DNA of 64,000 nt from an uncultured cyanobacterium (GCA_963803805.1 CAWDOD010000011.1:224001-288000); one strand, 5' to 3'; counted from the stretch's first letter, positions 1-64,000 are shown. Numbers and translations: made by a program. The notes: generated by a model not told the origin, from the letters alone.

Positions 1-2940
1 TAAACCTAAGTGATCGGCAAACTCGTTACTAAAGTTAGTTTCTATATTCTTAATATCTTGTTTAGTTAGTTCTATAGTATTGGTATTTGCAGCAACGCTA
101 TAATTGGCTGAGCTTTGTTCTACTTTTTCTTCATCTTCTGAGATTGTTGTTTCTTCTTCATCTTCTTGAGCGATAGAAGTTATTGGTACAGGACTAGTGA
201 AACTAACTTGCCCCCCTACACCATTTCCCGATGAACTAGCATTGATTTCTCCGGTGGTAATCTGGCCAGCAGCTTTGATGGTAACATTGCCACCATTACC
301 AGGGGAACTAGTATCAAGAGTCCCGGCTGCAGTATTGATGCTGCCGTTACTAATTAGGTTAATGGCACGACCAGGATTAATAATATCCCCAGTGGTTAAG
401 TTTTGGCCCGCTTCTAGGGAGATGGTGGCATTATCTTCTCCTCGTAAAGTTGCTCTTGTGGTATCAATAGAGCCTAGGGGCGATCGCCAAGTTACCGGAT
501 CAGAAAAGCTGATATCATTTGAGAGGATGATGCTACCACTACTGTTATCCCTACCAATGGTGATGGAGTTGAAACCGTTTTTCAAGGCGTTTATATCTGA
601 GAGAAGGAGATCAAGGCTGGCGGTACTACTATCACTGGAGCCGCCGAGGATGATGTTGAGGCTGGGAGTGTAGGGTTGCAAAAGTAGGTTCCCTGTACCA
701 GAGACGGAATTGGTAAAGTTAAGTTCATCCCCTGTTAAGCTGATATCCCCTAAAATGATGAGGTTATTACCATAATTCTGTCCGGCAATTCCTGTGGTGG
801 TAACATTTCCTCCAACTTGAGTTGTTCCACCGCCATTGATGGTTAAGCTGGCAGCGTTGAATGAACTAGCTAAGTTAGTTGTTCCCCCACTATTAAGGAA
901 GACATTCCCCAATGGTGCTGTGTTTCCTACTGGACTAGCAAAGGTAATGTTTCCTGTACCTGTGGTAACAGTAAGGTTGCTGTTTGTACCGTTACCATTG
1001 AGATTTTGAGCAAAAGTAACGTTACCCCCAGCAGTTCCCCCTGTGGCGAGGATTGTTAAAGCTGGATTAGCCACAATTGCATTTCCAGCAAAGTTGATTC
1101 CCCCAGCATTGTGAGCATTACTGGAAGTATCAATGTTACCTAGTAATTGCAGCCCTTGGGAAGCATCAAGATTAATGTTGCCACCGTTGCTATTAGAGGC
1201 TCGACTAGAAGTATTGAGGGAGCCGACATTAACGTTGCCATTGCTAGCACTGATGTTGATGTTACCGCCATTACTTAAGTTGCTACTGGTGTTGAGATTA
1301 CCTACTGTCACCCCTGCACCAGAAATAGCAATATCTCTACCTATTGCAGTGATGCCTTGGTTAAGATCCATAACGAAGGAGCCAACTTGGTTGTGATCAG
1401 CATCAGCAGTAAAGGTTATGTTGCCCTCATTGCCAGGAAAGTTTAAGGATAAGCCTGAATTGAGAATGATATCTCTACTTGCTTCAATAATTAAATTACC
1501 TTGCAATCCTTGTAAGGTATCCCCTGTTGTGGTGTAATTGGGTGCAAAGGCATTGTTGGAGAGGAGAGAATTATCAAGGGGGGTTGCAACCCCACCAGTG
1601 ATTTGAAAATCTTCTGGATCTAAAAGAATTGTACCAATTGTCCCATTAGGAGCATTAGTATCAATATCACCGAGAAAAAAGAGATTTTGCTTTCCGGAAA
1701 CCTCTACAAAGCCCCCGTTACCTCCATTGCTCCCAGCCAGGGCGTTGATACTTCCAGAGAAACTAGTAGTATCTGTAGACCAGAAGATGATTTTACCACC
1801 GTTGCCGATTCCTGCCGTACCGGAGAGGGTATTAGCTTGGAACAAGGAGTCGCTACTAACATAGATGCGTTGAGCTTTGGGCAGGTTTCCTTGCCCTCTA
1901 ACATCTCCCCCGACTAAAATCTGACCTCCACCGGCCTCCCCAGAGGCGTTAAGATGGCTATGGAAAATACCTATTTTATCTCCCAAAATAGTAATGTTTC
2001 CTGCTGTCGTACCAGAAGTATCAAGATTGCTAGAGATAATAGTTGTACCTGGATCGGTGGGTATGGTTGTACCGGAAAAAGTTAATTCGACTGTGGCACC
2101 ATTGGCAGTTAATCCTGTATTCACAGCCCCTGCCCCCGTTAATAAAGCAGGTATATCTAAAGGGGTGATTGGTAAAACTTGACCGTTATTATTTCTGGGG
2201 GGTTGAATTTCTAGGCTAAGTATTTGTCCTGATTGAGAAATTCTAATGGTGCTGCTGTTGGCAACAGAGGAGATTAAAATCTGTCCTCCTGGAGTGTTCA
2301 CCGTACCTGTATTAACTACAGTTGCTCCCAAGAGGGTTAAATCTTTTCCCTCTGCTAAGTTTAAGTTGCCAGCATTAATAATTGCCCCTGAGTTAGCAAA
2401 ATCAAAGGCGAATTGAGTAGGATCACCAGTTAAGCCTCCATAAGTATTGTTACTGAAAGCCTCAAACCACTGGCCGTTACCAAAGCCAATACCTGTGGCA
2501 GTAGTAGCGGTAAAATCCCCACCAATATTCAATTGGGAACCGGCTCCAAAAACAATACCTGCCGGATTCATTAAAAACAAATTGGCATTACTACCACTTA
2601 CTTTAATTAAGCCATTAATAATGGAAGGATCGCCCCCAACAACTCGACTTAAAATATTACTAATACTAGGATCGGCCAGAAAGTTAGCAATTTGACTAGA
2701 GCTTAAACCAAATTGTTGAAAACTGTGAAATAAGTTGCTTCCGTCGACAGAGCGAGAGCCACCAACTATCTGAAATTCATTACCAACAGGAATGACTATT
2801 GTGCCTGTCCCATCAACTGCTTCTGTGACTGGCTGTCCCCAAGTAGGGTTGCTATTAGTTAAAGCTAAACTAATTAGAATTGCTTTAGTACAAAACGCTA
2901 CTTTGAATAAATTACTACTGGCTTTTAGGGGGCATTTCAT
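1..2940 (-). CDS. Large secreted filamentous-haemagglutinin N-terminal-domain (TPS-type) exoprotein; 3' end runs off the window, possibly into a CHAT domain
   Basis: Absent from the ORF track because no stop lies inside the window. ATG at 2940 reads MKCPLKASSNYFKVAFCTKAILISLALTNSNPTWGQPVTEAVDGTGT...SNLFHSFQQFGL...LMNPAGIVFG, typical haemagglutination-activity-domain motifs, then Gly/Asn/Thr-rich beta-helix repeats. The same frame is open at position 1 (...IETNFSNEFADHLGL). The short + strand ORFs here are antisense shadows. Confidence 0.9.
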   Translation of the reverse strand, partial: MKCPLKASSNLFKVAFCTKAILISLALTNSNPTWGQPVTEAVDGTGTIVIPVGNEFQIVGGSRSVDGSNLFHSFQQFGLSSSQIANFLADPSISNILSRVVGGDPSIINGLIKVSGSNANLFLMNPAGIVFGAGSQLNIGGDFTATTATGIGFGNGQWFEAFSNNTYGGLTGDPTQFAFDFANSGAIINAGNLNLAEGKDLTLLGATVVNTGTVNTPGGQILISSVANSSTIRISQSGQILSLEIQPPRNNNGQVLPITPLDIPALLTGAGAVNTGLTANGATVELTFSGTTIPTDPGTTIISSNLDTSGTTAGNITILGDKIGIFHSHLNASGEAGGGQILVGGDVRGQGNLPKAQRIYVSSDSLFQANTLSGTAGIGNGGKIIFWSTDTTSFSGSINALAGSNGGNGGFVEVSGKQNLFFLGDIDTNAPNGTIGTILLDPEDFQITGGVATPLDNSLLSNNAFAPNYTTTGDTLQGLQGNLIIEASRDIILNSGLSLNFPGNEGNITFTADADHNQVGSFVMDLNQGITAIGRDIAISGAGVTVGNLNTSSNLSNGGNINISASNGNVNVGSLNTSSRASNSNGGNINLDASQGLQLLGNIDTSSNAHNAGGINFAGNAIVANPALTILATGGTAGGNVTFAQNLNGNGTNSNLTVTTGTGNITFASPVGNTAPLGNVFLNSGGTTNLASSFNAASLTINGGGTTQVGGNVTTTGIAGQNYGNNLIILGDISLTGDELNFTNSVSGTGNLLLQPYTPSLNIILGGSSDSSTASLDLLLSDINALKNGFNSITIGRDNSSGSIILSNDISFSDPVTWRSPLGSIDTTRATLRGEDNATISLEAGQNLTTGDIINPGRAINLISNGSINTAAGTLDTSSPGNGGNVTIKAAGQITTGEINASSSGNGVGGQVSFTSPVPITSIAQEDEEETTISEDEEKVEQSSANYSVAANTNTIELTKQDIKNIETNFSNEFADHLGL

Positions 2941-3524
2941 GGATAGCTCGCCCAATGGGTGTTTAGGGTTTATTTGGGACAGAATTACGCTAACTTAAGC
3001 TAGGCTCATTGACATATCAAAGAAGGAATATATTTTCCTAAGTAGAAAATATATAAATATATATAAGGGTAGATTCCTTTTGTTGTTAGGTAATTATTCT
3101 CATTTATTATGATGACTTAATAGTTGGCAGGATTCCAATTCTACCATCTCATATTCTACAGCCAGAAATAAATTAAACCAGAGCAATATTGCTAAAAACT
3201 CAGCTTTAAAGTTTCTTTACTTTAAGTACTTTAAACTAATTTAGTTGTAAAAATAATACGAATTTTGTGTCTGGGTATACATAAGTCATGGAGATATTAC
3301 TTATAACATCTATAGAGATGTAAATCTTTCTAGCTGTTTCCCCTTTATCCAGTACTGATAAGTAGAGTTTGGCTGTCTAATAAGAATTTTTGCTATAGAA
3401 GTTACTTTCTTAAGCTGGAATTCAGTGCTAGCATTTATTCATAGACTTAAATAAATAATAAAATATTTTACATAGATTTGAGTCAATAATTGTTGCATCA
3501 CTATTTTAGATTGTCACCTTCTTT

Positions 3525-3734
3525 ATGAACTACCTCATTTTCTATACCCTCGGCATCGGTTCGATCTTGACAGGTGTTAGGACAAATGACGAAATTCACC
3601 GTTTAGCTTTAGTCTCAACGGGTTTGATTGGCTTAAGTTGGGGATATTTTTCTAGTCCTCTACTACTTCAAGGGCTAGGTACAATTTTACTACTCGGTTT
3701 GTACAAGTTTTATACTTCCTTGAGCAGCCGTTAG
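3525..3734 (+). CDS. Small hydrophobic membrane protein, hypothetical
   Basis: 69-aa ORF with 2-3 hydrophobic segments, co-oriented just upstream of the antiporter. Confidence 0.6.
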   Translation: MNYLIFYTLGIGSILTGVRTNDEIHRLALVSTGLIGLSWGYFSSPLLLQGLGTILLLGLYKFYTSLSSR

Positions 3735-3793
3735 TTCTTTACATCAATTGACTTGCAATTCTTTTTAGAAATTAACGAAGAGAAATTATTACC

Positions 3794-5200
3794 ATGTTTT
3801 CTTACCTAGACAGTATCGATATTTGGGGGAGGAACTTAATTTCCCCTGTGTTGGCAACAGCAGCAAACCCAGAACAAGGATCTTTTGTTCTCGCTGGGGT
3901 TCTACTCAGCTTAGTTGTAGTTTATATAGCGAGTAAATTAGGAGGAGAGTTATCTAAATCTGTTGATTTACCCCCTGTTTTGGGAGAACTAGTTGGCGGT
4001 GTTTTGGTGGGAGTTTCGGCTTTGCATTTGTTAGTTTTTCCCGAAGGAGGAGCGCAAGCCACTGATTCATTATTAATGACAATTTTACAACTTATCGGTA
4101 ACTTAAGCCCCGATGCAGCACAGGAAGTTTTTGCGACTCAAAGTGAGGTTCTTTCTGTTTTAGCAGAATTGGGGGTGATTATTCTCTTATTTGAAATCGG
4201 TTTAGAGTCGGATTTAAGGGAACTACAAAAAGTTGGCTACCAAGCGGCTGTGGTGGCTGTGGTGGGAGTGGCAGCTCCTTTTTTGGCTGGTACAGCAGGA
4301 TTAATGTTCTTTTTCGGTGTACCAGCAATTCCAGCAATCTTTGCAGGGGCAGCTTTAACTGCTACTAGTATTGGTATCACTTCTAAAGTACTTTCAGAAA
4401 TAGGACATCTAAAATCTAAAGAAGGACAAATTATTGTTGGCGCGGCGGTTATTGATGATGTGCTAGGTATTATTGTTTTAGCCGTTGTGGCAAGTTTAGC
4501 TAAAACAGGAGAAGTAGATATTAATAATGTTATCTATTTAGTTATTAGTGCTACTGCTTTTCTCCTTGGTGCTATTTTCTTGGGTAAGTTCTTTAACCAA
4601 AGTTTTGTTACCATAGCTGCAAAGTTGCAAACCAGAGGTAATTTAGTAATTCCCGCTTTTACCTTTGCTTTTTTAATGGCTTTTCTTGCTAATGCTATTC
4701 ACTTAGAAGCAATCCTGGGTGCTTTCGCCGCAGGTTTGGTTCTTGATGAAACCGATAAGCGTAAGGAGTTAGATCAGCAGGTAATTCCCATTGCGGATAT
4801 TCTCGTACCGATTTTTTTTGTGACAGTAGGTGCTAAAGCAGATTTAGGAGTTCTTAATCCTGCTGTGCCTGCAAACCGAGAAGGGCTGGTTATTGCCGCA
4901 TTTTTAATTGTGGTAGCCATTTTGGGTAAAATCATCACCGGTTGGACAGTATTTGGCAAGGAAAAACTCAATCGTTTGGCGATTGGAGTAGGCATGATTC
5001 CCCGTGGAGAAGTGGGGCTGGTGTTTGCAGGGATTGGTTCAGCAAGTGGTGTTTTGAGCAAACCCTTAGAGGCAGCGATTATTATTATGGTAATTTTAAC
5101 GACTTTCATCGCTCCACCTTTTTTGAGGTTAGCATTTGGTGATCAAGAGGTAGAGGAGGTAAAAGAATCAGCTACTAAAGCGGCTAATGTTAAAGTTTAA
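3794..5200 (+). CDS. nhaS3: CPA2-family Na+/H+ antiporter (NhaS3 type)
   Basis: Multi-TM protein with LFEIGLESD, TATSIGIT, GAAVIDDVLG and GMIPRGEVGL motifs. Confidence 0.85.
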   Translation: MFSYLDSIDIWGRNLISPVLATAANPEQGSFVLAGVLLSLVVVYIASKLGGELSKSVDLPPVLGELVGGVLVGVSALHLLVFPEGGAQATDSLLMTILQLIGNLSPDAAQEVFATQSEVLSVLAELGVIILLFEIGLESDLRELQKVGYQAAVVAVVGVAAPFLAGTAGLMFFFGVPAIPAIFAGAALTATSIGITSKVLSEIGHLKSKEGQIIVGAAVIDDVLGIIVLAVVASLAKTGEVDINNVIYLVISATAFLLGAIFLGKFFNQSFVTIAAKLQTRGNLVIPAFTFAFLMAFLANAIHLEAILGAFAAGLVLDETDKRKELDQQVIPIADILVPIFFVTVGAKADLGVLNPAVPANREGLVIAAFLIVVAILGKIITGWTVFGKEKLNRLAIGVGMIPRGEVGLVFAGIGSASGVLSKPLEAAIIIMVILTTFIAPPFLRLAFGDQEVEEVKESATKAANVKV

Positions 5201-5241
5201 GTTTAAGTTTAGGTAATACTAAAAGCAGTTAAATAATATTT

Positions 5242-5274
5242 ATGGGTGGAAAATTTTGTAATTCCACCCATTTT
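5242..5274. terminator. Intrinsic terminator hairpin between convergent genes
   Basis: ATGGGTGGAA...TTCCACCCAT inverted repeat followed by TTT. Confidence 0.65.
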
Positions 5275-5337
5275 GCTATTTCTTCTTTTCCGAGAATCTC
5301 AACTGTATGTAGTTCTTAGCTATTACCTCTGTCCCAA

Positions 5338-7515
5338 TTAGCGATCGCTAATTCCTAATTGCTTAATTTCGGGATTATAAATAAGTAAATAATTCCAGTA
5401 ATTACCAAAAACAGACTCTACATAACCTTTGGTTTCCGGAAAAGGAATATTTTCCACAAAAACATCAGGATCTTCCTTGGCGTATTCTTGTAACCATTTA
5501 CTCACATTACCTGGTCCTGCATTATAACTTGCGATCGCAAGTAAAGAATTATTTTCATATTCTTGGTGAGTATACTTGAAAAACCAAGTACCAATGGTAA
5601 CATTATCATTAGGCTCGGTAAGAGAATAATCTTTAAGATTGATTTTTTGGGCTACCCATTCCCCTGTAGAAGGTAGAACTTGCATTAAACCTACTGCCCC
5701 CGCCGAAGAGCGAATTTCCTTTTCAAATCTTGATTCTTGGCGGATTAAGGAAGTAACCAGAAGAGGATTAAGTTGCCTTTCTTCAGACCATTTGAGAATA
5801 ACTTCTTGGTAAGGAAAAGGGAAAAGTGCTTGCCAATAATCTGGGCGTTGCCGTAGGATTTCCCATTGTTCTTTTTCTTCAGGTTCGCTGCGAAGTTTAA
5901 GACTCCAAATTTTCCCAATGGCTTGAATATATTCTTGTTTATTTAACATCAACAAACCATCAGTAAATTCTTCATTAACCGTCAGTTCTTCTTTACCCCC
6001 TACTTCACCTTGCCACAACATTTTGGCTTCATAATCTTGCCCAAGTTGATAAAGTTCTTGAAACTGTTGTGATCCGGCGGGAGGGGCAAATCTAATTTGA
6101 GGTTTAACAACTTCTGGATCTAACTGCCAAACACTATCAAAGTCTCCCACATTCATACCTAATAAAGATGCAGAACGCCAAGCGTAGTAGGAGTGGGGAT
6201 AAGTAGCCAAAATGTAGCGAAAGGTTTTTTCTGCCTCTTGGGTTTTGCCTAATTGTTGTCCCCACTTCCCAACCCAAAAAGCCGCTTTAGGAGTAACATC
6301 ACTTTGGGGATTATTGGCAATAATTTTTTCTGCCCAAGCTGAAGCCTTTTCTAACTCTCCTTTTTCTGCAAATTTTTTGGCCACTTGCCAACGATACTCT
6401 GCTGTTGTATCAGATTCAGGATATTTATCGAGGAGAAATTGACGAACTTGGGAAGCGGAAGTTTTGCTTCTCATTTTGTCCAACAAATTAGCTTTTTTCA
6501 GCAAAATATCCGAGGCGGTATCAGGAAAAGTAGCGATCGCCTGATCGTAATATTTAATAGCATCTTTGCTGTCGGATAAACTAGCTAAGTGTTTGAGTGC
6601 TAAACTAGCTTCTTCTGTATCAGGAAACTGCTTAAGAAACGCTTGATAATTAGCTTTAGCGGCTTCGGTTTTACCTGTTAAGTGCAAACCCCTGGCAATG
6701 CGATAGAGGTTTGGGGAAGTAGGGGGAGTTTTTTGATAGGCTGGTATCGCTTTGGTGTAAAGATCATTTTGCCAATAAAAATCGGCGATTCCTTGCCAAT
6801 TCTCTGAAGATAGCTGATTAGTTGTATCAGCAATTCCTTTCTCCAATTTTTCCAACAAACCAGGGCTATCGGGGGCATATTCAATCAACCACAAAACCAA
6901 TTCCAACTGGTCAGGATTTTTTTCCAAACGTTCCCTAACCATTTGACTAGTAAGGGGATGGTAAGGAAATTCCGAGATAGCCTGATCCCAATATTGGGCA
7001 TCAGTTTTGCCTAAGTCATAAAGGGCTTTAACAATAACTGGATCTTGGGGATAATCTTCTAATAACTGGTTTAAAACGTCCTTTTCTTTCTCCAACTCCC
7101 CAGTTAATTCGTAAGCAGCAGCTTGTTGCAGGGCAATTTGCGGCGCGAGAACAGGATAATTTTTTTCTAAACCATCTAACCGTTTCAGGGCTTCTTGCCC
7201 TTGTTTTTGGGCAATTAAATCAGCAGCTAATAAGTAACGGGCGCGATATTGATCTAAGGATTTTTTACTCTCAGCAATTGATTGCAACTCAGCTTCCCTT
7301 TCCTGGGCTGGTAAAGTTGCTAAAGGCAAAACTTGAGAATTGGCATCTTCCTTTTGCTTACGCTGAGATGATAACAGTTCCGGATTCTCTCTCCTTAAAA
7401 TCCCCAACCAACCCCGTTGGGTAGCTAACCAAAAAGTAGCCCCCAAACCAGAACCAAGTATCACTACCAAAGCGATCGCTAAAGGAAGATTATTATATTT
7501 TTGCTGCTTCCCCAT
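5338..7515 (-). CDS. Lytic murein transglycosylase (SLT domain) with TPR repeats and N-terminal TM anchor
   Basis: C-terminal IRQESRF, AVGLMQV and ASYNAGPGNV, ETKGYV motifs; TPR-like helical middle. Confidence 0.92.
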   Translation of the reverse strand: MGKQQKYNNLPLAIALVVILGSGLGATFWLATQRGWLGILRRENPELLSSQRKQKEDANSQVLPLATLPAQEREAELQSIAESKKSLDQYRARYLLAADLIAQKQGQEALKRLDGLEKNYPVLAPQIALQQAAAYELTGELEKEKDVLNQLLEDYPQDPVIVKALYDLGKTDAQYWDQAISEFPYHPLTSQMVRERLEKNPDQLELVLWLIEYAPDSPGLLEKLEKGIADTTNQLSSENWQGIADFYWQNDLYTKAIPAYQKTPPTSPNLYRIARGLHLTGKTEAAKANYQAFLKQFPDTEEASLALKHLASLSDSKDAIKYYDQAIATFPDTASDILLKKANLLDKMRSKTSASQVRQFLLDKYPESDTTAEYRWQVAKKFAEKGELEKASAWAEKIIANNPQSDVTPKAAFWVGKWGQQLGKTQEAEKTFRYILATYPHSYYAWRSASLLGMNVGDFDSVWQLDPEVVKPQIRFAPPAGSQQFQELYQLGQDYEAKMLWQGEVGGKEELTVNEEFTDGLLMLNKQEYIQAIGKIWSLKLRSEPEEKEQWEILRQRPDYWQALFPFPYQEVILKWSEERQLNPLLVTSLIRQESRFEKEIRSSAGAVGLMQVLPSTGEWVAQKINLKDYSLTEPNDNVTIGTWFFKYTHQEYENNSLLAIASYNAGPGNVSKWLQEYAKEDPDVFVENIPFPETKGYVESVFGNYWNYLLIYNPEIKQLGISDR

Positions 7516-7569
7516 ATCAGTTATCAGTTATCAGTTTTCAATGATGCCTATGGCAACGGTAAGCCGAAC
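7515..7569. repeat. Heptamer tandem repeat (TATCAGT)x3 followed by a small dispersed repeat-like element GCCTATGGCAACGGTAAGCCGAAC
   Basis: Seen directly; a related element GCCTTACGGCAACGCTTACGTTAAC is at 62044. Confidence 0.55.
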
Positions 7570-7695
7570 AATGATTCAGTTAGTTATTAGTTTTCGATGA
7601 GCCATCAGTTCTTCTTCTTTACCTTTTTCCTGTTTCCCCATCTCTTTGTTATTCAACTAAAATACAAGTTATCCGTACAGAGATTAAAACAAGGA

Positions 7696-9174
7696 ATGCA
7701 AATTCGAGGAACGAATCAATCCCAGTTAGACTGGACTGGTGATGCCCTAGCTGTGGGCTTATTTGAAGAATCTGTTGAAGTTGCTGGCGAACTGGCAACC
7801 TTAGATGAAAAGTTAGCTGGAACCATTGAAGAATTAATTACAGAAACAGAATTTAAAGCCAAGGCTAACAGTACGGCGGTAACTCGCGTTGGTAGTAATA
7901 GCCCCGTTCGGAAAATTATTTTAGTTGGTTTAGGCAAGCCTGACGAACTAAATTTAGACTGTTTGCGCCGTTGTGGGGCTGCAATCGCCAGAACTGCTAA
8001 ACAGGAGAAAGTTAAGACTTTAGGTATTAGTTTACCTGTAGTTGCAGAAGATGCTGCTACTACGGCTCAAGTTATTACTGAAGGCATAGTTTTAGCCCTA
8101 CATCAAGATAAACGCTTTAAATCTGATCCAGAAGATAAAAAAGAACCAAACTTAGAAACTGTTGATTTATTGGGTTTATCAGGGCAAGAAGCAGCTATCA
8201 GCCATGCTGAACAAGTTTGTGCTGGGGTTATTTTAGCGCGGGAATTAGTGGCAGCCCCGGCTAATACCGTAACTCCCCTTACTATGGCCGAAACAGCCCA
8301 GGAAATTGCTTCTGAACATGGTTTGGAGTTAGAAATTCTAGAACGGGAAGATTGTGAGAAACTGGGGATGGGAGCCTTTTTAGGGGTAGCAATGGCTTCT
8401 GATTTACCTCCTAAGTTTATTCACCTTACCTATAAACCCCAAGGTACACCACGACGTAAGCTAGCCATTGTGGGCAAAGGAGTTACCTTTGATTCTGGGG
8501 GCTTGAATATTAAAGGGGTGGGTAGCGGCATTGAAACCATGAAAATGGATATGGGGGGCGGTGCAGCTACTTTAGGTACAGCCAAAGCTATTGGTTTGCT
8601 TAAGCCTGATGTTGAGGTTCATTTTATTAGTGCTGCAACAGAAAATATGATTAGCGGCCATGCTATGCACCCTGGAGATGTTTTAACTGCTTCCAATGGC
8701 AAAACTATCGAAGTGAATAATACTGATGCAGAAGGACGCTTAACCCTCGCTGATGCTTTAGTCTTCGCTGAAAAGTTAGAAGTAGATGCCATCGTTGATC
8801 TGGCTACCTTGACGGGGGCTTGTATTGTAGCCCTTGGTAAGGATATAGCGGGTTTGTGGAGTAGCGACGATAGCTTAGGGACAGAAATTAAAGCAGCAGC
8901 AGAAGCAGCGGGGGAAAAGTTTTGGCAAATGCCCATGGAAGAGAAGTATTTTAAGGGTTTAAAATCTCCCATTGCGGATATGAAAAATACTGGGCCCCGT
9001 GCTGGCGGTTCCATCACCGCAGCGTTATTCTTAAAACAGTTTGTAGAAAAAACTCCTTGGGCCCATTTAGATGTGGCAGGGCCAGTTTGGACAGATAAAA
9101 ACAATGGAGTTGATAATTCTGGGGCCACTGGTTTCCCCGTTAGAACCTTGGTTAATTGGGTTTTGCATAGTTGA
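7696..9174 (+). CDS. pepA: Leucyl aminopeptidase (M17)
   Basis: [27 protein letters not shown] motifs; start moved to the ATG at 7696, preceded by AAGGA. Confidence 0.95.
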
Positions 9175-9195
9175 TTAACCAACTACCCAAAAACA

Positions 9196-9236
9196 GTAAT
9201 TGACGCTTAAGGTGATCTTCCTTAAGCGTCAATTAC
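9196..9236. terminator. Strong hairpin downstream of pepA
   Basis: GTAATTGACGCTTAAGG/CCTTAAGCGTCAATTAC 17-bp perfect stem. Confidence 0.7.
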
Positions 9237-9560
9237 AACCCAAAACCTAGAATTGCACACAGATTTAAAATTAATTGATATTTGTGGATGTCATACTAAT
9301 TATTAAGAGCATGACGATTTTTTTTGATGGTTACACCTCCTGGCCTTTAATTTAGCTATAGGTATTAAATTGTGCTACTTAATTCAATAGTTAATACACC
9401 CTGAATAAAAACAACTCATCTAATTTGCTCCTATAAACATCATCTAAGATGTATGTTTGCGCTCGTGTATACGTTGGTGTTGATTTTTGTATACGTTTAG
9501 GGAAAATTAGAAAAACGTTTACTTTTTCAAGGAGAAGGGGAAAGATTTTGCCAAAACAAA

Positions 9561-9591
9561 AGCAGAGAGTTAATTAATTTAACTCTCTGCT
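9561..9591 (-). terminator. Terminator downstream of the tRNA
   Basis: AGCAGAGAGTTAA/TTAACTCTCTGCT stem, T-rich tail on the minus strand. Confidence 0.65.
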
Positions 9592-9600
9592 TCCAATAGA

Positions 9601-9674
9601 CGGGCCAGGAGGGATTCGAACCCCCGACACCGTGGTCCGTAGCCACGTGCTCTAGTCCACTGAGCTACAGGCCC
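9601..9674 (-). tRNA. trnR: tRNA-Arg (anticodon ACG)
   Basis: Reverse complement GGGCCTGTAGCTCAGTGGACTAGAGCACGTGGCTACGGACCACGGTGTCGGGGGTTCGAATCCCTCCTGGCCCG folds as a cloverleaf; anticodon arm CGTGG-CTACGGA-CCACG; CCA not encoded. Confidence 0.97.
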
Positions 9675-9712
9675 CTATCTAGATATATTACCTTAGCATA
9701 TAATCTCAAAAC

Positions 9713-10222
9713 ATGGAACAAAATTCTTCTACCCCAAACCAGCTAACCCATTTAGATAGTCAAGGGCAAGCCCAAATGGTTGATGTCTCCCATAAAGATG
9801 TTACCCGTCGCCAAGCGGTTGCGCTCGGACAAGTGAGGATGTTACCGAGTACCCTGGAAGCTATTGAAGCAGGCAATACTCCCAAAGGAGATGTTTTGGG
9901 TACAGCGAGGTTGGCTGGTATTATGGCAGCCAAGCAAACAGCCCAACTTATTCCTCTCTGCCATCCTCTACCTTTACATAAAGTAGAAGTTAGTTTAACC
10001 GCAGCCCCTCAGTTACCAGGTTATTTTATTCAAGCCTCTGTGATTACTAAAGCAGAAACAGGAGTAGAAATGGAAGCTTTGACAGCCGTTTCTGTCGCTG
10101 CCTTAACTTTATACGATATGGCTAAGGCTTTGGAAAAGTCTATGGAAATTGGCAATATTCATTTGCTTAGTAAGACTGGGGGTAAGTCTGGAAGTTGGAA
10201 GGCTGGGCAATCACAGAGTTAA
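9713..10222 (+). CDS. moaC: Cyclic pyranopterin monophosphate synthase
   Basis: LTHLD...[29 protein letters not shown] motifs. Confidence 0.96.
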
Positions 10223-10445
10223 ATAAAGGCTATTACTTTCCTCTCTAAGCTGCTGGCAGCATTAGCTCATTTTCGACCATCTTAATAGGTTGTTGTAAAG
10301 ATTTTCAATCACTGGTTTTCCCCCATGAACTATCTCTAAATAGCAAATACCGTGCTTAGACAAAGCGTAATACTAGCAGTCAAAGAAGATTTAGCTTAAC
10401 CTCAAAAGTATAACTACTTAACTTTCTCTTTCCAACCCAAAACCA

Positions 10446-12786
10446 ATGCAAGTATCCTCAGCAACTCCAACATCTCAAGCTACCGAAATATTAGAAACAG
10501 TCACTCTTGAAGTAGCAGGAATGAAATGTGCTGGTTGTGTTAGTGCTGTAGAGCGACAATTAACCCAAAACCAGGGGGTAGCTTCTGCTTGGGTTAACTT
10601 AGTTACTCAGATGGCGGTGGTTAAATATGATGCTTCTGTGATTCAACCTGGAGACTTGGCAGGACAAACTCACCTCTAAAGGCTTTCCTAGCCAGATTCG
10701 TAATGCTCAAAATGAGACGTTTGAGACACAAAAAAACAAGCTTCAGGAAAAACAAAATCAAGAAAAACGCCAACAAATACAACAACTGGCGATCGCTGCT
10801 ATCTTACTCTTTTTCTCCGGTTTGGGTCATTTGGGGCATTGGGGAGGTCCCCACATCCCTATTTTAAGTAATATTTGGTTGCATTGGGCTTTGGCAACCT
10901 TAGCTTTGCTTTTTCCTGGTAGAGAAATTATCATTGATGGTGCAAGGGGTTTGTGGCAGAGAATCCCTAACATGAATACCTTAGTGGGTTTGGGAACCGT
11001 TAGCACTTACATTGCTAGCTGTGCGGCTTTGTTTTTTCCCCAATTGGGTTGGCAATGCTTTTTTGATGAACCTGTTATGTTATTGGGTTTCATCCTCTTA
11101 GGGAGAATCTTGGAACAAAGGGCAAGAGGAAGGGCAGCCTCCGCTTTGAGGGCTTTACTAACCTTGCAACCTCCCTTCGCTTACTTAGTGAGTGAACCCC
11201 ACACCACAACACAAAAAGGTATTACTATTCCCGTTGAGCAGGTAAAACAAGGAGACTTGGTAAAGGTTTTGCCAGGGGATAAGGTTCCAGTAGATGGGCG
11301 AATTGCGGCAGGAGAAACCACCGTTGATGAGGGAATGTTAACCGGGGAAGCTGCACCTGTATTTAAGCAAGTCGGAGAAGAAGTTGTGGCGGGGACAATT
11401 AACCGCTCAGGAAGGGTGATCCTTGAAACTATTCGTACCGGGAAAAATACTACCTTAGCCCAAATTATTAATTTGGTAGAATCAGCCCAAACCCGCAAAG
11501 CCCCCGTCCAAAAATTGGTAGATCAAGTAGCAGGATACTTTGCCTATGGGGTAATGGCCGTGGCGAGTTTAACCTTTCTATTTTGGTATTTTATTGGTAC
11601 TAATCTTTGGCCCCAAGTTTTAGCTATTACCGCCACTTCCCCGTTGTTATTAAGCTTAAAACTGGCGATCGCGGTTTTAGTAATTGCCTGTCCCTGTGCT
11701 TTAGGTTTAGCTACTCCCACAGCAATTTTGGTAGGAACAGGAATTGGGGCAGAAAAGGGCATTTTAATAAAAGGTGGTGATGTTTTAGAACGCATCAATC
11801 AGTTGGATAGCATCGTTTTTGATAAAACCGGTACTTTAACTCAAGGGCATCCCACCGTAACAGATTGTATTCCTTTAGCTTCAATCGGGGCAACGAATGT
11901 AGGGTCACTCTGTCCCTCCCCCCTACTGCAAATCGCCGCTTCAGCAGAAAGTGGTACTAATCATCCCCTCGCCACAGCAATTATGCAAGAAGCCCATTTA
12001 CAAGGGTTAAGCTTATTAGAAGCTGATAATTTCCATACTGAACCGGGACAGGGCATTACAGCAAAGGTAATCGGCAAACAAGTAGTATTGGGAAATCTTG
12101 CTTGGTTAGAAAGTCGAGGTATTCCTGTAGACTCGCAAGTAGAAGAGAAAGTCACCCCTTTAGCAAAAACAGGCAAAACCGTCGTCTACTGCGGTATAAA
12201 TGGCGAATTAGCGGGATTAATTGCCTTAAAAGACAAACTACGCCCCCAAGGGAAAGAAACTATCTCTAAGCTTTACCAAAGGGGTTTAGAGGTCATACTC
12301 TTAACAGGGGATCACCAAGGAGTTGCTGAGCAAGTAGCAACAGAACTCGGTATCACCCAAATCTTTGCTGGAGTCAAACCTGAGCAAAAAGCTGCCCTCA
12401 TTAAATCTCTACAAAAATCTCAAGTAGTTGCCATGGTTGGGGATGGCATTAATGATGCCCCTGCCTTAGCCCAAGCAGATGTGGGTATATCTTTGCAAGG
12501 AGGGACAGATGTAGCCATAGAAACCGCCGGAATCATCTTGATGCAAGAAAACTTACTTAATGTCGTCGAATCTTTGCGCCTTAGTTTAGCAACCTTAAAT
12601 AAAATTCGTCAAAACTTATTTTGGGCCCTTAGTTATAATACCTTCGCCATTCCCGTCGCCGCAGGTATTCTATTACCACATTGGGGTTTTGTCCTCAGCC
12701 CTGGGTTAGCCGGAGGTTTTATGGCTGGTAGTTCAGTGATAGTTGTGACAAATTCACTACTTTTACGCCGTTCTTTCTTAAGCTAG
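10446..12786 (+). pseudogene. ctaA: Cu(I)-transporting P1B-type ATPase CtaA, split by a one-base insertion at about 10662 (real lesion or sequencing error)
   Basis: The first ORF holds the HMA domain GMKCAGC; the second holds CPC, DKTGT, GDGINDAP, YN and MxxSS. Removing one G at 10662 restores DLA-DKLTSKGFPSQIR and an open frame of about 779 aa. Confidence 0.85.
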
Positions 12787-12976
12787 ATTTCATGACATTA
12801 CAAATTGACTACAATTATTAACTGTATAGAACTCAGTAGTGTACCTAGGCGTTCTTAAGGAAGAAAAGTATACTGTATTAAAATAAGGATGCTGTTTAGG
12901 GATAGCTTAATTGGCTCAATTGAGCTAAAAATAAAGTCATCTCTAATCAACCAACTAACTGCACGAGCAATTGCTA

Positions 12977-13444
12977 ATGGCTGTGAAATCGGCAAAACAA
13001 GATCGAGAACATTTATTTATCGTCGAAGACGACAAAGGGAAAAGAGAGGTTCTCTTAGATAAACCTGTCTATTCTATTGGTAGAGAAAAAAAGTGCGATA
13101 TTCGCCTTTACTCTAAGCTATATTCTTCCTCTATTTCTCGCCGCCACGCAACTTTGGTCAGAAAATCCCAAGAAGATGGCAGTATTTACTACCAAATTAT
13201 TGACGGCGACTCCAAAGGTAAAGTTAGTGTCAATGGATTAAGAATAAATGGCACTAAGCTGCAATCCCACAACTTAGCTAAGGGAGACGAAGTTGTCTTT
13301 GCGCCTCATGTACTAGCTGTTTATCAGTTAAGGGGAGATGTAGAACTACCTCGTCGTTCAGCACTACCCACCGCCCCTCCCAGCGACGATCCCTATGATA
13401 TTACTTTGATCGATCCATCTATGATGGATGGGGATGAAGAGTAG
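12977..13444 (+). CDS. FHA-domain protein
   Basis: SIGR...CDIRL...ISRRHA...S.NG...NG FHA motifs. Confidence 0.88.
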   Translation: MAVKSAKQDREHLFIVEDDKGKREVLLDKPVYSIGREKKCDIRLYSKLYSSSISRRHATLVRKSQEDGSIYYQIIDGDSKGKVSVNGLRINGTKLQSHNLAKGDEVVFAPHVLAVYQLRGDVELPRRSALPTAPPSDDPYDITLIDPSMMDGDEE

Positions 13445-13483
13445 TAACAGAGAGCCAAGAAAAGACTTATCCAAAAGTGAGAA

Positions 13484-13522
13484 GCTAATGGCTAGTTGCT
13501 AGTCGCTAGTTGCTAGTTGCTA
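13484..13522. repeat. Heptamer tandem repeat (GCTAGTT-like) x5
   Basis: gctaatg gctagtt gctagtc gctagtt gctagtt gcta, typical of cyanobacterial STRR repeats. Confidence 0.7.
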
Positions 13523-13656
13523 AAATCTTATACTTGGTGAGGAGATTTTATTTATTGGAGTTCTCTAAGTTGTCATGTATTTAAGATTGGTATACCAAAG
13601 GAAGAAAGCCGGGATTGGGGAGTAGGGAGCAAAAGAAGAGTTACAGCTTATTCCCC

Positions 13657-13827
13657 TTAATCTGCTTCAACGTCGGTGATATCTTCTTGGGGGCTTTCTA
13701 TTTCCTCTTTGAAACCCCTTAAAGTTTTGCCTAAAGCCCCCCCTAGTTCAGGAATCTTTTTGGGGCCAAAGATAAGCAATGCAGCAAATCCAATTAAAGC
13801 AATTTCCGGCCAGCCTAAACCAAACAT
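13657..13827 (-). CDS. tatA: Twin-arginine translocase subunit TatA/E (56 aa, below the ORF-track cutoff)
   Basis: Hand translation MFGLGWPEIALIGFAALLIFGPKKIPELGGALGKTLRGFKEEIESPQEDITDVEAD, with the FGPKKxPExG signature. Confidence 0.93.
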   Translation of the reverse strand: MFGLGWPEIALIGFAALLIFGPKKIPELGGALGKTLRGFKEEIESPQEDITDVEAD

Positions 13828-14001
13828 AAATTTACTAGTTATTTAGTTATTTAGTATTAAGCCTGCAACAAAGGCAAGCTGTAAAGTTATTGTAACTTCT
13901 ATGTATCAAAAATTAATTTATTTTTGCTCACCAAAAATAAATGTAAATCCGCGATCGCCTACAGGATAATAACTGGCAAATATTTTAGTTAAGTTTAATT
14001 A

Positions 14002-14622
14002 ATGAATTCATCAATTCAGATGCAAGCTGTTGTAGAAGCGCCTTATTACAAAGATGAATTTCTTTGTCCTTGGGCAGTTCAAAAATTCAAGCCGTTTTCA
14101 ATGATCCGTTTATGGGGAGAAATGACAAATCCAGAAATTGGGTTAATTTTTGCTCAACTAGCTAAATACAACGGCATAGAAATTACTAACGACAAACAAG
14201 CAGTTTTAGAGCAAATCATAGAAGCAGAAAACTTAATTTTGCCAGGTGGAATACAAACTGTATCTGAGGATCAAGTTATTCCTCCAAGTTGTTGTTGCGG
14301 ACTAGAAACATGGCGGGAATGGAGAGACTTTCTCAAAACTGGTGATTCACCTTGGTTAGGGCATGATCCAAGTCCATGGCTTGAAAGTAAAGATGATGTT
14401 ATTCTTATTTGGTCAGATGGCGGTATGATGCCAGTCAAAAATGCCTTTCATATTGATGCTTCACAGTCTGATTTTGAGCAGGCATTAAAGCTTGTAGAAC
14501 AGGATCTTCAGGAATTTCTGTTTTCTATTGAGAGTTGGGCGCGAGATATTAGCTTTGCCAGAGCGAAAGAGTTATTTCATAAATTTGATGAGTGTTTTAA
14601 TGTTAGAAAGCAGTATGCGTAA
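14002..14622 (+). CDS. Hypothetical protein (PSCCCGLExWxEW, WLGHDP motifs)
   Basis: 206-aa ORF of normal composition; function not recognised. Confidence 0.75.
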   Translation: MNSSIQMQAVVEAPYYKDEFLCPWAVQKFKPFSMIRLWGEMTNPEIGLIFAQLAKYNGIEITNDKQAVLEQIIEAENLILPGGIQTVSEDQVIPPSCCCGLETWREWRDFLKTGDSPWLGHDPSPWLESKDDVILIWSDGGMMPVKNAFHIDASQSDFEQALKLVEQDLQEFLFSIESWARDISFARAKELFHKFDECFNVRKQYA

Positions 14623-14722
14623 GTTTGAAGCATCATAAATAATCACGCGCCGTAAACGAACGAATACTCTCTCCTAACCGCAGATGCTTGTATAGCAATG
14701 ATTCTATGAAACCAAGCTGGTA

Positions 14723-15292
14723 TCAGAGCAAGTCATCGTATGATTTAAGCTCTACTACAGTTTGAGCTAAACCTTGCTTTTCGTAAACGGCAAGCAATTC
14801 TTCAATACTTTTAGGTGGATTTTTCAAACTCTTTCGTTGACGTTTCGCAGCTTCACAAACCGTTAAAGGAGCTAAATTAATCAAATGAGTTATGAACTCA
14901 TCGGGATGTTGGGCCTCAATACCATACTGTTTGAGAGTTGCCGTCGGAAAATCTGATAAGTTATAGGTAACAATCACATCAGCCCCCACACAGATTGAAG
15001 CTGCCAAAACATGACGATCATTTTCATCTGGTAAGGTAAGACAGGGGATAATATCTTCATAGCCAGAAACCAAACAGTCGCGAACATTACTGTTCATCAA
15101 CTCTCTTGTACGTTGTAAACTTTCCCTCGTCAGATCGGGTCTGTTTTTTAAAACATTCCGAGTCCATTCGTCATGAATTTCTTCAGTCCACTTAGCACGA
15201 AACAAATCTGTTATTGCTAAGTGCATTAAAAAGTCGCGTAAAGGGGCAGGGTAAAGGACACAGGCATCAAACATTGCCGTGAAGTTACTCAC
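14723..15292 (-). CDS. PIN-domain protein (putative VapC-like toxin)
   Basis: N-terminal FDACVLYP, LPDENDRHVLAA, VIVTYNLSDFP, HPDEF motifs. Confidence 0.9.
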   Translation of the reverse strand: MSNFTAMFDACVLYPAPLRDFLMHLAITDLFRAKWTEEIHDEWTRNVLKNRPDLTRESLQRTRELMNSNVRDCLVSGYEDIIPCLTLPDENDRHVLAASICVGADVIVTYNLSDFPTATLKQYGIEAQHPDEFITHLINLAPLTVCEAAKRQRKSLKNPPKSIEELLAVYEKQGLAQTVVELKSYDDLL

Positions 15293-15295
15293 AAA

Positions 15296-15775
15296 TCAAT
15301 ATCCCATGTTTAACTCTTGTGCCTCTTGTGCAAGCTCTTCGAGAGCTTTAGTTCTCTGTTTGTCTATGTCTTGTTTGTAAGCCATGAGATCATCAAAGCG
15401 GATACGGCGATGGGTTCCAACTTTGCGATATGGAATCTTGTCATTGTCAATTAGCCCGATTAAAAAGGGACGGGAGACATTTAAAATATCTGCTGCTTGT
15501 TGAGTTGTTAACTCCGCGTGTACAGGTATTAAGGTAACTGCGTTACCACGAGCCATTTGCGTCAGAATATCAGTTAAAAGATGAAGTGCAGATACCGGAA
15601 TAGCAACGACCTCTTCTACCTTATTGTCTTTCTGTATACACAGTTTAAAGTCCTCTTTCTGACTTCCAGCAGGATATTCACTGACAAATCTTGATAGCTG
15701 ACTACTGGACTCTCGCGCAAGCCTCTGATCTGAAGCAGTCGGTACAATCGTTTCTTGGCAATCAGCGATTCCCAT
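15296..15775 (-). CDS. Excisionase-family helix-turn-helix DNA-binding protein (putative antitoxin partner of the PIN gene)
   Basis: [21 protein letters not shown]...[12 protein letters not shown]; 3-bp gap to the PIN gene. Confidence 0.9.
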
Positions 15776-15954
15776 AACCATTGCTTTTAACCTACACTCT
15801 TGATTAACTATTACTTATAGTAATCCGTAAACGAAATAAACGCAATGAGTGTAACAAACAGAATATTTGTATCAATAGAGAAAGCTGATCTTGCTTTCAA
15901 GTTACATCCGAAGGCACAATAATCTTGACAACTAAAACCTAGATAACATAAACC

Positions 15955-16866
15955 ATGACTACAAGTGCAACTCCTGGTTTAGCTTCCCGTTTGGTCAATG
16001 GAGTACTGGCGGTTAAGCCCTTAGCTAATTTGGCCAAATATCAAGCCCGTAAAATGATGATGGATCGGGCTGAGGCTATGGGTGTTCCTTGGCGGAGTGA
16101 GGTGGAGAAGTTGCGCAGTTATGATTGGGACTCGGAATTAGTAGAAGTTGAAGATCCTCAATTAACCTATCCTGAATATTATTTACGCTCTTTCCATGCC
16201 TATGAAAAGGGGAATTTGAGTTGGGATGCGGCTTTAGAAGTAGAGTTTGCTGCCTATGCTGTTCATGCCAAAATTTGGCCCGATGCGGGGGTAAATGGAG
16301 ATGCTATGTTGCGGCGGAGTTATCATAACTTGGTGAAGGAACAAGTTTCGGGTGAACCGGAAGCTATTTTAGATATTGGTTGTAGTGTGGGGATGAGTAG
16401 TTTTGCATTACAAGAGGTTTATCCCCAAGCCCAAATAACCGGATTAGATTTGTCTCCTTATTTCCTGACAGTGGCTCAAAACCGTGCTAAGGAGAAAAAT
16501 TTAACTATCAACTGGAAACACGCCGCAGCCGAGAATACGGGTTTGCCTGATGAAGCTTTTGATTTGGTATCGGTATGCTTGGTATTCCACGAATTACCCC
16601 AACAAGCAACCAAAGAAATTTTGTCAGAAATTAAGCGCATTTTAAAGCCAGGAGGTTATTTTACCTTTATGGATATGAACCCGCGATCGCCGATTTATGG
16701 GAAAATGCCTCCTTACATTTTGACTTTGCTCAAAAGTACAGAACCTTATTTAGATCAATATTTTGATTTAGATATAGCTAAAGCGATCACAGAAGCAGGT
16801 TTTGCTGAACCAACTATCACTCCTAATAGTCCCCGACATCGTACGGTTGTGGCTCAAAAAGTATAA
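15955..16866 (+). CDS. Class I SAM-dependent methyltransferase
   Basis: ILDIGCSVG motif I, GLDLSP, FHELP...RILKPGG. Confidence 0.9.
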   Translation: MTTSATPGLASRLVNGVLAVKPLANLAKYQARKMMMDRAEAMGVPWRSEVEKLRSYDWDSELVEVEDPQLTYPEYYLRSFHAYEKGNLSWDAALEVEFAAYAVHAKIWPDAGVNGDAMLRRSYHNLVKEQVSGEPEAILDIGCSVGMSSFALQEVYPQAQITGLDLSPYFLTVAQNRAKEKNLTINWKHAAAENTGLPDEAFDLVSVCLVFHELPQQATKEILSEIKRILKPGGYFTFMDMNPRSPIYGKMPPYILTLLKSTEPYLDQYFDLDIAKAITEAGFAEPTITPNSPRHRTVVAQKV

Positions 16867-16910
16867 ATGGCTAATGGCTAACTACTAACTGCTAAGTGTT
16901 AACTGAAAAT

Positions 16911-17327
16911 ATGCACCATCAAAAAGTACTCAAAATTAAAACCACTGGCAAATCCTTACATAAAATCACCCGTGATATAGACTCTGTTGTCGCTAACTCC
17001 GGGGTAGATACAGGTTTATGTACAGTTTTTGTTCGTCATACCTCTGCTAGCTTAGTCATTCAAGAAAACGCAGATCCCGATGTTCTCACAGATTTAGCTA
17101 ACTTCTTCGCCAAACTTGTACCTGAAGATGGCAGAAGTTACATCCACAGTGCCGAAGGTGCTGATGATATGCCAGCCCACATTCGTTCCGCCCTTACCCA
17201 AACCTCAGAACAAATCCCCATTTCTCGTGGCAGATTGGTATTAGGTACTTGGCAAGGTATTTATCTTTGGGAACATCGCCAACGTAATCACCATAGAGAA
17301 GTTGTGGTTCATGTTAGTGGTGAGTAA
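16911..17327 (+). CDS. yjbQ: YjbQ/UPF0047 family protein
   Basis: HTSASL..QENADPDV, DDMPAHIR, LGTWQGIYL.E. Confidence 0.92.
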   Translation: MHHQKVLKIKTTGKSLHKITRDIDSVVANSGVDTGLCTVFVRHTSASLVIQENADPDVLTDLANFFAKLVPEDGRSYIHSAEGADDMPAHIRSALTQTSEQIPISRGRLVLGTWQGIYLWEHRQRNHHREVVVHVSGE

Positions 17328-17448
17328 TTCTTCATCTCTCTCCCTTTACCCCTTCCCTGTATTAAGCTGTGTAGCAATATGTTCGTTTCCTCCAAAGCCT
17401 TAACTAAAATTAGGATTAGCAACCTTAAGTAAGTACTGGGAGGAACAA

Positions 17449-17718
17449 ATGCTTATAGTTATCACTGAAAAACAGATACTTTCTCCTCAGCAAGTTTGTG
17501 GTGACTGTTTGCTTGCTAGTAAGAAAGGCTTACCTCGCTGGGATAAAGGTAAATTAGGTTGTAGTCGCAACCAGATTAAGGAAGCTAAAAATCTAAAAAC
17601 TTCCCTGGAGAGTAACGCTTTTCAAGAAGTAGCATCGGAGGTATACGAATGTCAGATGGGATTTTGCATCGCTAACATTGAGAGTACTAGAAGACTGGGA
17701 GACTCAGAGACTAGGTAA
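17449..17718 (+). CDS. Small Cys-containing hypothetical protein
   Basis: GGAGG RBS; CxxC...C...YECQMGF. Confidence 0.7.
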   Translation: MLIVITEKQILSPQQVCGDCLLASKKGLPRWDKGKLGCSRNQIKEAKNLKTSLESNAFQEVASEVYECQMGFCIANIESTRRLGDSETR

Positions 17719-17795
17719 GGTAATTATCAATTGTATTTTGAGCTTTATCTATAATAGAGAAACTATTGACTCTAAGTTTCTCAGGAGAGAAGGCG

Positions 17796-18281
17796 ATGAA
17801 TTGGCGCGGTTCTACGGATATTAAAGATAAAATTTTTTCTGTTTTGGTATATTTATTCCCTTTATATTACTTGCTACCCTTTGGAAGATATATAGGACGG
17901 CAGTTTCCTGGGTTATTAGAGATAATTAGTATTCCTCTTATTCCTGTTGCCATAATCTATAACCTTTTAGGAATGTTCGCTGGAATTATTATTTTCTTTG
18001 TTCTATTCCTTGCTGTGGTGAGGAATCCTCGCATTAGCCATTTTATTCGCTACAACACAATGCAAGCGATTTTGATTGATATTTTGTTAACTTTGCTCAG
18101 TATAGTCTTGGACACTATCTTGAGTCCTATAATTGGCACTGGTTTAATTGCAGAAACACTTTTCAATACAGTATTCTTAGGGGTTTTGGCTATTTGCGCC
18201 TATTCTATGGTTCAGTCTTTGTTAGGTAAGTATGCAGAAATTCCTCAGCTTTCCGAAGCAGTTTATAGTCAAGTACGTTAA
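17796..18281 (+). CDS. ycf60: Tic20/Ycf60 family membrane protein
   Basis: VVRNPRISHFIRYNTMQAILIDI and YAEIP.LSEAV..QV motifs. Confidence 0.9.
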   Translation: MNWRGSTDIKDKIFSVLVYLFPLYYLLPFGRYIGRQFPGLLEIISIPLIPVAIIYNLLGMFAGIIIFFVLFLAVVRNPRISHFIRYNTMQAILIDILLTLLSIVLDTILSPIIGTGLIAETLFNTVFLGVLAICAYSMVQSLLGKYAEIPQLSEAVYSQVR

Positions 18282-18294
18282 TTGTCTCATTTTT

Positions 18295-18936
18295 ATGGAT
18301 GATCACTCTTGGCTAAAGTTACTGCAACGATACCGGGCGATCGCAGTTATTCGTTCTCCCCAACAATCTTTAGGCTTGAAAATGGCTCAAGCTGTTGCTG
18401 CTGCGGGAATAAGGTTAATTGAGATAACGTGGAATAGTGCTAATCCTGGTAGCCTGATTACTCAATTGCAATCCCAACTACCAGGTTGCATTATTGGTGC
18501 AGGAACAATTTTAAATAAGTGCCAACTTACTGAAGCGATCGCCGCAAAAGCACAGTTTCTCTTTTCTCCTCACACCAACCCTTTATTAATTCAAGCTGCT
18601 GTAGCTGTGGGGACTCCTATCGTACCAGGGGCTTTATCTCCTACCGAAATTGTTACCGCTTGGCAAGCAGGGGCAAGTTGCGTTAAAATTTTCCCTTGCC
18701 AAGCTGTGGGAGGGGCAAACTATATTAAAAGCTTGCAAGGGCCTTTAGGTCAAATTCCTTTAATTCCTACCGGAGGGATTACTTTAAACAACGCCTCGGA
18801 GTTTTTAGCTGCTGGGGCGATCGCCGTCGGGCTTTCTAGTCAGTTATTTCCTCAAGAATTAATAGTAGCAGAAGATTGGCAAGGTATTACTAAAAGGGCT
18901 AAGTTGTTGCAGGAGAAGTTGTTGATTAATTGTTAG
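18295..18936 (+). CDS. eda: KDPG/KHG aldolase
   Basis: IEIT, IGAGT, SP, PGALSPTEI, VKIFP, IPTGG motifs. Confidence 0.92.
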   Translation: MDDHSWLKLLQRYRAIAVIRSPQQSLGLKMAQAVAAAGIRLIEITWNSANPGSLITQLQSQLPGCIIGAGTILNKCQLTEAIAAKAQFLFSPHTNPLLIQAAVAVGTPIVPGALSPTEIVTAWQAGASCVKIFPCQAVGGANYIKSLQGPLGQIPLIPTGGITLNNASEFLAAGAIAVGLSSQLFPQELIVAEDWQGITKRAKLLQEKLLINC

Positions 18937-20194
18937 GTTGAGGAGATTTTACTTCGGGTATTGCTGGTTGTGCTGGTAAAGATTGTGTTATTTCTAAAGC
19001 TTGAGCTAATAATTCTGATGCTTGTTCAGGTTTTCCTGCTTCAATTAAGTTTTCGGCAATTTCAATTAAGGCATCAGCTTTGTTATTAGAATCACGATAT
19101 TGCAAACCTTGAATTATTGCTATTGCTTGCTCATATTTTTCTTGCTGGACTAGTTTCATTGCCACTGTACGTAAGGTATTATTTTTTATGAAAGGCTCTT
19201 CAATAATATCAGCAACTTGCGAAGCTGAATCGTATTTTTCTGTTTCTAGTAATAAGGAAGATAATTCACTAAAAGCTTTGGAGCGAGTACAGAAATCTTC
19301 TATATTTTGAACTGTACCGATAGCGAGAATAGCTTCTCCTTGATTGATATATTTGTGAGCAATGTTAGCAATAATAATACTTTGACTTTTTTCACTATAA
19401 GCATTTTCTTTTCTCAGTCTTTCTGCAATCTCCATAGCCTGTTCAAATTGACCAAGAGAAGCTAAATTAATACCTATTTGCACGAGAGTATTGTCTCTAA
19501 CTTCTTTATCTAAACTTGCAGCAATAGTTAAAGCTTCTTCTTGTTTACCAACAATAACTAGTTGAGAAGCTAGCTGAGAAAGCAAATCTTCTTTTAAAAT
19601 CTGTCCTTCTAGCTTTCTAATAGTTTGTGAGGCTAGGGAAAGAATCTCAGAAGCTAGCTTTGTTTCTTCTACTTCTAAGTAAGAATCCGCTGCTTGTAAA
19701 TAAATTTTAGCAATATCGTAAAAATACGTCTGTTCAGAAAAGTCATCTTGATCGCTTCCAACTATGCTTTCAACTATTATGTTTAAAGCTTGAGAAGCAG
19801 CATCAACAGCTAATTTCTGTTCTCCCTTTTGAAGATAAGATTCTGCTAAAGTAACAAGTGTATCTACTTTGAGAGTTTTCGGTTTAATTAATTCAAGAGC
19901 CTTCGCTGCTTGTTCATAATCACCAATTGAAGCATATTGTTTTGCTATATCGCTCAAATGTACTTCTTGTAGAGTATAAAGGTAGAATGGAAAGCGATGC
20001 TGAGGAATAAAACGTGAGGTAGAAAAATTCTGTGGAGGAATGACACAGAATCTTGACAAAGGAATGGGATTACCAGGAAGACTATTACCATTTTCCTCAG
20101 ATGTTATCTCTGTTTCACTTAAAACTCTCTGAGACACTGTTAAAGCAGTCGAAAAAGAAATAAGAACAGCAAGAAAGATTCTAAATATTTGCAT
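18926..20194 (-). CDS. Secreted TPR-like helical repeat protein
   Basis: Signal peptide followed by repeated helical units (A..G.YEQA..I). Confidence 0.8.
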   Translation of the reverse strand: MQIFRIFLAVLISFSTALTVSQRVLSETEITSEENGNSLPGNPIPLSRFCVIPPQNFSTSRFIPQHRFPFYLYTLQEVHLSDIAKQYASIGDYEQAAKALELIKPKTLKVDTLVTLAESYLQKGEQKLAVDAASQALNIIVESIVGSDQDDFSEQTYFYDIAKIYLQAADSYLEVEETKLASEILSLASQTIRKLEGQILKEDLLSQLASQLVIVGKQEEALTIAASLDKEVRDNTLVQIGINLASLGQFEQAMEIAERLRKENAYSEKSQSIIIANIAHKYINQGEAILAIGTVQNIEDFCTRSKAFSELSSLLLETEKYDSASQVADIIEEPFIKNNTLRTVAMKLVQQEKYEQAIAIIQGLQYRDSNNKADALIEIAENLIEAGKPEQASELLAQALEITQSLPAQPAIPEVKSPQPNN

Positions 20195-20294
20195 AGTTTC
20201 TTGTTCATGTAATAAGACTTAAAAGCATAAAAAGTATAATATAAATCGATAGCTAGGACTGAATATTTAGGTTTTGATCAGAGCAAACTTAAGG

Positions 20295-20804
20295 ATGAAA
20301 GTATTCAATAGCCAAAGATTATTAACTAATTTAGCTGCCAGTTGCTTATTAGCATTAGCCGCATTGGGTGCAGATTTAGGTGTTAACCCCGCAACAGCAA
20401 AAGATTTACGTACAAGCATAATCGAAAAAGTTGATACCCTACAAACTTCTGGACAACGTTGGATTGAAATTAATCTCTCAACGCAGAGATTAGTTGCTTG
20501 GCAAGGGAACTCCCCTGTGTATGCAGTGATTGTCTCCACTGGCAAACCAGCAACTCCAACCCATCCTGGTATCTTTGCTATACAACGTAAATCCTCAAAG
20601 GAGAGGATGCGAGGTGCAAATTACGACATTCCCAATGTACCTCATGCCATGTATTACTATGGTGGTTATGCAATTCACGGAGCCTATTGGCATCACAATT
20701 TTGGTACTCCAGTCAGTCATGGTTGCACTAACCTTGCTCCCGATCATGCCAAATGGTTATACAATTGGGCCTCTGTAGGAACTGCTGTGATTATTCATCA
20801 TTAA
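20295..20804 (+). CDS. L,D-transpeptidase (YkuD family)
   Basis: VSTGK..TPT, AIHG...SHGC catalytic motif. Confidence 0.92.
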
Positions 20805-20874
20805 ATGAAGGGAGCAGGGAGCAGGAAGTAGGAAGTAAAGGTAAAAGTGATAACTGTTTACTTATTACTTATAC

Positions 20875-23271
20875 CTATTTTGGCCAAGTAAAACGAAAAA
20901 TTGTCCCTTCCCCCAATTGAGACTCAACTTTGATAGTTCCTCCTTGGGCTTCAACTGTTTTTTTGACAATCGATAAACCAATACCAGTATTTTCAGTTTT
21001 ATCCCTTGCTTCTAAGGTTTGGAAAATGACAAACACTTTGTCATGGTATTGTGGAGCGATACCAGAACCATCATCTTCTACTACAAACTCATAAAATTTC
21101 CCTTGGTTTGTCACAGAAATTTGCACTTTGCCATCATCACGAGGATGATGTTTAATGGCATTGCCAATTAAATTAGTGAATACCTGTTGTAAAGGTAAAC
21201 GCTTCGTTTGTAAAATCGGCATTTCTGAGGCAATGGTAATTTGAAAATTAGGTGGTGGTGCAAGAAAATCAATGATCTCTTCAAGAAGTTCACCGACAGC
21301 AACTTCTTCACTTTGAACTCGGATACGTCCGACACGAGAGTATTGTAGCAGTCCGTTAATCAGGGCTTCCATACGATGAACTCGTCCTCGTAGCAAATCC
21401 ATCTGATGCTTCGTATCCTCAGTTAGACAAGCTTCTAAATCTTCTTCAATCCACTCAGATAAATTAGCGATCGCCCGTAAAGGTGCTTTCAAATCATGGG
21501 AGGTAACGTAGGCAAATTGGTCTAATTCTTGGTTGCGTTTTTCTAGTTGAGCGGTGGTAGTGAGTAAAATAGCATTAATTCGTGCTAGTTCATCAGCCCT
21601 AGCTTGTAGGATAGCTTCATGTTGCTGACGTTCGGTAACATCATTAAGGGTTCCCGATGTACCTAAAACTTCTCCTTCAGTATTATGATAAAGTTGAGCT
21701 TCTATTTCTAACCAACGGAATTGGCCAGTTTTAGTTTGACAACGAAATGTATGTTGAAACAATTCTTGTTTTTTTGCCATCAAAGCTTGGAAAAGTTTCC
21801 AGCATTTCTGTTGATCTTCCTCTCCATAAATGTAGTTAGTGAAGGGAGTACCAAGACTGTTGGCGATAGAGAAATCAGTAATTTCCCTCCAAGCTTTATT
21901 TAAGAAAGTCCAACAACCTTCTTGATTAGTTTGGAAAATAACTTCTTTAACACTATTAACCACAGAACGATGTTTTTGTTCACTAGCCGCTAAGGCAGCT
22001 TCGGCTCGTTTGCGTCGGGTAATATCATCAAAGGCAACCCCCACACATTGATCCGGCAAAGGAAAGGCTTTGATGCTAAAGATGTTCTTGTTTCCTAGCT
22101 CATGATTATAAGCAAAACTTTCTAAAACCTTAGCTTGCCCAGAACGAATTACCTCAACATAAGTATCAATAATAATTCTATTTTCTGCCCTCAAAAGTTT
22201 GGGAAAACAATCCTTCATCATTTGACCCATTTTATCTTGAAGAGATACTCCAAGTAGTTTACTCGCAGCAGGGTTAGTTGTTACTGATTGAAAGCTATGA
22301 GGATCATCGAGATCCTTTAAGCGCCAAACCACAAAGCCGATGGGTATATTTTCAACTATATCTTGATAAATTTTATTTTCTGCTTGGGCTTGTTGGGCAA
22401 TGTTGACAGATTCATCTTTTAGGCGGTTAGCTACTTCTAGCTGAGATGTCCTTCTAGTAACCCTTGCTTCTAACTCTCGATTAAGGCGAACAATTTCTGC
22501 TTCTGCTTCCTTGCGTTCAGTAATATCTTGATGGGAACCTACCATACGCATAGGCTTACCTGTTTGATCCCACTTTGCCTTTCCTTTAGCTAAAATCCAT
22601 TTGTAACTGCCATCTTTACAGCGTAAGCGATATTCTGCTAGGTACTGAGAATTCTGGTTATGGAGATGGGCTTCTAGCTTTTCTGATACTTGGTTAAAAT
22701 CATCAGGGTGAACTAAATCGTGCCATCCTTCATAGGTATTAGGAATTTCTTCGTCGCGGTAGCCAAGTACTCCTTTTAAATTAGGAGACATAAAAGCTTC
22801 ACCAGTAACAATATTCCAATCAAAAATTCCGTCTCCTGCCCCTTCTAGCGCCAATTGCCAGCGTTCCTCACTTTTCCTCAAAGCTTCTTCTGCTTTAACT
22901 ATGGGTTCTAGGGTTCCAGCCCATTCGGTTACAGCCCCTCTTTCCCCCCTCAAAGGTTCAGCACAGGCAAGAAACTGTTCATAAATACCCTCTCTATTCC
23001 GCAAGCGAAGCTGGACTTTGTAGGTGCTTTGAGAGGGCAGTGCAGCCTGCCATTTTTGTTGCACTCCCTCTCTATCGTCTGGATGAATTGCTTGAAAAAA
23101 CTGTTCTTTTGGTACAGTAGTTGTTGTTGGGTAGATATACTCTTGCCATTTTTGATTTAAAAAAGTTATCTCTCCTGCTTGATCAGCACACCAAATTAGG
23201 TGCGGTAGTGCATCTAAAAAACGTCTGTTTTGGAAAAAATGCTCACTTTGGTGGTTGGATAAGTTGCTCAT
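20875..23271 (-). CDS. Multi-PAS sensor histidine kinase
   Basis: About four PAS/PAC domains (IHPDD, VHPDD); H-box SHDLKAPL; N-box NLIGNAIKH; DDGSGI; GIGLSIV. Confidence 0.93.
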   Translation of the reverse strand: MSNLSNHQSEHFFQNRRFLDALPHLIWCADQAGEITFLNQKWQEYIYPTTTTVPKEQFFQAIHPDDREGVQQKWQAALPSQSTYKVQLRLRNREGIYEQFLACAEPLRGERGAVTEWAGTLEPIVKAEEALRKSEERWQLALEGAGDGIFDWNIVTGEAFMSPNLKGVLGYRDEEIPNTYEGWHDLVHPDDFNQVSEKLEAHLHNQNSQYLAEYRLRCKDGSYKWILAKGKAKWDQTGKPMRMVGSHQDITERKEAEAEIVRLNRELEARVTRRTSQLEVANRLKDESVNIAQQAQAENKIYQDIVENIPIGFVVWRLKDLDDPHSFQSVTTNPAASKLLGVSLQDKMGQMMKDCFPKLLRAENRIIIDTYVEVIRSGQAKVLESFAYNHELGNKNIFSIKAFPLPDQCVGVAFDDITRRKRAEAALAASEQKHRSVVNSVKEVIFQTNQEGCWTFLNKAWREITDFSIANSLGTPFTNYIYGEEDQQKCWKLFQALMAKKQELFQHTFRCQTKTGQFRWLEIEAQLYHNTEGEVLGTSGTLNDVTERQQHEAILQARADELARINAILLTTTAQLEKRNQELDQFAYVTSHDLKAPLRAIANLSEWIEEDLEACLTEDTKHQMDLLRGRVHRMEALINGLLQYSRVGRIRVQSEEVAVGELLEEIIDFLAPPPNFQITIASEMPILQTKRLPLQQVFTNLIGNAIKHHPRDDGKVQISVTNQGKFYEFVVEDDGSGIAPQYHDKVFVIFQTLEARDKTENTGIGLSIVKKTVEAQGGTIKVESQLGEGTIFRFTWPK

Positions 23272-23476
23272 GGTGAAGTGTGGTTTTTGGTTATCCCTTA
23301 GACGACAGGCAGCATTATGGTTTATAAATGGGGTAAAAGTGCGTAGATAAAATACCAATGGCTATTAATATTTCTTAGCCAATGACCAATTCAGGTGGTA
23401 TATTATTGCGGCGCAACTCTCAAGGCAGATTACTAGATTTCTGTTAGAGAAAATTTAATTTTATACTGAATTAATA

Positions 23477-24199
23477 ATGAGTAAGATTCGCGTCGTTGTA
23501 ATTGAAGATCATAACCTGAGTCGAGTTGGTTTATGTGCAGCCCTACGACAAGATGAAGGTATTGAGGTGGTAGGTGATGCAGCCAATGCTAGCCAAGGAT
23601 TACAAGTTTTAGAAGCTACCCAGCCAGATGTGGCAATTATTGATATTGGCTTGCCAGATCGTGATGGTATTGAGCTAACGCAGCAACTGAAGCAAGCCCA
23701 AGGAGGTTTGAAAGAAGCTAAAACCAAGGTTTTGATCTTAACAATGCACAAGAATGAAGACTCTGTTTTAGCCGCTTTTGCTGCTGGGGCAGATTCTTAT
23801 AGTATTAAAGATATTAGTGTAGAAAATTTAATTCAGGCGATCAAGTTAACTAACGAAGGAAATTCTTGGATAGATCCTACCATAGCCCGTGTGGTTCTTA
23901 AACAAGCACGTCATAACAAGCCTGGTGCAAACGTTATAGTCAATGGTGAAGATTCCCAAAGAATTAAGGCTATTGAGCCAGAATATGAGCAAGTTTTAGA
24001 GACATACCCTTTGACTAATCGGGAATTAGAAATTTTGGAGCTAATAGTAGCAGGATGTAGCAATGCTCAAATTGCTGAGAAGCTATTTATCACCGTGGGT
24101 ACAGTTAAAACCCATGTTCGTAATATTTTGAGTAAGCTTTGTGCTGATGATCGTACTCAAGCTGCGGTAAGGGCATTACGTTCCGGGCTAGTTAGATAA
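23477..24199 (+). CDS. NarL/LuxR-family response regulator
   Basis: REC domain (IEDH, DIGLP) plus LuxR HTH (LTNRELEIL...TVKTHVRNILSKL). Confidence 0.93.
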   Translation: MSKIRVVVIEDHNLSRVGLCAALRQDEGIEVVGDAANASQGLQVLEATQPDVAIIDIGLPDRDGIELTQQLKQAQGGLKEAKTKVLILTMHKNEDSVLAAFAAGADSYSIKDISVENLIQAIKLTNEGNSWIDPTIARVVLKQARHNKPGANVIVNGEDSQRIKAIEPEYEQVLETYPLTNRELEILELIVAGCSNAQIAEKLFITVGTVKTHVRNILSKLCADDRTQAAVRALRSGLVR

Positions 24200-24330
24200 A
24201 AAGAATCTGGTGGGATTTCCATTTAGTTATTAAGTAAAAAAAGAAGAGATTTTAAATCCCTCCTTCTTAATACTTTAGCCGTAAAAATCTCTAGGTTAAA
24301 AAGCTAGTAGAAAGCTGGCAAAAACTAAAT

Positions 24331-24513
24331 TTAATCAATAGCTTTCTTGACTTTATCTTTAGCATCTTCTACGCTATGGCGAGCTGCTGCTTCTGCTTGC
24401 TTGGCTTTACCTTCGGCTTTATCTTCAGGATCACCAGTTACTTTTCCCATCATTTCTTGGGCTTTTCCTTCAACATTTTTAGCTGTTGCTTTGGCTTTAT
24501 CTTCAGTACTCAT
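24331..24513 (-). CDS. CsbD-family general stress protein
   Basis: EGKAQE..GKVTGD.EDKAEGKAKQ CsbD pattern; GAGG RBS. Confidence 0.88.
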   Translation of the reverse strand: MSTEDKAKATAKNVEGKAQEMMGKVTGDPEDKAEGKAKQAEAAARHSVEDAKDKVKKAID

Positions 24514-24829
24514 GATTGATTAACCTCATATTGCTTATATAATGAAAACCTGAGAAAACAGACTTTTCATTAAGTTTTTATTTGTTATTAGTAACCTAAC
24601 AAATTTGATTCTTCTTAGGCTTCCACCTGAAGTAATATTGAAAGAAATAAAAAACTAACTATTTAGTTATAGAAAATTAGTTTGAAGCAACTTTTCATCC
24701 CAAAGAGGTAGTAATAACAATTTTTAAGCAAAGTGGATTCTCTCTTCTGAACGAGCAAATATAGCTGAAAATGTTTTATAAGTTAATGAGGACAACCTAA
24801 AATACAAGTTATGAGGAATCAAAAAAAAC

Positions 24830-25261
24830 ATGATGAAAACTTTCTTTTTTAGCAAAAAACTTATTCAAAGAAGCCAAAATTGGTTAGTAAGTATCTTATT
24901 TTTATTCGGCCTTACCTTATTCAGTACAGTATTTTTACCTTCTTCACTAACCGCTAACGCAGCTACTTTAAACTCACCTCAACTTCTCTCAACTGTTAGC
25001 ACAATTAATGAAGCTAAAGAAGAAGCAGGAGAAGCTTTTAATAATGTTTTTGGTGCGGGAAGTACCGACCAAGTAGAAGGTAATTTTGATAAAGCAGTTG
25101 GTAAAACTCAACAAAATTTGCGAGGTGCAGATAACACTATAGAAGGTGCTGCTAAGCGAGTTAAAGGTAAAGTTCAAAGTGATATTGGCGCAACTAAAGG
25201 TAAAGCACAAGAAGCCGCAGAAGATACTGGTAATGTTTTAGAGAGAATCTTTGGTGACTAG
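24830..25261 (+). CDS. Secreted or membrane-anchored CsbD/LEA-like protein
   Basis: N-terminal hydrophobic segment, then hydrophilic EG.AK...GK.Q repeats. Confidence 0.7.
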   Translation: MMKTFFFSKKLIQRSQNWLVSILFLFGLTLFSTVFLPSSLTANAATLNSPQLLSTVSTINEAKEEAGEAFNNVFGAGSTDQVEGNFDKAVGKTQQNLRGADNTIEGAAKRVKGKVQSDIGATKGKAQEAAEDTGNVLERIFGD

Positions 25262-25320
25262 AATTGTCCGTTTTCTAAATACAAACTATATAGTTTGATT
25301 TTCGTATAGTTGCAGTTGTT

Positions 25321-25360
25321 AAATAGGGAAAAAATAGACCATTTTTTCCCTATTTTATTT
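25321..25360 (+). terminator. Intrinsic terminator
   Basis: AAATAGGGAAAAAAT/ATTTTTTCCCTATTT stem with T-rich tail. Confidence 0.65.
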
Positions 25361-25365
25361 TATGG

Positions 25366-25476
25366 TAAGCTGATGTGCATTTAAACTGTGTATTACTCAA
25401 CTAGGAAATAAGCCCTAAAACCCTCCCCCTATCTCCCCATCAAACCTAATAAGTAAATTAAATGCCTGACAGCTTA
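25366..25476 (+). mobile_element. 111-bp MITE (including flanking TA dinucleotides), copy 1
   Basis: Identical inverted copy at 57697-57807; imperfect TIRs TAAGCTGATGTGCATTTAA / TAAGCTGTCAGGCATTTAA; no ORF. Confidence 0.85.
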
Positions 25477-26979
25477 TTACCCTTCTAAATCCCCTTCCAT
25501 AACAGTTGCGATCGCAGTTTTAGTATTAGCTTTAAACTCAGCTACATCCACTCGATTGAGGAGATAAATAGCCACAAGCATACCTAAAGCTTGGATCGCA
25601 AATACCAAACCATAGGCAAGCACAGGGTTTTTAAAAACTTGCTTACCAATATCTAAAACCACACCACCCAAAGAAGTAGCTAACCCCCTAGACATAGCTT
25701 GTGCCAAACCCCAAGCCCCGATAAAAGTACCAGCACTTTCTACCGCTGTTAAATCTAACATCAAACTAATACTGCCAATGGTGGCAATCCCGGCGGCTAT
25801 ACCAAACAAAAACACCGCACTTTTGAGAATATTTTCCTCTTGGGTAAAGCCAGCCAAAATAATTAAGCAAAAACAAATAGCAATCAGCAAACAACCAATT
25901 TTGGCAGTTAATTTTTTTCCTAAACGTGGCACGACTAAAAAACCAGTTGTACCATAACCCAACAAAATTCCTAGTCCCCAAAAAGCATTTAACTGAGTTG
26001 TTTCAGCGATAGACATACCAAAAACCTCACCGCCATAGGGTTCTAAAACCACTTCTTGCATAAATAAGCTAATGGTAAAAACTAGTAGGAAGGAAAAGAA
26101 AATTCCTGTTTGACGACTGGCAGTTAAAATTTTCAGGGATTTTCTGAGGGTCATACTATCTTCTCTTTCTGTAAAGGAAGAACGAACAGAGAAACGAGAA
26201 TATTTTTTTTCTACTCCTAAAGTAGCTATCAATGCTAGGGCGAAAACAACAATCGGGACAATAAGAAAAAGTTTGTTGAGGGGATTTTGCAAAACCTCTA
26301 GGGGAGTATCAATCATCTTTTCCCCCACTAACAAGCTACTACCAACATTAGCCCCTAAAACAATGCCAGATTGTTGAACTTTTTTTAAAAGAATGCCACC
26401 ACTGATGCCACCAATGACGATACCAACCATCAACATTGACCAAACTACAGAAACAATTTTCGAGCGGTTATCTTCTTCAGAAATATCTACCAACATGGCG
26501 GTAAAAGGGGTTGAACTAGAACTTAGTGCCAAACCAAAACAGACAAAAAGCAAAGCTAGCAAACCTGTCCACCCCATAGTGGCAGTATTCCAAACCCAAC
26601 CACCATTAGCACGGACTAAACTACCAAGTTGCCACACTACTTGTACTGCGAAAAACACAGCTAAGCCTAATAAAGCGGTTCCCAAGCGTACATAATTGGT
26701 ACGATGTCTACCAAACAACTTCTTAGAATCTGATAGCTGTCCAAACCAAACCCTAGCTGGAGAGACAAATTGCTGCATAGCCACCACTACACCAGTTATG
26801 GTAGCAGGAATACCCAACTCACTAATCATCACCCGGTTAAGAATTGCTAGGGTTAGCACTGACATTAATCCCAGCCCTAGGTTAAACAAACCAAGGCGAA
26901 ACATCGTAATTAAGTCAACTCTCGGAATTTTCCTAGAGTCGAAGTTTGTTTGTAGATTAGGAATATCGCCAGTAGTCAT
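25477..26979 (-). CDS. pucC: PucC/BCD-family MFS transporter
   Basis: RLGLF, LNRVMISELG.P, G..SD, LEPYGG.VFGM, GAWGLAQA motifs. Confidence 0.9.
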   Translation of the reverse strand: MTTGDIPNLQTNFDSRKIPRVDLITMFRLGLFNLGLGLMSVLTLAILNRVMISELGIPATITGVVVAMQQFVSPARVWFGQLSDSKKLFGRHRTNYVRLGTALLGLAVFFAVQVVWQLGSLVRANGGWVWNTATMGWTGLLALLFVCFGLALSSSSTPFTAMLVDISEEDNRSKIVSVVWSMLMVGIVIGGISGGILLKKVQQSGIVLGANVGSSLLVGEKMIDTPLEVLQNPLNKLFLIVPIVVFALALIATLGVEKKYSRFSVRSSFTEREDSMTLRKSLKILTASRQTGIFFSFLLVFTISLFMQEVVLEPYGGEVFGMSIAETTQLNAFWGLGILLGYGTTGFLVVPRLGKKLTAKIGCLLIAICFCLIILAGFTQEENILKSAVFLFGIAAGIATIGSISLMLDLTAVESAGTFIGAWGLAQAMSRGLATSLGGVVLDIGKQVFKNPVLAYGLVFAIQALGMLVAIYLLNRVDVAEFKANTKTAIATVMEGDLEG

Positions 26980-27193
26980 ATTCAGATCCGTTTGAACAGT
27001 TACAGTTTAATTTTTAAGCTAAGGGGGGAAGTAGTAAGTAAAGATATACTGCCCTCCGCCAAGCTAACTTAATAGGGGCTTGCTTAAAAGCTTGGAACAT
27101 CATCCCCATAATTCCGAATCTGTATTCGCCTCCGGCAATTTTAACCGATGATTAGTAAAATGTTCGGCTTTTAGGTAAGCTTTTATCAATTTT

Positions 27194-28690
27194 TCACAAT
27201 GCCAAAGACATCAGACTTGCCACCATCTCCTTATCTGCTAACTCGCGTATCTCATCATTAACCAAAGGATAAAGTAAATCGTATACTTCCGGGTGAGCAT
27301 TTTTTGCTGCCAACAATAAAGGTGTTTCTCCCACACTCCAAGCATTTACATTTGCCCCAAACTCTAACAAAATTTGCACAACTTCTTTGTAACCTTGGTT
27401 AGAAGCAGACATCAAAGCTGTCCAACAATCTTCTTCATAAGCATCAACTTCTGCCCCAGCTTCAAGCAGAATGCGTACAACCTCTTCATGTCCGCCGTTT
27501 GCAGCCTCATGTAAAGGCAGACAGTCAAAACCATTGTTAACATTAGCCCCCGCAGCAACTAACTCACAAACTATTTCTAGCAAGCCTTGTTTTGCAGCAA
27601 AAACTAAAGGTGGTGTCTCGTACCAAACTGAAGCTTGAACTTTCGCCCCTAACCTAAGCAGTGTTTGCACAGCATTTAGGTTTTCACTCATCACCGCAGC
27701 GATAAGCGGTGTGACGTTTTCAGGAGTTTCAGCAAAATATTCTGGTGAGTCGAAACTATCTTCTGTTTCTCTACCTTCTTGCCTTTGCAAATACTCATCT
27801 AACATCACCGCCACAGCAGATAAATCTGAGAAAATATTTTGGGGATTGCCGTGGTGAGGTTGTAGTTGAGTGATGTAGTTGTGATGATGTTCTAATAAAG
27901 TATTGGTAGGACAGCAGGGATGAGAATAACGCCAGAGTCGAGAAAATTCCCTTTCTGCTTCTAATTCTGTGGTGGTAGTAGTCAGAAAAGTCTCATCAGT
28001 AAAGCAAGTCACAAAATCTACTCCCCCGAAGCATTTATCCATTTTCATTACCACCCCACAAACAGACTCATCAGGGGAACCATAGCCATAGCTAATTACA
28101 TCCCGAAAATGAGAAAAGGTCAATTTCCCTAAAAGTTGAAACCCTAAACTTTGCAACTCTTTATTAATTTCCTGAATTGGCTCTATTTCTTGGTGGCAAA
28201 TGGTTTCAAGATCCCTGCCATAATAAGTTCCATGTTCTCCGGTGAAGAGAATTTTCTTTTTACTAGGAGTTGTTGCCACCGGAGCAATTTCAATCTCTCT
28301 ATGCTCCTCATTTTTTGGGGAACCTTTTCCTAAAAGCGCTTTGATAAACTTAGTAAAGCTAGCATAAAAATTGCTTGTCTCTGGCTCAACATTCTTTATT
28401 GCTTCAGTGATAAATTCCTCTAAGTCATCATCTTCTAGTGTCTCAAACAAACAATCTTCAGAATCAAAATCAACAAGTTGAGAAGCTAAATTTACCTGCG
28501 CCCCCGCAGCTACTAATAACTCAATTATGGCCACATTACCTTGACTAGCTGCCAACACTAAAGCAGTTTGTCCCTTTTCATCTATGCTGTTAGCAGGAAC
28601 TTTTAACTCCTCAAGGATATATTTCACTTGTGCGATATTAACTGAGTGGATCGCCTCAAATAAACTTTGAACTTGGGGGTCTATGGCCAT
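27194..28690 (-). CDS. Ankyrin-repeat protein with a central non-ankyrin insert
   Basis: GQTALVLAASQGN at the N-terminus; TPLIAAV, PLHEAANGGH, TALMSASNQG and TPLLLAA repeats at the C-terminus. Confidence 0.88.
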   Translation of the reverse strand: MAIDPQVQSLFEAIHSVNIAQVKYILEELKVPANSIDEKGQTALVLAASQGNVAIIELLVAAGAQVNLASQLVDFDSEDCLFETLEDDDLEEFITEAIKNVEPETSNFYASFTKFIKALLGKGSPKNEEHREIEIAPVATTPSKKKILFTGEHGTYYGRDLETICHQEIEPIQEINKELQSLGFQLLGKLTFSHFRDVISYGYGSPDESVCGVVMKMDKCFGGVDFVTCFTDETFLTTTTTELEAEREFSRLWRYSHPCCPTNTLLEHHHNYITQLQPHHGNPQNIFSDLSAVAVMLDEYLQRQEGRETEDSFDSPEYFAETPENVTPLIAAVMSENLNAVQTLLRLGAKVQASVWYETPPLVFAAKQGLLEIVCELVAAGANVNNGFDCLPLHEAANGGHEEVVRILLEAGAEVDAYEEDCWTALMSASNQGYKEVVQILLEFGANVNAWSVGETPLLLAAKNAHPEVYDLLYPLVNDEIRELADKEMVASLMSLAL

Positions 28691-28793
28691 AATTCCTCGC
28701 TCCCTTTTATAAGATTGAGCATACCCCAATTCTTGACAAGAGTTTCTAATAAAGATGCTTAACAGTTAGAAATTTAGCAGTTTTTAGGTTGGG

Positions 28794-28825
28794 GCGATCG
28801 CAAAGCGTCTCCGTAAGAGAATTGC
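28794..28825. repeat. HIP1-associated small dispersed repeat-like element
   Basis: GCGATCGCAAAGCGTCTCCGTAAGAGAATTGC; related GCGTCTCCGCAAGGAGAAAC at 62075. Confidence 0.55.
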
Positions 28826-28839
28826 CTTTTCTCAATTGA

Positions 28840-29064
28840 CTAAAATTTATTTTGATTGAGCCATTGTAGCAAAATAAACAATAACCGAATCAATGCGATC
28901 GCAATTGTCGCTTCTGGATTTAGCCAGCTTATCAGGGTGATTGTCGTGATGGCGATCGCTTTTAAGAGAGAGGGATTGATTTTAGGTTTCTTTGGTGGTT
29001 GAGGTTTGGTAACACAAGGAACAACAATTATGATTTTGGTTTCGGGTTGCTTGACAGGTTTCAT
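28840..29064 (-). CDS. Small membrane protein, hypothetical (Pro/Lys-rich N-terminus, two hydrophobic helices)
   Basis: 74-aa ORF, divergent from the Roco gene. Confidence 0.65.
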   Translation of the reverse strand: MKPVKQPETKIIIVVPCVTKPQPPKKPKINPSLLKAIAITTITLISWLNPEATIAIALIRLLFILLQWLNQNKF

Positions 29065-29365
29065 GAGTTTGCTTGGTTTGCATTTGATTAATTACAAACC
29101 TACAAACTTTGAAATTGAGGCGAAAGAGCTAGTAAATGCGAGTAGATAAAAGCATTTTCACGCATTGTTTTGCAGAGGCTTATTTATTAGTGACTCGGCT
29201 AAAATTGTCTGTTAGGGCGGGTTTATTTGGTTTAATGTTAATCTCAGGATTAGACTCGCGCCCCTGCTGTTGGAAGATTTTATGCCTGTCATGCCGCTAT
29301 AAATACTCGCGCACTTATACGCATTGTTTCGTTAAATTAGAGAAAGTTTTAGTGGCTACCTACCC

Positions 29366-31762
29366 ATGAGTGGAAATAAAAGACGAGGCGGTTATCTGGC
29401 GACGGCAGAAGGAGTAAAAAAACTTAAAGAAGCAAAGGGTATTAAGAAATATAGTTATCAACAAATTGCAGAGGAAGCGAGGGAGACAGAAGATAAAGTT
29501 AAACGCTTGTTTAATCCTCAATGGGGCGATGGTAAATATAAAGTTGGTGAAGAAGCTGTAGAAGCTATTTGCAATGTATTAGATTTAAAGCCAGAAGAAG
29601 TTGTTAGTGATTGGTATTCATTGGCTCTTATTCAAGAGAAAGAAAAGTTAGTTACCTCGACTCAAATCAAAAATCACGATCCTTCTTATTATCAGGCACT
29701 TAGAAAAATCAGACAAGCTGTTATAGATGAAGTAAAAAGACTAGATCTTTCTATAATGGAATTAACAGAATTACCATCAGAAATTGGACAATTGTCTAAT
29801 CTGACAGAACTTTACCTCAACAATAATTTCCTGAGCAGTCTGCCCCCAGAAATCGGACAACTGGCTAATCTTACAGTACTCTACCTCGGTTCTAATTCCC
29901 TAAGTAATCTGCCCCCAGAAATCGGACAACTAGCTAATCTTAGTAAACTTTACCTCAACTATAATTCCCTAAGCAACCTGCCTCCACAAATCGGACAACT
30001 AGCTAATCTTACAGGGCTTTACCTCAACTATAATTCCCTAAGTAATCTGCCCCCAGAAATCGGACAACTAGCTAATCTGACAGGACTTTACCTCGGTTCT
30101 AATTCCCTAAGTAACCTGCCTCCAGAAATCGGACAACTAGCTAACCTGGCAGTACTCTACCTCAGTTCTAATTCCCTAAACAGTCTGCCTCTAGAAATCG
30201 GACAACTAGATAATCTTAGTACACTTTACCTCGACAATAATTCCCTAAGCAATTTACCCCCAGAAATTATAGCAAAGCAAAACGAACCAGCTATCATAAT
30301 TGATTACTATTTATCTCTGCAACAAAGTAAGCAACAAAAACCGCTCCACGAAGCAAAAATGTTACTGGTTGGGCAGGGAAATGTAGGAAAAACTTGTCTT
30401 AGAGAAAGGTTAATTAGAAATAAATACGATCCGACTCGTAATAAAACTGATGGTATTGATATCGAACCTTGGGAAATAGAAGTAGACGATAAACAATTAC
30501 AAGTAAATATTTGGGACTTCGGTGGACAAGAAATTATGCACTCTACCCACCAATTTTTCTTAACTAAACGCAGTCTTTATATCTTAGTAGTTGATACGAC
30601 TATAGGAGAAGAAGAAAATCGCATTGAATATTGGCTTAAAATAATTAAAAGTTTTGGTAAAAACTCCCCGGTAATTATTGTCGGTAACAAAGCAGATCAA
30701 CATCCTTTAGATATTGATAAAACTGGTTTAAAGAAAAAGTATCCCCAAATTTTAGATTTTAAAGAAATCTCCTGTGAAACAGGAATGGGTATTTCCGATT
30801 TAGCTCAATTTGTCAAGCAGGAAATTAATCAATTAGAACATATTGACGATTTGTTACCTTTGCCTTGGTTTAACATCAAAGAAAAGCTAGAAGAACTTGA
30901 TAAAGACTATATTCCCTACGAACAATATGAGTCTTTGTGTGAACAAGAAGGAATTGAAAAAGAAACTAAACAACGCATCTTAATTGGGCTGTTAAACGAT
31001 TTAGGTGTTGTCCTCAATTTTCAAGATGACCCTAGGTTAGAAGATACCCACGTACTTAACCCTGAATGGGTAACAAATGGAGTTTATAAAATACTCAACG
31101 ATCGTAATTTAATTGTTGATAATCGCGGCATTTTAACCATTCCTACTCTACAAAGAATCCTCAATCAACCTCGCTACCCAGCCAGAAAGCATTTATTTCT
31201 TATTGGCATGATGCGAAAGTTTGAACTTTGTTTTGATATTGAAACAGATCAACAATTTCTCCTGCCTGATATTTTACCCAAAGAAGAACCTTATACAGGA
31301 GAATGGGAAAACACCCTTGCTTTTGAATATCATTACCCCGTTTTACCTGGTAGCATTATCTCTCGCTTTATTATTCGTATGAATCACTATATTCATCAAA
31401 CAACCTATTGGCGTAGTGGGGTAGTTTTAGCAAATGAAGGTAATTTGGCATTAGTTAAAGCAGACAGGGAAGATAAAATCATTAAAATTCGTGTTAGTGG
31501 CAAAGCTAATACGAGACGCAATCTTTTAACAGCAATTCGTTCCCAATTTGACTATATTCACAAAACTATTCCTGGTATTGTGCCAGTAGAAAAAGTCCCT
31601 TTAATGGAACATCCAGAAATCATTTTAGACTATCAAGAATTGTTAGGTTTAGAAGCGATGGGAGAAACAACTGTAGCCATTGGTAAACTTAAACAACGCA
31701 TTCCTTTGAGGCAATTACTCAATGGTATAGAATCTTTAGGCGATCGCCAAGCCCCAAAATAA
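29366..31762 (+). CDS. Roco-family protein: N-terminal HTH-like domain, LRRs, Roc GTPase and COR domain
   Basis: 23-aa LRRs (LPPEIGQLxNLxxLYLxxNSL); P-loop GQGNVGKT; TDGI; IWDFGGQE..HSTHQFFLT; VGNKAD; COR motifs L.DLG, LNPEW.T.GVY, YWRSGVVL. Confidence 0.92.
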   Translation: MSGNKRRGGYLATAEGVKKLKEAKGIKKYSYQQIAEEARETEDKVKRLFNPQWGDGKYKVGEEAVEAICNVLDLKPEEVVSDWYSLALIQEKEKLVTSTQIKNHDPSYYQALRKIRQAVIDEVKRLDLSIMELTELPSEIGQLSNLTELYLNNNFLSSLPPEIGQLANLTVLYLGSNSLSNLPPEIGQLANLSKLYLNYNSLSNLPPQIGQLANLTGLYLNYNSLSNLPPEIGQLANLTGLYLGSNSLSNLPPEIGQLANLAVLYLSSNSLNSLPLEIGQLDNLSTLYLDNNSLSNLPPEIIAKQNEPAIIIDYYLSLQQSKQQKPLHEAKMLLVGQGNVGKTCLRERLIRNKYDPTRNKTDGIDIEPWEIEVDDKQLQVNIWDFGGQEIMHSTHQFFLTKRSLYILVVDTTIGEEENRIEYWLKIIKSFGKNSPVIIVGNKADQHPLDIDKTGLKKKYPQILDFKEISCETGMGISDLAQFVKQEINQLEHIDDLLPLPWFNIKEKLEELDKDYIPYEQYESLCEQEGIEKETKQRILIGLLNDLGVVLNFQDDPRLEDTHVLNPEWVTNGVYKILNDRNLIVDNRGILTIPTLQRILNQPRYPARKHLFLIGMMRKFELCFDIETDQQFLLPDILPKEEPYTGEWENTLAFEYHYPVLPGSIISRFIIRMNHYIHQTTYWRSGVVLANEGNLALVKADREDKIIKIRVSGKANTRRNLLTAIRSQFDYIHKTIPGIVPVEKVPLMEHPEIILDYQELLGLEAMGETTVAIGKLKQRIPLRQLLNGIESLGDRQAPK
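29771..30253 (+). repeat. Seven tandem 69-bp LRR-coding repeats
   Basis: Units start at 29771, 29840, 29909, 29978, 30047, 30116 and 30185 and share a near-invariant CC.CCAGAAATCGGACAACT.GCTAA core. Confidence 0.9.
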
Positions 31763-31857
31763 TTGGTTTTAAGTTATGCAACTCAATATCAAATTGATTT
31801 GAATGATATTTTCTCAAGTAAATTTATAATAATTAAAAGAGATTCAACTAAAAAAAG

Positions 31858-32439
31858 ATGGAAGCGATCGCTATTCCCAAAGGATTCAAAGTAACTACAG
31901 AACAATTCGACCAATTAGCATTCACCGAACAACTGGCACGAATGGAGTTAACCAAAAATGGAGAATTAATTATTATGAGTCCCACTGGTGGAGAAGCTGG
32001 AGAGAAAAACTTTAATTTATATATTGATTTAGGAATTTGGAATCGTCAGACCAAATCAGGAAAAGCTTTTGATTCTTCAACTATTTTTATTTTACCTAAT
32101 GGCGCGAGAAGAAGTCCTGATGTTAGCTGGATTAGATTAGAAAGATGGAATGTACTAACCCGGAAACAAAAGCAAGGTTTTCCTCCTATCGCTCCTGATT
32201 TTGTGATTGAATTAGTAAGTCCAAGCGATCTCAAAAATCAGAGATACGAAGACTTACAGGCAAAAATGCAGGAATATTTAGATAACGGGGTTAAGCTGGG
32301 TTGGTTAATCGAACCCCAAGGGAAAACAGTAGAAATATATAGACTTGGGCAACCAGTAGAAGTTTTAAATAATCCTCAAACTCTCTCAGGAGAAGATATT
32401 TTACCGGGATTTATTCTAGATTTAAGTCAGATTTTTTGA
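31858..32439 (+). CDS. Uma2/DUF820-family PD-(D/E)xK-like endonuclease, copy 1
   Basis: MEL..NGELIIMSP, SPDVSWI, APDFVIELVSPSD, KMQEYLDNGVKLGWLI. Confidence 0.93.
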   Translation: MEAIAIPKGFKVTTEQFDQLAFTEQLARMELTKNGELIIMSPTGGEAGEKNFNLYIDLGIWNRQTKSGKAFDSSTIFILPNGARRSPDVSWIRLERWNVLTRKQKQGFPPIAPDFVIELVSPSDLKNQRYEDLQAKMQEYLDNGVKLGWLIEPQGKTVEIYRLGQPVEVLNNPQTLSGEDILPGFILDLSQIF

Positions 32440-32450
32440 TAGTAAAGAAT

Positions 32451-33032
32451 ATGGAAGCGATCGCTATTCCTAAAGGATTTAAAGTAACTCCAGAACAATT
32501 TGAGCAACTAGCATTCACCGAACAACTGGCACGAATGGAGTTAACTAAAAATGGAGAATTAATTATTATGAGTCCCACTGGAGGAACAGCAGGTAGAAAA
32601 AATAGCCGTTTAACCCAGCAACTAAGAAATTGGGCAGATCAAGACGGTACAGGAGAAGTATTTGATTCTTCTACAGTGTTTGTTTTACCTAATAATGCCA
32701 GAAAAAGTCCTGATGTTAGTTGGATTAAACTAGAGCGATGGCATCAACTGACTCAAAAACAACAAGATGGCTTTCCTCCTATCGCTCCTGATTTTGTGAT
32801 TGAATTAGTAAGTCCAAGTGATCTTAAAAATCAGAGATATGAAGACTTACAGGCAAAAATGCAGGAATATTTAGATAACGGGGTTAAGCTGGGTTGGTTA
32901 ATCGAACCCCAAGGGAAAACAGTAGAAATATATAGACTTGGGCAACCAGTAGAAGTTTTAAATAATCCTCAAACTCTCTCAGGAGAAGATATTTTACCGG
33001 GATTTATTCTAGATTTAAGTCAGATTTTTTGA
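32451..33032 (+). CDS. Uma2-family endonuclease, copy 2
   Basis: Same motifs; start placed at the ATG homologous to copy 1. Confidence 0.93.
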   Translation: MEAIAIPKGFKVTPEQFEQLAFTEQLARMELTKNGELIIMSPTGGTAGRKNSRLTQQLRNWADQDGTGEVFDSSTVFVLPNNARKSPDVSWIKLERWHQLTQKQQDGFPPIAPDFVIELVSPSDLKNQRYEDLQAKMQEYLDNGVKLGWLIEPQGKTVEIYRLGQPVEVLNNPQTLSGEDILPGFILDLSQIF

Positions 33033-33043
33033 TAGTAAAGAAT

Positions 33044-33625
33044 ATGGAAGCGATCGCTATTCCTAAAGGATTTAAAGTAACTCCAGAACAATTTGAGCAA
33101 CTAGCATTCGCTGAACAACTGGCACGAATGGAGTTAACTAAAAATGGAGAATTAATTATTATGAGTCCCACTGGAGGAACAGCAGGTAGAAAAAACTTCA
33201 ACCTATATCTAGATTTAGGAATTTGGAATCGTCAAACAAAGCTAGGAGAAGCTTTTGATTCTTCGACTACTTTTGTTTTACCTAACGGTGCGAGAAGAAG
33301 TCCTGATGTTAGCTGGATTAAACTAGAGCGATGGCATCAACTGACTCAAAAACAACAAGATGGCTTTCCTCCTATCGCTCCTGATTTCGTGATTGAATTA
33401 GTAAGTCCAAGCGATCTCAAAAATCAGAGATACGAAGACTTACAGGCAAAAATGCAGGAATATTTAGATAACGGGGTTAAGCTGGGTTGGTTAATCGAAC
33501 CTCAAGGGAAAACAGTAGAAATATATAGACTTGGGCAACCAGTAGAAGTTTTAAATAATCCTCAAACTCTCTCAGGAGAAGATATTTTACCGGGATTTAT
33601 TCTAGATTTAAGTCAGATTTTTTGA
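33044..33625 (+). CDS. Uma2-family endonuclease, copy 3
   Basis: Same motifs. Confidence 0.93.
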   Translation: MEAIAIPKGFKVTPEQFEQLAFAEQLARMELTKNGELIIMSPTGGTAGRKNFNLYLDLGIWNRQTKLGEAFDSSTTFVLPNGARRSPDVSWIKLERWHQLTQKQQDGFPPIAPDFVIELVSPSDLKNQRYEDLQAKMQEYLDNGVKLGWLIEPQGKTVEIYRLGQPVEVLNNPQTLSGEDILPGFILDLSQIF

Positions 33626-33636
33626 TAGTAAAGAAT

Positions 33637-34218
33637 ATGGAAGCGATCGCCATTCCTAAAGGATTTAAAGTAACTCCAGAACAATTTGAGCAACTAGCAT
33701 TCGCTGAACAACTGGCACGAATGGAGTTAACTAAAAATGGAGAATTAATTATTATGAGTCCCACTGGAGGAACAGCAGGTAGAAAAAATCGCCGTTTGAC
33801 ACAGCGAATTGGCATTTGGACAGATCGAGACGGTACAGGAGAAGCTTTTGATTCTTCGACTACTTTTGTTTTACCTAACGGTGCGAGAAGAAGTCCTGAT
33901 GTTAGCTGGATTAAACTAGAAAGATGGCATCAACTGACTCAAAAACAACAAGATGGCTTTCCTCCTATCGCTCCTGATTTCGTGATTGAATTAGTAAGTC
34001 CAAGCGATCTCAAAAATCAGAGATACGAAGACTTACAGGCAAAAATGCAGGAATATTTAGATAACGGGGTTAAGCTGGGTTGGTTAATCGAACCTCAAGG
34101 GAAAACAGTAGAAATATATAGACTTGGGCAACCAGTAGAAGTTTTAAATAATCCTCAAACTCTCTCAGGAGAAGATATTTTACCGGGATTTATTCTAGAC
34201 TTAAGTGATATTTTTTGA
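33637..34218 (+). CDS. Uma2-family endonuclease, copy 4
   Basis: Same motifs. Confidence 0.93.
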   Translation: MEAIAIPKGFKVTPEQFEQLAFAEQLARMELTKNGELIIMSPTGGTAGRKNRRLTQRIGIWTDRDGTGEAFDSSTTFVLPNGARRSPDVSWIKLERWHQLTQKQQDGFPPIAPDFVIELVSPSDLKNQRYEDLQAKMQEYLDNGVKLGWLIEPQGKTVEIYRLGQPVEVLNNPQTLSGEDILPGFILDLSDIF

Positions 34219-34295
34219 TTATCAAGTATTTCTGGTCTTACAGTCTCCTAAGATAGACTACTAACAGCAACTTGTTAAGAATCTAAGAAAATCTT

Positions 34296-35285
34296 ATGAG
34301 CAGCTCTTTAGATACTTCATCAGGGTCTAATAAGCTTTTGAGTAGTCAAAACATTATCTATGCTGGTATTACTTGGTCAGTATTAGCGCTGGTTTCCTTC
34401 GTCTTATTTGCCCTGATTCCCTCAGAACAAGATAGTCCTACTGTCTATTTAATAGATACCTATATCCTGGAATGTCTGCCTTTTCTTGGGGCAGCACTTT
34501 TGTGTTTTCGTAATGCTAACAGCCCTAAAATTGCTAGTGGACGTAATGTCTGGCTAGGAATTGGTTTAGGGGCCCTTAGTTATTTTACTGCTAACCTGAT
34601 TTTCGGCTGGTGGGAACTGTATTGGGAACTAGATCCTGATGTTTCCCCGGCAGATTTATTTTATGTCGCTTTTTATCTCCTGTTAAGCTGGGGAATGATT
34701 TTAGCTATCATACCCAGGCGCTTGAATTTGGAGAAGTGGCAATGGATTGTTTTGGGTTCCATTGCTGTTATTGGTACAGCCTTAGCTGTTTGGATTGCTA
34801 TTTCCCCTCCCCCTTTAGAGGAGGAGCTAGAATTTTTAGCCAATGAACAACCTGTTACAGAACAAATAGAGGTAGCTACTCCCTCCTCTCAAGCCCTAGC
34901 AGAAACAGAGGCGATCGCAATCCGCAAAGCCCCTCAATGGGTGATGTCTCTAGAAGATACCTTGAGTCCCTTAGCTCGCCCAATTAATTTCTTTTACATT
35001 ATTGGTGACTTAGCTTTAGTAATTATTGCTACAACTTTACTACTAGCCTATTGGGGAGGAGCCTATTCTTGGTCTTGGCGGATGATTGGTGCAGCTACCT
35101 TTGCTTTATATATTGCTGATATGTGGTTTAAGTATGCTGCCACTCTACCAACAGAATACCAAAGTGGCGCTTTACTAGAAGTATTTTTTGTTTTTAGTGG
35201 AGTATTTTTTGCTGTTGGCGCAATATTAGAATACGAAATCTCCCATCGTCCTCGTCAGAGGAGTCGTGGTAGACGTAAGAAATAA
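34296..35285 (+). CDS. Multi-pass membrane protein, hypothetical (resembles membrane sensor-type domains)
   Basis: About 7-8 hydrophobic helices, S.ADLFY motif, basic C-terminus. Confidence 0.78.
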   Translation: MSSSLDTSSGSNKLLSSQNIIYAGITWSVLALVSFVLFALIPSEQDSPTVYLIDTYILECLPFLGAALLCFRNANSPKIASGRNVWLGIGLGALSYFTANLIFGWWELYWELDPDVSPADLFYVAFYLLLSWGMILAIIPRRLNLEKWQWIVLGSIAVIGTALAVWIAISPPPLEEELEFLANEQPVTEQIEVATPSSQALAETEAIAIRKAPQWVMSLEDTLSPLARPINFFYIIGDLALVIIATTLLLAYWGGAYSWSWRMIGAATFALYIADMWFKYAATLPTEYQSGALLEVFFVFSGVFFAVGAILEYEISHRPRQRSRGRRKK

Positions 35286-35289
35286 GGGA

Positions 35290-35356
35290 GTAGGGGTGAT
35301 GGTCATCGCCCCTAAAACATTTGTAAGCAGGGGTAGAGCATCAATGCTCTACCCCT
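35290..35356. repeat. Pair of REP-like palindromes
   Basis: GTAGGGGTGATG-GT-CATCGCCCCTA and AGGGGTAGAGCAT-CA-ATGCTCTACCCCT. Confidence 0.6.
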
Positions 35357-35514
35357 AAATTTTTCTTTACGCAATCTAGTGTGACGCATCTTAATATATA
35401 TTTAGATATCTAGATAAACTAAAAATCAAATAACTCTTGACCCTTTAACCTTTACCCCTTCCCTATAGCTATTGCCCATCAATCAAAAATTGACAGCTAA
35501 AAAAAGTATTAACC

Positions 35515-36903
35515 TTGAGTGAACCAACAACTTCCACCTCCAACGTCTCCCATAGCGAACTGCGTCAACTGGTTCGTACCCAGTTGCAATTATTGCTGGA
35601 AGAAGGAAACTTAGCAGGGGCAAAAACTCTTTTGGTTCCTGTACAACCAGTGGATATTGCCGAAGCTATTGAAGGATTACCAGAAAAGTTGCACGCTATT
35701 GGTTTTCGTTTAATCTCTAAAGAAAAGGCGATCGCCGTTTATGAATATCTTGATTCTTCTGTACAGCAGGCTTTGATTCAAGAGTTTAAGCGTCAGGAGG
35801 TGATTGAGATTGTTGATAAAATGTCCCCTGATGATCGAGCGAGATTATTCGATGAACTGCCAGCTAAAGTTGTGGGACAGTTTTTAGATCAATTAAGTCC
35901 TAAAGAACGCATCGCTACAGCGTTACTCCTGGGTTACGAAGAAGATACGGCGGGGCGAATTATGACCCCGGAGTATATTTCCCTCAAAGAGAATTTAACC
36001 GTTGCCGATGCCTTAGCCAGAATCCGCCGTTTAGCTAATGCTTCAGAAATTATCTACTATCTCTACGTCACCGATGCTTCTCGGCATTTATTAGGGATTG
36101 TTTCGCTGCGAGATTTAGTAACATCTTCTCCTGAAAACAGTTTAGGAGAAATTATGACCTCTGATCTTGTCCGCGCCCCCACAAGTATGGATCAAGAAGA
36201 AGTCGCCCGGTTAATTCAACGCTACGATCTTTTTGCTTTGCCCATTGTGGATAAAGAAGAACGTTTAGTAGGGGTGGTGACAGTAGATGATGTCATCGAT
36301 ATCTTGGAGCAAGAAGCTACAGAAGATATTTATGCTTTAGGTGGAGTTCAAGCCGATGGAGATAACTATTTTCAAACCAACTTAGTAACCGTCGCCCGTA
36401 AGCGGGTAGTTTGGTTATTTATTCTTCTTTTAACTAATACCGTTACCGGAACTATTATTCGTTCCCAAGAAGATATTTTGCAACAAGTCGTCACCTTAGC
36501 AGCTTTCATCCCCCTCTTAACTGGTACAGGAGGAAACGTGGGCGCACAATCTTCTACCGTAGTGATTAGAGGCTTAAACACCGACGAAATGAATGATTTG
36601 GGAGCAAGGCAAGTCATCTTCCGAGAAGCCCTGGCAGGAGCCTTATTGGGGAGCATATTGGGAACAGTCGCTACCTTCTGGGCATATTGGTTACAAGGAA
36701 ACTTCTCCGTCGCTATTTCTGTGGGCATCAGCTTAGTTGCGATCGCAATTTTAGCTTCTGTAGCCGGTTCTGCTTTACCCTTTTTATTCCGTTATTTAAA
36801 ATTAGATCCTGCCCTCATGTCTGCACCATTTATCACCACAGCCGTAGACGTTTTGGGGGTACTAATTTACTTTAATATTGCCCGTACAGTTTTGGGACTA
36901 TGA
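35515..36903 (+). CDS. mgtE: Magnesium transporter MgtE
   Basis: N-domain, CBS pair (TAGRIMT, GVVTVDD), TM motifs GGNVGAQS and DPALMSAPFITT..D. Confidence 0.95.
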   Translation: MSEPTTSTSNVSHSELRQLVRTQLQLLLEEGNLAGAKTLLVPVQPVDIAEAIEGLPEKLHAIGFRLISKEKAIAVYEYLDSSVQQALIQEFKRQEVIEIVDKMSPDDRARLFDELPAKVVGQFLDQLSPKERIATALLLGYEEDTAGRIMTPEYISLKENLTVADALARIRRLANASEIIYYLYVTDASRHLLGIVSLRDLVTSSPENSLGEIMTSDLVRAPTSMDQEEVARLIQRYDLFALPIVDKEERLVGVVTVDDVIDILEQEATEDIYALGGVQADGDNYFQTNLVTVARKRVVWLFILLLTNTVTGTIIRSQEDILQQVVTLAAFIPLLTGTGGNVGAQSSTVVIRGLNTDEMNDLGARQVIFREALAGALLGSILGTVATFWAYWLQGNFSVAISVGISLVAIAILASVAGSALPFLFRYLKLDPALMSAPFITTAVDVLGVLIYFNIARTVLGL

Positions 36904-37205
36904 AATTAATTAATAGATGTTTCCTATCGGTTCTGTAAAAATTCCTTTGAATGCTTTACTTTAGCTGCTATACCTTCTTCATAGAAAGAATACTAAAACT
37001 TCATCGTAACTTTAACCACTCACATCTAGAGAAAGTTTAAATAGATATAGGTTCAAGGTGAGATGGATTCAAACGGGCAATTCTAAAGGGTTTTAGGCTA
37101 GCTCACTTAAATATTTACCAGAAAATCTTGGCTGCGGAACTAATCAACATATAAACTCGAACTTCTAAAAATTTTAAACGGTAACGTTAGGTAGATTTTA
37201 AAGGT

Positions 37206-38057
37206 ATGAAGGGAACAATCAAGAAATTTTTATTAGGTGCTTCAGTTGTAGTAGGGGCAAGTGCGATCGCAGTTAACCCGTCTTTTGCTGGTAGTTTTAG
37301 TTCCAGCGGCCCAACAACAGTATATGAGTCTTTTGTTGATACTGACGGCAAGACCAAAACTAGAAAAGTAACAGGGGCAGACTTATCAACTATTTTAAGT
37401 GGTGACAGCAGCGCTCCTGGTGGTAACGTTGAGCTTTATGACCAGACAGATGGTTTAACCTTAGAGCAGTTCAAAGAAATCGGCTCAGCTACATTAACAG
37501 CCGATCTTGATGGTAAGATTGTTAACTTTAATAGTCTTACCTACGAAGACTGGTTTGGTACAGGCAGTGGTATCAACGAGAATTATGGGGCGAATAACTT
37601 TGCTAACCAATGGTTTGGTGAGGCTATGGCCAAATACGGCTCAGGCTACAATAGTATACAAAAAGAAGTGCTTTACGGTAAATTAAAATCTAATGGTTTC
37701 CAACGCTTCAGCGACCCTAATTTGGCTTATGTAGGTAAAGATGGGAATACTGTTACTTTCGGTTTAGCTGGCCATAGCAATGCAGGAAATGTACACCCTT
37801 TACTTCAGGGTATGTATGCTAGCGAAGTAGTTAAAGTAAGCTACAAAGGCAAAACAGAATTATTCTATAGCTTTGACAAACCTACAGACTCTGGGCAGTA
37901 CGAAGTTTCTGATGGGACATCCCACGACGGTAACTTTGAATTCTCTTTCCAGTGGGGCGAAGATGATGCAGAGAAAGTACCTGAACCCTCCGCAATTTTA
38001 GGTCTAATCGCTTTGAGTGGTGTTGTAGCAACTAAGCGTAAGCACAATAAAGCTTAA
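37206..38057 (+). CDS. PEP-CTERM exported surface protein
   Basis: Signal peptide; C-terminal VPEPSAILGL, TM segment and basic tail (KRKHNK). Confidence 0.9.
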   Translation: MKGTIKKFLLGASVVVGASAIAVNPSFAGSFSSSGPTTVYESFVDTDGKTKTRKVTGADLSTILSGDSSAPGGNVELYDQTDGLTLEQFKEIGSATLTADLDGKIVNFNSLTYEDWFGTGSGINENYGANNFANQWFGEAMAKYGSGYNSIQKEVLYGKLKSNGFQRFSDPNLAYVGKDGNTVTFGLAGHSNAGNVHPLLQGMYASEVVKVSYKGKTELFYSFDKPTDSGQYEVSDGTSHDGNFEFSFQWGEDDAEKVPEPSAILGLIALSGVVATKRKHNKA

Positions 38058-38092
38058 GTTAACAATTTTTTAAAGATGTCCATGTCAAGGTC

Positions 38093-38119
38093 AGGGGGAG
38101 TATAAAAGCTCCCTTTTTC
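38093..38119 (+). terminator. Intrinsic terminator
   Basis: AGGGGGAG...CTCCCTTTTT. Confidence 0.6.
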
Positions 38120-38198
38120 TTCATTATTATTAGGATTTATAAGTCCTGATTACGTAAAGCTTTCCTGGAGAAAAAAGCGAATAAAAAAACTGCTTAGC

Positions 38199-39374
38199 CT
38201 AAGCCCGCCGTAGGTGTCGCAACGCTAAAGTACCTAGAGTGAGTAAGCTAATGGCAACAACGCGGAGTTGATTGTTCCAGGTTAGGTTGAATTCTCCTAG
38301 GTAGTGAGAACCAAGAAAGATAGTGTGGAGAGTGGCGAAGATCAAAGCAGGAACGGTTAAAAGATGAATTTGTCGCCAACGCTTACCTAAAATTTGCTGC
38401 CAGTGATCAAAGCTAGTACAGGCAGCAGGGAGCATTAATAATAAAGCTACTGCCCCAGCAATCATCCCTAAACGGTGTTGGAGTAAAAGGAATGAAAAGC
38501 TTTGTAGTTGCCAGTTTAAACTATGAGCGAGCATATGGGCTGTATGGGCGATCGCTAGGATGAAAGCCCCCACACCAATGGCTCTACGGTATTGTAGGGG
38601 CTGTTTCCAGAGGTTACTAAGGGGGCGGGCTATTAAGGCTAAGATCAACAGTATTAGGGAACTATGACCTGTATAATCCACCATGGCATCGGTACGCAAC
38701 AGAGTTAAAATACCAATAGTGAGGGTTAGCCAGCCCCCAAGACGAAATAACTGACTACGATGGGAGGCACTAAGGCGAGATGCTGATATGCCTACACCAA
38801 GCATTACTGGGGTGGTTCCTAAACCAAAACAAACCATGGTAGTTGCCCCTAACCAAAGATTTCCTGTTTGTGCGGCTTTGATTTGTGCTGCATAAAGGAA
38901 ACCACAGGGAATTAAACCCCAAAAGCTACCTAATAATCCAGGAATCCACCATTGAGTTTGCGAGGAAAGTTTGCTCATGATGCGGCTTAAACCGTTATGC
39001 AAACTTCCTTGTAAAGGATGTAAGACAGGTAGTTTGGGTAGAAAGTCTGGTTTGATTTGTCCTAAGCCAAACCAAATTAATAACAAACCTGTAAAAATCA
39101 CTATGCCTTGACGCAGTTCACTACCAATACCAACTAATTGTCCACTAGCAATGGCCACTGAACCAACTGTTCCTAATATTGCACCAACGCAACCATAGCT
39201 CAATATGCGCCCTAAGTTAAGCAAAAGGTGAAAAGCAAAGCTAGAAAGCCAATTACTTTGTTTTTCTTTTTGAGAAAGAGAAAATGCCACACTCAAAGGG
39301 CCACACATTCCAGCACAATGGCCAAAACTACCCAAAAATCCTAAAGAGGCAATTAGCAGTAAGTCTAACGACAT
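38199..39374 (-). CDS. TauE/SafE-DsbD_2-like membrane protein fused to a ferric-reductase-like TM domain
   Basis: GHCAGMCGP and GLIPCGFLY motifs; C-terminal RR.IG...H, TS....LG..W..IH...LH heme-ligand pattern. Confidence 0.82.
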   Translation of the reverse strand: MSLDLLLIASLGFLGSFGHCAGMCGPLSVAFSLSQKEKQSNWLSSFAFHLLLNLGRILSYGCVGAILGTVGSVAIASGQLVGIGSELRQGIVIFTGLLLIWFGLGQIKPDFLPKLPVLHPLQGSLHNGLSRIMSKLSSQTQWWIPGLLGSFWGLIPCGFLYAAQIKAAQTGNLWLGATTMVCFGLGTTPVMLGVGISASRLSASHRSQLFRLGGWLTLTIGILTLLRTDAMVDYTGHSSLILLILALIARPLSNLWKQPLQYRRAIGVGAFILAIAHTAHMLAHSLNWQLQSFSFLLLQHRLGMIAGAVALLLMLPAACTSFDHWQQILGKRWRQIHLLTVPALIFATLHTIFLGSHYLGEFNLTWNNQLRVVAISLLTLGTLALRHLRRA

Positions 39375-39455
39375 TTTAAAAGTAAGGGATGTAGTTATCA
39401 TTAAAATACATGACTTTGACTTGATGATTTACTCTAGCTGAGGAGGCTTGCACCA

Positions 39456-40022
39456 ATGACTTTTAACTTCTTCATGCCTCCTGTACTTGCCCATAATGTC
39501 AAAACCGATGCTGATGTCGGGGCAACTTTTCATATTGAGCCTAATCATAATCCTCGTGCGGGAGAACCTACCAAAGCTTGGTTTGCCCTAACTCGTGCTG
39601 GGGGGGAGATTATTCCTTTAGCAGAATGTGATTGTCAATTAGCAGTATATTCTCAAACCGCACCAGAAGGAGAAAAACCGATTCTGGAGCCAACCCTAGA
39701 AGGCATTACCGCAGAACAATATCAAGGCATTCCCGGAGCAGATTTAGTTTTCCCTAAAGCTGGAAGCTATGAATTGCGATTAACCGGGAGTTCTAAGTCT
39801 GGGGATGCTTTCCAACCCTTCCAATTATCCTACACTGTGAATGTGAGTAATGGTCAAGTTGCTTCGCCATCTCCTACAGAAATTGCTTCTTCTCCAAGAG
39901 AAGCTGAAACAGTATCTTCTCATGCTTCTATTACTCAATGGTTGATTCCTGGGGTAATTATTGCTCTTATTTTAGGTGTAGGTATTTGGTGGTGGCGAAA
40001 TAAAGGAACAAAACTATCTTGA
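39456..40022 (+). CDS. Exported protein with C-terminal membrane anchor, hypothetical
   Basis: AH start after a short leader; HIEPNH and C.C motifs; C-terminal TM followed by basic residues. Confidence 0.75.
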   Translation: MTFNFFMPPVLAHNVKTDADVGATFHIEPNHNPRAGEPTKAWFALTRAGGEIIPLAECDCQLAVYSQTAPEGEKPILEPTLEGITAEQYQGIPGADLVFPKAGSYELRLTGSSKSGDAFQPFQLSYTVNVSNGQVASPSPTEIASSPREAETVSSHASITQWLIPGVIIALILGVGIWWWRNKGTKLS

Positions 40023-40078
40023 AATTAATCCTATAAAATAGGATTTAGCCTTTATTATTTAAGCCGGAGAATTTTTTA

Positions 40079-40333
40079 ATGAATAAATTCATTTTCACCC
40101 TATTTGTTTGTGGCAGCAGTTTAGCAGCAGTTATTTTATTCGCTAATACCGCTTTTGCTACTCCTTTAGTTACAGAAAATTTTCATCCCACATTTCCTAT
40201 TGCGCCTACTCAATTAGTTAATATTAACCAAGCAAATCCTCACCTAATTTCAGTGTTTAAACAAAGCGATCCTCTACAAGAGCATTTGGGTTGTAGCTGC
40301 GCTATTTGTAGTGGAATACAGCAATTTAACTAA
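40079..40333 (+). CDS. Small secreted protein with C-terminal HxGCSCAIC motif
   Basis: GGAG RBS; signal peptide ending AFA. Confidence 0.7.
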   Translation: MNKFIFTLFVCGSSLAAVILFANTAFATPLVTENFHPTFPIAPTQLVNINQANPHLISVFKQSDPLQEHLGCSCAICSGIQQFN

Positions 40334-40376
40334 TATCATTTACTATTAAAGATTAATTATTCTAGGACTACTATAG

Positions 40377-40534
40377 GGGAGCATCTCAAATTGGTAAATA
40401 CAGGCTTTAGCCGTCAACTTGATATTAGCTTCACTGAAGCAGCAAGAAATGTATTCTTAAAGCTAACAGCTAACAGCTAACAGCTAATAGCTAACTTCAC
40501 AGACAAACTATTTCTGCAAAACTGAGATGCTCCC
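40377..40534. mobile_element. 158-bp MITE with 12-bp TIRs and 8-bp target-site duplication
   Basis: TIR GGGAGCATCTCA / TGAGATGCTCCC; flanked by TACTATAG at 40369-40376 and 40535-40542; internal (GCTAACA)n tract. Confidence 0.85.
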
Positions 40535-40616
40535 TACTATAGTGAAGACCTGTTGATTTACGGGTCTATTTTTATTTGCTTTTTTATATGATAATTTAAA
40601 GTTGGGAAAAAATATT

Positions 40617-41270
40617 ATGTATCAACAACTAAGCCTTCTTGATAATCAGAAAAATAAAGAAGGCAAACTAGAAGAAGCCCCAGATAAATATCAATTAATT
40701 TCTATACCTGATGGCGAGATATTTCTTGTCCCTCACTTTTTTAATCAAGAAGAAAGTGACTCTTTATTTGCTACTTTGCATCAGGAAATTCAATGGAGAC
40801 AAGATTTTATTAAAATGTATGGTAAATCTATTCCTCTGCCTAGATTAACGGCTTGGTATGGAGAGGAAGGCAAGTCTTATACCTACTCAAAAATACAAAT
40901 GAATCCTACCCCTTGGACAAATAGTTTGTTGAAGATTAAATCCCGAATTGAAAAGCTGGTTGAAGTAGAGTTGAATAGTGTTTTAATTAATCTTTATCGT
41001 GATGGTAAAGATAGTGTCGCTTGGCATAGCGATGATGAACCAGAATTAGGAAATATGCCAGTTATTGTCTCTGTAAGTTTTGGTGGAGCCAGACGTTTTG
41101 TACTTAAGCATAAACATAACAAAAACCTCGGAAAAGTTGCTCTCAAGCTAAGTCATGGTAGCTTGTTAGTTATGAAAGGAAACACACAAGCAGCTTGGCA
41201 GCATCAAGTTCCTAAAACTGCTAAAAAAGTTGCTCCCAGAATTAACTTAACTTATAGAAAAATTAATTAA
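40617..41270 (+). CDS. alkB: AlkB-family 2OG-Fe(II) dioxygenase (ALKBH2/3-like)
   Basis: PRLTAWYG, N.Y..G.DSVAWHSDDE, H.VPK, RINLTYR. Confidence 0.9.
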   Translation: MYQQLSLLDNQKNKEGKLEEAPDKYQLISIPDGEIFLVPHFFNQEESDSLFATLHQEIQWRQDFIKMYGKSIPLPRLTAWYGEEGKSYTYSKIQMNPTPWTNSLLKIKSRIEKLVEVELNSVLINLYRDGKDSVAWHSDDEPELGNMPVIVSVSFGGARRFVLKHKHNKNLGKVALKLSHGSLLVMKGNTQAAWQHQVPKTAKKVAPRINLTYRKIN

Positions 41271-41376
41271 GAGGGAAAAAGTTTTTCTTGCCTTTGACTC
41301 TTTTATCTAACTATATTTAGATCAGATTCTGTTTTGGGAATAATAACTTCAAACCTTTAACCTGCAAGCTATAAGT

Positions 41377-42342
41377 ATGAAGCAGACTATCTATTTGGGT
41401 GTAACTATTGCTTTACTAGGATTAACTACTCCTTTAGTTAAGGCACAAACAACAGAAAAACTTGCTAGTAGAAATACCATCAACCTTCTAGAAAGGGGGC
41501 AAGAAAAATATGCTGGAGGAGATTATGGAGGGGCGATCGCCAATTTTAGTAATGTCATTAATTTATCTCCAAAACTAGCCACAGCTTACTACAATCGAGG
41601 CTTGGCGAGATATAAATTAGGGGATAGTAGGGGGGCTTTTATTGATTTTAATCAATCAATTCAATTAGACAGCAATCAAGCAGACTTCTATATTAATCGG
41701 GGTTTGGTTTATGCTGAGTTGCAAAGCTATCAACAAGCCATTTTAGATTATGATCGCGGCTTAGAACTAGAAGCAGAAAACCCTTCAGCTTATAATTATC
41801 GTGGGGAAACTAAAGAGCAATTGGCAGACTTTCCGGGAGCGATCGCTGATTATACTATTGCTATTTCTTTACAGCCTCAATATACCAAAGCTTATTTAAA
41901 CCGAGGCTTACTTTATAGCAAGCTAGGTAATAATCAACTTGCCTTAGAAGATTTTAACCAGCTACAAAATCTTAATCCCCAATCAGCAGAAACTTATCGC
42001 CATCGAGGTATTGTCTTGCGACAAATGGGCGATTATGAGGGAGCAATCATTGATTATGAAATGGCTCTTGCCCTTGAACCAAGGGATTCTCTGACTTATT
42101 ATAATCGCGCGATCGCCTTAGCTAATCAAGGAGAATACTTCGCCGCTATCCAAGACTACACCGAAGCTATCAACCTCAATTCTAACTTAGCGATCGCCTA
42201 CGGTAATAGAGGGCTATTGTACCAGGAAATAGGAAATTTTTCTAAGGCTAACGAAGATTTGCGCCAAGCAGCAAAACTCTTTTTGGCTCAAAGTCAAATG
42301 GAAGATTATCTTAAAGTATTAGCTGTTTTGAGAAATTTTTAA
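41377..42342 (+). CDS. Secreted TPR-repeat protein
   Basis: Signal peptide plus about eight 34-aa AYYNRG-type TPRs. Confidence 0.9.
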   Translation: MKQTIYLGVTIALLGLTTPLVKAQTTEKLASRNTINLLERGQEKYAGGDYGGAIANFSNVINLSPKLATAYYNRGLARYKLGDSRGAFIDFNQSIQLDSNQADFYINRGLVYAELQSYQQAILDYDRGLELEAENPSAYNYRGETKEQLADFPGAIADYTIAISLQPQYTKAYLNRGLLYSKLGNNQLALEDFNQLQNLNPQSAETYRHRGIVLRQMGDYEGAIIDYEMALALEPRDSLTYYNRAIALANQGEYFAAIQDYTEAINLNSNLAIAYGNRGLLYQEIGNFSKANEDLRQAAKLFLAQSQMEDYLKVLAVLRNF

Positions 42343-42421
42343 GGGAGAAATAAACTTATTTAATAGCTTACCTAAGTGATTTTTATTGGTATTAAGTGTT
42401 TAAAAAATTACCACGAAAAAT

Positions 42422-42437
42422 TGTGATTGAAGTCACA
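42422..42437. promoter_or_regulatory. CRP-family binding site, perfect TGTGA-N6-TCACA
   Basis: TGTGATTGAAGTCACA with A/T-rich flanks. Confidence 0.6.
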
Positions 42438-42514
42438 AAAATTTCTTTAAAAAATCACTTTATACCAAGACTATTCTCACAGGTAGCCAGAGATTAAAAC
42501 AGGATAATAGTAAC

Positions 42515-42703
42515 TGTGAGGCAAGCGCCAAAGCTTTAGGTCAAATCCTTAAGGCTTTATTTAACTCCCAAGTCATCAGGGGAATTTGCAACCTCTAATT
42601 GTAATACATTGATAGTATATAAACTTTAATTTTTTCAAATTTCCTGTGTAATCTATGTGCTGAATAACGAGAGACATTCTTGTGGGGATGTCTCTTTTTT
42701 TTT
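42515..42703 (+). ncRNA. Candidate small RNA (boundaries approximate)
   Basis: ORF-free stretch between convergent genes, with GATAAT at 42503-42508, an upstream CRP-type site and a + strand rho-independent terminator. Confidence 0.4.
42670..42703 (+). terminator. Rho-independent terminator
   Basis: AGAGACATTCT-TGTG-GGGATGTCTCT followed by a T run. Confidence 0.8.
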
Positions 42704-42725
42704 GCTTGTTATTCGCAATCAACAA

Positions 42726-43034
42726 TCAACTCCAGTCTTCTTTATCCTCTCCTGAATTACCTTTTTGGTAGACTTTACCAAGAGCGTGAATTTCGCGAGT
42801 TTTAGCAAAAAGCTTTTCTTCTGTTAGTTGCCAGTTTTGTAGTACATTAGCTAAGTCGCTTTGAATATCCCTCGCACCAGGAAAATTCTTATAGCGAATG
42901 CACAATCTAGCTAGTTCAGTTAAATTATAATCATTGGCTTCCCCCCTTAACAGACGATTAACAATAATGCGATCTCGACTTTCTTGGGGATGTTTTTGAT
43001 CTCTGGTTTTGGTTTCTTTATTCATAAGTTTCAC
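42726..43034 (-). CDS. DUF3288-family protein
   Basis: DQ.HPQ...DR, ELARL.IRY..FPGARDIQ.DL, C-terminal EDWS. Confidence 0.8.
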   Translation of the reverse strand: MKLMNKETKTRDQKHPQESRDRIIVNRLLRGEANDYNLTELARLCIRYKNFPGARDIQSDLANVLQNWQLTEEKLFAKTREIHALGKVYQKGNSGEDKEDWS

Positions 43035-43070
43035 TCTTTTTGGTAGTAAGCGTGATTATACAAAAGTTAG

Positions 43071-43631
43071 ATGAAAAATATTACTTTAGGAAAATACTTA
43101 AGCTTAGAAGATTTTTGTACTTGTACCAGTACTTATAAGAAATATCAAGAACAGATTAAACCTTACCCTCAAAAATTAGAATCTATTACTGCTCTTAAAA
43201 AACTTAATCAGCTTATTATTGACCCGATCATTGATAATTTTGGGAGAGACAAATTTCAATTAACCTATGGATTTTGTTCTAGAGATTTAAAGAGATTCTT
43301 AAATAAAAAAGACCCTATAACCGGAATCAAAAATGGTCGTGTTGAGCCTTCTATTGACCAGCATATGGCTTGGGAAACGAACAGTAAAGGTAATTACTAT
43401 TGTCCCCGTTTGGGAGCTGCTTGTGACTTTTCAATCAAAGAAACAAGCAGCGCTCACGTAGTAGATTGGATTGTAACAACTAAACTTCCTTTTGATTCGG
43501 TCTATTTTTACAGTTCCCATAAACCCATTCATATCAGCTATGGGCCTCAACACAAACGAGTAATTTGGGCATTTAATGCTACAGGACAACCGACGAAGAA
43601 AGGAACAGAAAAATGGCAAACCACAAATTAA
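43071..43631 (+). CDS. Hypothetical protein with a peptidase M15-like zinc-site pattern
   Basis: DQH...GAACDF...IHISY resembles the H, D, HxH ligands of Hedgehog/DD-peptidase-fold enzymes. Confidence 0.55.
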   Translation: MKNITLGKYLSLEDFCTCTSTYKKYQEQIKPYPQKLESITALKKLNQLIIDPIIDNFGRDKFQLTYGFCSRDLKRFLNKKDPITGIKNGRVEPSIDQHMAWETNSKGNYYCPRLGAACDFSIKETSSAHVVDWIVTTKLPFDSVYFYSSHKPIHISYGPQHKRVIWAFNATGQPTKKGTEKWQTTN

Positions 43632-43769
43632 ACAAATGCCTTACTTTACTATTATTCAAGGCTTCTGGGTAACAGGTAATGGTTAATAGGTAGAAACTAC
43701 AGCTTATTTTAATTGACTTGATGAGATGTCGTTTAGAAGCAGATCAGCTTACCTCTCGTTTGCAAGTAT

Positions 43770-43780
43770 GACAGCCTGTC
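43770..43780. promoter_or_regulatory. Candidate PetR operator (GAC-N5-GTC palindrome) upstream of petJ
   Basis: GACAGCCTGTC about 70 bp before the petJ start; matches the PetR motif as I recall it. Confidence 0.55.
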
Positions 43781-43847
43781 TTTTGACTCTCATATCCACT
43801 TTGGCAAAAATGAATATATCACCTATACCAAAGAGAGGAAAGCACTT

Positions 43848-44180
43848 TTGAAGAGATTTTTATCATTGATTTGGCTAGCGATCGCCCTATTTTGCCTAAC
43901 CTGGGCTAATCCTGCTTATGCTGGGGATGCAGCTAAGGGCGCTCCAATATTCAGTGCCAACTGTGCAGCTTGTCATATGGGCGGTAATAACGTCATTAAC
44001 GGCGCTAAAACCCTCAAAAAAGATGCCTTAGAAAAATACGGTATGTTTTCTCAAGAGGCTATTGTTACCCAAGTTACCAATGGCAAGATGGCAATGCCTG
44101 CTTTTCGGGGTAAGTTGAGTGCAGAACAAATTGAAGACGTTGCAGCTTATGTTTTAGATAAAGCTGAGGCAGGTTGGTAA
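43848..44180 (+). CDS. petJ: Cytochrome c6
   Basis: Signal peptide, ANCAACH heme motif, AMPAF Met ligand, C-terminal GW; GAGGA RBS with TTG start. Confidence 0.95.
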
Positions 44181-44194
44181 TCAATTAGGCTCAA

Positions 44195-44233
44195 GATTGA
44201 CAGATTGAATTGAAGAAAATTTGATCTGTCAAT
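44195..44233. terminator. Hairpin after petJ
   Basis: ATTGACAGAT...ATCTGTCAAT inverted repeat. Confidence 0.5.
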
Positions 44234-44318
44234 TTGCCTTTGCTCATTCTCCTCAAAACATCGAATCAGCAACTTACTGCTTGCTGTGTTCACTCAAGGG
44301 GTTTTCTTGGTTAAAGAG

Positions 44319-44762
44319 TCAGGGAGCTAACCAAGAAAAAGGCCACATAGGTAAATTTCTTAATACCCAATAGCTCAAAACCACAACTAACAAGCCCCAA
44401 ATCCATTTGCCCTTGATATAAGGCTGAGGCAACCTATAACCGGTAATAACTGGGGCGCTGTAGGCACAGAAGGCATAAATTAAATATGGCAGGAATAGCA
44501 CCATCAAAGGATTCAAATCCATTGCTGCTACAATGTTGCCGTGTAAGATTTGGTGCAAGCCGCGCATAGTGCCACACCCTGGGCAATACAAGTTTGTTAA
44601 ACTCCGAAAAGGGCTAGGGGGGAAAAAAGTGTCTGGTGCAGCAGGATCAAAGTTGTATAGTAATACAATAGCTGTTGTAATTACACCACATAACAGCGCT
44701 ACTTTGAGGCGTTTGGGAAGTAAGTCTCCCCCTTGTATAGTATCTAATCTTTGTTTCATCAT
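44319..44762 (-). CDS. DUF2752-family membrane protein
   Basis: F..LT.L.CPGCG..R, NPL, C-terminal RNLP. Confidence 0.85.
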   Translation of the reverse strand: MMKQRLDTIQGGDLLPKRLKVALLCGVITTAIVLLYNFDPAAPDTFFPPSPFRSLTNLYCPGCGTMRGLHQILHGNIVAAMDLNPLMVLFLPYLIYAFCAYSAPVITGYRLPQPYIKGKWIWGLLVVVLSYWVLRNLPMWPFSWLAP

Positions 44763-44836
44763 CGATTTAATTGTTAAGAGTGGCTTTAGCTGAATTTCCC
44801 AATTTCAAGGCAACTATTTAAAGTTTATTCACTTAA

Positions 44837-47269
44837 TCAACTCCGCAAAGTTACCCTAAATTCATCTGTCAAAGCTTCTCTAACTTTTTGATGAATAGAT
44901 TCAATATCTTGTTCTTTTAAAGTGCGATCGCTGGCTCTGTAAGCAAGACTAAAAGCCAAACTGCGCTCCCCTTCCGGCACATTTTCACCCCGATACTCAT
45001 CAAACAATTCTACCTTGTCGAGAAGTTTACCCCCGGCTTTTTTCATACCTTGAACTAATTGGGCTACAGAAATCTCTATAGGTGCAAAAAAGGCAATATC
45101 CCTCGCTGCCGCCGGATAGGTAGAAAAAGTTTGGAAGTTGCTACTTTTGCTTTCTTGTTGTTCCAAACTTTCTAAAAGTACTGGAGCAGAAAGAATAAAA
45201 ATATAAACCTCATCAGGTAAGTCTTTTTCTTTCCTTAATTGAGGATGAATTTGCCCAAAAGTTCCTAAACGTTTACCATTTATCCATAAAGAAGCAGTAC
45301 GGCCAGGATGTAATCTTTGATCTTGGTTACTAGGTTGATATTCTACTTGCAAACCCAACAAATTAAAAGCACTTTCTAAGCAACCTTTAGCCTCAAACCA
45401 ACCCATAGCATCACCTTTGCCCCCTTTTGTCCAACTTCCTTGGGGATGCAAATCTCCTCCCAAAATCCCGGCTACAGAATCAGCTTCCCCTAAACCCTCT
45501 TCCCCACGCCAAAAAATGCGCCCAAATTCAAAGGCATTAAGAGAACCATTACCCCGTGAGTAATTGTATTGGAAAGCATTAATTAAACCACCTAGTAAAT
45601 CTGTACGCAGAGATGAATACTCGCTGAATAAAGGGTTATCTAAAACAACTTCCTCCCCTTCCGGTTTAACCAAAGAGTAATGGACAACTTCTGTCAATCC
45701 TACCCCTTGAAAAGCCCGACGTACTTTACGTTTAACCTTCTCGCTACTAGGAAGATACCCCGGTTGAGTTTTACTAGGTAGGGTATCGCAAAAATGATCA
45801 TAACCGTAGAGGCGAGCAACTTCTTCAATAAGATCAATTTCCCGCTCTAAATCTCGGTAGCGATAAGGGGGAACTTTTACCATCCAAGTCTGGGACTCTG
45901 TACTAGTTAGTTGACATCCTAAAGCAGTAAGAATTTTTTCTACATCTTCTGGGGTAATGTAACCTGTACCATCTTCTAGCTTAATTTGACCCAAAATCTG
46001 ATTAATTCTACTTAAGCGTAACTCAATAGAGGGACTCCAACTACTGGGATCTGGTCTGGCATCGGCAATTGCTTGCTTAACCGGATTGCCCCCAGCAAGC
46101 TCCTGTAAAAGGGCGATCGCTCTATTGCAAGCTACTGATAATTCTGCCTGGTTAACACTACGCTCGTAACGAGCAGAGGCTTCTGTACGCAGGTTTTGAC
46201 TCCGGGAGGAGCGGCGAATAACTACAGGGTCAAAAAGAGCGGCTTCGAGGAGAATTTCTTTAGTTGTGGAGTGAACTTCTGTGGCTTCTCCTCCCATCAC
46301 CCCTGCCAAGGCTACAGGTTTTTCGTTGGCTTTGATAAGTAGGTTAGAGGATTTTAGCTGACGCTCATTACCATCTAAGGTGTTTAAAGATTCCCCTTGG
46401 GCAGAAAAGTCCACGCTAATAGTTAAATCATTGCCTCCAGCCACAGCTTGTAAACGCTCTAGATCGAAGGCGTGGAGGGGCTGTCCCCATTCCAAAAGCA
46501 CATAATTGGTAATATCAACAATATTATTAATTGGTCGTACCCCAGCCGCTTCTAAACGCCACTTTAACCATTCTGGGGAGGGTGCAATTTGTAAGTCTTT
46601 AATTACTGTACCGATATAAGCTGGACAAGCTTTAGGATCAGCAATATCTAAATTAAGGTCATCTTGGCTAGGAATTTCTAACTCTGGAGATGGGGGCAAC
46701 TTTACTTTTGCCCCAGTTAAAGCGGCAACTTCCCGTGCCACTCCTACCATACTCAAAGCATCAGCACGGTTAGCGGTGGTAGCCAAATCCAAGACAATAT
46801 CATTTAACCCCAATAAAGGGGCCACTTCCTTTCCTGGTACTAAATCTTCCCCAGGAAAAATATAAATCCCTTCAGATTCCTTGGCTAAACCTAATTCTGC
46901 TAAAGAACAAATCATCCCGGCTGAGCTTTGACCCCGCAGTTTCGCTGCCTTGATTTTAATATCTACTGCGGGTAAATAAGCCCCAACCGTCGCCACAGGA
47001 ACATAAATATCTCCCTTCACATTGGCAGCCCCACAAACAATTTGGGAAAGCTCACTTTGACCAATATCAACTTGACAAACACTTAACTTATCAGCATTAG
47101 GATGACGCTGACATTCAACAACCTTACCCACCACTACTCCAGTTGCCCAAGTATGGCGATCTTCGATTTCTTCTACCTCAAAACCTGCTACTGTCAGGGT
47201 TTGGGCCAATTCTTCTGGGGAAAGATTAACATCTACTAATTCCCGCAGCCAGTTTAAAGAGATGCGCAT
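44837..47269 (-). CDS. pheT: Phenylalanine-tRNA ligase beta subunit
   Basis: [49 protein letters not shown] tail. Confidence 0.97.
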
Positions 47270-47706
47270 TTACTACTAGCTTCTACCTATTCTTAATCAC
47301 TCGTGTCTTTTATCTTAAGGTAGTCTCGCCCAAGGGAGTAGTCATTGAGGCAATTTTATTGCTTACTAACACTTCAAGGCTAATTCTGGGCAAAATAGAT
47401 CTAAGTACAGCTACTTTGAAAAAAAGTAGTCTTAAGCAAGTTTGAATTAAATAAAATAAGATATCCTAGGTGGGCTAGGGAATTTTTGTGATTGATTACT
47501 ACTAACAAACAGGGTGTTCAACTCAGTCATTAGGTAAAACCACAAGGAATTATTCTTAATTTTGGTCAAATTTACTTCAAATAGTTGGCAGGAGAGTCTG
47601 TCAAAGGTTTACACTGAAAATATATCTACTTTCCCCCAAACTCTGTCAATTGAAGATTGACAAACTGCTAGTCCTAGCCCAGACAACGCAACATCGGTGA
47701 CGCTGA

Positions 47707-49332
47707 ATGAGCTACTGCCTTAACCCTTCCTGTCCTCAGCCCAAAAATCCAGACTCAGTTAAAGCCTGTAAATCTTGCGGCTCTTCTCTACTGCTGAAGA
47801 GTCGCTATTTGGGGCAAAGATGCCTTGGACAAGGAGGATTTGGTGCGACTTTTTTAGCCCGTGATCTCTCACTTCCAGGAAAGCCCAGTTGTGTGATCAA
47901 ACAACTACGACCTTCTAGTAGTTCCCCTCATATTCTACAAATGGCCCGGGAGTTATTTGAACGGGAAGCAGAAACATTGGGACGTATCGGTAATCATCCT
48001 CAAGTGCCGAGGTTACTAGACTATTTTGAGGAAAATGAGAATTTTTATTTAGTCCAAGAATACGTCAAAGGCAATAACCTACAACAAGAAATTAAACGCA
48101 ACGGCCCCCTCACTGAAGCCGGAGTGAAACAATTTCTGAGTGAGATTATGCCGATGATTCAATACATCCACTCCCAACAAGTTATTCACCGAGATATCAA
48201 ACCAGCTAACCTGATTCGTCGGGAACAAGATAAGAAACTAGTACTCATTGATTTTGGGGCCGTTAAAAATCAGATTACCCCAGAACAAACCTCCGACTCT
48301 GCCGATCAAACTGCCTTTACACAATTTGCCATTGGTACTCCCGGCTTCGCCCCCCCAGAGCAAATGGCTATGCGGCCAGTTTATGCCAGTGATATTTATG
48401 CTATTGGGGTAACTGCTATTTATCTTCTTACAGGAAAAGCGCCCAAAGACTTAGACTACAACCCGGCAACGGGAGAAATGGTTTGGCGCAAATATGTTGA
48501 TATTAGTGATCATCTAGCTCAAGTGCTGGGTAAAATGCTTGAGGTGGGGGTACGCCATCGCTATCAAAAAACAGATGATGTACTAAGGGCTTTGGATTTA
48601 GAGCCTTATTTAGAAGGATTAGCAGAAAGTTTAGTTACCAAAGTTAACCCCCCAAAAAAAGGGCAAATAGATACTTTCAACTTACCCAATAATTTTAATC
48701 GAGCTAGCAACACCGCTAATACTTTACCAAGTTCTACTTCCTCCAAAAGAATTAGCTCGATGGCCGAAAAAATTCGCGCCCGTAGAGAAAGACTCAAACA
48801 ACAAGATACATCAGCCGGGAATTCTATAGGGGGAATGAATAGTACTTCTGGGAGAATGGCTAGTGGCAAACTTACTTCTTCTGGACGTAGGAAAAATCTA
48901 ACCAGATTAGATAAAAGTTCCCTATTGGAAGGTTACAAAAAAGGTAGAAGGGATTTTACTAGCCAAAATTTAAGTAGTATAGATTTACAACAAGCAAGCC
49001 TTTGTGATAGCCACTTCAATGAATCTCGGTTAACTAGGGCTAACTTACAAGGGGCTAATTTAGCTAATACTAATTTTGGTAAGGCTAACTTAACCAATGC
49101 CAATTTAAAAGATGCTGTTTTGAGTCGGGCTTACTTTAATTATGCCAATTTAGCAAATGCTGATTTGCGAGGAGCTGATCTTAGTTATGCCCATCTTAGT
49201 AATGCTAACTTAAAAGGAGCAAATCTATCGGGGGCTGATCTTAGTAACGCGAGAGTAACAGAAGAACAATTAGCTCAGGCTAAAACTAATTGGAATACTA
49301 TTTTACCCAGCGGTAAGCGGGGATTTTGGTAA
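47707..49332 (+). CDS. spkB: Ser/Thr protein kinase with C-terminal pentapeptide repeats (SpkB type)
   Basis: MSYC.NP.C zinc ribbon, LGQGGFG, HRDIKPAN, DFG, A(N/D)LxG repeats. Confidence 0.85.
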   Translation: MSYCLNPSCPQPKNPDSVKACKSCGSSLLLKSRYLGQRCLGQGGFGATFLARDLSLPGKPSCVIKQLRPSSSSPHILQMARELFEREAETLGRIGNHPQVPRLLDYFEENENFYLVQEYVKGNNLQQEIKRNGPLTEAGVKQFLSEIMPMIQYIHSQQVIHRDIKPANLIRREQDKKLVLIDFGAVKNQITPEQTSDSADQTAFTQFAIGTPGFAPPEQMAMRPVYASDIYAIGVTAIYLLTGKAPKDLDYNPATGEMVWRKYVDISDHLAQVLGKMLEVGVRHRYQKTDDVLRALDLEPYLEGLAESLVTKVNPPKKGQIDTFNLPNNFNRASNTANTLPSSTSSKRISSMAEKIRARRERLKQQDTSAGNSIGGMNSTSGRMASGKLTSSGRRKNLTRLDKSSLLEGYKKGRRDFTSQNLSSIDLQQASLCDSHFNESRLTRANLQGANLANTNFGKANLTNANLKDAVLSRAYFNYANLANADLRGADLSYAHLSNANLKGANLSGADLSNARVTEEQLAQAKTNWNTILPSGKRGFW

Positions 49333-49362
49333 TAAACATTTATCATTAAACACTAAACATTT

Positions 49363-49797
49363 ATGAGTCCTTTACCTAATTATCGCCCCAAAAAAATCTC
49401 CCTCGGACCTTTAGAAAGAGAGGTTTTAGAAATTGTTTGGGAACTAAAATCAGCTAGTGTTAAAGAAGTTCGCGATCGCATTTTACAAGACCCCAATCGG
49501 GAATTAGCTTATACTTCTGTAACTACCGTACTGCGTCGCCTCACAGAAAAAGGCTGGTTAGCTTGTGACCGAGAAGAAAGAGCTTTTTGTTGGCAACCCC
49601 GTATCTCTCGCCAAGAAGCAGAAATGATTCATGCCCATGACCAGCTTAATCGCTTTTTAGAAGTGGGTAATCCTGATGTGGTGGCTGCCTTTGCTGATAG
49701 CCTTGACAAAGCTAGTGTAGAACAGATTGCTGCTATTGCTCAGCGTATTCAAAAAGCCCGTCAAGAAAGGGAAGATGATGGGGCAGTAGAGAAGTAG
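49363..49797 (+). CDS. petR: BlaI/CopY-family regulator, PetR type
   Basis: P.P.YRPK..SLGPLE.E.L..VW, LAYTSVTTVLRRL..KGWL; paired with an M56 protease. Confidence 0.8.
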   Translation: MSPLPNYRPKKISLGPLEREVLEIVWELKSASVKEVRDRILQDPNRELAYTSVTTVLRRLTEKGWLACDREERAFCWQPRISRQEAEMIHAHDQLNRFLEVGNPDVVAAFADSLDKASVEQIAAIAQRIQKARQEREDDGAVEK

Positions 49798-49838
49798 GGG
49801 GAGTAGTAGATATTTTAGGAAATGGGGGATAAGGATAA

Positions 49839-50680
49839 ATGCACCTGATTATGATCCTTGGAGTAGTAAGTTTAGCTTGCTTATTGAGGCTATGTTGGTT
49901 TCCCAATCAAGGAAACTGGTTAGCACGTTGGCAACAAGCATTGTTCCTTTTTCTCTTACCTCCCCTTTTGATTTTGATGAGTGGAATAGCCATACTTTTT
50001 ATGGGGCCTCAAGGGGAAATGATTGGACTTAGCACTGATTGGTTTAGCTACTTAATCACTATTTGTTGGTTGATTTTGGCTGTTATAGTAGCGGTCAAAT
50101 TAGGAGGAGAAGGAAGACAATTTAAAAGGAAAATACATAGCTGCCCTAGCCAAAAATTAGCCGGATACTCAGTTAAACTTCTGGAAAATCCTCTGCTTTT
50201 TTGCGCTCAAATCGGCTTTTGGCAACCAGAATTAGTAATAAGTAAAGGTTTAATAGATTGTCTGCAACCAAAACATTTAGAAGCTGTTTTGGCCCATGAA
50301 CAAGCTCATTTATTTTATCGAGATACCTTTTGGTTCTTTTGGTTAGGGTGGCTACGTAAAATCACTTTTTGGTTACCTCATACAGAAGCATTATGGCAAG
50401 AAATCCTCACCTTACGAGAAATTCGGCCGATAGTTGGGCAGCCCAAACAGTTGATCCTTTAGTGTTAGCAGAAGCATTGTTAACGGTGATAAGTTCCCCT
50501 TTGATGGTGTCAGAAAGCTTTAGCGCTGCGTTTAGTACTCCGGTTCCTCAAAATCGCTTACAAGAAAGAGTTGATGCTTTACTTAATAATTACGAGTTAC
50601 CTTCTCAGTTTAATTTCTGGATTTATGCAGGGATAATTTTAAGTTTATTTCCTTTAGTAGCAATACCTTTTCATAGTTGA
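49839..50680 (+). pseudogene. petP: M56/BlaR1-like membrane metalloprotease PetP, split by a one-base deletion at about 50426 (real lesion or sequencing error)
   Basis: HEQAH zinc motif in the first ORF; adding one G (CGG|GCC GAT) restores LREIRADSWAA...LAEALL and a frame of about 280 aa. Confidence 0.8.
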
Positions 50681-50732
50681 TTGAAACAGCGCAAATAAAA
50701 TTTGTTAGGACAACAATTAATTATCTATCAAT

Positions 50733-51047
50733 TTAATAATGAATTGCTAGCCATATTGTCTCAGTATTAGGCTCAGTCCACTCTACTTTATGTTTCCTAT
50801 ATGCTTCTATATTTAGATAATCACCTTCTCGCAGCTTAATAGATGATTCATCTGCAAATGATAAAATTGCTTCACCTTTTAAGACTATAACCCATTCATT
50901 TTGTTCTTGTTCATACCAACCAGATTTTGGTGATGTATGCCCCTTGGAGATAATGCGTTCTATGAGTACATTATCACTTTTAACTAATTGCTCAAATATC
51001 TCATTTTCTAAGTTTTTTGGTATTCTATTAAATAGATTGTTCACCAC
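50733..51047 (-). CDS. Cupin-domain protein
   Basis: IERIIS.GH.SP..GWY.Q..NEWV.VLKG.A...GDYLNI....KHKV.WT. Confidence 0.88.
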   Translation of the reverse strand: MVNNLFNRIPKNLENEIFEQLVKSDNVLIERIISKGHTSPKSGWYEQEQNEWVIVLKGEAILSFADESSIKLREGDYLNIEAYRKHKVEWTEPNTETIWLAIHY

Positions 51048-51079
51048 ATTTTCATCTCATACTAAATCCTAACTTAGCA

Positions 51080-51307
51080 TCATTTGGTAGAGCGATGTTT
51101 GGCTATCAAGCTTCGCATTTCATTGCGAACTTCACGCCAAATTTTAAAGTTGGCGTGAATCTGTTCTTGAAAATCATTTCCTTGAAGATAAGCATTCCCT
51201 TTGTTATCAAAGGCAACTTTCAAATCATCTACTTTTACAAATGGTTCAAGTTCCTGGGTTAAGTTAGAGAATGTGTTGAATATTTGACTGACGTTTTGAG
51301 TACTCAT
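51080..51307 (-). CDS. Small hypothetical protein
   Basis: 75-aa ORF from MSTQNVSQ filling the gap between neighbours. Confidence 0.5.
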   Translation of the reverse strand: MSTQNVSQIFNTFSNLTQELEPFVKVDDLKVAFDNKGNAYLQGNDFQEQIHANFKIWREVRNEMRSLIAKHRSTK

Positions 51308-51347
51308 AAAATTAATTATAAATATAGCAAGTCTCATATTCAAAATA

Positions 51348-51911
51348 TTAACGAGACTTAATTTTATTGTTTTGGTGGCCAAGTCCTGCAAATAGCGAAA
51401 AAACAATCCAAACTATTGCTCCTTCCCAAATAATAAGATATATTCCTAAAGGCAACAACTTCCGACTCCAAAACCAACGAGTTTTATGTTCAACTATTAA
51501 TGATGGTTCGTTCGACTGGAGAAAGCTGTTGATTTGAGTAACCAACTCTCGCATTTCTGTAGCATTTCCTTTAAAAGTATCAACTTCTCCTTCTAAAGTG
51601 GTTAAGGTGACAAAGTTGCGCTCTTCTTTAGCACCACTGGGGGCTTTTGTTGTTTCTACTTTAAACTTGGCTTGAAAAACTTCTTTTAAAGAAGTAGGTG
51701 GTAATTTAATTAAGCTAAAAAATCTCGATTTGTTATTGTTACAGTTAACTTGGTTAGACTCTAAACGTTGGCAGGAGAGAGTTGTAGTTCCCAGGTCATA
51801 AAACACAAATAATAATGGCAATGTTCCCAAAGCAATTAGGAATAGGATAGAGAAAAGAGCAACAACTATTTTAGTTGTTAAAGTTGGTTGTGAAGAATTT
51901 TTATCAACCAT
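51348..51911 (-). CDS. Membrane protein, hypothetical (two TM segments flanking a periplasmic domain with LxC...C)
   Basis: 187-aa ORF immediately downstream of the permease. Confidence 0.75.
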   Translation of the reverse strand: MVDKNSSQPTLTTKIVVALFSILFLIALGTLPLLFVFYDLGTTTLSCQRLESNQVNCNNNKSRFFSLIKLPPTSLKEVFQAKFKVETTKAPSGAKEERNFVTLTTLEGEVDTFKGNATEMRELVTQINSFLQSNEPSLIVEHKTRWFWSRKLLPLGIYLIIWEGAIVWIVFSLFAGLGHQNNKIKSR

Positions 51912-51923
51912 AGATAATAAATA

Positions 51924-52805
51924 TTAACGAATTTGCCCATAAATATCTTTGCTTTTACTCAAACGTAAACTAATAATAGAAAGCACGAAAATAATCACAA
52001 AAAGTACCAAGCCAATGGTACAAGCATAGCTAATATCAAAATCTCGAAATGAAGCTTCGTAGATATAGTAAACGACGGTTTTGGAACTATTTAAAGGGCC
52101 ACCTTTGGTCATCACGTAAATTTCTTCAAACACTTTTGTTGCTGAAATGGCCGAAATCACTGCTACCAAAATTAAATAGGGGCGCATTAAAGGTAAGGTA
52201 ATATCCCAATGTTTCTGCAATCCATCGGAACCATCAATAGCTGCCGCTTCGTATAATTCGCCATCAATAGATTGTAGTCCAGCTAAATAAATAACCATGT
52301 AATAACCTAAACCTTTCCAGATAGTTACTACCATGACACTCCAAATAGCTAAATTGGGACTGGTTAACCAAGGAATACCCTCTTCAAAACCCAATTGTTG
52401 CAAAAACTGATTGAAAATACCATTAGAATCATAAAGGGCCCGCCAAGCAATTCCGGCTACTACCATGGAAATAACTACAGGGGTGTAAAAAGAAGCGCGA
52501 AACCAACTGATTCCTCTGAGTTTTTGATTAACCAAAATAGCTAAACTAAGGGGGGCAAAAACTAAAAAAGGAACAACACCAATAATATAAAGTAAAGTGT
52601 TTCTCATGGTTTGCCAAAATACTTCATCTGCCCACAATCTTCTCAGGTTTTCCCATCCTTCTATTTGAGGCTGTTCCGTTAAATACAATTCGTAGTCAGT
52701 GAAACTTAAATAAAAAGCTTGTATAGCTGGCCAAAATACCGTCAAACCTAAAATAACTAAAGCCGGCAATAAAAACGAATAAGCGGTCAAATTCTTTTTA
52801 CTCAT
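51924..52805 (-). CDS. Carbohydrate ABC transporter permease (MalF/LacF type)
   Basis: ELYEAAAIDG EAA motif, MT.GGP..S. Confidence 0.92.
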   Translation of the reverse strand: MSKKNLTAYSFLLPALVILGLTVFWPAIQAFYLSFTDYELYLTEQPQIEGWENLRRLWADEVFWQTMRNTLLYIIGVVPFLVFAPLSLAILVNQKLRGISWFRASFYTPVVISMVVAGIAWRALYDSNGIFNQFLQQLGFEEGIPWLTSPNLAIWSVMVVTIWKGLGYYMVIYLAGLQSIDGELYEAAAIDGSDGLQKHWDITLPLMRPYLILVAVISAISATKVFEEIYVMTKGGPLNSSKTVVYYIYEASFRDFDISYACTIGLVLFVIIFVLSIISLRLSKSKDIYGQIR

Positions 52806-52854
52806 TTATAATTTATAAGTTTGTAAATGATAATTTCACGGACGAAAGCAATTT

Positions 52855-53553
52855 ATGGTTCCTTTAAAGGATGAAAATCCGATTCAGATTACCCCTTTTG
52901 TTACCTATGCCCTGATCACTATTAATATAGTAGTTTTTTTCTATGAAATAAGCTTGACAGAACCTCAGTTAAATGCTTTTTTTGAGCTTTATGCTATTGT
53001 GCCAAAAGAGTTGACAGCCAGCTTTAATGGCTTAGCAATTAATCAATCAGTACCCGAACCTGCAACCTTAATTACCTCTCAGTTTTTACATGGTGGTTTC
53101 GCCCATGTGGGCTTTAATATGTTGTTTTTATGGATTTTTGGCAACAACATTGAAGAAGAATTAGGACATATCAAGTTCTTGTTTTTTTACCTAGCCTGCG
53201 GTAGTTTAGCAGCCCTTTCTCAGTGGTTTTTCTCTCCTTTATCCCTAACTCCTACTTTGGGGGCTAGTGGTGCGATCGCCGGGGTTATGGGTGCATACAT
53301 CCTTAAGTTTCCTGCTGCTAAGATTTTAACCTTAATTCCCCTTGGCTTCTTTTTCCCAACGGTAAGAGTACCTGCAATTTACTTCCTCGGTTTCTGGTTT
53401 GTCCAGCAAGCATTTAATGGCATAGCCTCTTTAGGAGTCAGGGCTGACATTGGCATGGAAAGCGGTGGTGTCGCTTATTGGGCCCATGCTGGGGGCTTTA
53501 TTTTTGGGGCAATCTTGGGGCCAATGTTGGGGTTATTTTCAGATTCTAAGTGA
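52855..53553 (+). CDS. Rhomboid-family intramembrane serine protease
   Basis: FLHGG..H...NM, GASGAI, AHAGGF. Confidence 0.93.
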   Translation: MVPLKDENPIQITPFVTYALITINIVVFFYEISLTEPQLNAFFELYAIVPKELTASFNGLAINQSVPEPATLITSQFLHGGFAHVGFNMLFLWIFGNNIEEELGHIKFLFFYLACGSLAALSQWFFSPLSLTPTLGASGAIAGVMGAYILKFPAAKILTLIPLGFFFPTVRVPAIYFLGFWFVQQAFNGIASLGVRADIGMESGGVAYWAHAGGFIFGAILGPMLGLFSDSK

Positions 53554-53664
53554 AGAACTGAAATAGTAAATATCTAAATAATTTTGTGCGACCACTTAAC
53601 TATGAAGGAACAGTTTCCAGCTCTTTTTCTTCTTTTAAGATAAAATGAATCCAAGATAGCCATC

Positions 53665-54141
53665 ATGTTTAAATATAAGTTCAATCTTTGGCAAAATAGT
53701 ACTAGTCATTACTCATACTTACTAAGTGCTATTATTAGTTCCTTGGCAATTTTTTCTAGCACCTTAGCAGTTGCCTGTCCTGAAACAAATTCCGCGAGAA
53801 TAGATTATCAAAGCTTCAAGCAAAAATCAGTTTTAGAAACCAGTAATGGTAGAAGATATGGTTGTTGGTGGGATAAAAATGCTCAACCGATTTCTTTTGA
53901 AGAAAGTACTTATGATGTCGTAATTCGCTGTTCTGAGACTTTAACGGTGTATACCCATTTAGATAGCATTTATGAAGTGGTTATCGAGAATAATGGTGTG
54001 AGAAATGTTTACGAAGCTGACTTTTTAGGCGATCGCTATGAGTGTGATGCTGAAGGTCAAACTATGATCAAATCCTGGGTTTATAAACGGGGAAATGAGA
54101 TAGTACGACATACTAATTATCTTTATAATCGCTACAAATAA
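53665..54141 (+). CDS. Secreted hypothetical protein
   Basis: Hydrophobic leader, four Cys. Confidence 0.65.
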   Translation: MFKYKFNLWQNSTSHYSYLLSAIISSLAIFSSTLAVACPETNSARIDYQSFKQKSVLETSNGRRYGCWWDKNAQPISFEESTYDVVIRCSETLTVYTHLDSIYEVVIENNGVRNVYEADFLGDRYECDAEGQTMIKSWVYKRGNEIVRHTNYLYNRYK

Positions 54142-54277
54142 GCTGTCTGGGACGACTCACTTTACTTGATTATGACTTGATGGAGGATTTCTCTTTCTGT
54201 CTCTACCAAAATCCTGGAACAAAATTACCGGAAAATTCATCTAACGACTATGGTCGAACTATCAAATTATTTTTATT

Positions 54278-54946
54278 ATGTCTAACCTTAAATATGGTCG
54301 CTCTAGCCTTTCTTTACTAATTGCTTTCAGTACGATGTCTACGGCGGGCTTTGCCTACACCACAGCAATTCCTGTTTCTGCCCAACTGTTTCCTACCCAG
54401 GAAAATAACAATGTTACTCCCCAACCCATAGTTATTCCGGCTACAACCACTTTACCTGTGGAATATCAAGAAGCAGAAAAAATTGTTCTCACCAAAGAAG
54501 AAACAGTTCCTTTAACCCTAACAGTAGCAGCGAATATCAAAGACCGACAAGGTAATATTTTAATTCCCTATGGCAGCAAAATTATTGGTGAACTGCAACC
54601 AAAAGATGGCGGTTCTCAGTTTGTAGCCCAAGAATTAGTTATTAGTGCAGAAAAACGACAATCTTTACAAGCAACCTCCCAAGTTATTACTCGTACCGAA
54701 AAGATTAATGAAGGAACTGACACCGGAGATATTCTTCAAGGCGCTGCCATTGGTAGTGCCGCAGCAGCAATAATTGCCCTGATTACCGGAGATAATTCTA
54801 TTGATCTCCTCGAAGTCTTAGGAGGGGCTGGTTTAGGTGCATTAGGGGGGCTTCTCCTAGGTGGCAAGGAAACTGAAGTCATTTCCATTAACCCTAACGA
54901 AGATTTAGATGTGACTTTACTTGAAGATTTAACTTTGGAACAATAA
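54278..54946 (+). CDS. Exported hypothetical protein with glycine-zipper C-terminus
   Basis: Signal peptide; IP.G/P.GS.I.G beta region; GAAIG...GAGLGALGG. Confidence 0.75.
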   Translation: MSNLKYGRSSLSLLIAFSTMSTAGFAYTTAIPVSAQLFPTQENNNVTPQPIVIPATTTLPVEYQEAEKIVLTKEETVPLTLTVAANIKDRQGNILIPYGSKIIGELQPKDGGSQFVAQELVISAEKRQSLQATSQVITRTEKINEGTDTGDILQGAAIGSAAAAIIALITGDNSIDLLEVLGGAGLGALGGLLLGGKETEVISINPNEDLDVTLLEDLTLEQ

Positions 54947-55117
54947 CCCAAACTTAGTTAATTTTAAGTCTGGAATTTAGCCAACGATAATGTAGAAACT
55001 CAGAGAAAAGTATAGAGCAGTATAGCTACTTAACTGCCCCATACTTCCTGTTTCTGCAACAATTTTCTTGTTCCCCATCTCAAAATCTATTACAGTCCTT
55101 GATTACTGTTATTGAAA

Positions 55118-56521
55118 ATGCACAAGCGATTTTTCGGAAAACTATCTCTATTTATATTTATTTTTACAGCTACTCCAGGTTTATTACCTGCTGACCCTAA
55201 CTCGCCATTTTGCCCTCCTGCTGCTTGGGCTAGTAATAGGCATTTTGGTCAAGATGGTCGTGATGGCAGGGATGGCGAAACTGGTAGAAAGGGCCAGAAT
55301 GGTGAAAGTCGCGAGGTTTTTGTGGATGGTTCTCCTTTAAATATCGACATTTCCGGTTTAGAGGGAGAGGAAGGATATAACGGTGAAGATGGCTACCGTG
55401 GCAATTGTCACAATCAACCTAGAGATGTACGCTACGATTTAGAAGCTGCTGATGGTGGTGATGGTGGTGATGGTGGTGATGGCGGTGATGGTGGTGATGG
55501 CGGTATTCTCACTGTTTATTACAACAATATTGCCGACTTACGCCAAATTTATGTCCGTGCAGAAGGAGGAAGAGGAGGGGAAGCCGGGCTTTCTGGCTAT
55601 GGTGCAGCAGGTTGCAGTTGTCGGTGGCGACGTTGGGAGAAACGAACTTGTACTGGCAATCCAGGAGATCCTAATTATAGTTGCAAAACTGAAGAATTTG
55701 ACTGTGAAGATGGGGAAAATGGCAGAGATGGTAGACGAGGTAGAAGAGGTGATAAAGGTGAATTAGGCAGGTTAGCACTAGTTAAAGACAATCAAAGATT
55801 AGTAGCAGATCAACCAACAGCTAATGTTTCTCTCTCTTCAGTGGCAGGTAGAACTATCTCTCTTTCTAAAAATATCTGGCAAACTCGGCTGGGGGCAACT
55901 TCTCTTTTAGCCTCCGGTTCCATTATTAGCGATGAATATGATGAATTTGTTGAACGTGTTGAAGGGGAGTTTCAGGTGGCTTGGAATGCTTCACGCCCGA
56001 TTACAGACTTTTATAATCAAAATCTTAGCTTAACTCTTGAAGGTCGCAACGATGTTAATATTGTTTCCCCTGAAGCTGTTTGGTTAGAAAGTGAAACTTC
56101 CCAAAATAATGGCATCACTCAACTTAATGTCACCAAAGCTGTTTTACGAGAAGAAACAACTCAGTTAACCAGGGCTGATTTCGCTGGTAATCGTTCTGGC
56201 TTAACCTTTAGCCTCATTGATAAAGCGAGACAGTCTGATGTTCTTTCTACTCAATTCCGTATTAAGTATCGTACCGGGCAAGATAGAAGTGGGCCACGAC
56301 CTGATTCTGTATTTGATTATACTACCAGATACGAAGGGACGATTCCTGGGGAACTAGTTAGACTAGAAGGACAGCGTTTTACCCTAGATTTGGGTAAGCT
56401 TCCTATTGAAGATAAATATCTCAGACCAGGAGTTAATGTTGATATTGAAGTTACGGCTATCCGTTCTTTAGGAGGACGTTCGGCCGAACAAACTATTTCC
56501 TGGAAAGGAGAGATTGATTGA
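55118..56521 (+). CDS. Secreted collagen-like (Gly-X-Y) protein
   Basis: GQDGRDGRDGETGRKGQNG, (DGG)n and GENGRDGRRGRRGDKGELG segments interrupted by Cys-rich spacers. Confidence 0.82.
   Translation: MHKRFFGKLSLFIFIFTATPGLLPADPNSPFCPPAAWASNRHFGQDGRDGRDGETGRKGQNGESREVFVDGSPLNIDISGLEGEEGYNGEDGYRGNCHNQPRDVRYDLEAADGGDGGDGGDGGDGGDGGILTVYYNNIADLRQIYVRAEGGRGGEAGLSGYGAAGCSCRWRRWEKRTCTGNPGDPNYSCKTEEFDCEDGENGRDGRRGRRGDKGELGRLALVKDNQRLVADQPTANVSLSSVAGRTISLSKNIWQTRLGATSLLASGSIISDEYDEFVERVEGEFQVAWNASRPITDFYNQNLSLTLEGRNDVNIVSPEAVWLESETSQNNGITQLNVTKAVLREETTQLTRADFAGNRSGLTFSLIDKARQSDVLSTQFRIKYRTGQDRSGPRPDSVFDYTTRYEGTIPGELVRLEGQRFTLDLGKLPIEDKYLRPGVNVDIEVTAIRSLGGRSAEQTISWKGEID
55451..55505 (+). repeat. 9-bp coding tandem repeat (GATGGTGGT)n
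   Basis: About six units encoding DGG. Confidence 0.8.
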
Positions 56522-56564
56522 GGCTGTATCCTTAGCTGCGTATAGAAATTTTTGGAGCAATTTA

Positions 56565-57548
56565 ATGAAAAAAGTCTTTTTAACAGGTTCTTTGGTGCTT
56601 CTTTTAGTAGGATGCGGTGGCAAGGATTCTGCTTCTAATAAGTCCGTTAATAGTGTTGGTACTCAAAAGTCTGAAGCGGCCGCTGAGTCTCAAGATTCTC
56701 AAGCAACAGCAAATACAAAAGTAGAATTAATTGATCCAGGTGCTAAGCCCAGACAAGAGTTGCGTTTTGCCCCCAAGGTGAATCAGGAACAAACTGTCAA
56801 AATGAATATGCAAATGGAGATGAGTATGTCTTTGGCAGGGCAAACTCAACCTGCTTTTAAGAGTCCGCAAATGCAGATGACGGTGGCAGCAAAGGTAACG
56901 GAGGTAGATAAAAATGGTGATATTCATGTTGATTTTTCCTACACCGATGCCGATGTTGTTGCAGATAGCAATACTTCCCCTCAAATGGCAGAAGCGATGC
57001 GTAACCAAATCAAACAAATGGTAGGCTTCAAAGGTTCCATGATTGTGGATTCTCAAGGCAACACCAAAGAGGTGAACTTTGACTTACCTGAAAGCGTTAA
57101 CCCCCAAAGCAAGCAGATGTTGGAACAGATGTTAAACTCCCTGAAACAGCTATCTTCTCCTGTGCCTACTCAAGCTGTGGGAGAAGGGGCAAAGTGGCAG
57201 GTTGATAATACTTTGACTACTAATGGCATTACTTTAGACCAAGTTTCTACCTACGAAGTAGAAAGTTTGCAAGGAGATACTGTTATCCTAAAAACCACTG
57301 TACAACAACAAGCAGACCCCCAAAAAGTCAGCCCTCCTGGTTTACCTCCCAATGCTTCTATTAACTTGCAATCTCTAAATTCCCAAGGTGAAGGTACATT
57401 CACTATTAAGTTAGACCAAATCTTGCCCAACAGCGCAACTATGGCCATAACTTCCGATACGCAAATGGCGGTTAAACAACCCGATAGTCAAGAGGAAATT
57501 CCTATGGGGATGAATATGGTGATGAATATGAGTTTGCAAGGGCAGTAA
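56565..57548 (+). CDS. Lipoprotein, DUF6263-like
   Basis: Lipobox LVGC; LIDPG..PRQELR, P..AVG.GA.W motifs. Confidence 0.7.
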   Translation: MKKVFLTGSLVLLLVGCGGKDSASNKSVNSVGTQKSEAAAESQDSQATANTKVELIDPGAKPRQELRFAPKVNQEQTVKMNMQMEMSMSLAGQTQPAFKSPQMQMTVAAKVTEVDKNGDIHVDFSYTDADVVADSNTSPQMAEAMRNQIKQMVGFKGSMIVDSQGNTKEVNFDLPESVNPQSKQMLEQMLNSLKQLSSPVPTQAVGEGAKWQVDNTLTTNGITLDQVSTYEVESLQGDTVILKTTVQQQADPQKVSPPGLPPNASINLQSLNSQGEGTFTIKLDQILPNSATMAITSDTQMAVKQPDSQEEIPMGMNMVMNMSLQGQ

Positions 57549-57696
57549 AGTACTCTGTTTTATGAAGAGGTTTGTAAGGAAAGAGCAAAGAAAGAATAAA
57601 GTCCCCCATATTAGGGGATTTAGGGGCAATGCCAGTTTTTTCGTAGTAGTAACTTGATAATTTATGTTGCCCTGCGTAGGCAAAGCCCACCGTAGG

Positions 57697-57807
57697 TAAG
57701 CTGTCAGGCATTTAATTTACTTATTAGGTTTGATGGGGAGATAGGGGGAGGGTTTTAGGGCTTATTTCCTAGTTGAGTAATACACAGTTTAAATGCACAT
57801 CAGCTTA
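57697..57807 (-). mobile_element. 111-bp MITE, copy 2, inserted at a TA inside a small dispersed repeat
   Basis: Exact reverse complement of 25366-25476; removing it leaves GCGTAGGCAAAGCCCACCGTAGG-TA-TCGC. Confidence 0.85.
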
Positions 57808-57865
57808 TCGCAAACTTTCATCTTAGATAAACAGAGCAATCCCTGACTTAAATAGGTGATCTGAA

Positions 57866-58450
57866 ATGGTTAAACAGTTTGTTGCAATCCAAAAACATTA
57901 TTACACTCCAGAAGAATATCTAGAATTAGAAGCTAAAGCTGAATATAAAAGTGAATATTTAGATGGGAAAATTATTCCTATAACAGGAGGCACTACCAAT
58001 CATAATAAAATCGCTGGTAACTTTTATCGTCAATTTCCTTTAACTATTGCTGGGCAAGATTACGATATTTACATAGGAGATGTGCGCCTCTGGATTCCTG
58101 AATATCGCCACTATACTTATCCAAATATTATGATAGTTGAAGGAGAGACTGTTTATGAAGGGAAAGGTACAACCACAATTACTAATCCCTTAATTATCAT
58201 GGAAGTTTTGTCAAAATCTACCCAACAAACCGATAAAACTTCTAAATTTCGTTACTATCGTTCTCTTCCTAGCTTTCAAGAATATATTTTAGTTGATCAA
58301 TACAGTTATTATGTAGAGCAATATGTAAAGCAAAAAGATGAACAATGGTTACTCCGTGATTATCAAGGAGAAGAGTCAACTTTAGCTTTGGCTAATCTAG
58401 AATTTGAAATTTCTTTTCTAGAGTTATACAGAAGGGTTAGTTTTACTTAA
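57866..58450 (+). CDS. Uma2-family endonuclease (different subfamily from the array)
   Basis: YTPEEYLELE...K.EY.DG.I, H..I..N, YPNI (usual PD appears as PN), IMEVLSKST...DK..KF..YR. Confidence 0.88.
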   Translation: MVKQFVAIQKHYYTPEEYLELEAKAEYKSEYLDGKIIPITGGTTNHNKIAGNFYRQFPLTIAGQDYDIYIGDVRLWIPEYRHYTYPNIMIVEGETVYEGKGTTTITNPLIIMEVLSKSTQQTDKTSKFRYYRSLPSFQEYILVDQYSYYVEQYVKQKDEQWLLRDYQGEESTLALANLEFEISFLELYRRVSFT

Positions 58451-58724
58451 AAAGATTGATGTTTGAGGAAAGGGCGAGTACATTGAGTCTTCTTTGAGTT
58501 CTACTTTTGCTCTTGTGGAAGGGATTAAGCAGTTTGTGCAAAAGGTTTAACCCAAGATTCAAGTAGTGGGTTAGAAAGAGATAGAGAGTTTATCACCTTA
58601 TTATTTCGGTAGGCTTGCGATATATTTGTGCCAGTTTTCTAAGTGAATATATTTACTTTGCCTAAGTAATAACCCTATAATGAGGACATTCAAACTTTTC
58701 TTCGATCTCAAGGAGCATAAAAAA

Positions 58725-59525
58725 ATGGCAAAGGGCGATCGTATTTATGTTAGTTTCTGGGTAGATAATGTGCCTGTTACTCATCACGCCATAGATTGTG
58801 GAGATAGTGTAATTGAATATCAAGGTTATAACCAAGGTGGTAAAGTAACTCGTATACCTAAGCATTCTTTCGGAAAGAGAAGGACTATTAAGATTAAAGA
58901 ATATGGCAAGTGTGACTTACCCGATGTTGTTGTAAAGAGGGCCGAAAGCAAGTTGGGACAGGCAGGTTACTGTCTATTTACAAACAACTGCGAACATTTT
59001 GCTTATTGGTGCAAGACTGGCAAAAAAAAGAGCGAACAAGTCAACAATGCTGCTGCGAGTATAATAGGTGGTGCAGTTAAAGCTGCTGCTGGTGTAGGGG
59101 CTAACGTTGCTACCAATACTGCTGCTAAAGCTGCTGGCCAAGCTGCAATCAAAAGTGCTAGCCCTGTGGCAAAAACGTTGATGAAAGTTGGTCTTAAACA
59201 AGCCCCCCAGGTTGCCAAGGTTGCTGGTAGGACTGCTGCGGGAATTGCAGGTGTAGGCGGTATTGTTACAGGCTTCGCTGCTGATGCTGTAGTTGGTCAA
59301 CTCCTCAAGGAGGACGAGCATTTGCCGAAATACGACAACGACGCAAGAAAAACAGGCAGAATAGCAGGACAGGTTGGCTCTGTTGTTGGTGGTCTAGGTG
59401 GTACTGCCGCAGCAGCCGTGCTTGGAGGGGGTGCAGCTATTGGTGTTGCTGTTGCTGCCCCCGCAGTATTAGGTATTGGTGTAGGCTTGGGTTCTTACCA
59501 TATTTTCAAGAAAAAGAAAAAGTAA
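58725..59525 (+). CDS. LRAT/NC-domain (permuted NlpC/P60) protein with Gly/Ala-rich hydrophobic C-terminus
   Basis: GD.I...HHAID.GD..VI, RAESKLG...Y.LF.NNCEHFA.WCKTG; AGGAG RBS. Confidence 0.88.
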   Translation: MAKGDRIYVSFWVDNVPVTHHAIDCGDSVIEYQGYNQGGKVTRIPKHSFGKRRTIKIKEYGKCDLPDVVVKRAESKLGQAGYCLFTNNCEHFAYWCKTGKKKSEQVNNAAASIIGGAVKAAAGVGANVATNTAAKAAGQAAIKSASPVAKTLMKVGLKQAPQVAKVAGRTAAGIAGVGGIVTGFAADAVVGQLLKEDEHLPKYDNDARKTGRIAGQVGSVVGGLGGTAAAAVLGGGAAIGVAVAAPAVLGIGVGLGSYHIFKKKKK

Positions 59526-60047
59526 GTTAGGGAACTCCAGAAAATAAAACACCTATGAGAGGCAATTGAGCAAGTATTATAAGCAATAATATGTCTAAAT
59601 TAATTTTTAGATTAAATCTTTTGAATTTACATAAGTTCAACTTTAAATTTGTCAAGGCCAAAAAGTTGCTTCAAAAGACGCATTTGTGTGGTTTAATGAA
59701 ATAATTGAAAATTCACACTGCCCTTCTTGTATGCAAAATTTATATTTAATCCTTACAAGCACGCTAAACCGTTGATCAAGCTACTATTTTCCTCAAAATT
59801 ATAGTAATTAGAAGTGCTTTGTTAATCAAATATTGAGGGCGATTGCAAAAGTTTTTTTGACAAATATGACTCTTTGGCTTATAGTGCAAAAACTTTCAAA
59901 TTGTGACTCTCAACTCTGTCTGCTTTCAGCTATGATTGTAACTTCCCCAGAGATCACAATAAGAGACTCTGCAAAAAATCGATGAGGTTGCTCTGTTGCC
60001 GTTTTTTAAAGACCGGCAATTCCCAAGAACTGAATTTGCTATCAAAC

Positions 60048-60809
60048 TTAACTAGTTTTAACTGCCACAATACGCAGACGACGATAATCGGCATACCAAC
60101 TTCCCTCACGATATAAATCGGGTCTACATTTGCGTTCTATTTCTTGCAGAATCGCTTCTTTCTCTGCCTTCAAAACACCAGAAAAGAAAGAATATTCAGC
60201 GAACATCTTTAGCCAATTTTGTAACCCTTCCTCCCCTTGTAAAAGGGTCGGACGATTTAATAACCAAGCAAAAGTTAACTCAAAACCATTTTTTTCTAAC
60301 AAACTGCCATATTCCACAATGCCAGGAAAATACCAAGGGTTCTTCCCTTCCGTTTCATAACCAGCCCCTTCAAGGGTTTCATAAACTGCATTAACAATCG
60401 CCCTCACATTACCCTTGCCCCCAAATTCAGCCACAAAACGCCCTCCTGGTTGCAAGGCGCGATTAACTCCTTTAATCACCTCTTCGGCATTCTTCATCCA
60501 ATGCAATGCTGCATTAGAAAAAACCGCCGCAAATTCTTGGTTAAAATCCAACTTTTCCCCATCTTTCACCCTCAAATCTAACTGAGGATAGAGGCGTTTT
60601 CCCTCTTTAATCATCGTCAGGGAACTATCTACACCAACAACCTCTGTCCCTTGGTTCGCAATTTCTTTGGTTAAATGTCCCGTACCGCAACCGATATCAA
60701 GAATCTTTTCCCCTGGTTGTGGGGCAAGCAAATCCTTAATTCCTGCCCCCATTTGCGCCACAAAAGAATGTTTATTGTCATAAAGTTGAGGATTCCACTT
60801 CTGAGTCAT
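60048..60809 (-). CDS. Class I SAM-dependent methyltransferase (Tam-like)
   Basis: ILDIGCGTG, VFSNAALHW, GGRFVAEFGG.GN, ADY.RLR. Confidence 0.9.
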   Translation of the reverse strand: MTQKWNPQLYDNKHSFVAQMGAGIKDLLAPQPGEKILDIGCGTGHLTKEIANQGTEVVGVDSSLTMIKEGKRLYPQLDLRVKDGEKLDFNQEFAAVFSNAALHWMKNAEEVIKGVNRALQPGGRFVAEFGGKGNVRAIVNAVYETLEGAGYETEGKNPWYFPGIVEYGSLLEKNGFELTFAWLLNRPTLLQGEEGLQNWLKMFAEYSFFSGVLKAEKEAILQEIERKCRPDLYREGSWYADYRRLRIVAVKTS

Positions 60810-60906
60810 TATTTTTTCAATCTTGATTTATGCCCAAAATAGGATGTTATCGAATTATCCCTATGTTTAAACTCAATTAAAGAAATCACCCTCATCTACC
60901 CAGGAA

Positions 60907-61641
60907 ATGTTTAAAAAATTCTCCTTAGTATTGTGTCTTATCAATGGCATTATCTTGAGTGGTAGTGCAGTTGAAGCCCAAATTGCAGAACCTGCGACTC
61001 CCTCAACTTATGATGGAGATAATCTCTCTCCAGTTACGGAACCAGAAACTAAAACCGAGGAAGCAAAAGCTGTCTTAACCCCAGCAGATTTACCTCCTGG
61101 TTTCCAAAGTTTACCACCAGAATTTTCTGAGCAAATAGCTAGCCAGTTTCAACTTCTTAGCCAACAATTAGGACAAGGTAATCTTCAACCAGAGGACTAT
61201 TTTGTTTTAGTTAATCCTAATTTAGCCAATTTGCAAATAGTGATGGGTTTCACCGGAGAAATCTCTGAAGAAGCCCTCGATAATTTTGATGCTAACTTAG
61301 AAAATATGCAAAAGCCGGAAAACAGGGAGCAAACCCTAGCTTTGATGCAAAATACTCTCAAGGATTTTCCTGGGTTGGAAATTGTTGACTATGAAGAACT
61401 TCCTTTGGAAAAACAGATAGCTGATAGTTCCACCGCTATGACAACAACCATCAAGTTACAAGGACGATCTTTTAAAGTTGATATGGTTGCTTTCCGGCGC
61501 AATGATCAAGGAGTGCTAACAGGAGTAATGTATTTTAATAATCAAGAACCGCAAGTATCAGTAGCAGAAGTTGCTAATAAATTAGATGAGCGTATCCTAG
61601 AGTTATCCCTAGCCACCGACTCAATAATCATTAACAACTGA
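60907..61641 (+). CDS. Secreted hypothetical protein
   Basis: Signal peptide; LT..DLPPGF motif. Confidence 0.75.
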   Translation: MFKKFSLVLCLINGIILSGSAVEAQIAEPATPSTYDGDNLSPVTEPETKTEEAKAVLTPADLPPGFQSLPPEFSEQIASQFQLLSQQLGQGNLQPEDYFVLVNPNLANLQIVMGFTGEISEEALDNFDANLENMQKPENREQTLALMQNTLKDFPGLEIVDYEELPLEKQIADSSTAMTTTIKLQGRSFKVDMVAFRRNDQGVLTGVMYFNNQEPQVSVAEVANKLDERILELSLATDSIIINN

Positions 61642-61738
61642 TAACTAATGCCCAACAGCAACGGCAGCCCTACATTGATAACTGATCATTGAAAACAGAC
61701 TCCCCTTGCTAGAATTTAAGAAACATTACTTAATGATT

Positions 61739-62005
61739 ATGGCCATGGAGTCGAAAGTAGAAATCTATACCTGGAGTCGTTGCCCTTTTTGTATCAGGGC
61801 TAAGGGTTTGTTAGATAAGAAAGGAGTTCAATACACAGAATACTGTATTGACGGCAAGCCCCAAGAAAGAGAAGAAATGTCTCAAAGGGCAAATGGGCGT
61901 ACTTCTGTGCCGCAAATCTTTATTAACGATGAACATATTGGCGGTTGTGATGATCTCTATGCTTTGGAGTCGGCTAATAAGTTAGATGCTTTGTTAATTG
62001 CCTAA
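61739..62005 (+). CDS. grxC: Glutaredoxin 3 (start codon uncertain)
   Basis: CPFC, SVPQIFI, IGGCDD. Confidence 0.93.
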   Translation: MAMESKVEIYTWSRCPFCIRAKGLLDKKGVQYTEYCIDGKPQEREEMSQRANGRTSVPQIFINDEHIGGCDDLYALESANKLDALLIA

Positions 62006-62043
62006 TGACTAGTTGGTAATAGTATCTTTCCTTGTTCCCTATA

Positions 62044-62094
62044 GCCTTACGGCAACGCTTACGTTAACTTGTAAGCGTCTCCGCAAGGAGAAAC
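62044..62094. repeat. Two adjacent small dispersed repeat-like elements
   Basis: GCCTTACGGCAACGCTTACGTTAAC and GCGTCTCCGCAAGGAGAAAC, related to elements at 7546 and 28805. Confidence 0.5.
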
Positions 62095-62121
62095 CTTACT
62101 TCTTCTTCTTCTGTTTCCTAT

Positions 62122-63084
62122 ATGAAATTTGCTTTTATAATAGACCCTTTAGCTAAGCTAGATCCTGGACATGATAGTAGTGTTGCCATAATGGAAGCGG
62201 CACAACAATTAGGACATGAAGTTTGGGTAACTCAAGCTGAAAAGTTAAGTGTGGTTGAGGGTAAGGCTTGGGCGCTTTTAGAAAAAGTGGAACTTACCCC
62301 GGTGGAATTAGTTGAGGGACGTTGGGTTCCTGTGGTTGATTGGTATCAGGTTTCCCAAGGGGTGTTTATGGCTTTGGAAGAAATGGATGCTGTATTTATG
62401 CGAACAGATCCTCCTGTAACTATTCCTTACCTCTACACCACCCAAATTCTCGATTTAATCAATCCAGAAAAAACCTTAGTTGTCAATAAACCAAGAGGGA
62501 TACAAGCAGCTAATGAAAAGCTTTATGCTTTAAATTTTCAATCAGTTATTCCCGAAACCATTGTTACCCAAGATAAACAAGTAATTAAGGAGTTTGTCGC
62601 TGAAAAAGAAGCCGGAGTCCTCAAACCTCTAGCCGGAAAAGCTGGGGAAGGAATTTTATTTCTTGCTGATGGCGATCGCAACTTAAATTCTTTGATTGAA
62701 ATTAGTACCAAATGGGGAAAAGAACCTGTGATGGTACAAGCTTATTTACCTGCTGCTAAAGAAGGGGATAAAAGGATTATTTTACTCGACGGCAAACCCC
62801 TTGGGGCAGTTAACCGTATTCCCACAGGTAAGGAGTTTCGCGGCAACATGGCGGTAGGAGGCAGAGTTGCCGCAGTAGAGATCACTCCAAGGGAAGAAGA
62901 AATTTGTGAGTTGGTTGCCCCGAAGTTAGTTGAAGATGGTTTATACTTCGTTGGTATTGATGTTATCGGCGGTTACTTGACGGAAGTAAATGTTACTAGC
63001 CCCACAGGTATTAGGGAAATAGATCGTCTGAATAATGTTTCTTTAGGCAAAGAAATAATTCAATGGCTAGAAAATCGTTCCTAA
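62122..63084 (+). CDS. gshB: Glutathione synthetase
   Basis: MRTDPP, NEKL, GDKRI, FRGNMAVGG, GIDVIG.YLTEVNVTSPTG. Confidence 0.96.
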   Translation: MKFAFIIDPLAKLDPGHDSSVAIMEAAQQLGHEVWVTQAEKLSVVEGKAWALLEKVELTPVELVEGRWVPVVDWYQVSQGVFMALEEMDAVFMRTDPPVTIPYLYTTQILDLINPEKTLVVNKPRGIQAANEKLYALNFQSVIPETIVTQDKQVIKEFVAEKEAGVLKPLAGKAGEGILFLADGDRNLNSLIEISTKWGKEPVMVQAYLPAAKEGDKRIILLDGKPLGAVNRIPTGKEFRGNMAVGGRVAAVEITPREEEICELVAPKLVEDGLYFVGIDVIGGYLTEVNVTSPTGIREIDRLNNVSLGKEIIQWLENRS

Positions 63085-63121
63085 TCAGCAACTAGCCATT
63101 AGCCCTTAGCAAATAACAAAA

Positions 63122-63916
63122 TCACTTAATTGCTGCTTTAACCCTAAAACAAAACTCTTCGATCGCTTGTAAACCCTCTTCTGGAGTTCCGGTGGCTAGA
63201 CGCTTAACTATGGCACTACCCACAATTGCTGCATCTGCCCCCCATTCTTTTACTTGTTTGGCTTGTTCGGGTTGAGAAATACCAAAACCAACACCAATGG
63301 GTTTATCGGTAACTTTATGTAAGCTTTGTAATAAATCTTTAACCCTAGTTTCCAATTCCGAACGTACTCCTGTTACCCCAGTCACACTTACCAAATAAAC
63401 AAAACCTTGAGATTGAGAGGCGATCGCCTCTATCCTTTCAATAGGGGAAGTTGGGGCAACCAGTAAGATAACTTCAATTCCTTTCTCTGCGGCGGGTTTG
63501 AGGAGGGTTTCTGCTTCTTCTAAGGGTAAATCTGGCACAACCAAACCTTTTACCCCAGCAGCGACAATTTGGTCAAGAAATGCTTCAATGCCCCGATAAA
63601 AAATGGGGTTGTAATAGGTGAAAAGAATAATTGGTGCAGCAATTTCCCCAGAAATATCCCGAACAATTTGCAAAACATCCTCTAACTTGACTCCCTTTGC
63701 CAAAGCCCTCGTCGCTGCGGCTTGAATAGTTGGTCCATCTGCGAGAGGATCAGAATAGGGAACTCCCAATTCAATTATATCTGCCCCTGAGCGATCAAGA
63801 ACCTTGAGGGCGCGGGCAGTAGTAGCCAGATCCGGATCTCCAGCAGTTATAAAAGGAATGAAAGCACACTGAGAACGATTACGAAGGGCTTCAAAACAAG
63901 CGGAAACTGATGTCAT
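63122..63916 (-). CDS. trpA: Tryptophan synthase alpha chain
   Basis: [38 protein letters not shown]. Confidence 0.97.
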
Positions 63917-63923
63917 TTAGAAT

Positions 63924-63972
63924 TAAGTAATAAGTAATAAGTAATAAGTAATAAGTAATAAGTAATAAGTAA
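63924..63972. repeat. Heptamer tandem repeat (TAAGTAA)x7 upstream of trpA
   Basis: Seven perfect copies. Confidence 0.9.
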
Positions 63973-64000
63973 TAACAGTTGTCACTATTTATTACCACTA

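Follow-up and report, generated by a model that had tools for sequence, protein, structure and literature searches.

The window, a 64,000-nucleotide stretch of DNA from an uncultured cyanobacterium, contains a gene for a protein of the Roco family. A small gene lies head-to-head with it on one side and four tandem Uma2 genes follow it on the other (Table 1).

Table 1. Features at the locus; positions are counted from the first nucleotide of the window.
Feature	Position	Strand	Remarks
Ankyrin-repeat gene, downstream of the 74-aa ORF	27194..28729	-	
74-aa ORF, head-to-head with Roco gene	28840..29064	-	conserved partner, without library family
Divergent promoter region	29065..29365	.	common to 74-aa ORF and Roco gene
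Second copy of conserved box	29150..29172	+	20.3 bits
Short dispersed repeat	29190..29299	.	inserted in promoter region, outside module
Conserved 23-bp box, candidate operator	29309..29338	+	two hexamer direct repeats 10 bp apart
HTH-LRR-Roc-COR (Roco) gene	29366..31762	+	798 aa, without C-terminal effector
Putative XRE/Cro-like HTH head	29366..29620	+	residues 1-85 of Roco protein
LRR region	29732..30265	+	six regular 23-aa repeats and caps
Roc GTPase (331-487), COR-A (498-637), COR-B (648-787)	30356..31726	+	
Best sigma-70-like site of region	31803..31830	+	Roco-Uma2 gap; 10/12, tied with one intragenic site
Four-copy tandem Uma2 (PF05685) cassette	31858..34218	+	starts 31858, 32451, 33044, 33637

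Pfam places Roc (match at residues 331-444, E 5.5e-32) before COR-A and COR-B, all over cut-off, which is the arrangement that marks members of the Roco family; the LRRs are also matched. The protein ends 11 residues after COR-B and Pfam detects no effector domain; the absence of a C-terminal effector had been described in the first-pass annotation of this DNA. The same annotation reported an intact G-domain, and we find motifs G1 (residue 336), G2 (T361), G3 (383), G4 (440), and G5 (469) all intact. Across 32 homologues, the residues of the P-loop, switch II, and G4 do not vary. The closest Foldseek match is the LRR-Roc-COR structure 6hlu from C. tepidum (E 7.9e-35), which has the same fold but, in the part of its description covered here (PMC11052575), no HTH head. 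The number of LRRs differs among homologues. This agrees with the variable sensor proposed earlier and with the variable N-terminal LRRs of AP-GTPase systems; by contrast, the variable C-terminal effector of those systems is absent from the window's Roco. Most close homologues end within about 30 residues of COR-B, and TIR is annotated at the C-terminus in five of 33 and absent in 28. In an unrooted Roc-COR tree, TIR is scattered inside the head-bearing clade. NCBIfam matches to type III/IV effectors were rejected; these are LRR and ankyrin matches far under the cut-off.

The head is probably a DNA-binding XRE/Cro-like HTH, as had been suggested. It has a weak match to HTH_31 under the Pfam cut-off (residues 27-79, E 0.007), the AlphaFold model has helices at this position, and two homologues pass Pfam cut-offs (P0075 for HTH_26, P0090 for HTH_3). 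Look-alikes of HTH_3 and HTH_26 in the ESM Atlas at 0.90 are a lead only, and a search of the head sequence against the PDB gave no match. The conserved box and the head-specific repeats described below bear on DNA binding indirectly. The head is a mobile module that also occurs in fusions with NACHT, NB-ARC, nSTAND1, AAA_35, HerA, and VMAP proteins.

The small divergent gene and its NTPase partners

The 74-aa ORF lies just outside the part of the window considered in the first-pass annotation and was missed there. The N-terminal half of its product is basic and of low complexity. It is followed by hydrophobic helices at residues 31-48 and 50-72, joined by a W-L-N-P-E kink, and the protein is predicted to form a membrane hairpin. 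The gene is under purifying selection for its coding sequence, with dN/dS of 0.22 (28 pairs) and 0.17 (45 pairs); an antisense control, for the first group of 28 pairs only, gave 0.76. The family comprises 227 clusters with members mostly of 56-92 aa, is present in 31 of 401 genomes, and has 'hypothetical protein' as the only name among the matches listed. No family match was obtained in PHROGs, Pfam, PADLOC, plasmid, or phage searches or in the ESM Atlas, the model had no PDB match at E 0.001 (Foldseek), and EACC1 was absent from the Pfam matches of 50 family members. PADLOC, PHROG, plasmid, and phage matches are lacking for the small protein, so the proposed defence role of the gene pair is one by analogy. 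A four-copy complex prediction of the small protein gave no verdict, and Rfam had no match within 28600-32000.

The small ORF is also head-to-head with its neighbour at seven other Roco loci (one a COR-only fragment) and at two NACHT loci with the same head. In a blind search, all 13 new matches in the phylum face NACHT or NB-ARC genes. A second blind set (n = 17) gave 12 loci facing an NTPase, two facing a head with no NTPase detected, one unclear, and two facing neither. In all, the small ORF faces an NTPase gene of the Roco, NACHT, NB-ARC, or nSTAND1 type at 34 of 44 informative loci, in 10 families; many of the matches come from one genus (g33), and the background is about 14 such genes among 4191 in the window's genome (G000). 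In the opposite direction linkage is looser, with the small ORF beside only one of 14 NACHT or Roco genes of that genome. The small gene decays when the partner is lost, as five of seven partnerless copies are truncated remnants. In the literature covered, we found no description of this pairing, which does not establish its absence from print.

The partner NTPases mostly carry an HTH-like head. These heads (XRE-like, sigma70-r4-like, or unclassified) are unrelated, as are the NTPases themselves, and Pfam detects no enzymatic effector in the partners and no caspase in those scanned. This combination fits control through DNA better than protein contact. Among the Roco homologues, a small ORF or its remnant is present at nine of 11 effector-less loci, including the window, versus none of three TIR-bearing loci (Fisher p 0.027, with kin that are not independent). 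Exceptions are L285, which is effector-less yet has no small ORF, and L121, which has none in 432 bp. An indirect hint outside these counts is that 11 of 28 TIR-less versus zero of five TIR-bearing Roco proteins agree with a small-protein record in the length of the longest contig.

Homologous loci occupy changing chromosomal sites and are frequently broken. In the sister species G001, the small ORF and the box are intact beside an in-frame head-COR-B mini-protein, and P0052 is a second head-COR-B fusion with another junction; COR-B is described as the dimer interface in the part of PMC11052575 covered here. Toxin-antitoxin-like genes, read from ORF translations, are frequent around these loci.

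Repeats in the divergent promoter region

The 23-bp box ends 34 bp upstream of the Roco start, and a -10-like TANNNT hexamer, identified by eye, comes after it (29333-29338). Outside the training set, no site in the 5.3-Mb genome scores higher than the second copy of the box. The dispersed repeat in this region has four further partial copies in G000 and many in G001.

Direct repeats of 10-11 bp are often found in the shared promoter region of related cassettes, and the repeated unit differs by head family. Of 21 cassettes with other heads, 10 have repeats with period 10/11 and none has them at the control periods of 8/13; the rate of period-10/11 repeats among 2229 upstream regions of G000 is 1.8%. 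In the window's own head family, none of 10 reaches the threshold of the generic periodicity test. One hexamer occurs 70 times in this family versus 23.7 in shuffled sequences; this hexamer was picked after the sequences, which are related, had been inspected. Repeats and head may simply be co-inherited. We do not claim a mirrored box before the small gene because shuffle scores are weak, with one of eight loci beating all 200 shuffles and the window at 43/200.

Explanations for the gene pair and related systems

We read the locus as a variant, not described before in the literature covered, of the known NLR/AP-GTPase conflict systems. In the explanation we prefer, to which we give an even chance, the unit is two divergent genes, one for an HTH-headed NTPase sensor and one for a small hydrophobic hairpin protein, and the NTPase is a nucleotide-switched, AfsR-like transcription factor that controls a small membrane effector. 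The pair probably acts in cyanobacterial defence or stress response, with the switch turning the small gene on or off. The XRE-like head would bind the direct repeats beside the -10 box, and the Roc-COR dimer-monomer cycle would set whether two heads stay joined on the two repeats. The switch would flip when the variable LRRs sense a ligand, for which an invader molecule or a stress molecule is the likeliest candidate. The small gene would then be derepressed or activated; we favour repression by the resting dimer and release on GTP loading. The small protein would insert into the membrane as an effector, replacing the TIR carried in cis by some clade members. GTP hydrolysis and the dimer-monomer switch are assumed from the C. 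tepidum Roco, reported to be a dimer without nucleotide and a monomer with GTP (PMC11052575).

We tentatively extend this to a more specific picture that may well prove wrong, in which an LRRK2-like Roco serves as a transcription factor. GTP-driven monomerisation would free the dimeric HTH from tandem operators and induce a membrane-disrupting effector. The same effector family would also answer to NACHT, NB-ARC, and nSTAND1 sensors, each with a head and operator of its own, amounting to a cyanobacterial NLR-like immunity that signals via transcription of a death hairpin and has no fused enzyme.

Comparisons with published systems refer to the parts of the sources covered here. AfsR, a STAND NTPase and large SARP of Streptomyces that acts on afsS (PMC10936776), likewise combines a DNA-binding head, a nucleotide switch, and a repeat sensor, with direct repeats one helical turn apart by the -10 element, and nucleotide binding controls its output. 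However, AfsR is an ATPase with an OmpR-type ODB and BTA head and it activates, whereas the window's Roco is a GTPase that bears an XRE-like head and its proposed target is hydrophobic. The ODB and BTA head with NB-ARC of large SARPs has no Pfam match in the Roco, so the analogy is one of mechanism and not of homology. MalT is presumably a further comparison.

The AP-GTPase systems (Kaur et al., 2021, PMC8195603) have in common with the window an LRR sensor and a Roc-COR switch, occurrence in cyanobacteria, and close relatives with TIR; the differences here are the missing effector, the XRE-like head, and the divergent small gene. The string 'HTH+LRR-repeats' has no occurrence in file 6 of that source. 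This file does list an 806-aa Xenococcus protein as LRR-repeats+AP-GTPase+COR, without labels on its neighbours; the protein agrees with P0013 in name and length. In the NLR-related NACHT proteins of bacteria (Kibby et al., bioRxiv 10.1101/2022.07.19.500537), HTH is among the N-terminal 'adaptor' domains, with a possible transcriptional response. They share a cyanobacterial expansion and the NCH, NCAB, and HEAT C-termini seen in partners here, but the part covered names no target gene or operator, and the window's NTPase is a Roc-COR GTPase and not a STAND ATPase. Pairs of Bell-domain/BASS and NLR genes (Dyrka et al., bioRxiv 10.1101/2020.01.06.895854) also place a small, predicted membrane-acting effector beside an NLR-like gene in cyanobacteria. 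However, Bell proteins are five-helix bundles of 120-140 aa that share an amyloid motif with the NLR, and 91% of pairs are collinear, whereas members of the small-gene family are mostly 56-92 aa (74 aa in the window) with two helices and lie head-to-head with an NTPase that starts with an HTH. In Bell/BASS pairs the motif is common to the C-terminus of the effector and the N-terminus of the NLR; inspection by eye showed no such motif here. EACC1 systems pair a single-TM EACC1 gene with a caspase-fused gene that it precedes, an arrangement not found at the partners scanned.

We consider it unlikely that the small protein is instead a direct partner of the NTPase, as membrane anchor, co-sensor, or inhibitor, with both genes co-regulated by their common divergent promoter and the head only autoregulating the pair. 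Strict linkage and decay without the partner fit any functional coupling, and EACC1 systems offer an earlier example in which a variable sensor is coupled with a small membrane component (PMC7159879, in the part covered). At 16 loci examined, the head is present but the small ORF is not; several of these loci have similar repeats, whose role may thus be confined to autoregulation. Against this, a single short family would need to contact Roc-COR, NACHT, NB-ARC, and nSTAND1 proteins that carry unrelated heads, and the small ORF of G001 is intact after loss of LRR, Roc, and COR-A.

Somewhat less probable still is a selfish toxin-repressor module of small gene, repeats, and head. The head, fused to various NTPases, would keep the toxin off whatever their nucleotide state, and the NTPase would not be its switch. 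The mobility of the head across NTPase types, the head-only or deleted partners that persist next to intact small ORFs (G001, L371), and the toxin-antitoxin-like genes nearby would fit. However, an NTPase and not a stand-alone HTH is faced at the 34 of 44 loci, with at least three unrelated head types, and such repeated, independent pairing with NTPase sensors is unexpected for a passenger.

That the same switch acts in development or stress physiology, where the small protein would be a membrane regulator and have no role against invaders, seems to us very unlikely. It is modelled on AfsR, which activates afsS by way of direct repeats of 11 bp that lie at the -35 region (PMC10936776), and the small protein has no match in defence libraries. 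By contrast, conflict genes typically show the patchy distribution, shifting sites, frequent breakage, and variation in LRR number seen here, and clade members carry TIR.

With the nucleotide-switched transcription factor, the locus offers a readout, as the candidate operator and expression of the target gene should report the nucleotide state of Roc-COR. Bacterial Roco proteins are the structural models for LRRK2, and the literature covered gives no cellular output for them. The small gene is also a candidate target for the HTH heads of cyanobacterial NACHT proteins, which Kibby et al. class only as possible transcriptional adaptors.

The Uma2 cassette

The first-pass annotation proposed that the Roco is sensor and switch of a co-transcribed anti-phage system with the four downstream Uma2 nucleases as effectors. 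The array does begin 95 bp downstream on the same strand, the Roco itself lacks an effector, Uma2 matches the candidate defence model PDC-S03 (E 2e-12), and the closest relatives found here of both genes are in family f34. A same-strand Uma2 starts within 200 bp downstream of 27 of 4135 genes (0.65%); with 62 Uma2 matches in 5.3 Mb, such a neighbour is uncommon per gene, yet there are dozens of cases per genome. The proposal itself came with the caveat that the adjacency could be chance. Uma2 density is 19 per Mb within 2.1 kb of Roco genes versus 11 further out; we rejected this enrichment (nine near versus 14 far, p 0.15), and several of the near cases are seemingly orthologous Nostoc loci.

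The survey covered 181 other Roco genes, counted as unique ends with a flank of 700 bp or more. A same-strand Uma2 starts within 500 bp downstream of none of them and at 622 bp in one. Uma2 is also absent downstream of 15 head-bearing or same-clade loci (one with only 108 bp of flank), and Roc-COR, head, and small ORF are all absent within about 1.5 kb of 30 loci of the array's Uma2 subfamily. Linkage thus fails in both directions, and the orthologous locus of G001 lacks Uma2. Uma2 is mentioned zero times in the AP-GTPase neighbourhood file of PMC8195603 and is labelled in its other files covered. We therefore judge the Roco-Uma2 system highly improbable and not worth pursuing; the cassette is very probably an unrelated neighbour. 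The immune-like context of the locus stands without Uma2 as effector, because LRR-AP-GTPase-COR proteins have already been proposed as counter-invader systems (PMC8195603). The promoter-like site in the gap hints that Uma2 is transcribed separately; the scan, by consensus match only, found 22 sites with 16.2 expected by shuffling.

No contig spans the array in one DNA run, possibly the source sample and not independent, and one bridges the Roco-Uma2 junction (31516-31883). The ankyrin-repeat gene on the other side has a fragment at the same place in G001 only, and so lies outside the wider module.

Cyanobacterial Uma2 genes (COG4636) are known as tandem paralogue cassettes that are rarely tied to partners (Makarova et al., 2009, PMC2701414, in the part covered), and the window's array is an ordinary member, set apart by four copies with a swapped internal segment. 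Each gene encodes 193 aa and has a full-length PF05685 match (158-162 bits); the tandem units are 593 bp long, and their mean column identity is 94%. The diversification noted earlier is real but local, with most of the differences at residues 46-70. The array is the largest Uma2 cluster in its genome, where the eight others are pairs.

The Roco gene and its Uma2 neighbours

The first-pass annotation described an HTH-LRR-Roc-COR gene followed by a Uma2 array, and this arrangement was confirmed by the Pfam domains, the intact G1–G5 motifs and four Uma2 genes of 193 aa each, organized as 593-bp units, that start 95 bp after the Roco gene. The Roco protein has six regular LRR units and a weak Pfam match to HTH_31 at its N-terminus. 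The best structural match of its AlphaFold model (mean pLDDT 73.8) is the C. tepidum Roco. The window corresponds to positions 224001–288000 of contig C11 in the source genome (G000), and its gene content is cyanobacterial.

Features of the Roco locus and its surroundings, in window coordinates
Feature	Position	Strand	Description
Ankyrin-repeat gene	27194–28729		unannotated central domain; adjoins small ORF
Small ORF	28840–29064	−	74 aa; head-to-head with Roco gene
Divergent promoter region	29065–29365		
Second box copy	29150–29172		23 bp
Dispersed repeat	29190–29299		~110 bp; many copies in G001, four partial in G000
Box	29309–29331		23 bp; candidate operator
Roco gene	29366–31762	+	798 aa; LRRs, Roc, COR-A and COR-B above Pfam cut-offs
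Uma2 array	31858–34218		four copies; mosaic
Secreted-looking protein	37206–38057		conserved in G001 near an mgtE-like gene

The Uma2 copies differ chiefly at residues 46–70, where copies 1 and 3 share one allele type and copies 2 and 4 the other. Outside this segment the few informative sites mostly pair copy 1 with 2 and copy 3 with 4, and the C-terminal halves are only 2–8 nucleotides apart. The two allele types of the segment alternate on a homogenised backbone. The conflicting groupings suggest recombination among the copies, and the sequences suggest gene conversion that swaps a specificity segment. The source genome (G000) contains 62 Uma2 matches and 3 Roco genes. In a second Roco gene (G000:C6:111987–114483) the LRR and Roc-COR parts fall into overlapping ORFs, owing to a frameshift or an assembly error.

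The same annotation proposed that the Roco protein and the Uma2 nucleases may form one system. To assess this, Roco loci were drawn from relatives and from collections of genomes and metagenomes, taking the best 80 of about 600 matches in each collection, and were screened with a profile of the G000 Uma2 proteins that recovers 60 ORFs in that genome. Excluding duplicates, the genes of G000 and ends running off the locus left 208 unique C-termini, 181 with at least 700 bp of downstream flank. In this sample, none of the 181 Roco ends was followed by a same-strand Uma2 start within 500 bp (one lay at 622 bp), 13 ends had a Uma2 within 2.1 kb in mixed orientations, and Uma2 density near and far from Roco did not differ significantly (p = 0.15). 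The subfamily of the window's array is present in 46 of 61 genomes of its family (f34), frequently in pairs; none of 30 fetched loci had a Roc-COR, a head or a small ORF near it. The orthologous locus in the sister-species genome (G001), at a different chromosomal site, has no Uma2; its Roco gene is deleted in frame and directly followed by a convergent gene. Uma2 is not mentioned in the accessible part of a published AP-GTPase neighbourhood table (PMC8195603), and cyanobacteria are described as habitually carrying Uma2 paralogue cassettes (PMC2701414), with lineage-specific expansion (PMC9403480). Together, the two-way linkage survey and the Uma2-free G001 locus do not support the proposed system, and the adjacency is very probably a chance neighbourhood.

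The genes flanking the region are at most 2 kb apart in G001, in a different orientation (window 25477–36903 against L040, a locus on G001:C9). In G001 the ankyrin-small ORF-Roco block lies on a different contig from them, which means that it has been relocated or rearranged. The ankyrin gene occurs at this site only in G000, with a fragment in G001. The convergent gene beyond the deleted Roco reads like a ferrochelatase, and the secreted-looking protein has a PEP-CTERM-like C-terminal tail.

A small divergent ORF opposite NTPase genes

The Roco–Uma2 adjacency led us to a conserved two-gene module that is apparently undescribed and has a testable mechanism. Among head-bearing loci, a homologue of the window's small ORF, 67–92 aa long and pointing away from the Roco start, is present at seven Roco loci besides the window's; an eighth has a remnant of it, and it also precedes two NACHT genes that share the head. 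Codon analysis gave a dN/dS of 0.22 for one set of 28 pairs and of 0.17 for a second set of 45 distant pairs, against 0.76 in the one antisense control, which was for the first set; third codon positions vary most. The protein model (pLDDT 69) consists of a pair of helices with a proline kink, and the best 19-residue hydropathy is 1.8–2.2 in 18 of 20 members. Two successive protein searches yielded 69 and 227 clusters. Every named entry is cyanobacterial and annotated as a hypothetical protein, except for one that UniRef labels 'Transposase'. No fitting family was found in Pfam, PHROGs or PADLOC.

A blind search of 401 genomes of the phylum gave 13 new small-ORF matches, all opposite a STAND NTPase gene (12 NACHT, 1 NB-ARC). 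A wider profile matched 31 of 401 genomes of the order; of 17 additional loci retrieved, 12 lie opposite an NTPase, two opposite a head with no detected NTPase and one opposite an unclassified protein, and two have nothing opposite. The blind sets cover several families. Pooling gave 46 matches outside G000, or 44 after two with the upstream side off the contig were dropped. An NTPase gene or fragment lies opposite in 34 of the 44 (7 Roco, 23 NACHT, 3 NB-ARC, 1 nSTAND1; in two cases a small gene intervenes), a count that overstates independence because nine matches are seeds found beside heads and one genus supplies many of the others. Three more are head-only or unclear, and seven are partnerless (five truncated remnants, one degenerate, one weak match). 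The converse linkage fails: the small ORF is missing at 16 loci with related heads and occurs once among the 14 NACHT and Roco genes of G000. One remnant (L330:5021–5077; compare locus L273) lies at a chromosomal site, among ABC transporter and hydrolase genes, that holds the whole cassette in another genome, which shows loss in place. In one genus the surroundings of the cassette of NACHT and small gene repeatedly include transposase-like genes and a 95-aa ORF that is often duplicated (L315:210–897, L319:2936–3223, L321:3121–3790).

With residues 1–125 as query, 44 proteins were retrieved (33 Roco and 11 NACHT or HEAT-repeat types); residues 1–89 retrieved 53 representatives, with fusions to NACHT, NB-ARC, nSTAND1, AAA_35, HerA and VMAP. 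Two head homologues pass Pfam HTH cut-offs. Judged from these sequences, the head is a mobile XRE/Cro-like module. TIR occurs on five of the 33 Roco relatives, and the majority of the others stop just past COR-B. This clade is represented by at least five Roco paralogues in a single genome (G265, loci L275–L279), the head being seen on four; some have TIR and some the small ORF.

Conserved elements in the divergent promoter region

From the end of the box to the Roco start, the distance is 30–38 bp in six of the seven training loci (window, L029, L272, L273, L277, L284 and L275) and 51 bp at L121. The box is followed by a TANNNT hexamer and contains two hexamers 10 bp apart. With the box matrix, the top-scoring site in G000 is the window's box, a circular result because the matrix was trained on these instances; the second site of the same region comes next, and that rank is not circular. 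The hexamer, chosen after inspection, is threefold enriched in ten same-head regions and depleted in 21 other-head regions. These 21 have repeats of their own, the unit differing with head family, and 10 of them pass a period-10/11 threshold, compared with 1.8% of 2229 background regions; none passes at control periods 8 and 13. None of the ten regions of the window's head family passes the generic periodicity test, so the operator evidence for this family is conservation, not periodicity.

At L273:4215–4606 there are two copies of the box, and a heptamer tandem repeat lies between them. Related heads that lack the small ORF (L264–L267, L290, L291) have upstream 10-bp-spaced repeats like the window's unit, and head-operator pairing may thus be general for cyanobacterial HTH-NTPases.

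A possible transcriptional switch

Transcriptional coupling is the simplest reading because the partners of the small ORF have only a DNA-binding-like head and a nucleotide switch in common, and a Pfam scan detected no enzymatic effector among them. In the nucleotide-free state CtRoco is dimeric, with COR-B as the interface, and it is monomeric when GTP is bound (PMC11052575). A Roco dimer would put two heads on two repeats, and LRR sensing would lead to GTP loading and release of the heads. The small protein, from its shape and context, may damage membranes. We give this transcriptional switch an even chance and consider its full immune version doubtful.

In G001 the box and the small ORF persist together with a head-COR-B fusion of 221 aa, and protein P0052 is a second such fusion. 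These mini-proteins (L029:9610–10275; P0052) are in-frame, have different junctions and lack LRR, Roc and COR-A. It is possible that they are constitutive dimeric repressors. Their retention is expected if repression must be kept, although either fusion could be a product of decay or of misassembly. The small ORF or a remnant is present at nine of 11 effector-less loci and none of three TIR-bearing ones, which suggests that it replaces TIR, the loci being few and kin not independent.

Published work presents LRR-AP-GTPase-COR proteins as systems against invaders, among which at least 24 C-terminal effectors occur (PMC8195603). The window's protein is a Roco but lacks such an effector. The available part of Kaur (2020) names AP-GTPase-COR only as an effector of vWA systems. 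We found no published description of the small ORF-NTPase pairing in the open-access papers and preprint texts searched. Bell/BASS pairs (bioRxiv 10.1101/2020.01.06.895854) and EACC1 pairs (PMC7159879), as far as the accessible text describes them, differ in size, fold, orientation and partner. HTH heads of NACHT proteins have been listed as possible transcriptional adaptors (Kibby, bioRxiv 10.1101/2022.07.19.500537). AfsR, in the part of its description available (PMC10936776), combines a head, a nucleotide switch and repeats spaced by a helical turn according to the same logic, without homology.
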